A stretch of 64,000 nucleotides of DNA from Chiloscyllium plagiosum (lineage: Eukaryota). A model generated the notes under the pieces. It was not told the origin of the DNA. It did not search any database and saw only the letters and a program-made list of their open reading frames with translations. Positions within the stretch are counted from its first letter, which is position 1; every line of letters starts with the position of its first letter. The position numbers and the translations under genes are program-made. This document shows positions 1 through 64,000 of this stretch, piece by piece. The stretch lies in the NCBI RefSeq assembly GCF_004010195.1, contig NC_057718.1:105168300-105232299 (forward strand), written 5' to 3'.

Positions 1-1331
1 TAGGTCTGGAGTTACATGTAAGTCAGACCAGGTGAGGGTGGCCAATTTCCTTCCCTGAAGGATGTTAGTGAACCAGATGGGTTTTTCTGACAATCAACAA
101 TAGTTTGATGGTCATCAAGTATCACTTTTCCCAGTCTTCCCTCATTTAGCCTGAGATGTTACAAATTCAGCCATCTAAATTTCTCTGCAATGTCATTAGT
201 AATTGATCTTTTTTTTTCTTGCAACCAGAAGAGAATGCCATGTTTAGTCAAATTTTAAGTGTTCAGTTATGTTTGAGGATTTTCAGTACAAGTGCTTCAT
301 CCTGCTGGGTTGGAATTGAGTAGGAATGTTGTGCGATTAATAGAATTGCTGTGACACAGTAATTTGGAGCTGCGTTGACAAACACATTGTGGAAATGTTG
401 GAAAATAGTCAAAAATGTCATCGTATGTTGTTATAATCATTGACTTCACGAAGCGGAAACAGTAGCAAAGATATAATTTAATGAACAATGTTCATGTGAA
501 GGAGGACATTTTAAAAGCTTTATGATCCTGCTCGACTTAGGTTTGTCACAGGCAGGCATTAATAATTTTGGAAGTCCGTAATTTTTAGGTTTTGAAAATA
601 AAATAACAGAAATTAAAGATACTTCATTGTGCATTATAAGAAAAAATGTTGTTGCAGTCATGGGGATTGTCCTGAGATTTGATTTAAGAGACATGGCCAG
701 CAATAGGTTTTATTTGCTGTGTAACCTGCTGTCTATCTAACTTGTAAGTGGTTGAAATAAACAGGGGATGTGAGTGTTCTTTTTCCAGCACTGCTAATCT
801 CTTCCTCCATTTCACTCCGTTAACTGATAATGCAGGGCTGGAGGAGGCTGTGTCTAGTGATTTATTTACCCAGCCACCAAATGAAATAAGCTATTTCTAA
901 TGAAATTTTGTAATTGCACAATATTTAAACTTGTGTTATCCAATAAGGAAGGGTGCAGCATGTGTTGGGGTGACCGTCCCCATACTCCTGACTGCACATT
1001 TGCCCTCTGCTCCCAGTGTCAGCAAATGAATATGTGGGCAATGACTAGAATAAAATGGTTTCAAATCAAGATGACGTTTCTTCGTACTTCAGTTTCAACT
1101 TGAGATTTTCCAAATTTCATCACGTATAAATTCTGGCTTTTTGTGTAGTCACATTCCAAATATTGAGCATTTCGCTATATTTTCTCTCATATCTTTTTTT
1201 TACTAACTACCTTTGCTGTTAATAAATTTAAGGTAAATTATGTGCTACCTGATTGTGAACTTTACAGAACAGCCTGTTCACAATAAGAAAAGGTTATGTT
1301 GCTTTGTAAATGTATTTATTCTCTCTTAAAG

Positions 1332-1439
1332 GAACGGTTGATTTCTTTGGTATTTGGGTTACTAAGACAAAGGAAGCTCGACTTTCTGGACATCTATCAT
1401 GAAGAGATGATTGCAGCTGCAAAGAACATAATTAAACAG
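1332..1439 (+). CDS. vps54: VPS54 internal coding exon (first visible in window)
   Basis: aAG acceptor at 1330-1331, GT donor at 1440. Translates ERLISLVFGLLRQRKLDFLDIYHEEMIAAAKNIIKQ, matching vertebrate VPS54 as recalled (ERLISLVFGLLKQRKLNFL...KNIIKQ). Phase 0/0. Confidence 0.95.
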
Positions 1440-1893
1440 GTACACTATGTTCCCATTAGTATCTTACTATTGTGGGATTTCTGGTATTTTAGATCAAGCT
1501 TTTAATGGAACATATAACTTTTACATCAGTTGATGTGTATCCAATTCATTGAAAGAAAGTCTTCCATAAGAAAGCAGAATAGGCAGTTTGATTTGCAGGT
1601 TTTCAAAATCAAAACTAAATTGAACAATTTTGTAGGAAATGATGATTAGACCATAATATAGAACATTACAGCGCAGTAGAGGCCCTTCGGCCCTCGATGT
1701 TGCGCCAACCTGTGAAACCAATCTGAAGCCCATCTAACCTACACTATTCCATTATCATCCATATATTTACTCAATGACCATTTAAATGCCCTTAAAGTTG
1801 ATGAGTCTGCTACTGTTGCAGGCACTGTGTTTTGCGCCCCTAATACTCTGAATGAAGAAACTACCTCTGACATCTGTCCTATATCTATCACCC

Positions 1894-2109
1894 AGAGAAA
1901 GTGAGGGCTGCAGATGCTGGAGATCAGAGCTGAAAATGTGTTGCTGGAAAAGCACAGCAGGTCAGGCAGCATCCAAGGAACAGGAGAATCGACGTTTCGG
2001 GCATAAGCCCTTCTTCAGGAATCCTGAAGGGCTTATACCCGAAACGTCGATTCTCCTGTTCCTTGGATGCTGCCTGACCTGCTGCACTTTTCCAGCAACA
2101 CATTTTCAG
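1894..2109. mobile_element. Palindromic PLE-derived element with two inverted hammerhead motifs
   Basis: Inverted arms centred near 2021 (cttcaggaAtcctgaag). TSD ctatatctatcaccc at 1879-1893 and 2110-2124. Hammerhead core on - strand at 1991-2018. Confidence 0.85.
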
Positions 2110-3391
2110 CTATATCTATCACCCCTCAATTTAAAGCTATGTCCCGTCGTGATAACCATCATCATCTGAGGAAAAAGGCTCTCACAGTCTACCCTATCTA
2201 ACCCTCTGATTATCTTATACGTCTCAATTAAGTACTCTCTCAACATTCTTCTCTCCAACGAAAACAGCCTCAAGCCCCTCAGCCTTTCCTCAAGACCTTC
2301 CCTCCATACCAGGCAACATCCTAATAACTCTCCTCTGCACCCTTTCCAAAGCTTCCATATCCTTCTTATAATGCGGTGACCAGAACTGTACACAGTACTC
2401 CAAGTGTGGCCCCTCCAGAGTTTTGTACAGCTGCAGCATGATTTCATAGTTCCAAAACTCAATCCCTGTACTCATAAAAGCTAACACACCGTATGCCTTC
2501 TTAACCACCCTGTCAACCTGGGTGACAACTTTCAGGGATCTATGTACATGGACACCGAGATACCTCTGCTCATCCACACTACCAAGAATCTTGCCATTAG
2601 CCCAGTATTCTGTATTCCTGTTGCTCCTTCCAAAGTGAATCACCTCACGCTTTTCCGCATTAAACTCCATTTGCCATCTCTCAGCCCAGCTCTGCAGCTT
2701 ACCTCTGTAACCTGCAACATCTTTCTGCATTGTCCACAACTCCACCGACCTTAGTGTCATTCGCAAATTTACTAACCCATCCTTCTACGCCCTCATCCAG
2801 GTCATTTATAAAAATGACAAACAACAGAGGCCCCAAAACAGATCCTTGCAGTACCCCACTACTAACTGAACTCCAGGATGAACATTTCCCATTAACCACC
2901 ACCCTCTGTCTTTCAGCTAGCCAATGTCTGATCCAAACCGCTAAATCATCCTCAATCCATGCCACAGTATTTTGTGCAATAGCCTACAGTGGGGAGCCTT
3001 ACCAAATGCCTTAATGAAATCTATATACATCACATCAACCGCTTTACCCTCATCCACCTATTTGATCACCTTCTCAAAGAACTTAATAAGATTTGTGAGG
3101 CATGACCCACCCTTCACAAAACCGTGTTGACTATCCCTCAACTTATTCCTTTTGAGATGATTATAAATCCTATCTCTTATAATCTTTTCCAACACTTTAC
3201 CCACAACCGAAGTAAGGCTCACTGGTCTATAATTACAGAGTTAGCTCTACCCCCCTTCTTGAACAAGGGAATAACATTTGCTAATCTCCAGTCTTCTGGC
3301 ACTATTCCGGTAGACAATGATGGCATAAAGATCAAAGCCAAAGGCTCGGCAGTTTCCTCCCTGGCTTTCCAGAGACTCCTAGGAGAATCCC

Positions 3392-3564
3392 ACAATCCAA
3401 AGCTGTGCAGGTTACCTGGATTGGCCCAAGTTAAATTGCCCATAGTGAAAGGTGCATGAGTAGGGGAATGGGTCTGGGTGGGTTACTCTTTGGAGGGTCG
3501 GTGTGGACTTGTTGGGTCGAAGGGCCTGTTTCCCCACTGTAGGGAATCTAATCTAATCTAAAAA
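3392..3564 (+). mobile_element. 5'-truncated HE1-type V-SINE
   Basis: 3' half gtggacttgttgggtcgaagggcctgtttcc...(aatct)n, as in the full copies. aatccca duplicated on both sides. Confidence 0.75.
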
Positions 3565-3590
3565 AATCCCATCTGGCCCAGGGGACTTGT

Positions 3591-4172
3591 ATAGGAGCAG
3601 AATTAGGGCATTTAGCCCATTGGTTCTGATCTGCTGATATGTTTCTCAGCTGCACTCCCCTGCCTTCTCCCTGTAACCTTTGATCTGCTTACTAATCAAG
3701 TACCTATCTACCTGTGTCTTAAGTACACTCAGTGACTTGGCCTCAACATCCTTTTGCAGTAATGAGTTCCACAGATTCACAAGCCTCAGGCTGAAGACTT
3801 TCTTCCCCATCTCAGTTCTAAAGGGTTATCCCTTCACTCAGGCTATGCCTTTGGGTCCTGCAAGTGGAAGTATCTTGATATCAGTTTGTCGATGCCTCTC
3901 GGTATTCTTGAAGTTCTGAACCCTCTCAAAGGCTCAGCACATTCTTTCTTCGATATGGGGTCCAAAACTGCTCTCAGTATTCAACATGCAGTTTGACCAG
4001 AGCCTTATACAACCTCAACAATACATCTCTGCTGTTGTATTCTAACCCTCTTGAAATGAATGCTAACATTTTATTTGTCTTCCTGACACAATGGGCTTCA
4101 AATGCCTTCTGAAAATGTAAATAAATCGCGTCAACTGCTTCTCCTTTGTCTAACGTGCTTGTTACCACTTCC
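3591..4172 (-). mobile_element. CR1 LINE fragment
   Basis: Minus ORF 3974..4174 (VDAIYLHFQKAF, MLAFISRGLEY) plus a CR1-type 3' tail. Confidence 0.8.
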
Positions 4173-4418
4173 ATTATTGGTGTATTTTAAGCCATTAAAT
4201 AAAATTTGTGCAATTTTACGCATCAATCTGGTTGATTTCTTCATGCCTGCACACTGACACGACTCGTAAAGCCAGGTTGAGTTTAGTGTGTACTGTCAAA
4301 GTGTGGGTCATGCGAAGCTGGTGGTAAGTGTGAAATGTACTTGCTGGGTATGCTGTGCTCAGCATGGCCACTGCACTTTGACAGCTGGGCAGCTTTATTT
4401 TGTAATAAAATAAAGAAC

Positions 4419-4630
4419 TATGGATGCTTGAAATCAGAAACAAAAACAGAAATTTCTGAAGAATCTCCAGTCTGGTAGCATCTGTGGAGAGAAAGCAGTG
4501 TTAATGTTTTGAATCCAGTGACTCCTTCAGAAGTTCTGAATAAGGGTCAGTGAAATCAAAACATTAACTCTGTTTCTGTCTGCACAGATGCTGCCAGACC
4601 TGCTGAGTTTCTCCTGCAATTTCAGCTTTT
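4419..4630. mobile_element. Old palindromic PLE-derived element
   Basis: Inverted arms around ttcagaAGttctgaa (about 4527-4541). The right arm has a degenerate ctgaataagggtc...caaaacattaactct motif followed by the cagatgctgccagacctgctgag tail. Confidence 0.65.
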
Positions 4631-6225
4631 ATGTTGTGGTTGCTTCTGTCTGCATGAAACCATATGCTTAGAGCTGGCCTGTCTAAAGCTCAGTTTAACC
4701 CAATATTAATTTACAATGCAAATACATAACTGTTCTCAGTTTTTACAACTTGAAGAACTGAAGTATTTTTTTCTGAATGTAGTATGTATGAGCAGATCTG
4801 ATGATGGGCAACGCCATTTTGTTCTGTTCTGGTGAGACCACAACCCCATGCCCATTCACACTACTCCAGCCCTTCACTGTCCAGACATGATGATGTGAGT
4901 TGAGGCATCTGCTCAGAGAGGTTAAGTCTCCTCTGCCTCCCCTAGTAGCTTTCTGTAGTTGGTTGTTGGGATATCCAGTTTAATTGCCATATAGGCTTTT
5001 TTTTCCTCTTGTTCTGTAATCTTTTTAGTTTAAACAGGAAGAAACTATACATTCAAAATTCTTATCTGCATCTGGCACAGTTCTGTTTCTTCAAATAAAC
5101 TGGGAAACATTGCTGCAAAGGGAACAACAAACTGGTATTTGTGGACAGGACCCTATCAGTGTTTTGAGCTTTTAACGGGCTCTGACCTCAACCTGCAGCT
5201 GCTGACCTTGCATCCTGTTGAGTTGCTTTTCAGCTGTGTCCAGTGAGGAGTGAACAAATATTGACAAGTTCTAACATTCTTCAGGTTCTACTAATCCAGT
5301 CCTTGGAGCTTGGACTGAAGATGTCCCTTTTTATTGAAATTATTGTGAACTTTGCTCCTCCCTGTCATTCTCAGGCAGCTACAGGCTAGCGTGATTTTCA
5401 ACCCCTTCAATTCTGTCTGCTTTTCTACATTGCTGGTGCTACATAAATGCAAGTTGTTAGTATTAGTCATGCTATAAATCAAAATCATGTGGTGCTTTGG
5501 GATGTTTCCAGGATTTTATGTATGATCCAACCAATGCATAATGTTGCTATCCACTGGCAACTGAAATGTCCACCATTTGGTTTCCAGCATTAAATCCAGT
5601 TCTGATGAACGGCCATCAAACTGATACATTTACTCTTCCTATCTCCAAGATTCTTCTTGACCTGCTGAATAATCCTAGCATGTTCTGTTTTACTTTGTAT
5701 TAAATCCATTTGGTTCACCTGAAGAAGTGTTTGGATGTTACCATGTTTGAACGAGCAGGGATCCAATCTTCCTTTCTCATGCATCAGGAATGCTTAGCAA
5801 GCTGTGATTTCATTTTCTTTCCCTTTGTTTTCATTTAGAATAACGTATGATCCATAGCTTTGAGCACCAAAAGGATGTTTCATTGATGTATCCACTATTT
5901 GGGATATTGTGTGAGGTTGTAAAATAAATCCATGTGTACCTACGGTTATTTTTGTTGAAAACGTTACAGAATATTTTACCTTTGCAGCATGTTTATGTAT
6001 CAACCATAAGCTAGGCCTGTAAAAGCAACAGTAAACTTCACTCTTTATTGAGTATTCAGACTATATTTTTATTTCTAAAAATCTAGTTGTGCTAAAACAT
6101 TCAGCCGTGATTGTTTTTCTATTAAAATGAGTGAGATGTGTCAATCATTTGTACCATCTTCTGTTGAGAATAGATACTACAGCAGAATGGTTTAAAGGAA
6201 TTCTCTGCACTGTGCCACTGAGTTT

Positions 6226-6553
6226 GTTTTTTTTATTCATTCACTGGATGTACATATTTCTGGCTAGGCCAGCATTTATTGCCCATCCCTAATTGCCCAG
6301 CGGGCAGTTAAGAGTCACCCACTTTGCTGTGTGTCTGGAATCACATTTAGGCCAAACCAGGTAAGGATGGCAGTTTCCTTCCCTAAAGGATGTTAGTGAA
6401 CCAGGTGGGTTTCTTCTGACAACCAACAGTGGTTTCATGGCCTTTGTGCTTTATTGAATTTAAATTCCACCATCTGCCCAGGCAGGATTTGAACTCAGAT
6501 CCCAGAACATTAGCTGAGTTTCTGGTGATAATACTACTATGCCGTTGCCTCCC
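6226..6553 (-). mobile_element. tRNA-derived SINE (second family)
   Basis: Reverse complement of the 19031-19372 copy (gggcaataaatgctggcc tail, ggttcaaatcc B-box). Confidence 0.75.
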
Positions 6554-6878
6554 TCTAGAAGTGGTGCTTTTGTATAAGTTTTACAGAATTCTGAGGCCAC
6601 CTACAGGTTATCGGCAAGGTCTCCATTCTCTCCAAGTTTAAAGTTTGTATGGAGATTATTTGCCCTGAAATTCAAATGGCTGTAATATAAAACTTGGCAT
6701 GATGTCAGGAATATGGAGAAAAGAACAATTCAAAGTTAATGTCGATATCTGATGTACAAACCTGATGGTTAATTTTTCTTTGGGTTGAAAATTTCCATTT
6801 CTTGTTCACTCTTTCCTCACTCCTCCCTCTTTTACCCGTCTGTTTATTTAGTTAAGGATTCTCTAGTGACAGGTTGGA

Positions 6879-7505
6879 ACATAAGACCATAAGACATAGG
6901 AGTGGAAGTAAGGTTATTCGGCCCATCGAGTCCACTCCGCCATTCAATCATGGCTGATGGGCATTTCAACTCCACTTACCCGCATTCTCCCTGTAGCCCT
7001 TAATTTCTTGTGACATCAAGAATTTATCAATCTCTGCCTTGAGGACATCTAGCATCCCAGCCTCCACTGTACTCTGCGGCAATGAATTCCACAGGCCCAC
7101 CACTCTCTGGCTGAAGAAATGTCTCCGCATTTCTGTCTGAATTTACCCCCTCTAATTCTAAGGCTGTGTCCACGGGTCCTACTCTCCTCGCCTAATGGAA
7201 ACAATTTTCTAGCGTCCACCCTTTCCAAGCCATGTATTATCTTGTAAGTTTCTATTAGATCTCCCCTTAATCTTCTAAACTCCAATGAATACAATCCCAG
7301 GTCTAACATACGAGCCGTTCCTCGTGCCAGTATGTCCTTCCTGAGGTGTGGGGACCAAAACTGGACACAATACTCCAAAGTCTCAGTAGCACAACGGTGC
7401 TTTTATATTCCAAACCTCTTGAGATAAATGACAGGATTGCATTCGCTTTCTTAATCACGGACTCAACCTGCATGTTTACCTTTAGAGAATCCTCGACTAG
7501 CACTC
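6879..7505 (-). mobile_element. CR1 LINE 3' fragment
   Basis: Minus [17 protein letters not shown]...[19 protein letters not shown]. Confidence 0.85.
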
Positions 7506-8055
7506 CCCGATTGAATTTTGCATTCAGTTTGAAGGCTAAGGAAGCTGGATCTGAAATGAGTGTCTTAAACTTAAGTAAAGACAATTGCCAAGGTATAAAG
7601 ACACAGTTTGTTACAATGGACCAGAAAAATGCATTAAAGAGTGAAACAGTGGTTAAGCAGTGACAGATGCTTCGGGAGATTTTCATAACTTTCAAAGAAG
7701 ATCTGTTTCGTTGAGGAAGAACTCTGAGAATGATGAACCACTTGTGGATAACTGAGGAAGATAAGTATGGGATCCAGTTGAAAGATAAAAGTACAGTTCT
7801 GTGAGGGTTAGTGGCAAGCCAGAAGATTGGGAAAACTTTCGAGACCAGCAGAAAAAATGTCAGAAAGATTAAACTTTGATATTAGAATATGAGAATGAAC
7901 AAGCAAATATTATAAAACTGAGAGAACTTGCATAAAGCACATTTTAATATGTGTTGGTACTTCTTAAAATGATTGGATGTGTTCTAAAGTTACATTTGGA
8001 AATATTTGACAACACTGGCTTTCTGCCTCTCACTTTTCTTTGGTTTGTTTTACAG

Positions 8056-8111
8056 TGTGTGGTTGAAACAATTGCACAAATGGAAGAAATTGACACAGAA
8101 GTTGTCCTGAA
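8056..8111 (+). CDS. vps54: VPS54 coding exon (56 nt)
   Basis: tttacAG acceptor, GTGAGT donor at 8112. CVVETIAQMEEIDTEVVL+AA, phase 0/2. Not in the ORF track; read directly. Confidence 0.93.
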
Positions 8112-8540
8112 GTGAGTCTATTTGCATTTTCTTTGTAAAAATACTATAAAATTAGTTTGCAGATAATGTGCAATAAATGTTTTAGTGCTTAAAGAATTTC
8201 CCATCTACATTTTAGAAAGTAGAAGCAGTTGTAAAAACAAAACCAAGTAAAGGCATCCCTTTTACAGTTTGCAAGTCATAATTTACTGTGATAAACTTAA
8301 CCAAGCACTTTTATTATAGCCTTGTGTAACAGTGTGAGTGGAAATAGCAAGGTGTTATTTGACTGATATAGCTCATCCTGTTGTAATAACTTGTAAACAC
8401 CCTATTGTAGCATTTCTAGCATTTGTTTCTGATGGGCATTCTGCAGTCAGCTATAGTAACTACTAGAATTGAAGCAATTACTCCAGGTGTGTGCCTCCAC
8501 AATCTGTTAGCTTAGGCGCTGCTGCTGCTCAAAAGGTCAG

Positions 8541-8713
8541 CAAGCTAAATGAAACCACTGCCATTTTCCCCACTGGCTTACCGACTTCACCGGCTTCAAG
8601 CTAAATGAAACCACTGCCATTTTCCCCACTGGCTTACTGACTTCACCGGCTTCAAGCTAAATGAAACCACTGCCGTTTTCCCCACTGGCTTACCGACTTC
8701 ACCGGCTCCAAGC
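8541..8713. repeat. 56-bp tandem repeat x3
   Basis: Unit caagctaaatgaaaccactgccattttccccactggcttaccgacttcaccggctt starts at 8541, 8597 and 8653, near-identical. Confidence 0.95.
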
Positions 8714-9171
8714 AGCCAAGTATGTTGCCCATGTTTCTCTGACCTCAATTAAGTTTAGAAGCGTAAGAGGCAATGTAATTGAAATACACAGGATGCCGAG
8801 GAGTCTTTACAGGATAGGGTGGAGAGGGTGTTTCCTCTTGTAGGAGAATCTAAAACGAGGGGTCCCTGTTTCAAAATGAAGAATTGCCCTTTTAAGACAG
8901 AGGTAAGGAGAATTGTTTTCTCTGAGTGATGAATCTTTGGGAGCAGCCTTTGAATGTTTTTAGGGCAGAGGTGGATAGATTCTTGATAAGAAGGTGAAAG
9001 GTTGTCTGGGTTTGTGAAATGGTCAGATCAACCTTAATTCTGCTGAATGGCTCAAGGGGCCGAATGGCCTACTGCTTGTCCTAATTCACTGTTCATACGT
9101 AATCTATGTCTGCACAAATGTACTTAAATAAAACAGCCAGTAATTTGTCTATTTCTATTTACTTTTTTAAG

Positions 9172-9268
9172 GCTTGCTGACCAAATGAGAATGCTCAATT
9201 TTCCTCAGTGGTTGGACCTTCTGAAAAACATCTTTGCAAGTTTTATTCACTTCCTGAAGCGGGTTAAG
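9172..9268 (+). CDS. vps54: VPS54 coding exon ending in a GC donor
   Basis: tttttaAG acceptor. G+LADQMRMLNFPQWLDLLKNIFASFIHFLKRVK, then AAG|GCAAGT. Phase 2/0 fits both neighbours. Confidence 0.93.
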
Positions 9269-9753
9269 GCAAGTCTTGACTACATTTAGGATTTAACAGA
9301 ACCCCAAATCTGTCCTTACAAATCATGCTCGGGGGCACAGTCGACAAAAGGGAAGTACCTTACTGGGGTTATCTATTTACAGAGTAGCACTAACCTTGGT
9401 GTTCTTTCTTCTACCCAATCCTACCACGTTTTGAGCTACTACTTGTTTGAATGTACAGTTTGGTAAGGCTCAACATGTGAAGAAGACTGTACTTAAATAG
9501 TAAATGTTTTTGTTTTAATGGATTCTTAATTGTTGTTGAAAATAGTAATTGGGTAAACTGATTAAAATTTGCAACCTTTGTAATTGCATATTTTATTCAT
9601 CTCAGAGCAGTTTTGGAACTTTATTTTCAAACTGTGAAAAATGAATACGTGCTCTACATTAACTTTGATCCAAATTAAGTAATTTGGAGGAACCCTTATA
9701 ACAATTGTTTGCATGATAATTTTTGTATGTTTGTCTCTAAAAACTTTGTACAG

Positions 9754-10097
9754 GGAACAGTGAGTACCATTCGCAATGTCGTCTTCCTGGTATTGGATAA
9801 GAGCCGGGAAAAATGCAGAGAACTAGAACTTGTAACTAGTCAAAAGACTCCTGTTTTGGGTCACACTTTGGATACAGAAGTGGCCTATTTGACTCATGAA
9901 GGCATGTTTATTAGTGATGCGTACAATGAGAGAGAACTGTCTTCACCTGGAGTAGAAACTGAATCACAGAGGACAGCTTACCAAAGTAGTGACCCATGTG
10001 GCAGTGATTCGACATCGGAAGCAGAGTGTGCAACTGATTCCTCCTCCAGTAAGGAGCAAACATCATCTTCAGCCACACCAGGAGGGCTAGACATCTT
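9754..10097 (+). CDS. vps54: VPS54 coding exon (344 nt, Ser/Thr/acidic low-complexity segment)
   Basis: gtacAG acceptor, GTAAGT donor at 10098. GTVSTIRNVVFLVLDK...LDTEVAYLTHEGMFISDA...TDSSSSKEQTSSSATPGGLDI+TT (ORF 9709..10101). Confidence 0.95.
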
Positions 10098-10314
10098 GTA
10101 AGTTCTATTGTTGTTGTCACTATTTCGAAAGAGTCATTGCATGCAACAGTTAACTTGACTTTCTCTCCCTTTAGTTTCTGCAGTTGGTATTTTAACGTGC
10201 TACATATGAAATTCCAAACAGAATAACTTACAAAATGTTACTGTGGAGGAGGAGGCCATTCAGACCATTGTACTTGTCCTAGCTCTTTGAAAACATTGTT
10301 GAATTAATCACACC

Positions 10315-10860
10315 CATAAGGTCATAGGACATAGGAGCAGAAATTAAGCCATTTGGCCCATCGAGTCTGCTCCACCATTCAATCGTGGCTAATACGCTTC
10401 TGAACCCTATTCTCCTGCTTTCTTCCCATTACCCTTGATCCCTTGACAATCAAGCATGTATCTATCTCAGTCTTAAATATGCTCAGTGACCTGGCCTCCA
10501 CAGCCTTCTGTGGCAGTGAATTCCACAGATTCCCCACTCTCTGGCTGAAGAAGTTTCTCCTTATCCCCATTCTCAAAGGTCTTCCGTTTACTCTAAGGCT
10601 GTGCCCTTGGGTCCCAGTCTCTCCTGCTGATGGAAACATCTTCCCAACATCCACTCTGTCCACGCTGTTTAGTATTCTGTAAATTTCAATTAGATCGCCC
10701 CCTCATCCTTCTAAACTTCATTGAGTATAGACCCAGAGTCCTCAAACTTTCCTCATATGTTAAGCCTTTCATTTCTGCGACCATTCATGTGAACCTCCTC
10801 TGGACCCACTCCAGGGCCAGTACATTTTTCCTGAGATATGGGGCCTAAAATTGCTCACAA
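10315..10860 (-). mobile_element. CR1 LINE 3' fragment
   Basis: Minus ORF DRVDVGKMFP...RRNFFSQRVGNLWNSLPQKAVEA. Confidence 0.85.
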
Positions 10861-11132
10861 TGCCCCCTCACTATTATCCCACAGCCCCACAAACATTCCA
10901 CTTCAAGTTGAATCAAATTTGTTCCTGTATTAGAAATAGTTTTTAATGGCAACTGTGTGAAAACTATATTAATTTACCAAAATCGGCCTGATTTTGAGCT
11001 TTATAGACCCTTGCTGAGGGCACACTTCAACTTTTTCTGAATTTGTTTCAAAGTCACCAGCAGTTGCAGTATTTTGCTTTGAGTTCTGTCATATAATTGA
11101 ATTGTATTCTTCCACTGCTCAGCCTGCTGAGA

Positions 11133-12226
11133 AGTAGCAGATGGAGTTTAATTTAGATAAATGCGAGGTGCTGCATTTCGGCAAAGCAAGTCAGGGCAGA
11201 ACTTAAACACTTAATGGTAAGGTCCTAGGGTGTGTTGTTGAACAAAGAGACTTTGGAATGCAAGTTCATAGTTCCTTGAAAATAGAGTCACAGGTAGATA
11301 GGATAGTGAAGGCGGCGTTTGGTATGCTTTCCTTTATTGGTCAGAGCATTGAGTACAGGAGTTGGGAGGTCATGTGCTTTTGCCCAAAAACGTCGATTTT
11401 CCTGTTTCTCGGATACTGCCTGACCTGCTGTGCTTTTCCAGCACCACTCTAATCTAGACTCTGGTTTCCAGCATCTGTAGTCCTTGTTTTTACCTAGGTC
11501 ATGTTGTGGCTGTGCAGACTGTTGGTTAGGCCACTGTTGGAATATTGCGTGCAATTCTGGTCTCCTTCCTATTGGAAGGATGTTGTGAAACTTGAAAAGG
11601 TTCAGAAAAGATTTACAAGGATGTTGCCAGGGTTGGAAGGTTTGAGCTACAGGGAGAGGCTGAACAGGCTGGGGCTGTTTTCCCTGGAGCGTCGGAGGCT
11701 GAGGGGTGACCTTATAGAGGTTTATAAAATCATGAGGGGCATGGATAGCATAAAGGTCTTTTCCTGGGGTGGGGTTATCCAAAACTAGAGAGTATAGGTT
11801 TAAGGTGAAAGGGTAAGGATTTAAAAAGAACCTAAGGGGAATATTTTTCACGCAGTGGGTGGTGTATGCACGGAATGACCTGCCAGAGGAAGTGGTGGAG
11901 ACAAAAAAAAAACTGCAGATGCTGGAATCCAAAGTAAACAAGCAGGAAGCTGGAGGGAACAGCCAGTCACGCAGCGTCAGAAGGTGGAGTCGTCAACATT
12001 TCAGGTGTCACCCTTCTTCCTGCTTGTCTACAGAGGAGGTGGTGGAGACTGGTACAATTACAACATTTAAAAGGCATGTGGATGGGTATAAGTATAGGAA
12101 AGGTTTAGAGGGATATGGGCCAAAGGCTGGGTAAATGGGACTACATTAATTTAGGATATCTGGTTGGCATGGACAAGTTGGACCGAAGGGTCTGATTCTG
12201 TGCTGTACATGTCTGACTCTATGACT
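11133..12226 (+). mobile_element. CR1 LINE 3' fragment with two nested PLE-tail insertions
   Basis: [15 protein letters not shown]...[19 protein letters not shown]. Insertions at 11376-11495 and 11903-12030. Confidence 0.88.
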
Positions 12227-12871
12227 TCGACCTTGCCGTATATCAACTATTTAAAAATACAGACAGGAGATAAATTAAACAAGTGGGATTTACTATTAAC
12301 AGCTTTTCCATGGCCAATACATGCGGTCACTCAGCTGAACAGCTTGGGTAAGGTGTATAGATTTCCCAGCATATGAGAACTGGCTATAGGGCTTCTCAAG
12401 CTGGCTGTGCCATCCAGTCAATCAGCCAAGGAGATGTGTGACCAATAACAATACGTCAGATACCCAGGCAGCTTATCTTACTTTTTTTAAGAGAATCTGG
12501 ATTGTAAATGTATGCTACCAAAAGGAATATTTTAAATAGGAATGGTAATGTAGTTAGAAGAGTTTATGGATTACTGCAGCTTGACTGTAGCACGATTGAG
12601 GGAACACACTCGAGGTCCATTGTTATAATTTGCCCTGCCAACCTCCTTCATATTTAGCAGTGACCTGTGCTGTTGGTATATCATTTTAGAATCCCTGCTT
12701 GTTTATCATGCCTTCGCTTTAATAGCATGCATGTCCTAATGGTTAATTTTAATATATTTAAAAACAATGCTCAATTTTAACTTCATAAAATCTTATCTTT
12801 TGTTTTAACCAAAATGATTCTGCAGAACAGAGTTTCTCCATAGAGGCAATAGTGTAGAGACTTGATTTTTG

Positions 12872-13176
12872 TTAGATTACTTAGTGTGGAAACAGGCCCT
12901 TCGGCCTAACAAGTCCACACCGACCTGCTGAAGCGCAACCCACCCATACCCCTACACTTACCCCTTCACCTAACACTACGGACAATTTAGCATGGCCAAT
13001 TCACCTAACCTGCACATTTTTGGACTGTGGGAGGAAACTGGAGCATCCGGAGGAAACCCACGCAGACACGGGGAGAATGTGCAAAATCACACAGTCAGTC
13101 GCCTGAGGTGGGAATTGAACCTGGGTCTCAGGCGCTGTGAGGCAGCAGTGCTAACCACTGTGCCACCGTGCTGCCC
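12872..13176 (-). mobile_element. HE1-type V-SINE (tRNA-derived), full length
   Basis: Reverse complement begins GGGCAGCACGGTGGCACAGTGGTTAGC (A-box), then GGTTCAATTCC (B-box), the V-domain-like GGGTTTCCTCCGG...TTTCCTCCCACAGTCC and a CR1-type tail. Confidence 0.88.
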
Positions 13177-13719
13177 ACTAATTTTGGGGAGCGAGCACTT
13201 TTTACTATTTACTCATGGGATCCAGGCATCACTGGCTGAGCCAGCATTTACTACCTGTCTCTGGTTGCCATTGAGGAGTGGGTGGTGAGCTGACTTCTTG
13301 AACCACTGCAGTCCATTTGCTGTTCAGTACTCTCATCCTCCTGTTAGGGAGTTCCAGGATTTTGACCCAATTACACTAAAGGAACAGTATACATTTCCAA
13401 GTCAGGATGCTGAGTGGCCTGGAAGGGAGGCAAGCTGCCTGATCCCGCCCCCAAATATTTCACCCCAGGCCTGTCTGCAGGTTCTTTAAGGCATGAGCAG
13501 GTGGTGCAGGATTTGTGGTGTCCACTAGATGGCAGTAGAATCCCATTTCTTTATCAAAGTTGCTGAGCTTTCTCCAATTTACTCAGGATTAACAACAACA
13601 TATGACAGTAATTGCTTTGTTATTGGTATTTCGGAGATGATTTATCATACTATTTTTGGAGAGAGATTTTTATGATGCCCAAACTAATTCACTCCTGCAG
13701 GGCCTGCCTCTGATATTTA

Positions 13720-13862
13720 GTCCCTCCCTCCCCTTCCCTACCCCTTTTCCATTTCCCTCTATCTCTCCTCTCCACCTGCATTACCCCACCTATCCTCACC
13801 CCTGCCTCATCTTCTCCCTCTTTCCCTACACTCCTTTTCCCTTTCCTTCTTCCCTACTTCTA
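13720..13862. repeat. Polypyrimidine low-complexity tract
   Basis: Almost exclusively C/T over about 140 nt. Confidence 0.8.
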
Positions 13863-14336
13863 AGTCCTTGAATCCCTAACAAGAGGATGTGATTTGTCCC
13901 AATTTACACTTTGTTCCCTTTTCTATCCTGATTGTTTTGTACGTCCGTGTGGTAGTAACATTTGGGTGATAAATTAATGCAAGTGATTAAACTTGTTAAG
14001 GCATAAAACTGTTTAACCACATTCAGTTTAGTATAAGCTATCAAATGTTCAGTGTTTGCATCTTAGAATCATGTCTTGTTAAATTGTACATCTGCAGAAC
14101 TTTATTCTCTCGACCTGGGTTTAAGGGAAAATGTGTAATTCAGCTTGGTGTGGCATGTCATTACTGGTGGAATATTAATGTGCAAAGCAATCCCATATTG
14201 CACAGTTAGCCCAGTCACAAAAGCTGGAGTGTGACACGTGAGTGCGGTGGGTGGTGAATTAATTCCAAGACAAGAAGTCTTTGATAAGTGAGAAAGACTT
14301 AGATGAAGAATTGACCACATTCTTGTTTGTTTTTAG

Positions 14337-14466
14337 AGTTGGTGATGATTTGCAACTGACAGATTTAGAACTTGGCAGAGTTGCCAATAACCTTCAAGAG
14401 CTTCTCTACAGTGCTTCTGACATCTGCCATGACCGATGTGTTAAGTTTCTTATGGCGAGAGCTAAG
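14337..14466 (+). CDS. vps54: VPS54 coding exon
   Basis: ttttAG acceptor, GT donor at 14467. A+VGDDLQLTDLELGRVANNLQELLYSASDICHDRCVKFLMARAK, phase 2/0. Confidence 0.95.
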
Positions 14467-15375
14467 GTACGCTAAATTGCCGTTCAGTTCTGATTTATCA
14501 GTTGCTCGGTTTTGGTGTGTAATTTGACAATGTATTCTGTCTTTTGTCGATTGGTTGATTACTAAAGGTTTCACTGATTTTGCAAATTGTGTGAAATGTT
14601 ATTTCTAAACTGCATAAAATGTCCAGATAATGACATCAGCCACTTCATTTTCCCTCCTGTTGATGAGCTTTAAGCCTTTCCGACTTTCTCCTTTCAAACA
14701 GATTGCTTTCTGTTATTGTTCACCAGTCGAGTTAGGTAAAATCCTTATGCTCAATTCGATCAGTTTACTCTGAAAAACTGTGTACTGTTATTCTTTAGTC
14801 AATTCTTTAACAGTGTGTAGTTGCCACGACTGTTACTATGCTGTTTTAAACTGAAAGGAAACTCCTGAGAGTAGCAGAAGTTGTGAATCCTCCGGTGAGT
14901 GAGTTGTCCCAAAGCTGCAAAGTCTAAAATGGTATAAATCAATTACTCGAAACCTGCATATCTTATTGCAAATATCTGGGCCTCCACAACTTCCTACATT
15001 AATATTAAATGCGCCTGCATCCCCTCCATGGTTGTTTGTAGCTAGACCCATTTCCTGGGCATATCTCTGCTCTCTCTTTCCTCTTATCAGTTTGGTTGAT
15101 TGCCTGTATTCAGTCCTGTCAGCTCCAGGCTCCATCCTGCAGTTCTCAAGCTGATGACTGTGTTTGTTCCAACCTCGGGTGATATACAAAGTTGGAGTAA
15201 GCTAATGGAAATGCTTATGAGCTTCGTAAATAGAGGCACAGAAATCAGAAGAAAGGACGTTATTATAAACCATTATTAATTGTTGATTTTATAATATTGG
15301 AATATGAAGTCCAATTCTCGGTGCCTCCCATAAAGAGGAATGACAAAGCCTTGGAGAGGGTGCAGAGGAGATTTT

Positions 15376-16473
15376 GCCTTCAACACCATAATTCCAACAA
15401 AACGTATCTCCAAATTCTGAGACTTAGCACTCTGCTCCCCCCTCTGCAACTAGGTTCTTAACCCGCAGACTACAGTCAGTAAGGATAGGCAACAGCACCT
15501 CCTCCACAATAATCCTCAACACCACTGCCCTGCATGTCTGCAAACGCAACCCCTTACTATACTCCTTATACACTCTCAAACGTGTGGCCAAATTCAGCTC
15601 GAATGCTATTTACAAATTTTCTGATGATACAATCATAGTGTGTCAGAACTCAAATGATGATGAGACCGAGTCCAGGAAGGAGATGGACAGCTTTGTGACG
15701 ACATGATCTAAAGACAACAATCTTCCCACCAATGCCAGTAAAAACAAAGGAGTGGGTCAGTGACTTCAGGAAGCAGAGTGGAAGACATGCCCCTGACTGC
15801 ATCATTGGTGCTGAGGTGGAGATAGTCGGGAGCTTCAAGTTCCTGGGAGTAAATATCGCCAACAATCTGTCCTGGTTCATCCACACCGACTATATTGCCA
15901 AGAAACCATACCAACATCTCTGTTTCCTCAGGAGGTGAAGGACATTTGGCATGTCCGCAATGACTCATCAATTTTTATAGATGCACCATGGAAAGCATCC
16001 TATCCCGGTGCATCACAGTGCGGTATGGCAACTGCTCTACCCAAGGCTGCAAGAAATTACAGAGAGTTGTGAACACAGCCCAGTCCATCACACAAACCAG
16101 GCTTCCATCCATTGACTCTGTTTACACTTCGCGCTGCCCGGGGAAAGCAGCCAAAAGGATCAAAGACCCTTTCCAACCCTAGTTAATACTCTCTTCTACC
16201 CTCGTTAATCAGCCAGAAGATACAAAAGTTTGTAAACACGTATCAACACATTCAAGAACAGCTTCTTCCCTGATGTTATCAGACTTCTAAATGGATCTCT
16301 GATATATCAGAGTTGATCTCTCTCAGCATCTTCTTTGTAGCTGTAACACTGTATGCTGCATTCTGTTCTATTACCCTGATGTACTTATGTAAGATGTGCT
16401 TTGATTGGTTAGCACACAGAACAAAACTTTTCGCTGTATCTCAGTATATGTGACAATAATGAATCAAATCAAA
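15376..16473 (+). mobile_element. Rex1/Babar-type non-LTR retrotransposon fragment
   Basis: Decayed RT (AFNTIIP...PLLYSLYT...KFSDDT...KTKEWVSDFRK...SFKFLGVNI) and an (aatca)n tail. Clade assigned from recalled motifs. Confidence 0.75.
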
Positions 16474-19030
16474 GTTACCAGCACAGTTCCAGGGAGGAGG
16501 GGTTTCAGCAAATGTGGAGAGAATGGGAAAGTTGAAAATGTTTTCCTTGGAGGAGGGCAATTTGGGTGTTAGGAATTGATGTTTTGATTGAGTAAATAAT
16601 GAGAAACTGTTTTTAGTGGCAGGAGAGCCTATAATCAGAGGATGCAGATTTAAGGTAAATGGCGAAAGAAAAAGAGATGATTTGATGCAGTGAGCTGTGA
16701 TCAAGAATGTGCTGTCTGAAAAGGCAGTGGAAGCTGATTTAATATTAACACTCAAAAGGAAATTAGAATTTGCAGGTGAAAGCACTGCACAGGCTACAAG
16801 GATAGAGCAGAGAGACGCTGCATTAACTGAGTAGCTGTTTCAGAGAGCCAGCACAAATGGCTGTGTTGAAATGGTGCTACATTTGGCATTGCTCTGGGTT
16901 CAATCCTTCTCCATTACTCACCCTCTTGGCAAACCTGTTGTTTGGGAAGATGTGATTTTGTTTTGAAAGTAACTTGGGGTAAAATTGTTCATGCTGCAAT
17001 GTGTCTTGGACATGTTTCCATGGGATAAAAGCTCAAACTCCAGTTATATTCTCCCCTGGTAGAAATGATTTGCTGAGTGGCTCCATTATGCAGCCTTCTT
17101 TCTGTGTTAAAGGTGGGGGTTAGACACAAATGTAACTCACAAGCTGAATGTCTTGCATGCTCCATGACTATCCAGTTCTAAAATTCTCGCAGTAGTACAG
17201 ATACTTGTGGGGAGTGCCACTATCCTATGTCTATATAGTTGGCTGTGACAGTCTCCAAAGCTGTACAAATTCCAGTTGTAAGGTTCTGATATAGAAACAT
17301 GACAGGAGGTGGTTTCTATTATTGAAACTGTTAATGTATTGGTAAGTATAACTCTCTGGTAAGGTTTGCAGCTTTACAATCATTGTAACAGTACAGAATG
17401 AACATATAATTCTGAAATTTTTAAAATTCAATTGGGTCAAGAACATAAATACCTAAGAACAGCTCACACATGTCTGTATAACTAACCCATTAAAGTCATT
17501 TCTCAAATCCCTAGCAGATTTTTGCACAAATCTATATTATGAAATTCAAGTTGTATTGTATTAGCAAACATGTTCAAACAAGATCACCAAAAAGGTATTT
17601 TAAAATGAAAAATGCATTTCAAACATTGTACTGCATTCTGAATGTTATAGTTGGGATTCTAAAATTGCAGCATCTTTCATTCTTTTAAATTTGAGTTTTC
17701 AGAAGTTAATCAAACCATTTTTTTCTGAAGTGTAACAGTTTTCTGTCACAGGAAAGGTAATGCGTGAGTTCTCCAACAGAAGTCTGTCTTCAAACTATCC
17801 TAACTTGTTCAAGTCGCATTTGTGTAGTTTTTGTAATTCCTGTTTAAACACAAAACAACACGCTCTACAAGGGCAGAATGTCTCAGCTGGGAAAAATGGA
17901 ACGTTTAAGTGTGTCACTGAAAGCTGTGATGGGGCATCATTTATTACGGGCAGTGTAATCGTTTCATATTGTCGACTCCTTTAGTCAAAGTGAAACACTT
18001 TCCTGGTTTGGAATGCACCAGGTATTTTTACTGGCCTCAAATGTCTTGGAAAATGTTGGTGTAACTCCAAAGAAAGATGGCCTTATTCCTTCTGTTCTGT
18101 TAAATACAACTTTCCTCATTTGTTTCCTGGAACCCCAGGCTGATTATTTTCTTTCCCTGCTTTAGTTCAAAAGATCAGTCCATGCAAATTTCCTCACTTT
18201 GTGATTAATGTGCAAAAGTAGGTTTCAGCCTAAACATTTATGGCTGTAAGCTTTAGTTTTATCTTATCTTTAACTTTATTGTCACATGTAGACCATGAGT
18301 ACAGTGAGATGTTTAAACCTCACCACTTACAGCACAGTCTTAGGATCAAAGGTACACAAATACAGCTTCCTTAGTTATAAGGTATCAGAAAGAGAAATAA
18401 AATGTCCAGCATTGCGAAAATGAAGTCCAGACAGTGGTCTTCACCCCATACCAAGCTGTCACTTAGCCTCCAGTCTGCCCTGGCTCCAGACCATGTCAGG
18501 CTTCACCTGGAGGATCATGCGGCTGGGAGATTGCTCCAGACTGCCATGTCGGAGAGCTGCCCTGGGAGGCTGCTAATCCAGGCCCGGAGGCCCCTTGTCG
18601 TGTCTGCACTGAAGCTGGGAGTCATTGGAGGCTGGGAGAGAAGACGAATGGTGCAGCAGACAGTCTGTGGCTGAAGATCCCTACTCTGCCGCTGTCTTGA
18701 CCTCAAGTTACCTGCATTCGTGTTGCTGAGATTTTGGTCATTTTCTTCTGTCTTTGTCATTTTACCTACTGTGACTTCATTAACCCAACTGTTGGTGCAC
18801 CTGAAACTTTCCAGGTATGCACTTGACCCATTACCACCAGTTGTGAAGGATGCAGCTGCTGAGCTTCCTTTACACTGGCTGTGTGCCAGCTCTGCTCAAA
18901 GAGGAGCTGGAGACGAACAAGCCTTTTCGTGACAGACCAAGGTGACACTCCCACTCCCTGTTTCTTGTTGAAGACAGTATCTTTGCACTTGTTATTTTAC
19001 CGTGTTAACAGTATTAAATATGGCCTCCTG

Positions 19031-19372
19031 GAGGAGGCAGTGGCCTAGTGGTATTATCGCCAGGCTGTTAATCCAGAGACCCAGGTAATGTTCTGGGCAT
19101 CCGGGTTCAAATCCCGTCACGGCAGATGGAATTTGAATTCAACAAATATCTGGAATTAGGTCCATGAATCCATTGTCAATTGTCGGGAAAGAGCTATCTG
19201 GTTCACTAATCTTCTTTAGAGAAGGAAATGGCCAGCCTTACCTGGTCTGGCCTATATGTGACTCCAGACCCACAGCAACATGGTTGACACTTAAGTGCCC
19301 ACTGGGCATTTACAGATGGGCAATAAATGCTGGTCTGGCCAGTGATATTTTCATCCCATGAATTAATTCAAA
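19031..19372 (+). mobile_element. tRNA-derived SINE, full length
   Basis: A-box gtggcctagtgg, B-box ggttcaaatcc, tail gggcaataaatgctgg...catcccatgaat. Related copies at 1-120, 6226-6553, 51390-51583 and 54405-54960. Confidence 0.8.
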
Positions 19373-19834
19373 ACATGTGCATTGGCAAATGAACCCCACA
19401 AGCAGTTCTCACTATCCAAAAAACCTGGGGCCATTAACCTCTCTCAAACAAGTTTTGTGGGTGACTCTTCACTATATATAGAGATGTATTCAATGCCTTC
19501 TTACTAAGCCACAGGATGCTCACATGTAATGTTAATAATATTGCTACCTTGTTATAAATTGTTAAACTGGTCAGACAATGCAGTATAAGACTACAATAGG
19601 TGTAATGATGCTGAAAGAGATGCCCTTTTGAAGGTTAAACTCAGATTATTCTTCCTCTTATTTCCTTTCTCCTTAATTGACTTACTGGAATGATCCTCAT
19701 TTCCTTGAACTGTGTAAGTGCTGCTCATCTTAATTATCAACTTTATGTATTGTTAAGAAACTGGCAGTTTTAAATGGAAAATAACAAATTGAAACCTTTT
19801 CAGGATTTTTTTACCTTTTTGTTTGCTGACGGGA

Positions 19835-20942
19835 TGTTTGATAAGGTTCCCCATGGTAAACTAATTGAGAAAGTCAAGTTACATGGTGTGTATGGTGTTC
19901 TAGCTAGATGTATAAAGAACTGGTTGAGCAACAGGAGACAGAGAGTAGTGGTTGAAGAGAGTTTCCCGAAATGGAGAAAGGTGACCAGTGGTGTTCCACA
20001 GGGATCAGTATTGGGGCCACTGTTGTTTGTGATATACATAAATGATCTGGAAGAGGGCACTGTTGGTCTGATCAGTAAGTTGATGACACGAAGATTGGTG
20101 GAGCAGCAGAAACCATAGGGGACTGTCAAAGAATACAGGAGAGTATAGATAGACTGGAGAGTTGGGTGGAGAAGTGGCAAGTGGAGTTCAATCTAGGCAA
20201 ATGTGAGGTGATGCATTTTGGGAAGTCTAATTCTATACCGAACTATACTGTAAATGGGGAGAGCCTTGGGAAAAGTTGATGAGCAGAGAGATCTGGAAGT
20301 TCAGGTCTTTGTACACTGAAGGTGGCTGCACAGGTGGATAGAGTGGTCAAGAAAACATATGGTATGCTTGCCTTCATTGGATGGGATATTGAGTAGAAGA
20401 GCTGGCAGGTCATGTTAAAATTATATAAGACTTTGGTTTGGCCACATTTAGAATACTGTGTACAGTTCTGGTCGCCACATTACCAAAATGATGTGGATGT
20501 TGCCTGGTGTGGAAGGTGCTAGCTATAAAGAGAGGTTGAGTAGGTTAGGTTTGTTTTCATTAGAAAAAAGGAGATTGAGGGTTACAAAATCATAAAGGGT
20601 ATAGACAGGGTGGATCGAGACCAGCTTTTTCCCAGGGTGAAAGATTCAATAACAAGAGGTCACACTTTCAAGGTGAGAGGTGAAAAGTTTATGGGGGAAT
20701 ACATACAGCAAGTACTTCACACAGAGGGTGATGGGTGTCTGGAATGCGTTGTCAGCAGAGGTAGTAGAGGCAGGCACGGTAGATTCATTTAAGGTGCGTC
20801 TGGACAGATGCATGAGTAGGTGGGGAGCAGAGGGATACAGATGCTTAGGAATTGACCGACAGGTTTAGACAGTACATTTGGATCGGCTCAGACTTGGAGG
20901 GCCGAAGGGCCTGTTCCTGGGCTGTAAATTTTCTTTGTTCTT
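19835..20942 (+). mobile_element. CR1 LINE 3' part
   Basis: FDKVPHGKL...[23 protein letters not shown], with a CR1 tail gggccgaagggcctgtt. Confidence 0.9.
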
Positions 20943-22392
20943 CGACTTAGGTGGTCTGGAAGATGGTGTTTTGTTTTGCTGTCCAAACAGTTTGGAACCT
21001 ATGTTGAAATGAGTTGCAGTTGTCTTCATGGGGACTGGCCATATTCACATTGCTTCAGTGATGGGCTTGCCTATTGTAAAGCATTAAGTTTGTTAATATT
21101 GGTATTCTCCATTTGCGAATCTCTACAACTCTGCAGTATCAATGATACTGAATAATGGTTTATGTTAATTTTCAGACTAGTTCAGCCCATTGTTTTAACT
21201 GACAAGCGATTAAGTTCCAATTCTATGTTTTCTGATCATGTTGGGAATGCACAGGCAGTTGTTAGACCTTTGGCATTTTGTAAAATATAAATGTTCAGTG
21301 TTGATACAGTCAGTAGTTTTTCTGGTTTATGCCAATTCTCTCTGTACTTTGGACTCAGCAATACTTGGAGCTGAGTGAGCTAATCGGCACATTAAGCAGA
21401 ACACAGCAGATACTGTGGGGGAGAAGTAACAAGCAAACAGCATGAGCCCTCTATTGTACTACCCTGACTAGTGTGCCAGTTGAAGCCACAGTCAAGTTTA
21501 AGATTAGCTTGCAGAGATTGACATTGTGCTGAACTGTAGAACCACAGTTGGTGGGAACATGGCTGAAAACATCTAAACTCATTTCACATTGAAACTTTAC
21601 TATTGTCAGGGAGAAGCAAGTTTCATTTTTTAATATTCCCTTCTGGCTATTCTCCCTCGAATTCACATTCCTCGCACTTTGTTTCTTTATTGCTGATTGT
21701 TATTGACATCTTACATTGTCCGTATTACATCATGAATCATTTTTCAGATTACAAGCACTATGTTCAGGCCTTCTTGTCTCTTAGTGACTGGACTAAATAA
21801 CAACATGTTCATTTATAAAAGAGAAATTCTACAGATGCCAGAAATCTAAAGCAGAGAAAGCTGGAGAAGCTCAGCGTTTCTGGCAGCAGCTGGGAGAGAG
21901 AAACAGTGTTAACACCTTGAGTCTGTTTTGGCTCTTCAGAATTCATTTTCATTTTTCATTTTCAATGTGACCTTCAGTGAAGCAGTAACAATCATTTTTT
22001 GTTTTAATTTCTCCAGGTCACCTGCATGTATAGCAGACAGGTATATGAATGTCATTGGGACCATCTTCAGTCTTCATTCATTAGTTATCATCCTGTTCTC
22101 ACTGATCTTTTCAGCCTTGTTAGTGCTTTTTTCCTCAGCTTGGAAAACCTGGGATGGGTTCAAACACAGCCACTGTGAGGACATCATGCTAGTGTGCTGT
22201 GCTGCTCCATCCACTGTACATGGTTAAATAATATATAAGGATAGGACAGAGCTCGGAACCAAGGTAGTTGAATGGAAGATAATTCAAGAAGGGCAAATAG
22301 ATAAATATTTGCATTAGTTATATGGTAATGTGTCTGTGCTTTGTTGCATTCATTTGTCTTCATGGTTTCTTTTTACTGTTTCTTCTTTTAAG

Positions 22393-22574
22393 GATGGTTT
22401 TCTGGAAAAGCTGAACTCCTCTGAGTTTGTGGCACTGTCACGAACAGTGGAAACGTTTGTCCAGGAAACAGAAAGGATATGCAGCAGACGCAGCATGTCC
22501 CTCCGGGGAGCCCTGCAAAGCCAGGCCAATAAATTCGTCAACAGGTTCCATGAAGAGCGGAAGACAAAACTTGG
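22393..22574 (+). CDS. vps54: VPS54 coding exon
   Basis: ttttaAG acceptor, GTAAAC donor at 22575. DGFLEKLNSSEFVALSRTVETFVQETERICSRRSMSLRGALQSQANKFVNRFHEERKTKL+GG, phase 0/2. Confidence 0.95.
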
Positions 22575-22704
22575 GTAAACCATGGTGGGATGGAAAAGCA
22601 GTCTGAGCTGATCACTATAGTGACAAAACTGATTTCAAATCAGAGGAAAGTTAAGGTCGACCCAGACTAAAAAGGGCTGAGCATTCTTTTATTCCTGATA
22701 TACC

Positions 22705-24720
22705 TGTAGAAAGCCTTCGGGTTTTCCTTGATCCAATCTGCCAATGACTTCTCATGTCCCCTCCTGAATCTTCTTAGCTCTCTCTTTAGGTCTTTCCTGG
22801 CTAACTTGTAACTCTGAAGCGCCCTAGCTGAGCCTTCACATCTCCTCCTAACATAAGCCGCCGCCTTCCACTTGACAAGAGATTCAACTTCCTTAGTAAA
22901 CCATGACTCCCACGCTCAACAACTTCTTTCCTGCCTGGCAAGTACGTACTTATCAAGGACCCACAGTAGCTGGTCCGTGAATAAGCTCCACATTTCAATT
23001 GTGCCCATCCCCTGTAGTTTCCTTCCCAATCCAATGCATCCTAAATCTTCTGGATGTAGGTTTGCTCGCTGAGCTAGGAGGTTCATTTCCAAACGTTTCA
23101 TCACCCTACTAGGTAACATCTTCAGTGGGCCTCAGGCAAAGCAGTGTACATGATTCCTGCTTTTTATTTATATGTTTGGGTTTCTTTGGGTCAGTGATGT
23201 CATTTCCTGTTCCATTTTTCTCAGACAGTGGTAGATGGGGTCCAACTCAATGTGTTTGTTTATAGAGTTCTGGTTGAATGCCGTGCCTCTAGGAATTCTT
23301 GTGCATGTCCCTGTTTGGCTTGTCCTAAAATGGATGTGTTGTCCCAGTCGAAGTGGTGTCCTTCCTCATCTGTATGTGAGGATACTAGTGAGAAAGGGTC
23401 ATGTCATTTTATGGCTATTTGATGTTCATGTACCCTGGTGGCTAGTTTTCTGCTTGTTTGTCTAATGCAGTGTTTGTTACAGTCCTTGCACGGTATTTTG
23501 TAAATGGCATTAGTTTTGCTTGTTGTCTGTATAGGGTTTTTCAATTTCATTAGCTGCTGTTTTAGTGTGTTGGTGGGGTTGTGGGCTACCATGATGCCAA
23601 GGGGTCTGAGTAATCTGGCAGTCATTACTAAGATGTCTTTGATGTAGGAGAGAGTGGCTAGGGTTTCTGGACGCATTTTGTGTGCTTGTTTGTGTTTGTT
23701 GCTGAGAAATCAGCAGATTGTGTTCATTGGGTACCCATTCTTTTTGAATACATGGTATAGGTGATTTTCCTCTGCTCTGCGCAGTTCCTCTGTGCTGCAG
23801 TGTGTGGTGGCTCGTTGAACCAATGGTCTGATGTACTTTCGCTTGTGGATCTTGGGATGATTGCTTCTGTAGTTCAATATTTGGTCCGTGTGTATTGTTT
23901 TCCTGTAGACGCTGGTTTGAAGTTGCCCATTGGCTGTTTGCTCTACTGTGACAACTGGGAATGGCAGTTTGTTGTTGTTTTCCTCCTCTTTAGTGAATTT
24001 TATGCCAATAAGGGTATTATTGATTGGAGGGTGATGAAGCATCTGGAAATGAACCTTCCAGCTCAGCGAGCAAACCTACATCCAGAACCTCAACCTTCTC
24101 AAAACTCCCTAAAATCCTAAATCTTGCCTAATTGCATCATAGTTGCCTTTCTCCCAGCTATAACTCTTGCCTTGCGGTATATACCTATCCCTTTCCATTA
24201 CTAAAGTAAACCTAACCGAATTGTGGTCACTATCACCAAAGTGCTCACCTACCTCCAAATCTAACACCTGGCCAGGTTCATTACCCAGTACCAAATCTAA
24301 TGTGGCCTCTCCCCTTGTTGGCCTACCTACATACTGTGTCAGGAAACCCTCTTGCATACATTGGACAAAAACTGACCCATCTAAATTACTCAAACTATAG
24401 TATTTCCAGTCAATATTAGGAAAGTTGAACTATTTGGAGGCCTATAGAAAACGCCCAACAGGGTAACCTCTCGTTTCCTGTTTCTAATCTCAGCTCATAC
24501 TACCTCAATAGACGAGTCCTCAAATGTCGTTTCTGCAACCGTAATGCTCTCCTTCAATAACAGTGCCACACTACCCCCTCTTTTACCATTTTCTCTGTTC
24601 TTACTGAAACATCTAAATCCCAGAAGCTACAATAATAATTCTTGTCCCTGCTCTACCCATATCTCTGAAATGGCCACAACATTGAAATCCCACGTACCAA
24701 TCCATGCTGCAATTTCACCC
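22705..24720 (-). mobile_element. CR1 LINE ORF2 fragment (APE endonuclease region) interrupted by a PLE
   Basis: Minus ORF 24109..24393 PTRGEATLDLVLGNEP...EHFGDSDHNSVRF carries the APE SDH motif. Confidence 0.85.
23050..24113 (-). mobile_element. Penelope-like element, 5'-truncated, with inverted terminal copy and hammerhead motif
   Basis: Minus ORFs: RT C-terminus (EEENNNKLPF...TSVYRKTIHTDQILNYRSNHP) and GIY-YIG-like AIYKIPCKDCNKHCIRQTSRKLATRVHEH. TSD atcctaaatctt at 23038-23049 and 24114-24125. Confidence 0.88.
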
Positions 24721-24916
24721 ACTCTTCGGTCCAACTCATCCGCATCGACCAGACATCCCAATCTGACCAAGTCCCATTTGCCAGCACTTGGCCCATATCC
24801 CTTGGCCCATTCCTATTCGAATACCCAAACAGAGGCCTCTTAAATGTATCCAAAAGTAGAGCGTTCCTGTGAAACCTTTCGTAAGCTGAAATGGTGTAAA
24901 ACGAACAAGTATTAAT

Positions 24917-25217
24917 TTAGATTACATTACTTACAGTGTGGAAACAGGCCCTTCAGCCCAACAAGTCCACACTGACCCGTCGAAACGCACCCACCCGGAC
25001 ACATTCCCCTACATTTACCCTTTCACCTAGCATGGCCAATTCACCTAACCTGCACATTTTTGGACTGTGGGAGGAAACCGGAGCACCCGGAGGAAACCCA
25101 CACAGACACGGGGAGAATGTGCAAACTCCACACAGTCAGTCGCCTGAGGCGGGAATTGAACCCGGGTCTCAGGCGCTGTGAGGCAGCAGTGCTAACCTCT
25201 GTGCCACCGTGCCGCCC
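24917..25217 (-). mobile_element. HE1-type V-SINE
   Basis: Same structure as 12872-13176. Confidence 0.88.
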
Positions 25218-25362
25218 ATTTATATGGGAAAAGTTTTGCCATTTTTTGTAAAATCGAACATCATCTTTGGATTCTTTTGGTTAGCGAAAACAGGTACTAA
25301 TGTACGTCTTTCTTAAAAGCGAAATGGCATAAAGCGAACTTTCGAAAAGCAGGGAATACTTG

Positions 25363-27030
25363 TAATTGTACTCACCTCCATCTCCACCTCTGGAAGCTTG
25401 TTCCATACATGCACCACCCTCTGCATAAAAAAAGGTTACCCTCTTCCAGGAACAGTCCAGCCATTTTGTGCAAAAGTAGTGAATTATAAAAAGTAGGAGC
25501 AAGCATAGGCCATTCAGCCCTTTGAGCCTGCCCCACCGTTCAATATGATCTTGGTTGATTGTCTAACTCAGTACCTTGTTCCTGCTTTCTCACCATAGCC
25601 TTTGATCCCTTTGGCCCTCAAAACTAAGTCTAAGTCCTTCTTGAAAACATTTAGTGTTTTGGTCTCAACTGCTTTCCATGGCAGAGAATTCCAGATGCTC
25701 CCTGCTGTCTGGGTTAAGAGATTCCTCTTCATTTCATCTCAGTCCTAAATTGCCTATCCCACCCCTGGATCTTGTCTCCCCATCATTGGGAACATCATCC
25801 TTGTGTTTATTGTGTCTACTCCTATCAGAATTTTTTGCGTTTCTATGAGACCCTCCCGATTCTTCTAAACTCCAGTTAATGTAGAGTCATAGAGCTGTAC
25901 AATGCATCCTTTTCATATACCCATCCAGTTGCCTTTTAAATGTTATAATTGTACTAGTCTCCACCACTTCCTCTGGCAGCTCATTCCATACTCTCACCAC
26001 CCGTTGCATGAAAAAGTTTCCCCTTAGATCCCTTTTATATATTCCCCTCTCACCTTAAACCTATGCCCTCTCGTTTTGGACTCCCTTACACTAGGGAAAA
26101 GACCTTGACTATTCACCCTATCCATGCCCCTCACTATTCTATAAACCTCTATAAGGTCACCCCTCAGCCAGGGAAAACAGTCCCAGCCACTCATTGTAGC
26201 TCAAATCCTCCACCCTGGCAACATCCTTGTAAATCTGAGTCCTTTCAAGTTTCACAGTATCCTTTCTGTAGCAGGGAGGCCAGAACTGCACGCAGTATTC
26301 CAAAAGTGGCTTAACCAATGTCCTGTTCAGCCACAACATGACCTCCCAACACCTGTACTCAATGCACTGACCAATAAAGGCAAGCATACCAAATGCCTTC
26401 TTCACGATCCTATCTACCTGAGAGCCCACTTTCAAGGAGCTATGAACCTGCATTCCAAGGTCTCTTTGTTCAACAACACTCTCTAGGACCTTGCCATTAA
26501 ATGTATAAGTCCTGTCCTGATTTGCCTTTCCATCATGCAGCACCTCATGTTTATCTAAATTAAACTCCACCTGCCACTCCTTGGCCCATTAGCACATCTG
26601 ATCAAGATCCTGTTGTAATCTGAGGTAACCGTCTTTGTTGCCGCTACACCACCAATTTTGGTGTCTTCTGCAAAAGGGCAGCACGGTGGCTCAGTGGTTA
26701 GCACTGCTGCCTCTCAGTGCTAAGGACCGGGGTTTGATTCCCGCCTTGAGCAATTGTCTGTGTGGAGTTTGCACATTCTTCCCGTATCTGCGTGGATTTC
26801 TTCCCACAGTCCAAAGATGTGCAAGTTAAGTGAATTAGCCAAGCTAAATTGTCCATAGTGTTAAGTGCATTAGTCAGTGGTAAATGTCAGGAAATGGGTC
26901 TGGGTGGGTTACTCTTCGAAGGATCATTCTGGACCTGTTCGGCCAAATGGGCTGTTTCCATGCTGTAGGGAATCTAATTTAATTTAACCATACCTCTTAT
27001 ATTCACATCTAAATCATTTATATAAATGAC
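25363..27030 (-). mobile_element. CR1 LINE fragments
   Basis: Minus ORF 26157..26570 (MEFNLDKHEVLH...[11 protein letters not shown]), interrupted by a SINE. Confidence 0.8.
26676..26983 (+). mobile_element. HE1-type V-SINE
   Basis: gggcagcacggtggctcagtggttagc start, aatctaat tail. Confidence 0.85.
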
Positions 27031-27856
27031 TAAACCATTTTTTTACAGATCTTTTCTGTACCAGCTTAAGAAAGAAATCTTTTTAAAGCTTTCAATGGTT
27101 TGAAAGTTTTGAAGCAACAAAGTTTTCAGATTATCCTTGTTTGAGTACTGACCTCAGTCGATTGTAAGGGATGCTGTCCTTGTAACTGCCATGGTAATTC
27201 TCTGTGAATACAATCCAATTTTCAGAGGGTTTCTTTAACTTCACTGGGGGAAGAGACTTGTTCATCTTGTCTCTAACTGTGCCTGAGGGTCCTATTCCTT
27301 TGTCCATCGCTTCCAGATCATGGGTGACATTACACACTGGCTGTGTCTCACTACACAGAGATTAAACAGTGGAGGAAGCACTATTAAAAACATTCTCAAG
27401 ATAACAATCTTAGCTGCTGTCTGTTCACAGATTTCTATTGGGCATGTTTTTTTTTACTATACCAAAGATGTCATTTCACTATCAGTTTCAACATCAAGAT
27501 CTACTTTTAGCAGTCTCAGTGTTGTATCTATCCATAGCCTTTTCCTGGTATAAGGTACAGCGCCTTCCATTAGGTTAGCGTTTTTACCAATTCCTGCAGC
27601 TTTCTATTTTCTTTATTCAACTGTAAAATACACAAATGAGCAACGTAGGCTCACTTACTATGGATAGTTCCTAACTCAACTGTTTGTTCCTTAACCTCTA
27701 ATCCTGATTGAACTGGTCTCTCTTTAGTATGTCAAATTATATCAAAGTGGAGCAATTCCATAAAGGTCAGATTTTTATAAAGTAGTTAGGTACATGTATA
27801 ATTATGGAAATCCTACTGTATGGGTTTCTGATCAATCATTTCTTGATGTGTTGTAG

Positions 27857-27969
27857 TCTTCTGTTGGATAATGAGCGATGGAAACAGGCTGAAGTTCCAG
27901 CTGAGTTTCAGGACTTGGTCAATTCCATTGAGGATGGAGTGATTGCTTTACCAGAGAAAAAAGCAACAG
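27857..27969 (+). CDS. vps54: VPS54 coding exon
   Basis: ttgtAG acceptor, GTCAGT donor at 27970. T+LLLDNERWKQAEVPAEFQDLVNSIEDGVIALPEKKAT+G, phase 2/1. Confidence 0.95.
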
Positions 27970-28915
27970 GTCAGTGCTTTGTAGATTATTGGTTAAAAAG
28001 AAGAATCAACTTCTTGTCGGATCCTTCTTGTTGGAGGAAATGTCTTAACTTCTAAATATGGATAGGAATATATTTCTTTGCTGAAAAAACATTGGTTGAG
28101 CTTTCATCTTGGACTCATCAGGACAGTTCGCAAGAAATACCAATAAGGGGGAAAATCAGCATTTACACTGTTTGAGTGTAGGGTACTCATTGGTTGGCAA
28201 TTGGACTCTGCGTAAAAGAATAAGGAAGAGGGGTTGCCCTGGGGAATGCAGCAGTTGATGATGATTGACTGTTGACTGCTTTTGTTGGATTTCAAACAGA
28301 CAGGTTGTCTCTTATTGGTCATGACATTGACCTTTCAGCGCTTCTCACATTTTGTGCTACCAAACAGCTAAACATATTTCTGTATAATTGTAAAATTTTA
28401 AGTGGTTTAAATGTTGAATGTCTTGTTACTTAGCATGTGAAAATGTTCAAATGTTTGAGAATTATACTAGACTGAGCCACCTACAAGAAAGAAAAAACAT
28501 CTATCTCTCCTAGCCTGATTTCATTTGCATTCATAAAAGTGTATACACTCACTATTTTTCTCTTTTTTTTGGTTTGGAACTGAGAGTTGAGGTTGAATTG
28601 AACTTTGAACAGCAGCTTGTTTTAAAAGAGAACAAAAACAGATGTTGGGAACTGACCTGGAAGGTAATGCAACTTAATGTTTTGAGGACATTGGAGATGA
28701 ATCAGCACCAAGCTGTTGCAATGTTCAAGGCTGGCAACTGATTGGATGTTGAATTAGCCAATTGAGGAAGAACTGGCGCTGGCCAACCAATCACAGAGAC
28801 TGTTTAGTGAAAGGAGAAAGAGAACAGTTCTGACTTGGGTTTGGCAGGAGAGCGATTTTCAGAAGCTCCAGATACTGCTGTTGTATTTGGCGCTCTCTAG
28901 TTTTCTGTCACATTA

Positions 28916-29065
28916 CAGAACAACCTGGTTATCCAAGCATTAAGTATCTGAATTTCAGATTATCCGAACAAGATCTCAAGGTCCCGTAAGCACGTTATCC
29001 GAACAATCAGTTATCTGAACAAAATACTCCCTGCCTGTCTCATACGGATAATCGAGGTTGTTCTT
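28916..29065. mobile_element. Tigger/pogo-like MITE
   Basis: TA|cagaacaacctggttatcc ... ggataatcgaggttgttctt|TA terminal inverted repeats with TA TSD. Internal ttatccgaac repeats. Confidence 0.75.
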
Positions 29066-30225
29066 TATTGAACCGTTGAATGTTCTGAGAAATAAAAGAG
29101 TCTCGGTCTGTAGGAAATGGTTGCATATTTCTGGGTGTCTGCTGAAACTGCTGTTATTTGGAACTCAGGCAAAACTTCTATTATGAATATGTGTTAAGAA
29201 TTGTATTCTTGCCTGCGGAATAACCGTTGTCCAAGGATTTCATGAAGGCCTGGTATCCATAATTTGAAATGGTTTATTAAACTGGAAAATTATGATTTTG
29301 TTTATTTTTTAATCTACTTCTTAACTGAGTAGGGGTTATGATCGAAGAAGACTGGGCTTTAGATTGCAGATATTAATTAAATTAACTTGTTTGTCTGTGT
29401 TCTTCTAAAGTTACATTATTCATAATAAATTGTTAATTTTTCTTCAGTTATAAACTTATTATCCAAGATCTGTTATTTGTAAAGATTAGTTAGGAACAAT
29501 TAGCAAATTTTGAGGGCCATTTACTTTTAATTTCACTGTGTTGTGAATCCAATGCTGGTGAGACCCTTTTGGTTTGACTTGCTATCTCTGTATCACAAAA
29601 AAAGGGATTGACAAGAGGCTGAGGCTGCTACTTCTGGTGCTGAAGGTGCTGAGTCTAACTCAATACAGTGATACCAGAAGGTGTCTCAAATATTTGATCA
29701 GTAGGCGAAGCTAGCTGTCTCACACTGTGACTTTGCAGTGAGCACGCACACAATATTTTGACTAACCACCTGCTACCGTCAACCCAGAAATAAGTTTTGC
29801 CAACCACACAAATGAGTAAAGTAGTAAGTGAGTTTCAGTTCCGGTGTAATGCCAGGAATGGAGGCTGTACACCCAACAATATATCCATACATGGCAGATT
29901 TTCTCATCGAGCAAGTGTATATGAATATTGCCAGAGTCTACCTGCCTGGTAGTTTAGCCAACCAGCAAAAACTGTCAGTTAAAGTTTCCTGATACATCAC
30001 TCTGAGAACCGTGATGCAACCAAATCAAAACACTTTTCTCATGCTGTTGAAATTGGTGCTGGATTTCATGTTCCAGTCTTGAAGAGAGCCAAACAAAAAG
30101 CTTTAACTGTCTCTCTTTCTAAAATTGGTAGTTTCTGAGTTATAAAGCAGTTTTGCACAATCAGTATTTATCAAAATATAATTTCGGTAGAAACAACTTG
30201 AAATTTGAAAATATTGCAGAAATTA

Positions 30226-30304
30226 CTATTTCATAATGTGAATAACAATTGCTATTTCATCATATGAATGACAATGACTATTTCATCATATGAATAACAA
30301 CTTG
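30226..30304. repeat. 26-bp tandem repeat x3 just upstream of the 64-nt exon
   Basis: Unit about ctatttcatcatatgaataacaattg, at 30226, 30252 and 30278. Confidence 0.85.
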
Positions 30305-30316
30305 TTTACTCCTTAG

Positions 30317-30380
30317 TTCCACAAGAAAGAAAGCCGGCTGATTTTCTGTTTGTTGATGGGCAGAAATATGCTGTAGTAGG
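30317..30380 (+). CDS. vps54: VPS54 coding exon (64 nt)
   Basis: ccttAG acceptor, GTAAGT donor at 30381. TT+PQERKPADFLFVDGQKYAVV+GG, resembling recalled human EERKPAEVLIVEGQQYAVVG. Phase 1/2. Confidence 0.93.
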
Positions 30381-30710
30381 GTAAGTGCCATTCACTATAG
30401 TGTGAACTATAATTGGGTAAATGCCAGTTTTTGTAGTATAAACTGTAGCTGGGTAAGTGCCATTCATTATGTTGAGGACTGTAATTGGGTAAATGCCAAT
30501 TATTACCCAATTACAGTCCTCAGTATAATGAATGGCACTTAACTCAGTTTCAGTCCTCACTACAATGAATGGCACCTACCCGGATAAATGTGCCATTTAT
30601 ACTGAGGACTGTAATTGGGTAAAGGTCATTCATTATCGTGGGCTGTAGATGGGAAATAGGCATTCATTATACCGTGGGCTGTTGTTGGATAGATACAATT
30701 CATTGTTGTG
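30371..30710. repeat. ~36-bp minisatellite with direct and inverted units, derived from the exon/donor junction
   Basis: Unit about ctgtaNNtgggtaagtgccattcattatNNtgagga. The first unit overlaps the exon end and donor; inverted units at about 30503-30581. Confidence 0.85.
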
Positions 30711-32677
30711 TGGGCTTCCCCCCACCCCCCTGTTCGTTCTTCCATCAGATTAACAGGTTTCATAAAGTTCATAACCATTATTTGCATTGTGGGCGGGAAA
30801 CTCTGCTGTCTGTCAGTGGCTCGGGTTTATTTTATGAAGCTCTGGAGGTTGTTTCCAGCCTTTTCCCTGTTTTGTGATGCTTAATAGCCCATTCTGAAAA
30901 GACTAATATGATTAAGTTTATTTGAGAGTTAGAGAATATACAGAGTTAATGAGCGACAGGAAAAGCAGAATAGTGTTTAAAACAAGGCTTTGCTTCCTGG
31001 TGATCATAGCCCAGAAGAAGGGTCACTTCTGCAATGTTGGTGGTGAGGTTAAATCCTTGGTTTTCAATTAATGGCCATTGCCCCTCTGCCCAATCCTGGA
31101 AGCTTGCATTTTCTGAAAAATCCAGTGGAAAACACAAGATGACTTTTTATTTAAAATGCCCTGCTGATTGAACAGCTACCAATCCCCCCTGTTACTGTTG
31201 AGGTCCTTCGTGCCTTCACCTATACCACCACCGATGTCACACTTGTCTTACCCTCTAATCCCTCCTACATCCAATTCCTTACCATTCCCCTTTAGGCATG
31301 GGGTCCCATCAAATCGGGTCACAATGTGAAACAGATTTGGAACTTTTGTATAAAACAATAGAACATCCTGTTAACATGTTGACTTGTACATTGTGAGACC
31401 CATCATTAACCCTGAGGTCAGAGATCCTGCATATAGACTCCTAAGCAGATCTTGCACAATTCAATCTGTTTGACATGGAGTTGTTTTGAAACTTTATGGT
31501 GGAAAAACCAGTTTTAAAAACTGCCCTCAAATACATTAATTTAAATAAAAACAGGAAATGATGGAGAAACTCGGCAGGTCTGGCAGCATCTGTGGAGAGA
31601 AAGCCGAGTTAATGTTTCAAGTCGAGTATGACTCTCCAGAAGTGGAATGATCGTTGTCCCTACTGGAGTCAGGCTGGAGGTGCTGCTTTCATACCACACT
31701 TCACCATCAATCACAAAATATTTGTCAAAACAGTTTCTCCAAGATCCGTTTCATGATTGACAGGATATATTTTTGTAATAATCCACAGACAAATTAGTAG
31801 AGAATAATATCGATATACATTTAACAAAGTAAATAATTCAGACTAAAATATCAGTATATTACTGCATCATGCAATAACTTAGTGCAAATGCCCACATATC
31901 ATTAAAACTATTTCCATTTTTGAGGAATTGGATGATTTTAAACAGGTGGCCATTGACCACTTGACATCATTGCACCAAAAATTGATCATTTATGAAGGGA
32001 AAGCTTCTCCAGCAATTTGTCATTGAACAACCTTCCAATTTTACCAGAGTTGTTTGTGCTGTCCAAAGTGAGGACAGAGCAAGGATCAGTCAGCAAGCTG
32101 AGTGTAGATCACCTAGCCAGCTAATTAGCAATGAAATGACGGACTTAAGTGAACTGATGGAGGAGAGATACTGCAAGGTTTCAGAGTAGGCAGCATCGTG
32201 TATATTGAGGTGCTGAGAGAGCAGTACCTTCACGTTTCCAAGTGCATGAGTGTGCCAAATAGACATGAGCAAATGAAATTGCTTTGGTGTCAGCACAGGT
32301 ACGGAAAACTGAAAATGTTATTCTTTTTAAAACATGTATGTTGGAAATATAAATGTGATACTGTGCCATACTTTAAACTGTGTTTTACTGAACAAAGACA
32401 TGTTTTGCCAAGTCAGCACATGGGTGTCACCTATTTTGTTGAGTTGAAACAGGCACAGTGTGAGAATGTGTTATTTCTGTCTGCAAAGGACAAGATCCTG
32501 TTAATAATGCAGGGAGTTTCCAGGATATGCAGACAGAAAAAACATGTGAACACAATATGCCTGTTTCAACTCAACAAAATAGCTGAGCCATTTGTTGGCT
32601 CACCTCTGACTAATCATAGTCAAACTATTTTAAGGTGTAATCAAAGCCTGGGAATTAAATATTAGTCAGCATTAAAA

Positions 32678-35600
32678 GAACGAAGAACAATACAGCACAA
32701 GAACAGGACCTTTGGCCCTCCGAGCCTGCACTGGTGCATTTTGCCCTTCCCTGCTAAACCTGTCTTCACTTACAGGCTCTGTATTCCTCTGTTCCCTTTC
32801 TATTTATGTATTTGTCCAGGTGCTTCTTGAATGCTATTACTGTGTCTGCTTCTATCACCTCCTCTGGCAGTGTGTTCCAGGCACTCACCACCCTTTGTGT
32901 GAAGAACTTGCTTTGCGCATCTCTTTTAAACTTCCCACCTTGCATCTTGAATCTGTGTTCCTGAGTAATTGACCCCTCCAACCTGGTAAATAGCCTCATA
33001 CTTTCCACTCTATCCATAGCCATTCACAATCTTATGAACTTCTGTTAAGTTGCCCCTCGACCTCATGCGTTCCATTGAAAACAAACCCTGTTTACAAACC
33101 TAGGATGCATTCTCCATGGCAATACCCTACTTACCAGAGTCACCACTTGCCAACCAATCAGTACTCTGTTCTCATGCATACAAGTGTTGAGCTTCCCCTC
33201 TAGTTAGTATTCTTGTGAATAATCCTGATGAGTGGAAAACAAAAAGCTTCAACAAAATGTGTCCTTCACTAATACACGTTCTGTATTACAAAACCATTAC
33301 TTATAGTTCAGCCTCTGGAACCTGGACTTTCATGGAATCCCTTTGATAAAATGAAGGCTCCTCCTTCATCTATAGCCTAGCCTTGGCAATTTCCATCAGA
33401 GCTTTTATAAATGCAAAATGATCCTTCTGAACATTCGTCTAGAAATCTTTAACATGGATCTTTGCCAAGAGCCACAGCAGCTTATTGTTTCTGATGCAGC
33501 AGGATCAGTGTTTTTGTGTTTAGAAATGTTTGTTTGAATTGAATTTGCTCTATCTGTATTTTGCTCATAGTGATAAAAGTGCCCTGTAGTCACTTTGTCA
33601 CATGTAAATGATTACCTTAGTCCCATTGTATTCCATCTGCCACTTTTTTGTCCCACTTTCCTAAATTCTCCCAAGTCCATCCACAGCCTCCCCACTTCTT
33701 CAGCATTACTTGTCCCTCTACCCTATCATCGTGTCATCTGCAACAATGTCCTCAGTTCCTTCATCCACTTCGTTACTTTATATCGTGAATAGTTGTGGTC
33801 CCAACATGGACCTCTGGAACTCCATTCGACACCAGCTGCCATCCTGAAAAAGATCCTTTTATCCCCACACTCTGCCTTCAGCTATTCCTCTCTCCCTGTC
33901 AGTATCTTAGCTTATTGAGCAGCCTCCTGTGTGGCATCTTGTCAAAGGCCTCCTGGAAATCCAAATAGATCACATCCTCCTTTGTCTAACTTGCTTGTTA
34001 CCGCCTCAAAGAATTTAAAACATTTGTCAGGCATGACCTTCCTTTGAGGAAGCTGTGCTGTCTGAGCCCAATTTTACTATGCACTTTCAAGTACTCTGCA
34101 ATTTCAGCCTTATTAGCGAATTCTAAAATCTTATTAATGATTGCGGTTAGGCTAACTGCCTCCCCTACCCTCCTTAAACTGGGGTGTTAGATTAGTAATT
34201 TTCCAGTGCTCTGAGATCCTCCCTAATTCCAGTGATTCCTGAAAGCTTACCACCAATGCCTTAGTTGTCTCCTTCAGAACCTGGGGTGTAGTCATAGTAT
34301 CATAGCGATGCACACGCACGGAAACAGACCCGTCGGTACAAACCAGATATTCTAAATTCATCGAGTCCCACCTGCCAGCACTTGACCCGTATCCCTCTAA
34401 ACCCTTCCTATTTGTATACCAATCCAGATGCCTTTTAAATGTACCAGCCTCCTCCACTTCCTCTGGCAGCTCATTCCATACACGCACCACCCTCTGCGTG
34501 AAAAAGTTGCCCCTTAGGTCCCTTTTAAATCATTCCCCTTTCACCTTAAACCCATGCCCTATAGTTCTGGACTCCCCCACCCATGGAAAAATACCTTGTC
34601 TACTTACCCTATCCATGGCCCTCATGAGTTTATAAACCTCTATCAGGTCACCCCTCAGCCTCCAACGCTCCAGGGAAAACAGCCCTAGCCTGTTCAGCCT
34701 CTCCCTGTAGCTCAAACCCTCCAACCCTGGCAACATCCTTGTAAATCTTTTCTGAACCCTTTTAAGTTTCACAATATCCTTCCTATAGGAGGGAGACCAT
34801 AATTGCACACAGTACTCCAAAAGTGGCCGAATTAACATGACCTCCCAACTCCTATTCACAATACTCTGACCAATAAAGGAAAGTATACCCAACGCTGCCT
34901 TCACTATCCTATCTACCTGCGACTCCACTTTCAAGGAACTGTGAACCTGCACTCCAAGGTCTCTTTGTTCAGCAACACTCCCTAGGACCATACCATTAAG
35001 TGTATAAGTCCTGCCCTGAATTGCCATTCCACTTATCTAAATTAAACTCCATCTGCCACTCGGCCCATCTGATCAAGATCCCGTTGTACTCTGAGTAACC
35101 TTCTTCACTGTCCACTGAACCTCCAATTTTGGTGTAATTTACAAACTTGCTAACCGTACTTTGTGTTCACATTGAAATCATCTATATAAATGCTGAAAAG
35201 TAGTGGACCCAGCACTGATTCTTGCAGCATACCACTGGTCACAAGCCTCCAGTCTGAGAAGCAACCGTCCATCACCACCCTCTGTCTTCTACCTTTGAGC
35301 TAGTTCTATATCCAAGTGACTACTCCCTGTATTCCATGCAATCTAACCTTACTAATCAGTCTACCATGAGGAACCTTGTTGAATGCCTTACTGATGTTCA
35401 TATAGATCATGTCCACCTCTCCACCCTCATCAATCCTCTTTGCTATTTCTTCAAAAAACTCAATCAAGTTAGTGAGCCATGATTTCCCATGCATAAAGCC
35501 ATGTTGACTATCCCGAATCAGTCCTTGCCTTTCCAAATACATGTAAATCCTGTCCCTCAGAATTCCCTGCAATAACTTGCCTACCACCGGTCTATAGTTC

Positions 35601-36030
35601 CCTGACTGTTCCTTACCGCCCTTCTTAAACAGTTGCACTATGTTTGCCAACCTCCAGTCTTCCGGGACTGCACCTGTGACGATCGATGATTCAAATATCT
35701 CAGCAAGGGGCCCAGCAATCACTTCTCTAGCTTCCCTGAGAGTTCTCGGGTGCACCTGATCAGGTCCTGAGGATTTGCCCACTTTTAAGCGTTTTAAGGC
35801 GTCCGGCACCACCATCTCTGTAATATGGATATTTCTCAAGATGTCACCATCTATTTCTCCACATTCCATATCTTCCATGTCCTTGTCCACAGTAAACACT
35901 GATCAAAATCCTCATTTAGTATCTTCCCCATCTCCTGTGGTTCCACACAAAGACTGCCTTGCTGATCTTTGAGGAGCCCTATTCTCTCCCTAGTTACCCT
36001 TTTGACCTTAATGTATTTATAAAATCTATT
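32678..36030 (-). mobile_element. Cluster of CR1 LINE fragments
   Basis: Minus ORFs 32766..33023, 34530..35027 and 35306..35899 (PEDWRLANI...SQHGFMHGKSWLTNLIEFFEE...KAFNKVPH). Confidence 0.85.
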
Positions 36031-36688
36031 AACCATCTTGAAACATTTCAGCTTCTGCAGTACCTGCTCCATGGCAATGGCCACTACACTCACCTCTTCA
36101 TGCCAATTAGAATACTTGTTCAGACTATAAAATTTATTAATGGGTTTTCAGCTGTGGTTATGATTGGGGTTACTTTAAATTTTAAGAGCTACACATATTC
36201 TTAAACCTATAAATAAAGTTCAAATGTCCATAAGCATCACTGTAGCACCTTGTCATAGAGTCATACAGTGTTTAAACCAACCCTTCGTTCCAACCAGTTC
36301 ATGCCAACCATAATCCCAAACTAGACTAGTCCCACCTGCCTGCACATGGCCCATATCCTGCCCAAACCTTTCTTATTTAGATAAGTACATGAATGTCTCT
36401 TAGCGGTTGTAACTGTACCTGCATCCACCACTTCATTTGGCAGTTCACTCTACACATGAGCCACTCTTTGTGGGGAAAAAACATTGCCCCTCACTTACTT
36501 CTTAAAACTTTCCCCCCTCATCTTAAAAATATGCGGTATATTTGATCTGCTTGGATTCTGGTGCATTGGCTTATGAAGCAACATTGTACAACAGTTATCT
36601 TGTATATATGGTTATACTTCTTATACAAGTAAGCAATTAATATTGTAAACATTAGATTCATAATTATCTATTTCTTTTCTCTTTTCAG

Positions 36689-36794
36689 GACTGTTTTGCT
36701 GTTAATAAGAATTATATTTGAATACTGTCAGTGTGTAGATGACATTCCTTCCATTACTACTGACATGCTTACTCGCCTCTCAGATTTATTAAAG
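36689..36794 (+). CDS. vps54: VPS54 coding exon
   Basis: Long pyrimidine tract + cAG, GT donor at 36795. G+TVLLLIRIIFEYCQCVDDIPSITTDMLTRLSDLLK, phase 2/0. Confidence 0.95.
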
Positions 36795-37588
36795 GTATTT
36801 GTTATTTAGTGAAAAACTATTTATTATAATAATGTATCTTAGCTGTGATGCTATCCATGGTTGATTAGCTTGCCAGCATGCGTGTAAACAATGATAGCCT
36901 GGACAAGCGTGAGCTCCTGACTAAAAGGGTGGAGAAATAAGGTGACATAAATGAAAGTGAATCTTTGTGGAAATCCTTTAGTTTTCTTGGACTAATGCTT
37001 ACTTTTTATTGGAATGAAATTTGTAATTGCTGATGACCAATATGCTTCTTCCAGTTGCAACTACATGGATTGAATACAGATATAAAGGTCTCCCTACCTG
37101 CAACCTTCTCTGTTTGGTTTGAACATCTGTTGCACTGATGTGAGTTCTTTTGCATTTCTTGAATGAGCTACCTGGCTGGTATCTGTGGATCCAGTTGACA
37201 GTGCTAACTCCTGTTCAGTTCCAGACAGATCATCAGGAAACACTTTGAGATGATTCTTTCCTGACAGAGAGAAACAAACATGTTGTGGGCCCCATTGAAC
37301 TCAAGAGGGCCGAACTCAATTATCCAATATCCTCAAATATATTTCTTCATACCTTTCTCACCTTTAATGTACCAGCTGCTAGAACTTGTTTTATGGTTTA
37401 CAGGCTCTTTGTATCTGTATCAATGTTCAAGTGAAGCTTCCTTTTGTCATTTATTAATTATTTTGAATGGTAATTAACAATTTAGATATCATTGGTTATC
37501 ATCTGGAAAGTTATTCCAAGCAATAATACGTAAATTTAAAGCGTTTCCATAAACACGCTCTTACGGTGTTTTCCTTATTTTCTTTTAG

Positions 37589-37676
37589 CATTTTAATTCT
37601 CGAAGCTGTCAGCTTGTGCTTGGAGCAGGTGCCTTGCAGGTGGTAGGATTGAAAACAATAACTACGAAAAATCTAG
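37589..37676 (+). CDS. vps54: VPS54 coding exon (Vps54 domain)
   Basis: ttttAG acceptor, GT donor at 37677. HFNSRSCQLVLGAGALQVVGLKTITTKNL+G, a highly conserved Vps54 motif. Phase 0/1. Confidence 0.96.
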
Positions 37677-37793
37677 GTATTATTTCTGTCTTTCTTAAGT
37701 AATTGATCTAGCTCATTTTTCTGTGTATTTGTTATGTATTCAGTGAACTTGGCTGTATTCTGGTTAAAATCTTCGAGGAGAAAGTGAGGACTG

Positions 37794-38293
37794 NNNNNNN
37801 NNNNNNNNNNNNNNNNNNNNNNNNNNNNNNNNNNNNNNNNNNNNNNNNNNNNNNNNNNNNNNNNNNNNNNNNNNNNNNNNNNNNNNNNNNNNNNNNNNNN
37901 NNNNNNNNNNNNNNNNNNNNNNNNNNNNNNNNNNNNNNNNNNNNNNNNNNNNNNNNNNNNNNNNNNNNNNNNNNNNNNNNNNNNNNNNNNNNNNNNNNNN
38001 NNNNNNNNNNNNNNNNNNNNNNNNNNNNNNNNNNNNNNNNNNNNNNNNNNNNNNNNNNNNNNNNNNNNNNNNNNNNNNNNNNNNNNNNNNNNNNNNNNNN
38101 NNNNNNNNNNNNNNNNNNNNNNNNNNNNNNNNNNNNNNNNNNNNNNNNNNNNNNNNNNNNNNNNNNNNNNNNNNNNNNNNNNNNNNNNNNNNNNNNNNNN
38201 NNNNNNNNNNNNNNNNNNNNNNNNNNNNNNNNNNNNNNNNNNNNNNNNNNNNNNNNNNNNNNNNNNNNNNNNNNNNNNNNNNNNNNNNNNNNN
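37794..38293. other. Assembly gap (500 N)
   Basis: Exactly 500 consecutive N, a round placeholder length. Confidence 1.
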
Positions 38294-38375
38294 ACATGTG
38301 GGGATACCTCCCACCGTGTACGTGGCAGGCACTCGTGACTTGGCCAGTGTTGAGTGTCTCATATCTCATCACATT

Positions 38376-39296
38376 CATAGAACATTACAGCGCAGTACAG
38401 GCCCTTCGGCCCTCGATGTTGCACCGCCCTGTCATACTAATCTGAAGTCCATCCTACCTACATGATTCCATGTACGTCCATATGCCTGTCCAATGATGAG
38501 TTAAATGCACTTAAACTTGGCAAATCTACTACCGATGCAGGCAAAGCATTTCATACCCTTACTACTCTGACGAAAGAAACTGCCTCTGACATCTGTCTTA
38601 TACCTATCTCCCCTCACTTTAAAGTTGTGTCCCCTTGTGTTTGCATCCCCATACTTGGAAAAAGGCTCTCCCTGTCCATCCTATTTAACCCTCCTGATTA
38701 TCTTGTATGTCTCCATTAAGTCACCTCTCAACCTCCTTCTCTCTAACGAGAACAGCCTCAAGGCCCTCACCCTTTCCTCGTGAGACATTCCTTCCATACC
38801 TGACAACATCCCAGTAAATCTCCTCTGCACCCTCTCCAAAGCTTCCACATCCTCCTTATAATGCGGTGACAAGAACTGTACACAATACTCCAAGTGTGGC
38901 CATACCAGAGCTTTGTACAGCTGCAGCATAACCTCCTGGTTCCAGAACTCATTCCCTCTATTAATAAAGGCCAAAACACTCTATGCCTTCTTAACAACCC
39001 TGTCAACCTGGGTAGCAACTTTCAGGGATCTGTGTACCGGGACACTGAGATCTCTCTGCTCATCTGCACTCCCAAGAATCTTACCATTAGCCCAGTACAT
39101 TGCATTCCGATTACTCAGTCCAAAGTGTATCACCTCACACTTGTCCACATTAAACTCCATTTGCCACCTCTCAGCTCAGCTCTGCATCCTGTCTATGTCT
39201 CTCTGCAACCTACTACATCCTTCGTCACTATCCACAACTCCACCGACCTTAGTTTTGTCCGCAAATTTACTAACCCACCCTTCTACGCCCTCATCC
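38376..39296 (-). mobile_element. CR1 LINE 3' part, same subfamily as 1660-3590
   Basis: Same tail (tagaacattacagcgcagta...ggcccttcggccctcgatgttg). PHLEYCVQF...[13 protein letters not shown]. Confidence 0.88.
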
Positions 39297-39938
39297 ATTC
39301 AACCTCAGACCTTCGGGTGACCGTCCTCCAAGGTGGATTTCGGGACATGAAAAGTGGCTGAGCAGAGGCTGATAGCCAAGTTCAGTACCCATGGGGATGG
39401 CCTCCACTGGGACCTTGGGTTCATTTCACACTACAGGTGACCCCACTGCACTATATACACACACACATAATTTTGTGGGGTGAATTTGTACTTGCAGAAT
39501 TACATTTTACTTTGCTCAAAAATTGCATGAATCCTTGTAAGATTCTGTAAATTCGTTTTTTAGATTAGAATCAGTTTGACCTTTGGGGCACAGACAGCCT
39601 CACACAGGGCACCTCACACCTTCAATGTATTATCTGGGCCGACATAGCACCAATTGTTAAAGTTCATTTGAGAATGTAACTTTTAAAAAGGTTTTGAGAG
39701 TTACATATGAAAGAAGCGAAACTAACATGGTCATTCTAACAGAAGAGAGACTTAACAATCAAGGTATTTTTCAAAGTATAATTTCAGTTACATCACACTA
39801 AACTTTTGCTATAAATTCTGTGCCTTACACTTGTGTCCTCCACAACCACCTGGTGAAGGAGCGTCGCTCCGAAAGCTAGTGCTTCCAATTAAACCTGTTG
39901 GACTATAACCTGGTGTTGTGTGATCTTTAACTTTGTAT
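39297..39938 (+). mobile_element. Penelope-like element 3' end (endonuclease C-terminus, 3' UTR, hammerhead motif)
   Basis: HSTSDLRVTVLQGGFRD...AEQRLIAKFSTHGDGLHWDLGF (frameshifted), then cacCTGGTGAAGGAGCgtcGCTCCGAAAGCTAgtg at 39847-39881. Confidence 0.75.
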
Positions 39939-39977
39939 TGACGACTAAAGTGAAATTTATCTTTCTGTTTGGACATA

Positions 39978-41740
39978 ATGTAAGAACTAGGAACAGGAGT
40001 AGGCCATCTGGCCCTTCGAGCCTGCTCCGCCATTCAGTAAGGTCATGGCTGATCTTTTCATGGACTCAGATCCACTTACCCACCCTCTCACTGTAACCCT
40101 TAATTCCTTTCTTGTTCAAAAAAAATCTTTCTTAGCTTTAAAACGTTTACGGAAGTAACATCAACTACTTCCCTGGGCAGGGAATTCCATAGGTTAACAA
40201 CCCTCTGGGTGAAGAAGTTCCTTCTCAATTCAGTCCTAAATCTGCTCCCTCTAATCCTGAGGCTACGCCCTCTTGTCCTAGTTTTGCCCACCAATGGGAA
40301 CATCCTCTCTACTTCTATCTTGTCTATTCCCTTCATAATTTTATATGTTTCTATAAGATCTCCCTGCATTATTCTGAATTCCAATGAATATAATCCCAGT
40401 CTTCTCAGCCTCTCCTCATAAACCAACCCCCTCTACTCTGGAATCAACCTAAAGAGCCTTCTCTGCACCCCCTCCAGTGCCAGTACATCCTTTCGCAAGT
40501 ATGGAGATCAAAACTGCACACAGTACTCCAGGTGTGGCCTCACCAACACCTAGTATAGCTGTAACATAACCTCCCTGCCTTTTAACTCAATCCCTTTAGC
40601 AATGAAGGATAAAATTCCATTTGCCTTCTTAATTACCTGTTGTACCTACAGACCAACCTTCTGTGGTTTATGCATAGGACACCCAGGTCCCTCTGCGTAG
40701 CAGTCTGTTGCAACTTTTTAACCATTCAAGTAATAGTCCTTTTTACTGTTTCTCTTACCAAAATGGGTGACTTCATATTTATTAGCATTGTGTTCCATCT
40801 GCCAGACCTTTGCCCACACACTCAATGTTTAGATTAGATTAGATTAGATTAGATTTAGATTAGATTAGATTAGATTACAGTGTGGAAACAGGCCCTTCGG
40901 CCCAACAAGTCCACACCGACCCGCCGAAGCGAAACCCACCCATAACCCTACATTTACCCCTTACCTAACACTACGGGCAATTTAGTATGGCCAATTCACC
41001 TGACCCTGCACATCTTTGTGATTGTGGGAGGAAACCGGAGCACCCGGAGGAAACCCAAGCAGACACGTCTCCACACAGTCAGTCGCCTGAGGCGGGAATT
41101 GAACCCGGGTCTCTGGCGCTGTGAGGCAGCAGTGCTAACCACTGTGCCACCGTGCCGCCCACAAATGTGTCTATGTTCCTCTGCAAAGTATCCCTGTCCT
41201 CTGCACACTTTGCTCTGTCATTCATCCTAGTGTCATCAGCAAACTTTGACACACTACACGTGGTCCTCGACTCCAAACCATCTATGTAAATTGTGAATAA
41301 TTGCGGTCCCAACACCAATCCCTGATGAACACCACTAGTCACTGATTGCCAACCAAAGAGCACTAATTTATCCCCACTCTTTGCTTCCTGTTAGTCAATA
41401 AATCCTCTATCCATGCTAATACTTTACCATTAACCCCATGCATCTTTAACATATGCAGCGGCACCTTGTGTGGCCTTTTGGAAATCTAGGTTCACCACAT
41501 CTACTGGGTCCCCTTTGGCCACCTTGCTCAAAGTGTCTTCATAGATTTCGTCTGTTCGACAGGACAATTTCTATCGAGATACCTTGGTATTTCTTCCTTA
41601 ATAATAGACTCAAGAATCTTCCCCACTACAGAGGTTAAGCTCACTGGTCTATAATTCTCCATCTTTTGTCTACCTTCCTTTTTGTAAACAGTGGCATCAT
41701 CCTCGCTGTTTTCCAATCTGCTGGAATGCCCAGAGTCCAG
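39978..41740 (-). mobile_element. CR1 LINE fragment interrupted by HE1 SINE
   Basis: Minus ORFs YEERLRRLGLYSLEFR..., VSKFADDTR and ENYRPVSLTSVVGKILESII. Confidence 0.85.
40829..41160 (-). mobile_element. HE1-type V-SINE with expanded (TTAGA)n tail
   Basis: (ttaga)n at 40829-40876, then the SINE body ending ccgtgccgccc at 41160. Confidence 0.88.
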
Positions 41741-42225
41741 TGCACTTGCTATTTGAAGTATCATTTGGCTGTTAGTTTGTGTGCAATTTCCATTGATTCT
41801 GATTCACATTGAAGTTAAAACTGCAAATAATTTAGAATTTTTTGGTTTCTGGTTTCATCAATGGTTCTGTCACAATATTGATTTAACAAGAAATGTCAGC
41901 AAGTAATTGGACCATGAAAATCACGTGTGCTGAATTCAATCCTCTGCTTACCTGATAGTCCACATTCTCCGTTTTAGTGCACATTGCTAATGGTGATCAA
42001 GAGAGGGAACGATAGGAAATTCTCCCTAACCCTGGCTCTCTTGGTCTGCAATGTGGAGGTGCCGGTGTTGGACTGGAGAGAACAAAGTCAGAAATCACAT
42101 AACACCAGTTGTAGTCCTGCAAGTTTATTTAAAATCACTAGCTTTCAGAGAACTGCTCTTGATCTGGTGAAGTCAGAACTGAGTTAAGAAATTCCTGGGG
42201 CTGGAACTTCTTGTTAATCCTTCTC

Positions 42226-42258
42226 CTGTGTGTGTGTGTGTGAGAGAGAGAGAGAGGG
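42226..42258. repeat. (TG)n(AG)n compound microsatellite
   Basis: tgtgtgtgtgtgtgagagagagagagag. Confidence 0.9.
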
Positions 42259-42310
42259 AGGGTAAGATGGTGCAGGGTACACATTGAAGCTGTCTGCAGA
42301 TCTAGAATAG

Positions 42311-42937
42311 CGCTGAAAATGTGTTGCTGGAAAAGCGCAGCAGGTCAGGCAGCATCCAGGGAACAGGAAAATCGACGTTTCGGGCATAAGCCCTTCAGGA
42401 ATGAGGAAAGTTTGTCCAGCAGGCTAAGATAAAAGGTAGGGAGGAGGGACTTGGGGGAGGGGCGTCGGAAATGTGATAGGTGGAAAGAGGTCAAGGTGAG
42501 GGTGATAGGTCAGACTGGGGTGGGGGCGGAGAGGTCGGGAAGAAGATTGCAGGTTAGGAAGGCGGTGCTGAGTTCGATGGATTTGACTGAGACAAGGTAT
42601 TTCCCCTCCCCCCACCTTGTCTCAGTCAAATCCATCGAATTCAGCACCGCCTTCCTAACCTGAGATCTTCTTCCCGACCTCTCCGCCCCCACCCCAGTCT
42701 GACCTATCACCCTCACCTTGACCTCTTTCCACCTATCGCATTTCCGACGCCCCTCCCCCAAGTCCCTCCTCCCTACCTTTTATCTTAGCCTGCTGGACAA
42801 ACTTTCCCCATTCCTGAAGAAGGGCTTATGCCCGAAACGTCGATTCTCCTGCTCCTTGGATGCTGCCTGACCTGCTGGGCTTTTCCAGCACCACATGTCC
42901 AGCTCTGATCTCCAGCATCTGCAGCCCTCACTCTCTC
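42311..42937. mobile_element. Fold-back PLE-derived element (~290-bp arms, 15-nt loop) with hammerhead motifs
   Basis: Arms 42312-42598 and 42614-42903. 17-bp TSD ctgcagatctagaatag at 42294-42310 and 42938-42954. Confidence 0.92.
42814..42841 (+). ncRNA. Minimal hammerhead ribozyme motif (PLE-type)
   Basis: CTGAAGA-A-GGGC-TTAT-GCCC-GAAA-C-GTC: conserved core, 4-bp stem II, palindromic ACGT stem III, GUC site. Stem I is weak. Confidence 0.7.
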
Positions 42938-43993
42938 CTGCAGATCTAGAATAGTCTTGGCTGTATCAGGAGAGATTTCATTAGAGCCTGAGCTGTTGTG
43001 GAGTGAATCAGTGCTTTGAGGACAGGCACAAAGCTGAATGAAAAGAACTTCATTCATGAAGAGTATTATTTAAGTTCAGTTTATGCAATGCACTGATAAC
43101 ATAACCTCTCAGCATTCTCAACGTTGTTTGACAGCCTCATAGTGACCAGATGGTAAATAACTAATCTTACAATATTCCACAAACACACACTAACACTAAC
43201 ATTGCTGAAATATTCAAGGATTTTGCTCTCTCGGGCAGCCAGTTGGTAACTTCACAGTCAATCAACTCAGTTGTCATAACAAAGCTCCTCTGATATGCCA
43301 TTCAGTGGTTTCACTGCTGTAATAATTCTAAGCTAATTGACTAAGCATGATGTGGTGTAGGAAGCTGTTCATCCTATTGTGCTTTACCAGCTCTTCCAAA
43401 ACTCCGTCTTACTCTTTCCTTCTATCTTTACGATTCATCCAATTCTCTCTTGACAGTTACAATTTAAGTATTGTAAAAGATCATTTTTTAATTGTTTTTG
43501 ATCAATGTGTCATGGCTGCATTATACTTTGAAGAATAAATCCAAATCTAGGTTAAGAATTGAACAGCTGCTGTGGATTTGATGACCAATTCATTGTTATT
43601 GATGATTGAAGTGGTATTGAAGTTTGGCAGTTGCATTAAGTTCTCTGTGGGTATTCAGAATCATTGATGCTTACTAGGGCAAACTGTCTACTTTGACTTC
43701 AAGTATAAACGTGAATTTCCCATCCTGCCTCCCAGTGGCTGCTCAGTAACATCCACTAAAGGTGACCTGAAGGTTGTGGTACTGGTTTTAACTGTGTCCT
43801 TGTCCTCTCGTGAACTGTTTTAAGAATATTTAATACAACAAATATCAATTGAGGGTGGTGCAGCTCATCTGTGATATTATGCCGAGGATTTGCCCAGTTG
43901 TGTGACTCTATCCTTCTGCAAGAAACTTAACTTTGTATTTGACAGTAGCTATAGCTATAACACGCACTTCTTTTTATCTCTCTTCTTCCCCAG

Positions 43994-44088
43994 ATGCTGT
44001 TCTTGAGAATTAATTCCAGTTTTAAAATTCACCTGAAGAGACAGCTAATACGTTTAAATGTTGTGAATGATGGAGGACCTTTGCATGG
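43994..44088 (+). CDS. vps54: VPS54 penultimate coding exon
   Basis: Pyrimidine tract + ccccAG, GTTTGT donor at 44089. MLFLRINSSFKIHLKRQLIRLNVVNDGGPLH+GG, phase 0/2. Confidence 0.94.
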
Positions 44089-44217
44089 GTTTGTGCCTTT
44101 GTGGTTTTGTGAACACCTAGTTTGACTCTAACTGGGGTTTGTTTGGACCCACTTTGAGATGTGTTGTTTTTCTCTTTTCATGTTTCTACTCAAACTAACT
44201 TTCATTTTAAAAGTGTA

Positions 44218-44416
44218 CAGTAGTCCCCCTGAGCCCATGGGGGATACATTCCATGATCTACCATGGATAGGTGTGAACCTATTCATTTAAATAGGAAACC
44301 TACCTTGCCAGCAGCCTCCTGGTTCTGGAATGTTCCCTGTAATATGTTCAGGCCATGGTAAACCGCGAGGTACTGAAACTGCGGAAAACAGTTCCGCGGA
44401 TACAGAGGTTGTCCTG
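44218..44416. mobile_element. Tigger-like MITE
   Basis: TA|cagtagtccccc...ggggatacattcc ... ggatacagaggttgtcctg|TA. The ends resemble recalled Tigger/MER2-group termini. Confidence 0.65.
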
Positions 44417-45082
44417 TATTTATTGTTGATATGCAGATGCTGCTGACTGGAACAGTATCCATTGCCCATCCCTTAATTAGTGCTCTAGAAGGTGGTGGTG
44501 CCTTGAACTGTAACACACTGAATATATCTGCCAGGAACCAATTCAAGTGGCCAGTTTGAAAAATAACTGAAATACAATTTACTGCCTTACAGAAAAACCC
44601 CATCATCTATTTGTGTGATAATGTTGTACTCGGTTAGTACAACTGAAAATGGATTTATCACAAAAAAGTTTGTTAATAATTCAGTGCTGAGCTCAGCATC
44701 TATAACTAAGCAGATTTTAACTCACTTTAGCTTCTTATATTGGGATACCAATCATTGTTTTGTTCAGTAAATCCAATGTAACATTCAGAACATGCTTATA
44801 ATTCCTTGTGCCCAAAGGAACCAGCTTAATTCTTAGAGACTCCTCATTGTAATGTCTTAGTAACAGGACATGAAGTTAATAATGGCATTGAAGAGTGTTA
44901 TTGTTCCTGGTTGTGTAAAGGTTGGCCACGGGGAAGTGTTTGGGTGACCTAGGCCCTGGGATCAGATGTAGGCCACTCTGCTGTTCGATAAGATCATGGC
45001 TAATATAAATGGAGTTTGAACTGCGCTTCCCTTGTTGATTGCAAGTCTGTGTAATTCAGCCTTGAATATATTCAACAAACCC

Positions 45083-45175
45083 TTCCTGAAGAAGGGCTCA
45101 TGCCCGAAACGTCGATTCTCCGGCTCCTTGGATGCTGCCTGACCTGCTGAGCTTTTCCAGCAACACATTTTCAGC
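45083..45175 (+). mobile_element. 93-bp PLE-derived insertion consisting of hammerhead motif plus tail
   Basis: 16-bp TSD tatattcaacaaaccc at 45067-45082 and 45176-45191. Core CTGAAGAAGGGCTCATGCCCGAAACGTC at 45086-45113. Confidence 0.88.
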
Positions 45176-46498
45176 TATATTCAACAAACCCCAGTCTCTA
45201 CAGCTTGCTCTAGGAGTCCAGTGAGCTCAGAGCAGAAATTCTTGCCTGTCTCTTTCTGAAACAGGAAATGCATTTTTAAACCATATCCTCTCATTCTAAA
45301 TTCAGCCCCATAATGACCAGCGCGGACACAATAGGCTGAAGGAGCATTTTCCATGCTGTAAAACTCTATGAAATATTCCTGTCAAAACAGCTCATGATCT
45401 TTTACCTTTCAATGAGATCCGCTCTTATTCTTGGAAATTCTGCCTAGCCTGTGGGACCTTTCCTCATAAGAAAAGCACCTCCCACCTGCCTCAACTCCTC
45501 ATTATAGGTACCAAACAATGAGCAAATGCTAATGCGATTATATTCTTTTGTTAAACAGAGAGGCCAATACTGTATCCAGTATTTCAGATGTGGTCTCACC
45601 GATGCTCTGTACAATTGTAGCATCCACTATCTCAGCAGTTACTCATGTTAACATCTGAATCTGAAATTCAGCAGGGCCAAAGACTTGTCAGGTTTTAGTT
45701 CTAATCATTTTCTCTGTACCCTTTCCCTGGTTACTAGAATTGGTTAAAGTTCCCTGCTCCCGATCTAATTCTGATTTACTATTATTTCTGTGATGTTCTC
45801 TGTGTTCACTGTTACTGACAAAGATGTGAAATATCAGTTCATTTCCTTATTCTGCTAGTTCCTTATTTTCCATCATTACTTTCCTAGACTCCCTCTAAAC
45901 TAACTTTCTATCAGTTCAGTACAATTTTAACTTATACCATTAGCCACATAACCTTCCCTTAGAATCTTTTTTCTCACTGGGATATATACTTGCTTAGTAT
46001 TCTGAGATATATCTTTAAAAGTCTGCCAGTATATTTATACAGATTTATCCTTTAATCTAGTTTCCCTGTTTGTTCTAGCCAGCTCAGGCTTTGTAATAGT
46101 TTAAGTTTACAACAGTAGAGTGTGATCCACTTTCTCTCCCCCAAACTGAATGAAAAATTTGCTGTTTTATGAACTCTCTTTCCTGGGGTGCCTTTACAAT
46201 GAGGTTATTAATTATTCTTATCTCGTTTCACATGATCCAATGGTCAACCTTAGAACACATTGCTGCAGGAAACTGAATCCAAAACACACGATGAACACAC
46301 TATCTGAGCTCCCCTAGCCAATTTGATTCTATTTCTTAAGAATAGATTAAAATCACCCATGATTATTGTGGTACTTTTCTTACAAGTGAAGGGAGAGGAG
46401 TTGCTCTAAGATTTATTATTAAGCAATGTAGTAGTTGTGGGAATCACGCTGTTGAATGCTGGAAAGATGATCGGGAAATTAATCTGTTTCATCTGCAG

Positions 46499-46604
46499 GC
46501 TAGTTACATCAGATCTTGCTTTTTACACTGGAAATATCCAAGCATTAAAAGGTCTTGAGAATTTGGACGTTAATATGATAGAAATTTGGGAACCGAAGAG
46601 GTGA
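46499..46604 (+). CDS. vps54: VPS54 last coding exon, stop TGA 46602-46604
   Basis: ctgcAG acceptor. G+LVTSDLAFYTGNIQALKGLENLDVNMIEIWEPKR*, matching the recalled vertebrate C-terminus ...EIWEQKR*. Confidence 0.96.
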
Positions 46605-48003
46605 CATTCTGAAGGACGCTGCTGTGCACACACACAACCTTCATGATGATCCTAGGCCTTCACTGCCGTGAACTTCGTAAAGACAGTACTTCACTGAAAC
46701 AGCATCTCGACAGGCCAAACTGGGCAGTGTGCTGCTGCAAATGTCCTTGTGACGGCAGTCATCAACTGATCAATCATCATTTTTCAATCGTTTCAAACCT
46801 AAGCTCAAGTTTCTATGGACCAAATGCAGGACTATACATGACCTCTGGCTTTACTGGAAGACGGACTGTAGCACTAAAGGATGCTTCGCATCGGATTATT
46901 TGTATGTTAAACCTCATGTGCAATCACACTATATGTTTAGAAGAAAGCATAGCTAATGATGGTACGGTTTATAAAATATCTTTTAAACAGTTGTAAGTTC
47001 TTGCAACATTAACAATTCATAAAAATGGATTGGTTGTTTCTTATCCATGTGGGGTTGCTAATTATCTAGGAGCTTTATTTTTTTACAGACCTTTCTATGG
47101 ATTTTAAAAATCTTTTGGAGTGGTGGTTGCATATCAAATGTACATTTTCCTATACCCCACAGCTTGCTGATAACCCAAACTTTAAAATCAAAGCATTTCA
47201 GGGTTTATTTTAACTATTCTATCCTCAATGCACCTTTGTTAAAACAACAGAAGTCAGTCATTATGATATATTTGTAATAAAAGCTTATTTCCCTGTTTGG
47301 GGCACATTAACAAATTTCCTTTTATTGAACGTCAGCTTCTGGTTTCTGTTTAGAAGTGCTTACGGGAAGTACTTTATGTTTAAAATGCCTCACTGGGTTT
47401 TTATGTAATGGTTTGGTTAAGATGTGTTTATTTTATCAGTTTCAGACCTTTCCATAAAATTGTGTTGGATTGAGATTTGTTTCTATCAGTTGTGTGGGAG
47501 GTTTGCACCATTAGTAATCAGAGTCAGCAGTGAATGCCTCGATACAGTCAAGTGCCTCGGTTGATTTCTCTTACAGTCCAACAAGCTACAGTTTGGGCTG
47601 TGAGAGTGAAATCCTTATTTACTGAGAGTGCCTAATGAAACATTGGTGGCACTGAAGACTGACCATATCTCCATTTGTGCTGCTATTAAAAATTTATTGA
47701 AATCCAAGCTTGCTGAGGGGTTTATTGATATCTAATAGTAATATTTCTCCAATCCTAATGTTTTTAATTTGAAATCTCAAAATAAAAGTTAATTGGAAGT
47801 TATTTAGTTTTGATTTTTGCTTTGCAGTCTTGTAACATGATGATTTTTTGTTCCCACACTGAATGTCCAAGTTCTTCTGCTCTGCAGATCTTTGATTTGA
47901 AAGTTAAATTTGCCTCAGCTGTATTTACATAGCCAGAAACCATGTTTACTTTCTCTTCAAACCTGCAATCTGACCTTTGGTTTGCTACCAGACTGGAAAT
48001 AAA
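46605..48003 (+). other. vps54: VPS54 3' UTR with candidate poly(A) signals
   Basis: Repeat-free AT-rich stretch after the stop. AATAAA at 47276-47281, 47781-47786 and 47998-48003; the true end cannot be determined. Confidence 0.6.
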
Positions 48004-48049
48004 GCTTAATGCTCAAGTTAGAGTTTATTTATAATTACATGTTCAGAAA

Positions 48050-48980
48050 TGAACATAAAACAATACAGCACAGGAACAGGCCCCTCAGCCCACCATATCT
48101 GTGCCAATCATGATGCCATTCTAAACTAATCCCACCTGCCTGCATTGGTCATTATCCCTCCGTTCCCTACCTGTTTATGTGTTTGTCTAAATGCCTTTTA
48201 AACATTGCTATTGTATCTGCTTCTGCCACCTCTGGGTTATACCCGAAGTGACGACTTCTCCACCTCCTTATGCTGCCTTGCTTGCTGTGTCCTTCCAGCC
48301 TTCTGCTTGTCTACCACCTCCCCTGGCAGTGTGAGCTAAGCAGCTACCACTCCTCTTAAAAAAAACCTTCCTGCACATATCTCCTTTAAAACTTCCCCCT
48401 CTTAAATCTATGCCCATAGTAATTGACATTTTTTGGGGGGGAAAAAGCTCCAACTATCTATCCTATCCATGCCTCTTAGAATTCTACAAACTTCTATCAG
48501 GTCACCCCTCAATCTCCAGCACTAGTGAGAAAAACTCCTTATAACTAATATTCCAATTTAGGCATCTCTTGGTAAATCTCTTTTGCACACCTTTCCATAG
48601 CCTCCATATTCTTCCTCGAGTGTGGCGTCCAGAACTGCACACAATACCCCAAGTGTTGTCTAAGTAAAGTTTTATACAGCAGCAACATGACTTAGCAATT
48701 TTTACACTCCGTGTCGGAAAGTGGAAACCAAGCTTGAGTTTTCTTTGCCATCTTATCCACTTGTGTTGCCACTTTCAGGGAGCTATAAACTTACACCCCA
48801 AGATCCCTCTGTACATTAATGTTCCTAAGGGCGTTCTGCTCTTTATTGTATACTTTCCTCTTGCATTTGATCTCCCAATATGCATCATTTCAACCTCTCT
48901 GGATTCAACTCCATCTGCCATTTCTCCGCCCAGCTTTCCAACAAATCTATATCCTGCTGTATCCTTTCACAATCTTCCAC
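48050..48980 (-). mobile_element. Decayed CR1 LINE 3' part
   Basis: CR1 tail (acagcacaggaacaggccc) and cagaactgcacacaatac motif, as in other copies. Confidence 0.75.
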
Positions 48981-49638
48981 GTTACTCATAGCTTCAGTTG
49001 TTGCATCCACCAATATCCAGTGTTTGTGGTCAAAAAGCAAGTTTAACTGATTATTTGTAAGCAGCTAAAAACTTAAATTGAAAATCCATTTCAATTTTAA
49101 TCCAGTCAGAAATCTTTCGTGATGTTGCTCCAGTTTTCATGTGACCTGTCAGTGGGCAACCTCTTTGCTGACACTGACTTCATCATTGACTCAGTCAGTC
49201 CTCTGTTTATATTACTTTAAAACTACTTTTCAGAAAGATAATCCAGTGATTAATCAATAAGATATTGTTTTTGTTTTCAATGCAAATTCCTACAGACTGT
49301 TGTTTTCATATTCAGAAGTCCTGTGCACAAAATCTATTAAAAAATCAACATTATACTGAAAAACTTCATTAGAGATTACAGCACTTGTAGTCAGATGTAC
49401 CTATTTTAACTTTCAAAGTGTTAAGACTTCTACAGGAGTGTATCTACTGAATAACCTTGTTAACCAGCTTTCTGTTTCTATCCGAAGTTGGATGACAATT
49501 TGTGAACCAGAGGCCAGCAATTTAAAGTGAATAAGAAACAAATCTTCAATCTTTTGGAACAGTCATTTAGTATAATTTGGACAACCATTCAGAATTGTAA
49601 AATGTTCCATCCTATCAAATCTGTACAACTTTCCTCCT

Positions 49639-50040
49639 TTGATTTGATTTGACTTGACTTATTGTCGTCACATGTACCAAAGTACAGTAACAAATTTTGT
49701 TTTCTGAGCAGTGCAGGCAGATCATTAGCAAACAAGGACATGCAGGTCATAGGGTGCTTAAAGTCAGACAGGGTTACAACTGCATAGGAGGTACGCAAAA
49801 GCAAGATCAACGTTAGGTTTGAAATTAGAGAGGTCCGTTCTACAGTCTAATAGCAGGGAAGAAGCTGTTCTTAAACCTGCTGGTGTGTGTGTGTGTGTTC
49901 AAGCTTCTGTATCTTCTGCTGATGGAAGAGGTTGGAAGAGAGCATTACCGGGGTGGAAGGGGGTCTTTGCTGATGATGGCAGCCTTGCTACAGCAATGAA
50001 AATGGAGTCTGGATGGGTTAGCTTCTGTGAGGGTCTGGGC
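49639..50040 (-). mobile_element. Rex1/Babar-type LINE 3' end
   Basis: (tttga)n tail followed by sequence reverse-similar to 16200-16470. Confidence 0.6.
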
Positions 50041-50632
50041 TGTGTTTCCAACTTTGTGGTTTCTTATTGCAGAATCTCTCTGCAGTTACCCTTTATTTTT
50101 CAGGGGACAGTAAAATTCTCATAATTTGTGAACTTTTTTCGGTCAGCTTAACCACAGAATTGTAGAGAAGTTACAGCATACGAAGAGGCCATTCAATCCA
50201 TTGTGTCTACTCTAGCTGAATAAATTTATGATTTGGACATGCCGGTGTTGGACTGGATTGTACAAAGTTAAAAGTCACGCAACACCAGGTTATAGTCCAC
50301 CAGGTTTATTTGGAAGCACTAGCTTTTGGAGTGCTGCTCCTTCAGCAGGTGGGTGTGGTGTATAAGTTCGTTTCTTACAATCTTATTGCAGAATTTGTGA
50401 TTTTTTTTAAACTGAATAAATTTGGTCACCTATTCCAACCCCACTTTCCAGTACCTTGTTCATATCCTTGCTGGTTCCAGCATTTTAGGAGCAGATGCAG
50501 TTTCCTTTTAAATGAGTTGGGAGTTTGCACCTAAGCCACCAAACTGGGCAGTGAATTGCAGACTCATCCCACTCTCTAGGTGAAAGGTTTTTCCTCATGT
50601 CCCCTCTAATCCTTCCACCAACCATTGTAAAT

Positions 50633-50944
50633 GGGCGGCACAGTGGCTCAGTGGTTAGCACTGCTGCCTCGCAGCACCAGGGTCCCAGGTTTGATTCCAG
50701 CATCGGGGGACTGTCTGTGTGGAGTTTGCACATTCTCCCTGTGTCTGCGTGGGTTTCCTCCGGGTGCTCCGGTTTCTTCCCACAGTCCAAAGATGTGCCA
50801 GTCAGGTGAATTGGCCATGCTAAATTGCTCACAATGCATTAGTCAGAGGGCAATGGGTCTGGGTGGGTTACTCTTCAGAGGGTTGGTGTGGACTGGTTGG
50901 GCCGAAGGGCCTACTTCCCCACTGTAAGTAATCTAATCTAAATC
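50633..50944 (+). mobile_element. HE1-type V-SINE
   Basis: gggcggcacagtggctcagtggttagc start, (aatct)n tail. Confidence 0.88.
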
Positions 50945-51024
50945 TCCAGGGATCTCTGGATATGCATTTCTTCCACTAGAAAAAACAGGTCCTGTCCACC
51001 CTTTCCATGTCCTTCTCTATTTTG

Positions 51025-52203
51025 AGGAGAAAGTGAGGTCTGCAGATGCTGGAGATTAGAGCTGAAAATGTGTTGCTGGAACAGCGCAGCAGGTCAGGCA
51101 GCATCCAGGGAATGGGGGAATCGACATTTTGGGCATAAGCCCTTCTTCAGGAATGAGGGAAGTGTGTCCAGCCGGCTAAGATAAAAGGTAGGGAGGAGGG
51201 ACTTGGGGGAGGGGCGTTGGAAATGCGATAGCTGGCAAGAGGTCAAGGTGAGGGTGATAGGTCAGTCTGGGGTGGGGGCGGAGAATCAGGAAGAAGATTG
51301 CAGGTTAGGAAGGCGGTGCTGAGTTCGATGGATTTGACTGAGGAAGGGCAAAATAGCCTACTCCTGCACCTATTGTCTATTGTCTAAAGGAGAACCAAAT
51401 GAGTTTCTCCGAAAATCAACAACAGTTTCGTGGTCATCATTAGACTCTTAACCCTAGATTTTGTTTTTAATTAAATACAAATTTGACCATCTGCCATAGC
51501 AGAATTCAAACCTGGGTTTCCAGAACATTACCAGGGTCTCAGGGTTAACACTGCAGCGATAATACCACAAGGCCCCTGCCTCCTCTACATCTCCTGACAG
51601 TGCAGCGAGAAATGTCAACATGTGTGAGGTGCTCAGGTACTAAAGTGGGTCTTGAACTCTTAACCGCTGTCTCAGGGAAAGTGTGCTACCACTGAGATAA
51701 AGGACAATTTCCTCCATGTTTAGGTCTTCCGCGGCGTTGGAAAGTTTGACTTTGAAAGATAAAAACCCATGACAATTCTGCAAATCCCTGCCTTTGATCA
51801 GTGTCATTAAATAATACAGCAGATGCCCACAGAACGTGATTTGAGACTGCGGTGTTATTCACTCCATTGTCACTGCTGTTTTCCAACAGCTCAAAGTCAT
51901 TTAATAACTGAGTCATTTGTCTCAGTCAAATCCATCGAATTCAGCACCGCCTTCCTAACCTGCAATCTTCTTCCCGACCTCTCCGCCCCCACCCCAGTCT
52001 GACCTATCACCCTCACCTTGACCTCTTTCCACCTATCGCATTTCCGACGCCCCTCCCCCAAGTCCCTCCTCCCTACCTTTTATCTTAGCCTGCTGGACAC
52101 ACTTTCCTCATTCCTGAAGAAGGGCTTATGCCCGAAACGTCGATTCCCCTGTTCCCTGGATGCTGCCTGACCTGCTGCACTGTTCCAGCAACACATTTTC
52201 AGC
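51025..52203. mobile_element. Fold-back PLE-derived element enclosing ~570 bp of unrelated sequence
   Basis: Arms 51025-51342 and 51917-52203, same family as 42311-42937. 14-bp TSD ccttctctattttg at 51011-51024 and 52204-52217. Intact hammerhead core at 52114-52141. Confidence 0.9.
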
Positions 52204-52483
52204 CCTTCTCTATTTTGTAAATCTCAATAAATCAGCTTCTTCTAAGGAAAACAACCCAAGCCTATCCAATCTTCCCACCAACCTGCAATTTTCAAGCCCT
52301 GGCAACATTCTTGTTAATCTCCTGTCTGCTCTCTCTAAAGCGATTATGTTCTTCCTGTAATCTGATGACTAGAACTGTACACAACTCCAGCTGTGGTCGA
52401 ACTAATGTTATATAGTTACAGCATTGCATCCTGCTTTTGTATTCAATACCTCACCCACCTGAAGGAAAGAATCCCTTTTACTA

Positions 52484-52975
52484 CAGGCAAATTACTGCAA
52501 ATGCTGGAATCTGTTCTGAAAACAAAAAGTGCTGGAGATCACAGCGGTGCATCCCTGGAGCAAAAGCAAGCTAATGTTTCAAGTCTAGATGACTCTATCA
52601 GAGCTGAAATGAAGCGAGGACGGGACAGCATTTACGCTATAGTGGGGTGGGTGGAGTGCTAGGGGAGAAAGAATGTTGACAATTCACATAAGTGATCTGA
52701 GTGTGAGAATGGCAGAACAATGGTGTGTCTAACTGCCAGACTGGAAAGGTCAGACAGTCCCATTGATGTGGGGGAGGGGAGAGAGAGCATGGTGACAGAG
52801 AATGTAAAAAGCAAAACTAAAAGGAATGGGTTCACAATTTGACGGCATGTACTCAGTATTGAGTCCAGAAGGTGTAAAGTGCCTAGTCTGAAGATGAGAT
52901 GTTGTTCCCCCAGTTTTCACTGTGATTCACTGGAGCATTGCAGCATGCTGAGGACAGACGTGGGCATGTGAGCAG
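52484..52975 (-). mobile_element. Penelope-like element 3' end
   Basis: Reverse complement encodes ...KLGEQHLIFRLGTL..., as in the 56745-58157 element. Imperfect TSD gaatccct(t/c)ttacta at 52469-52483 and 52976-52990. Confidence 0.7.
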
Positions 52976-55900
52976 GAATCCCTCTTACTATTTTATCCAG
53001 TACTTTCCTTAGTCATCCTCTTGCTCTGATAAAGCATCTTTGCATTTTCTTTAATTATACCAATCAATTTTTAAAAATACTTTCTTTGCTTTCTTAATTT
53101 CCTTTTATTATTTCATGCTTGTACTTTCTATACTCCTTCAAACTTCCCAAGTTTTTTTTAAATTTGTCATAAGCTCCATTTCTCTGCTTTGTCCATACTT
53201 CTGGATAATCAGGGGACTCTGAATTTGGATGTACCATCCTCATATTTGCAGTGTGCTCTTTTGAAGGCCTCCCACGGATTTTCTTACAAGTAACTAACAC
53301 TATAGATCATCTCTCAGCTTTGCAAAGATGGCCTTAAGCCCCAATTTAGAATATTTACTTTTATCTTTGACCCTTTCAAAATAATGCTCAATTTTCTCTG
53401 TAATTATGATCTACTACAATATCCACCTGTCCCCTCATATCTTATTCCCTTCAATAACCTGCTTGAAAGCTCTATATCCAGGGAATGTTGAGTTGCCACT
53501 CTTGCTTCTCTTTAAACCAAGTTTACGTGATTGCAACGATCTCGTGCTGCTATGTGTCAATCTGTGCCCTCAGCACATTGGCCTTATTCTCTGTACTATT
53601 TATATTTACATTATATATCTTTTAATGCTGCCACTTTTCTGTGGTGTATATTTTACTAACCTCTGCTTCATCTGTCTTTCAGAGTCACTCACTTTAAACT
53701 TCTGTCTCCCGATGCCTGCTCTGAATCTGCCTACAGTTTCCTATCCTATGCCAATTAACTTTAAATCCTAACCTACAACAGAAGTAAATTTCCCTACAAG
53801 GATATTTATCCTGCTGCAGTTCAGATGTACACCATCTGGCTTGTACAGTTTCCATCTCCTCCAGAACCAGTACCAGTGCCCCAGAAATCTGACACCCACC
53901 CTCTGACATCAGCCTTTGAGTTCATGTTCAATGGCTCAGTTCTGTGATTACCAACATGTAGGACGACCCAATCCCAATCCAATTTCTGAGACTAACTGGA
54001 TTGGGTTTCTTGGGTATTTTTGCAACAAACTGTTGCTTAGAAATAAAGAGAAATGAATAATTAAAGGAATTTGAATGTCTGGAGGGGTTTCTGTAAAGGA
54101 AGTCTGAAAATCTCTGCTATGATGGAATGTCTGGAACTGTATGTTATTTACTTACTAATGATCTGCACAAATTCAGTTGTTATTTGAGATTTGATAAAAG
54201 GGCTTTGTTGTTAACTCTATTTTTCTCTTCACAGATGCTCCCAGATCTGCCCAGTATTTGCAGCATTTTATCTATAATTCAGATTTCTTTGTTTTCCGTG
54301 ACCTGTTTTTGTTGTCTGTCTCTATCTAATGTTGAAGACTAACAATTTTAATGATAATTGGCATCCTTTGTGCCTAAACATTCAACATTGAATTAAGAGA
54401 CTGATATTGTGGTAATATCACCAAACTAGCAATAGGGACCTAGCATTGTAGACATTGTAAACTCAAAGTAAAGCTTCATCAACATTCAGTTTAAAAGAAG
54501 AGTAGAGACCTGACCTAATGTTCTTGGGACATGGGTTCAGTTCCAGCTGGTGGAACAAATTTCCACATTTGATTAATGGAACCTGAAAGCTGATCTCGGT
54601 GGTGAGAACCATGAAATTATCAACTGTCATCAAACTAATTCTGTTTGGTGAACAGAAGGGAATCTACCATCCTTACCCTGGTCTGGCCAGCTACTTGGTT
54701 CTCACTGAGACTTTAACAGCACCTTCCAAATCACTACATCCAGAATGACTCTGAACACCACCACCTGCGAGTCCCCTTCAAGTCTCACACCATCCTGACT
54801 TAAAAATCCTGAATGAAATCCTTCAATTCCTTTCCTCACAGCACAGTGAGTGTTCGTACACACTGGTTCAAAAAGGCAGCTTTCCATCACTTACTTGAGC
54901 ACAATCAGTGCTAGGCAATAAATGATGGCCCAGCCAATACTGCCCACAAGCCATAATGATTTTTTAAAACATAAATCAGCAATTCACTAATTGCAGTTGC
55001 AAAGCACAATACATGTGTCTTGCTGAGCAATCAGGACAGGCAACAATTTATGTATCTCTTCTCCCCTGCATTACCTATAACTCATTATACAGCTACTCTT
55101 GTTTGCAATAATTTAAACCATGTGACCTCAAAGTTTGAAGGATGTTTGATATTATTAGCTAGTAATGCCCCTTCCTAATCTAAAGCTTCAGTGCCCCACA
55201 TGGTTTGCTTTACATAGAGCTCCTTGTGACTGTCCTGAAATCAGATGTGTCTGAGGAAATTGTAATTATTAATAGTACCAAGTTTCATAAAGATTATGGT
55301 CTGCAAAGAATTCTAGTACTGTATATGAAATTGTGATTAGTTTTCTTAATAAGGTGTTGTAGTGGTACCTCTGCTCGTGTAACATGCATTCTTTGACAGC
55401 TCTGCTGTGATCCACATTAAGGTAAAAGTAAAGGTAAGTCGCTGTAGTCCTTAATGGACCGTAGGGCTGCTCTCTTCCTGGTGGTCATTCAGCCAGAGGG
55501 TCACAGGTGAGGGAAGATGTTGAGGAGAGTCCTTCATTGCAGCATCAGCTGGTGTAGAAATTGTACCCACTCTGTTATTACTCTGCATTATGAACCAACT
55601 GTCCAGACCCCCATGTCAAGATCAGATAAGCAACACTTCTTTCAGCTTCACTGAGTTTCAGATATTTTCCCTCAAGCTCACGTCTGGACCTTCCTGGCAC
55701 AGACATATCATTAGAGTCTTGTTACACTTGTCGGTTCTACTACTCAAATGATTGCACCCTACAAATTCCATTTAATCCTTCAACCTTGTTCCAACTTTTG
55801 ATTCGCTCACAGCTAGTCTGTAAAGCTAAAACTAATCACCTCAGTTCTTTAACACTTAATCCCCCTACTCAGCAAAAATCTATCATCCAGTTTCAAAATT

Positions 55901-56744
55901 CACCCTCTCATGGGCAATTAGTGAAAATAAATCTTCCAACTGTGGTTCTAGTATTTTAATGTAAGTCTTTTTTCATTTCAACCATTTACTGGAAGAGGAA
56001 TGGGGGAGACACAAAGAAATGCATAAGGGGCTGGGGGGGGGCTTGTGAGAGTGGAAAGCATACACTAGAGAAAGGAAACCAAGGACAGGAGATATTCTAA
56101 AGCCTTAGGAGGAGTAGAGGCAAAGTAAACACAGTTGAAAGGAGGGACAGATCATTGCATGGGTTCAAAATCTGGGAAAAGAATTACTTAGTCAACAGAA
56201 TATATTTCTCCATGGTAACGCAGTTTATTTTCCATTTTGAATCACATTTACTTTGCTATAAATGATGAAAGGTTTTGGCTCCAAAGGCAGCTGGCTGCCT
56301 TTCAGGTTTTTTTCCCCCTGCTATTGCCTAAGATATTCCTGTAATGCTTTTCCCAGGAGCAACAAATTCCTGGTAAAGGTCAGCAGTTTTAGCCTTACAT
56401 TATACACTGCTGTACACTTAAATTAGGCAGATGATGCTGCACAAAGCACACATAAATCCACGACAGTGCTGGCAACGAATGGGAATCTGCTACTTGTTGG
56501 TTATATCTCTCTCTCTCATGCACCTCCATTTGCTGAACATGGTCATTCTTTTCCCTGTCAGTGTTACATCAGTGACTGACAGCAACAAGGAGCAAAGGAA
56601 GATGAGGACAAAGACTGATTCTTCAATCAGCCAGGATCTTACTGAACAGCAGAGTAAGCATCAAGGTCTAATTTTCCTATTTTTTTCAGCATACTGAGTT
56701 AAAAATGTTATGGTGTTGGTGAGAGTGAGGTGAAGTAGGTACAT

Positions 56745-58157
56745 TGCTGAAGCCAGATGCCAACTCGAAGACACCTCCTCCTACCACCCCCTCGACCATG
56801 ACCTCACCACCCCAACCCCATCCCCAATCACCCAGACCATACACAACCTCACCCATAGCTTCCAACCTACCAGTTCAGGAACCCTGCACCACCCAATTCT
56901 ACCTCCTTCCCAAGACCCATCATCTCAGCCTGCTCTTGCCCCACCGAATTCATTTCCACCCACCACTATACTGTCCTATCCCTCTGGTCTAGGAACTCCC
57001 CACGTGTTCAGAAAACCATCCACGCCCTTCACCCTCTAAGACTTCTGTTTCCCCGGCCCCACAACACTTCATCTTCACCATGGACATCCAATCCATATAC
57101 GCCTCCATCTGCCGTGAACAGGGCCTCCAAGCCCTCTGCTTCTTCCTCTCCCGACGTCCCCAACAGTACCCTTCCACCGACACACTCATTTGTTTGGCTG
57201 AACTGTCCTCACCCTCAACAATTTCTTCTTCGAATCCTCCCTCTTCCTCCGGATGAAAGGGGTAGCCATGGGCACCCGTATGGGCCCCAGCTATGCCTGT
57301 CTCTTTGTTGGCTACGTAGAACAGTCCATCTTCCGTAGTTACACCTGCACCACTCCCCACTTCTTCCTCCGCTGCATTGGCACCACCTCGTGATCCCACG
57401 AGGAGGTTGAGCAGTTCATCAACTTCACCAACACATTCCACCCGACCTTAAATTCACCATCTCTGACACCTCCCTCACCTTCCTAGACCTCTCAATCAAT
57501 GATGACCGACTCAACACTGACATTTTCTACAAACCCACTGACTCCCACAACTACCTGGATTACACCTCCTCCCACCCACCTCCTGCATAAATGCTATCCC
57601 ATATTCCCAATTCCTCCGCCTCATCTGCTCCCAGGAGGACTAGTTCCACCACAGAACACACTAGATGGCCTCCTTCTTTAAAGACCAAATTTCCCCTCCC
57701 AAGTGGTTGAAAATGCCCTCCAATGCATCTCATCCACATCCCACCCCTCCCAAAGGAGCCTTCCACATCCAAAGTTTCACCTGCACATCCACCAATGTCA
57801 TTTATTGTATCAGTTGCTCCCGCTGCGATCTCCTCTACATTGGGGAGACCGGATGCCTTCTCGCAGAGCACTTTAGGGAACATCTCCAGGATACCCGCAC
57901 CAATCAACCCCACTGCCCCGTGGTCAAACATTTCAACTCCCCCTCCCACTCTGCAGAGGACTTGCAGGTCCTGGGCCTCTTCCACCATCACTCCCTCACC
58001 ACCCAATGCCTGGAGGAAGAACACCTCATCTTTTGACTCGTGACCCTTCAACCCCAGGGCATCAATGTGGGCTTCACCAGTTTCCTCATTTCCCCTCCCA
58101 CCATCTTACCCCAGTTCCAAACTTCCAGCTCAGCACCATCCTCATGACCTGTCCCAC
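56745..58157 (+). mobile_element. Penelope-like element ORF remnant (RT + GIY-YIG)
   Basis: Frameshifted FTMDIQSIY, KGVAMGTRMGPSYACLFVGYVE and FTCTSTNVIYCISCSRCDLLYIGETGCLLAEHFREH (GIY-YIG). Confidence 0.9.
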
Positions 58158-58345
58158 ATGGTACTGTCAGAACAGAGCTAATTTGTGACTGAATACTGAA
58201 GTTACCCAGCCTGAGTACTTGATCTACCCTCAGTACTTTTTCCAGTACATTTAACTAAAGAAAGAGAGTGCCTTCATGTTGAGAAGATGGAGCTGGTTTC
58301 CATGACTATAATTGATCTGATGTCTTTGGGATGAAATCCTTAGGA

Positions 58346-58826
58346 TTTATTGCCAACAATTAGCAAATCTTCAGCAGAACACAAAAAACTTTTCACATTG
58401 CATTTTATTATTGTTCAAAGACCGTGTATAAAGTATGTACTAGCTTTGAACATAAACTTTTAACCACTTTAATGCTGGAAACAATTTAACACAAAGTTGA
58501 ATAATTTTTAAGAACCAGACTGAATTGAGAGTATTGTTAAAAGAACAAAATTCAATCACAATACAACATTGGGCTGTTTAAATACAAGTGCTTAGAGCTC
58601 TCTGCAGGTCATGATTTTGAAATCTCCACAAAAAATGGCAACAAAGTACATTTTAACACAGTAAACATATTGAAAACAGCTACCTGGAAGAGGCAAGTCA
58701 TTTCACACCCAATGTTATCATGTACTCCTAGCAATTTAATGCACATAAAATGTATGAATCACATGGGTAACGCATTACATGATAAAATGAAGCACTTTCA
58801 GTAGATTAGAGTCACAACTGTCCCTT
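58346..58826 (-). other. ugp2: UGP2 3' UTR with poly(A) signals
   Basis: TTTATT (AATAAA on - strand) at 58404-58409 and 58346-58351, downstream of the UGP2 stop. Confidence 0.6.
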
Positions 58827-58934
58827 TTAGTGGTCCAGGATTCGTAGATTACCTGAAACAATCTTATTTTCCAATACAGCTCCAGGGGGTATGTCAATCC
58901 TATCACCATGATTTGCAATAATTATAACTGTTCC
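58827..58934 (-). CDS. ugp2: UGP2 last coding exon, stop TAA at 58829-58827
   Basis: Reverse complement: t[37 protein letters not shown], the recalled C-terminus of vertebrate UGP2. 108 nt, phase 0. Confidence 0.97.
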
Positions 58935-60003
58935 CTAAATACAGAAAAATAAGTGTAATTATAGGTACACAAGATTAAAAATCAAAATTATTCCAAGTAT
59001 CTTAGATGTAATCATAATTAGCAAAAAAGCCAATACTATCCTTAAAATACTTTTAAATCTACTCATTGTGCCATGTTAGGATTCTGGTTTTCCCTGAACA
59101 GCACACTTCAGAGATACATTAACTTTCCATTCCCAATGTGGTACCATGTCACTCATATCTATGATATTCTGAAACTTCTCAATCCCAAGATGTGACAATA
59201 TACACTAAATTATCATTTTGTTTTCTTTCTATAATACTCTTTGTTCTTTCATGAGATATCAAAACTATAAGACCCTATCTTCTTTTAGATGGATAGAAAA
59301 AGTCCCACTGTACTATTCATATAGCAGGGACATCTCCTTTGGGATCTTGCAGTAATATTCTAACTAATCTGTTCACCTATAAATCAACTTCTATAAGACA
59401 ACCCCATTTGTCCAGCTCTAAAAATACTTTTGCATATAGCTCCCTTTTGAGTCACATTAGTATCTGTGAGTTTAACACCCAAAAAATATGTTTTTATTCA
59501 TTTAGAGATGCAAGCTTCACTGGCTGACTAGCTTTTATTGTCCAGTTTTACTTACTGTAAGAAAGGTATCAAAGTTTGTGTTGCAAAGGTACGTGGGTTT
59601 AAGACACAGCCACTATGTCAAATACCAGTGACACTGCAAATTGGCAACTATCCACATTGACAGTTCACTTTAATACTTTTAAAAATTTGGGCAACTTGTT
59701 CAAAGAATTAAAAAGGTCAATGTATACATCAATAGTAATTTGTGACATTTTTGCAAAACTAAACAGCAGCTATAAAAATAGAAGTTACTCAATTACTTTG
59801 ACTTCTCATGGGCGGAAAAATGATTTGTCATAATTTAATCATCTGCACGCCTGCCTGAACTGTTCCTAAAAGGAATACTGCAGTTGCTGGTTTAGGTCAT
59901 GATATTACAATGTCACTGATTAGAAAATTCTGTAGTAGCAATTTAGAAGAATTAAATACACTCTTTATAATAAAGTTTCAACACACTAGAGTCCTTTACT
60001 GAC

Positions 60004-60108
60004 CTTCAATACAACATGCTTCCCAAAAGTGACATCCCCTGAAACAGTAAGGTGATCCAGTTCCAGTATATCTGGTATACTCTCCAGTCTCTTCAGGTAA
60101 TCTTGTAC
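60004..60108 (-). CDS. ugp2: UGP2 penultimate coding exon
   Basis: Reverse complement: cc[43 protein letters not shown]. 105 nt, phase 0/0. Confidence 0.96.
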
Positions 60109-60442
60109 CTGGTCAAAAATAATCAAGGCTTTGAGTTATTTTCATGTATAACCTGTCGTGTTGTTAGGGTTATTAACCCAAATGAACTGTATAGTATTAC
60201 TATAGCAAGCCGGACTAGCACTGAACGCAAAACCCACCTCTGGCACCAGTTCAGAGGAAAGTATTCTAGAACCTGCTCTTAGCATCATCGATCTTTGTTT
60301 TATATTCAGATTTTCTCAAAAATTAAATGCTAATCAGTAGGCGAAATACTCTATGACCATTGTCAATTTACAAGGTGACAGTTAAACATCGATAGAGGTG
60401 TTGCACCATGGTCAGCCGTCTTATCAGGCTACATAAAAACTG

Positions 60443-61259
60443 AAAAAAAACCTGCAGATGCTGTAAATCGAACAAAAACAACTTACTGGAGAAGTTCAGC
60501 AGGTCTGGCAACATCTATGTTTTGAGGAAAAGTCATTTGACCTGAAATGTTGACTTTGATTTCTCCCAGTCAGAAGTCACACCACACCAGCTTATATTCC
60601 AACAGGTTTATTTGAAATCAAACATTTTCAGAGCACTCCTCCTTCATCAGGTAAAGTCACTCCGCCTGACAAAGAGCAGTACTCCGAAAGCTCGGGATTT
60701 CAAATAAACTAGAATCTAGACTAGAATCTAATTCCTGATGAAGGGCTTTTGCCCCAACAACTCTCTTGCTAATCTGACGCTGCCTGACCTGCTGTGCTTT
60801 TCCAGCACCACACACTCGACTATAATCTGGTGTGGCATGATTTCTGACTTTGTCCACCCCAGTCCAACACCAGCATCTCCACGTCCTGATTTCTCTCCAC
60901 AGATGCTTCCAGATATGCTGAGCTTTTGTGGGCAGCACGGTGGCACAGTGGTTAGCACTGCTGCCTCACAGCACCAGAGACCAGGGTTCAATTCCCACCT
61001 CAGGCGACTGACTGTGTCTGCGTGGGTTTCCTCCGGGTGCTCCGGTTTCCTCCCACAGCCCAAAAATGTGCAAGTTAGGTGAATTGGCCACGCTAAATTG
61101 CCCGTAGTGTTAGACGAAGGGGTAAATATAGGGGAATGGGTCTGGGTGGGTTGCACTTCGGCAGGTCAGTGTGGACTTAGTGTGGAAACAGGCCCTTTGG
61201 CCCAACAAGTACTCTAATCTAAATAATAGACTTTTCCAGCAATTTCTGTTTTTGGTTCA
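60443..61259. mobile_element. Nested stack of PLE-derived elements and an HE1 SINE (UGP2 intron)
   Basis: Outer PLE-tail palindrome. Inner palindrome 60566-60886 with TSD tgatttctc (60557-60565, 60887-60895). Hammerhead-family fragment at about 60711-60817. SINE at 60930-61221. Confidence 0.7.
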
Positions 61260-61699
61260 TGTGCTGGCTATCAGACACGGTTAACAGATGGAAGTATGTT
61301 GTGATGTGGATTGTGAGCCACTGGAAGCAAGTCTATTGCCAGCATCATATTATCTAAGCAGCTCAATATGCAGTGTCATCAGCTGCTACACTGACCTATC
61401 GTTAAAATGAACTTGAATCTGCTGAGCAGTATTTCCTAATTGCAGACTAGATCAAATGACTGGAATATAGGTCATAAAACATTACACACACAGCCAGTGT
61501 GAAAGAAAACTCATCACGATACAGTTTATTTTTGTAGACTGCTATATCCAGGGAATAAACAGTCTTGGCCAGTGTATACCATTGCAGTTTGACACAATGT
61601 GTCTGTGTTATGAGACAAGTCCAGCTTCATGCTAGGAGCAAATCTTTCTATTTCCCAACCCACTCACCACCTCCTACGTACACTGCGGAATGGAATCAT

Positions 61700-63822
61700 A
61701 CCAGTAAGGACAATGGTATTACAGCTGAACGAAGGCAACTGCAGAGGCATGAGGGAGGAGCTGACCAGAACTGACTGGGAGAGGAGCCTAATGGAAAGAC
61801 AGTGGAACAGCAATGGTAGGAGTTTCTCAGAGTAACTAGAGAGACAAAGCAAAAATTCATCCGGAGGAAAAAGAAGCATACAAAAGGGAGGATAAGGCAA
61901 CTATGACTGACCAGGGAAGTCAGGGACAGCATAAAAGCAAAAGAAAAAACATATAACGTGGCAAAGGACAGTGGGAAACCAGAGGATTGGAAAGGTGACA
62001 AAGTCCAACTGAGGACATCGAAGAAAGAAATAAGGACGGAGAAAATTAAATGTGAGGGTAAGCTAGCTGGTAATTTTAGGAAAGACTGTAAGAGTTTCTT
62101 TAGATATACGAAGGTCAAAAGAGAGGCAAAAGTGGACACTAGGCCACTAGAAAATGATGCTGGAGAAGTAGTAATGGGGAACAAAGAAATAGCTGAGGAT
62201 GAGAATAAGCACATTGCACCACATCTTCAGGGTGGAAGATTCAAGTAATAAGCCAAATATTCGAGAGAGTTGGGGGGCAGAGATGAGTATGGTGGCCATC
62301 ATCAAGGAGAAGGTGCTAGAAAAACTGAAAGGTCTAAAAGTGGATAAATCACCTACACCAGATGGGCTACACCCCAGAGTTCTGAGGAGTTAGCTGAAGA
62401 GATGTTCTGGTAGCTTTAGCAGTGATCTTTCAGGTATCACTGGAGTCAGGGAGGGTCCCAGAGGACTGGAAAATTGCTAATGTAATCCCCTGCTTAAGGG
62501 AGTGAGGCAAAATACAGGAAATTACAGGCTGATTAGCCTGAGCTCAGTTGTTGGTAAGATTTGAGTCCATTATGAAGGTTGAGATTTCTGAAGATGTGAA
62601 AGTGCATGGTTTCATCAAGGGGAGGTCATATCTGACAAATCTGTTAGAATTCTTTGAGGAAGTAATGAGCAGGTTAGACCAAGGAGGGCGAGTGGATGTT
62701 ATTTATCTGGACTTCCAGAAGGCCTTTGACAAGGTGCCGCATGGGAGGCTGTGGAGTAAGATAAAGGCCCATGGTGTTAGAGGCCAGGTACTAGCAGGAA
62801 TAGAAGCCTGGCTGTCTGGCAGAGGCAGAGAGTGGGGTTAAAAGAGTCCTTCACAGGATGGAAGCCAGTGACTGGTGGTGTTTCACAAAGGTCTGTGTTG
62901 GGATCACAATGTTTCAATTTATACATTAATGATCTGGATGAAAGAATTGAGGGCATTCTGGCTAAGTTTGCAGATTATACAAAGATAGGTGGAGGGGCAG
63001 GAGGTTGCAGAAAGATTTAGACAGGTTAGGAGAGTTGGCAACAAGTGGCAGATGAAATACGTAGGAAAGTGTGAAGTCATGCACTTTGGTAGGAAGAAGA
63101 GAGGCATGGACTATTTTCTAAATGGGGAGAAAATTCAGAAATCTGAAGTGCAAAGGGACTTGGGACTCCTAGTCCAAGATTCCCTTAAGGTAAACCTGCA
63201 GGTTGAGTCAGTAGTTAGGAAGGCAAATACAATGTTGTAATTTATCTCAAGAGGACTAGAATATAAAAGCAGGATGCTGTTCTGAGGCTTTAAATGTCAT
63301 CTAACCAGAGCCTTATAGAATATTGTGAGCAATTTTAGAGCCCATGCCTCATGAAAACGTATTGGCCCTGGAGTAGGTCGAAAGGAGGTGCACAAGAATG
63401 ATCCCAGGAATGAAAGGCTTAACATGTGAAGAACGTTTAAGGACTCTGGGGGCGCGAGGGATCTGATTGAAACTTCCAGAATATTGAACGGTCTGGACAG
63501 AGTGGACGTTGGGAAGATGTTTCCATTGGTAGGAGGGACGAAGACTCGAGAGAACAGCCTTAGAGTAAAGGGGAGACCATTTAGAATGGGGATAAGGAGA
63601 AACGTCTTTAACCAGAGAGTGGTGAATCTGTGGAATTCATTGCCACAGAAGGCTGTGGAGGCCCCGGTCATGGATTATATTTAAAACAGAGATAGATACA
63701 TTCTTGATTACCAACGGGGAGAAAGCAGGAATGAAAACCTATCAGCCACAACTGAAACATGGAGCAGACTTGATGGGCCGAATGGCCTAATGGCCTAATT
63801 TCTGCTCCTGTCTTATGGTCTT
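61700..63822 (+). mobile_element. CR1 LINE ORF2 remnant with 3' tail
   Basis: KSPTPDGLHPRVL, HGFIKGRSYLTNLLEFFEE, YLDFQKAFDKVPH, KFADYTK and NQRVVNLWNSLPQ, with many frameshifts. Confidence 0.92.
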
Positions 63823-64000
63823 AAACCAAAGTTTAATCTTGGTTTATTACTAGTTCAACTGGTTTCAGCCCAGAATTTACAAAAGGACACTCCCAAGTCA
63901 TTCCAAACCCCATATAGTTAAGAATATGCAGAAGGGATACACTTAAAAATATTTCCTATTCATCGCTATCCAGTTCACCTCCATTCAAAAGAAAAGGTGT

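Follow-up and report, generated by a model that had tools for sequence, protein, structure and literature searches.

Older chromosomal DNA within a PLE fold-back insertion

Between positions 51011 and 52217 of the window (the whole stretch of 64,000 nt that was analysed), two inverted ends of a Penelope-like element (PLE) enclose a length of DNA that belongs to neither of them. How did this DNA, referred to below as the cargo, come to lie at the centre of a fold-back element, and what became of its source? The fold-back structure was confirmed to be real, and the evidence supports a single PLE insertion made of two head-to-head 5′-truncated ends with trapped older chromosomal DNA. The event is a single, gene-free capture of host DNA of a known kind, and it is unusual in its templated joint and its missing donor.

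A search with the cargo listed 24 runs, of which 18 contain part of it, at shares of 0.58-0.75 for organism A (studies P1 and P6) and 0.15-0.22 for organisms B and C; of the runs with shares below 0.2, only X12 and X13 were drawn on as evidence. The contigs of 4 of the 24 runs were aligned over 51310-52900, and 32 of 143,108 pieces, 15 of 225 joints and 24 of 2,510 loose ends were listed. The alignment filter omits some records, and contigs show presence, not absence. The parts of the insertion are as follows.

51011..51024, no strand assigned: left copy of the target-site duplication (TSD), 14 bp, an exact match to 52204-52217
51025..51342, minus strand: left (tail) arm, a 5′-truncated PLE 3′ end/pLTR with a mutated hammerhead core and 12 substitutions against the four-arm majority
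51025..51060, minus strand: PLE "tail" of 36 nt, on the left arm only, reaching beyond the right-arm end; the elements at 1895 and 42940 each have the same tail on a single arm
51343..51386, plus strand: last 44 nt of a high-copy LINE, severed from its body at the left junction, 83% to the window LINE tail 40017-39988
51392..51585, minus strand: decayed SINE, 71-83% to the window copies 19031-19175, 6443-6535 and 70-117
51586..51906, no strand assigned: unique non-coding DNA with an orthologue in B (51616-51906) and C (51616-51714) and no exact 14-mer elsewhere in the window
51907..51916, no strand assigned: junction filler of 10 nt, 6 nt of which equal the left-arm end and overlap 8 nt copied from 51895-51902; B homology stops at 51906
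51917..52203, plus strand: right (short) arm, a 5′-truncated PLE 3′ end/pLTR without the tail, joined to the cargo in A contigs of two studies
52114..52141, plus strand: predicted minimal hammerhead-ribozyme core motif, a core pattern match
52204..52217, no strand assigned: right TSD copy, from which (at exactly 52204) B and C contigs align into the right flank without an arm

The insertion and its arms

When the whole window was scanned on either strand, the 14-bp TSD was found in its two copies only. The chance of such a match is ~1e-8 at a fixed place, and 0 of 62,500 other position pairs matched at equal spacing. The earlier note had proposed that one 14-bp TSD surrounds the left arm, the cargo and the right arm, and with both copies identical and unique in the window this was borne out. 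The arms were likewise found where the note had put them, as inverted copies with 94% complementarity; their alignment contained 14 differences over 261 shared columns, and their two ends lie within 4 nt of each other. Beyond the right TSD copy, the flank at 52490-52850 contains older decayed repeats, one of which begins in a PLE-tail-like manner, and opposite-strand joints are present at 52545/52596.

The hammerhead core pattern was matched four times in the window, each time within the arm family, and 0 matches were obtained in 100 shuffles; the mutated copy in the left arm is not among the four. An Rfam search at E<=5 returned three chance-level matches, none of them relevant and none to a hammerhead. 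Judged from its sequence features, namely the hammerhead motif, the adjacent inverted 5′-truncated copy, the one-sided 36-nt tail and the 14-bp TSD, the locus would be an EN+ PLE insertion. A Pfam scan of 19 of the 25 long frames of the window (the other six extend over the 500-N gap at 37794-38293) detected no PLE protein and no GIY-YIG; its one RVT_1 match, at 35306-35902 on the minus strand, is unlinked to the arms. That 198-aa frame is a LINE fragment.

Three more close members of the arm family were found in the window, two of them head-to-head with a one-sided tail (1895-2111 and 42311-42940) and one solo (45083-45176), all with TSDs of 15-17 bp. The arm-to-arm end offset is 3 nt at 1895-2111 and 15 nt at 42311. 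For the latter element, the 15-nt unpaired centre described earlier is present, and its arms and those of the 51011..52217 insertion do stop within ~25 nt of the same family position, but the supposed loop is itself PLE sequence: it continues the longer arm of the 42311 element and matches the loose-end consensus before 51917 in run X1, in which the arm family sequence runs on 5′ of 51917 in 36 contigs. Among the 24 of 2,510 loose ends listed, family members are most often truncated on their 5′ side at 52108-52111, a short way upstream of the hammerhead core. The equivalent position is where the short copies (1895-2111 and 45083-45176) end, the long copies end near 51900-51921, and both arms of any one insertion belong to the same truncation class.

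The two arms at 51011..52217 share three bases against the 42311 arms, one of which is absent from the other seven arms aligned. Both arms also have C at the position of 52147, where run X16 of organism A reads T in 3,841,884 of 3,911,138 depth units (~98%). Because these rare variants are common to both arms, the arms were attributed to one template and one insertion. Two independent insertions flanking resident DNA, or an assembly chimera, would therefore have to explain the rare variants in both arms, along with a single exact TSD at the outer edges, a right joint that recurs in two independent studies and the lack of arm and cargo before the TSD in organism C. PLE palindromes do trouble assemblies, according to passages of PMC8557442, the arm family is very abundant, and the left joint was seen in no contig listed; even so, an origin of this sort is extremely improbable.

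The arms differ in their number of private changes. The tail arm (51061-51342) carries 12 private substitutions and a 1-bp deletion, and the short arm (51917-52203) carries one substitution (p=0.003); the tail arm of the 42311 element likewise has more substitutions than the other arm, 9 vs 2. This excess could be of biological origin or an assembly error. ADAR editing and strand-specific deamination were rejected as its cause, given that no T>C or C>T bias was observed in the 12 changes. At the non-CpG column of 51940, read on the plus strand, C stands in the left arm and T in the right arm, both here and in the 42311 element, even though the tail arm lies on the left in one element and on the right in the other.

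The cargo, its joints and its counterparts in other organisms

The cargo was indeed a mosaic, as had been suggested, with a LINE tail, a minus-strand decayed SINE and a unique remainder; the LINE tail may be CR1-type and the SINE head tRNA-type. By its SINE and LINE content, the window as a whole looks elasmobranch. Loose ends of LINE-upstream sequence were observed at 51343 in 4 of 4 runs, with 34-83 contigs per run departing there. Neither poly(A), a long ORF nor element ends were found in the cargo, which starts inside the LINE tail. Among the 15 of 225 joints listed, several other loci join the same LINE tail (51383-51386) directly to a PLE 5′ end (52109-52114), which suggests that LINE tails often adjoin PLE copies. 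Near the cargo start, 51350-51357 (8 nt) is the reverse complement of the last 8 nt of the TSD, and the cargo's first 5 nt likewise match the opposite strand of the TSD's first 5 nt; since the LINE tail accounts for that stretch, the 8-nt match was taken as probably due to chance.

The cargo and the right arm were found joined in organism A. Contigs of 585 nt (X16) and 584 nt (X1), which come from two independent studies, run unbroken over 51362/3-51946; they extend 40 nt beyond 51906 and cover the first 30 nt of the arm. Each differs from the window in 6 letters (6/585), and A may be a sister lineage. A 129-nt contig of X1 spans the right TSD with 0 differences; it has only 20 nt in the arm, which is below the 31-nt bar.

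In organism B, a 490-nt contig aligned at 51616-51906 with 13 differences, a 19-nt gap, and 150 and 30 loose nt; this cargo orthologue is without arms, its homology stops at 51906, and it diverges at both ends. The direction in which minus-strand records are numbered was deduced from a mismatch common to three records, each of them clipped there by 2 nt, and this convention is uncertain. Because the B DNA beyond 51906 is not arm under either convention, the cargo is older than the insertion and was formerly elsewhere. Organism C aligned within the cargo at 51616-51714. The B and C contigs both cease to align at exactly 51616; the cargo may be of two pieces, or a repeat may have been inserted there in these relatives. 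B has 19 extra nt near 51714, and C probably has them as well. In X13, 3 of 30 bins, belonging to part of the cargo, were not covered, and nothing can be concluded from this.

A 277-nt contig of C, on the plus strand, aligns from its letter 124 at 52204, and the preceding 123 nt are neither arm nor cargo. Judged by the position and length of these 123 unaligned nt, C appears to have the empty site. The alignment of a 458-nt contig of B likewise begins at 52204; its 117 loose nt precede the TSD if the numbering of a record follows that record's own direction. An orthologous site that keeps the cargo without the arms, which would have spoken for separate insertions, was not seen: the 123 nt of C match nothing in 51310-52900, the cargo included. 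In time, the insertion falls between the split from C (1.9-4.0% apart) and the divergence of the window and A (1.0%). The capture of foreign genomic DNA in one PLE insertion, the central proposal of the earlier note, is thus supported by the single TSD, the one-template arms, the apparent empty site in C and the arm-less orthologue in B.

The sequence between the arms is foreign, but most likely its donor-homologous part does not extend to 51916, as had been assumed; it would end at 51906 (564 bp) and be followed by filler. The 6-mer actgag stands at 51337-51342 and at 51907-51912, and the latter is equally an inverted copy of 51921-51926. There is also an 8-nt direct repeat (51895-51902 and 51911-51918) that was missed in the earlier note. 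The 6-nt arm match overlaps the 8-nt cargo copy by 2 nt, and the 8-nt copy in turn overlaps the start of the right arm by 2 nt. When 20,000 random 10-mer fillers were drawn, the direct repeat occurred in 81, the arm match in 889 and both in 2, a figure that overstates the case because the randomisation was devised after the pattern was seen. Positions 51907-51916 are read as a filler templated from both neighbours, which is the mark of synthesis-dependent end joining (SD-MMEJ/Pol-theta-like).

The 6-bp repeat reported around the cargo is therefore present and marks a real boundary, but templated filler is a better reading of it than a duplication. As a duplication it would be the TSD of a 564-bp unit nested in the palindrome centre. 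The 6-mer does flank exactly the B-homologous part, 51343-51906, and the terminal 6-mer of the left arm was found inside the random filler in only 66 of 20,000 trials. However, the cargo is single-copy in A and apparently in B, it lacks element ends, and a nested insertion does not account for the 8-nt repeat, which chance produced in 81 of 20,000 fillers; we regard such an insertion as very improbable.

The SD-MMEJ type of filler, templated within ~30 nt, is present at the right joint, and none was found at the left joint. There, at 51342/51343, no microhomology was detected against the LINE consensus, and the joint is apparently blunt. The left joint is absent from the 15 of 225 joints listed, and the A contigs begin inside the high-copy LINE tail.

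Capture of the cargo and the fate of its donor

We consider it fairly probable that a chromosomal fragment was patched by end joining between two PLE cDNA ends as the insertion was sealed. The endonuclease of an EN+ PLE would nick both target strands 14 nt apart, and by twin priming each 3′ end would prime cDNA synthesis from templates of one kind, with one start at the tail site and the other at the tail-less site. Both cDNAs would halt at nearly the same place, as passages of PMC11167929 and the anatomy of the locus suggest. Usually the cDNA ends would then be joined directly, as in the 1895 and 42311 elements; here, end joining would have inserted a 564-bp older chromosomal piece between the two. 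At the right, the joint would have been made by short rounds of templated synthesis, with 8 nt taken from the cargo end and 6 nt from the arm end in an SD-MMEJ/Pol-theta-like manner, and the left joint would be blunt.

The capture could have occurred either at insertion or at a later break of the palindrome. In the latter case, a short-spacer palindrome like that at 42311 would have formed first, and a break at the hairpin tip would later have been repaired with ectopic DNA. Such a repair predicts the same junction signature, and palindromes are known to be fragile sites. The arm ends differ by no more than 4 nt and miss the paired ends of the 42311 element by only 3-7 nt, which would also fit a small central loss, although the arms of this family end close together anyway (3 and 15 nt in the two elements above). 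The 42311 palindrome, 9 kb distant, is intact, and no cargo-less joint was found among the 15 of 225 joints listed, which is a weak point against two steps. Overall, a two-step origin appears rather unlikely.

The earlier note had offered template switching by the PLE or ectopic repair as mechanisms. Of these, DNA end joining is favoured over transduction by the reverse transcriptase because of the junction filler. A template jump, in which reverse transcription passed the 5′ end of the PLE RNA and went on along a host RNA or DNA strand, with the donor later lost or now hidden, is improbable. Both arms stop near a common family position, as would be expected at a template end; passages of PMC3846280 describe PLE capture of host DNA in trans, and according to passages of PMC11702581, L1 inverted insertions can carry a template-switched middle piece. 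Yet the donor was not seen in two A runs, the filler is built from both neighbours, and the cargo lacks both poly(A) and a long ORF and begins inside a LINE tail.

For end joining between two cDNA ends, the source of the cargo is the remaining question. In de Bruijn assemblies, a second copy of the cargo should split the contig or add depth. In each of the A runs, the depth of the four consecutive bins over 51688-51903 was that of one contig (7.54 and 8.12; other single contigs, 2.9-9.9), and in a simulation a second copy up to 4.5% apart shared a 31-mer with the cargo with a probability >0.9999. These data support a single-copy cargo in A, with no second copy seen in runs X16 and X1. No near-identical donor was found in the window, in which no exact 14-mer of 51586-51906 recurs. 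An exact-pattern scan of metagenome contigs gave 0 matches. A donor scar was not found in the window either: all four other LINE ends with the motif upstream of the cargo start run past that point, and 0 of 18 LINE matches end there apart from the cargo itself, in a search that misses a scar with an extra deletion, inside the N gap 37794-38293 or outside the window.

The missing donor in A argues against simple copying. The fragment may instead have been excised from a linked site in the same event, a reading that we place slightly below an even chance; either the cargo was copied and its source later lost, or the donor is hidden, if it was not excised.

Significance and relation to known systems

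The capture of host DNA by PLEs has already been published (PMC3846280), and a possible non-duplicative move is the sole new point here. No report of non-duplicative capture at PLE centres was found in a literature search that covered few subscription papers and no supplements, and capture is absent from the passages of a 2026 retrozyme preprint. Passages of PMC11167929 and PMC8557442 state that the steps of PLE mobilisation after reverse transcription are unvalidated. Repair-type filler and trapped host DNA at the point where the arms meet favour two cDNAs joined by host repair over a self-primed fold-back. As a tentative generalisation, an open gap between PLE cDNA ends may take in a fragment excised from a linked site, a cut-and-paste in which the source is deleted and the fragment is kept only in the fold-back. 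Should the capture itself have removed the donor, retroelements would be able to move germ-line DNA without duplication; with thousands of palindromes per shark genome, the centres would then amount to a fossil record of how PLE integration is completed and also to a source of small non-duplicative rearrangements. The importance of the finding is limited in that it concerns one event, the cargo holds no gene, there is no functional sign, and the general phenomenon is in print.

Pack-MULEs carry host DNA between inverted repeats inside a TSD. The analogy with them drawn in the earlier note is weak: the unit is single-copy in A (X16 and X1), with no sign that it multiplied once loaded, and in place of TIRs the arms are asymmetrically tailed ends of a retroelement.

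A closer parallel is found in Adineta vaga, in which, according to passages of Arkhipova et al. 2013 (PMC3846280), unrelated sequences, non-coding ones included, were captured between solo pLTRs within TSDs, and an NRPS gene was moved between direct pLTRs, with an empty allele (also passages of PMC6431247). The present locus and the A. vaga captures, as far as those passages describe them, share unrelated DNA between pLTRs inside one TSD, and the A. vaga capture also has an empty allelic site. In the NRPS case, however, the pLTRs are direct and the copy enlarged a gene family, whereas here the ends are inverted and truncated, the filler is templated and no donor is seen in A. The locus thus departs from PLE trans-transduction of the NRPS type in its inverted arms and in the lack of a second copy in two A runs and in the window.

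In the parts of PMC8557442 and PMC11167929 that describe EN+ PLEs, the insertion unit has an inverted 5′-truncated copy and a one-sided tail of 30-40 bp; PAc cleaves and extends both strands, from two reverse transcription start sites whose distance is the tail (passages of PMC11167929), and minimal hammerheads occur in PLE repeats (passages of PMC6155905). As far as these passages go, the locus resembles the canonical unit in its head-to-head truncated ends, its one-sided tail (36 nt here), its hammerhead motif and its TSD, and differs from it in having no ORF in this copy and foreign DNA at the inversion joint.

For the right joint, passages of PMC5728401 report that, after SD-MMEJ, both direct and inverted repeats can be found no more than 30 nt from the joint, trans events included. 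The likeness to SD-MMEJ/Pol theta lies in an insertion that makes short direct and inverted repeats near the joint; the cases in those passages come from I-SceI breaks in Drosophila embryos, in contrast to the retroelement cDNA ends proposed here, where the signature occurs at one of two joints. Lastly, passages of PMC11702581 describe twin-primed inverted L1 insertions that are resolved by end joining, some of which hold DNA templated nearby, and one L1 insertion containing short pieces whose source, on another chromosome, is a region that was deleted. Such complex L1 insertions resemble the present locus in being inverted insertions with a middle piece of genomic DNA; in those passages they are somatic, experimental and poly(A)-dependent, whereas the insertion described here is a germ-line event common to the window and organism A.
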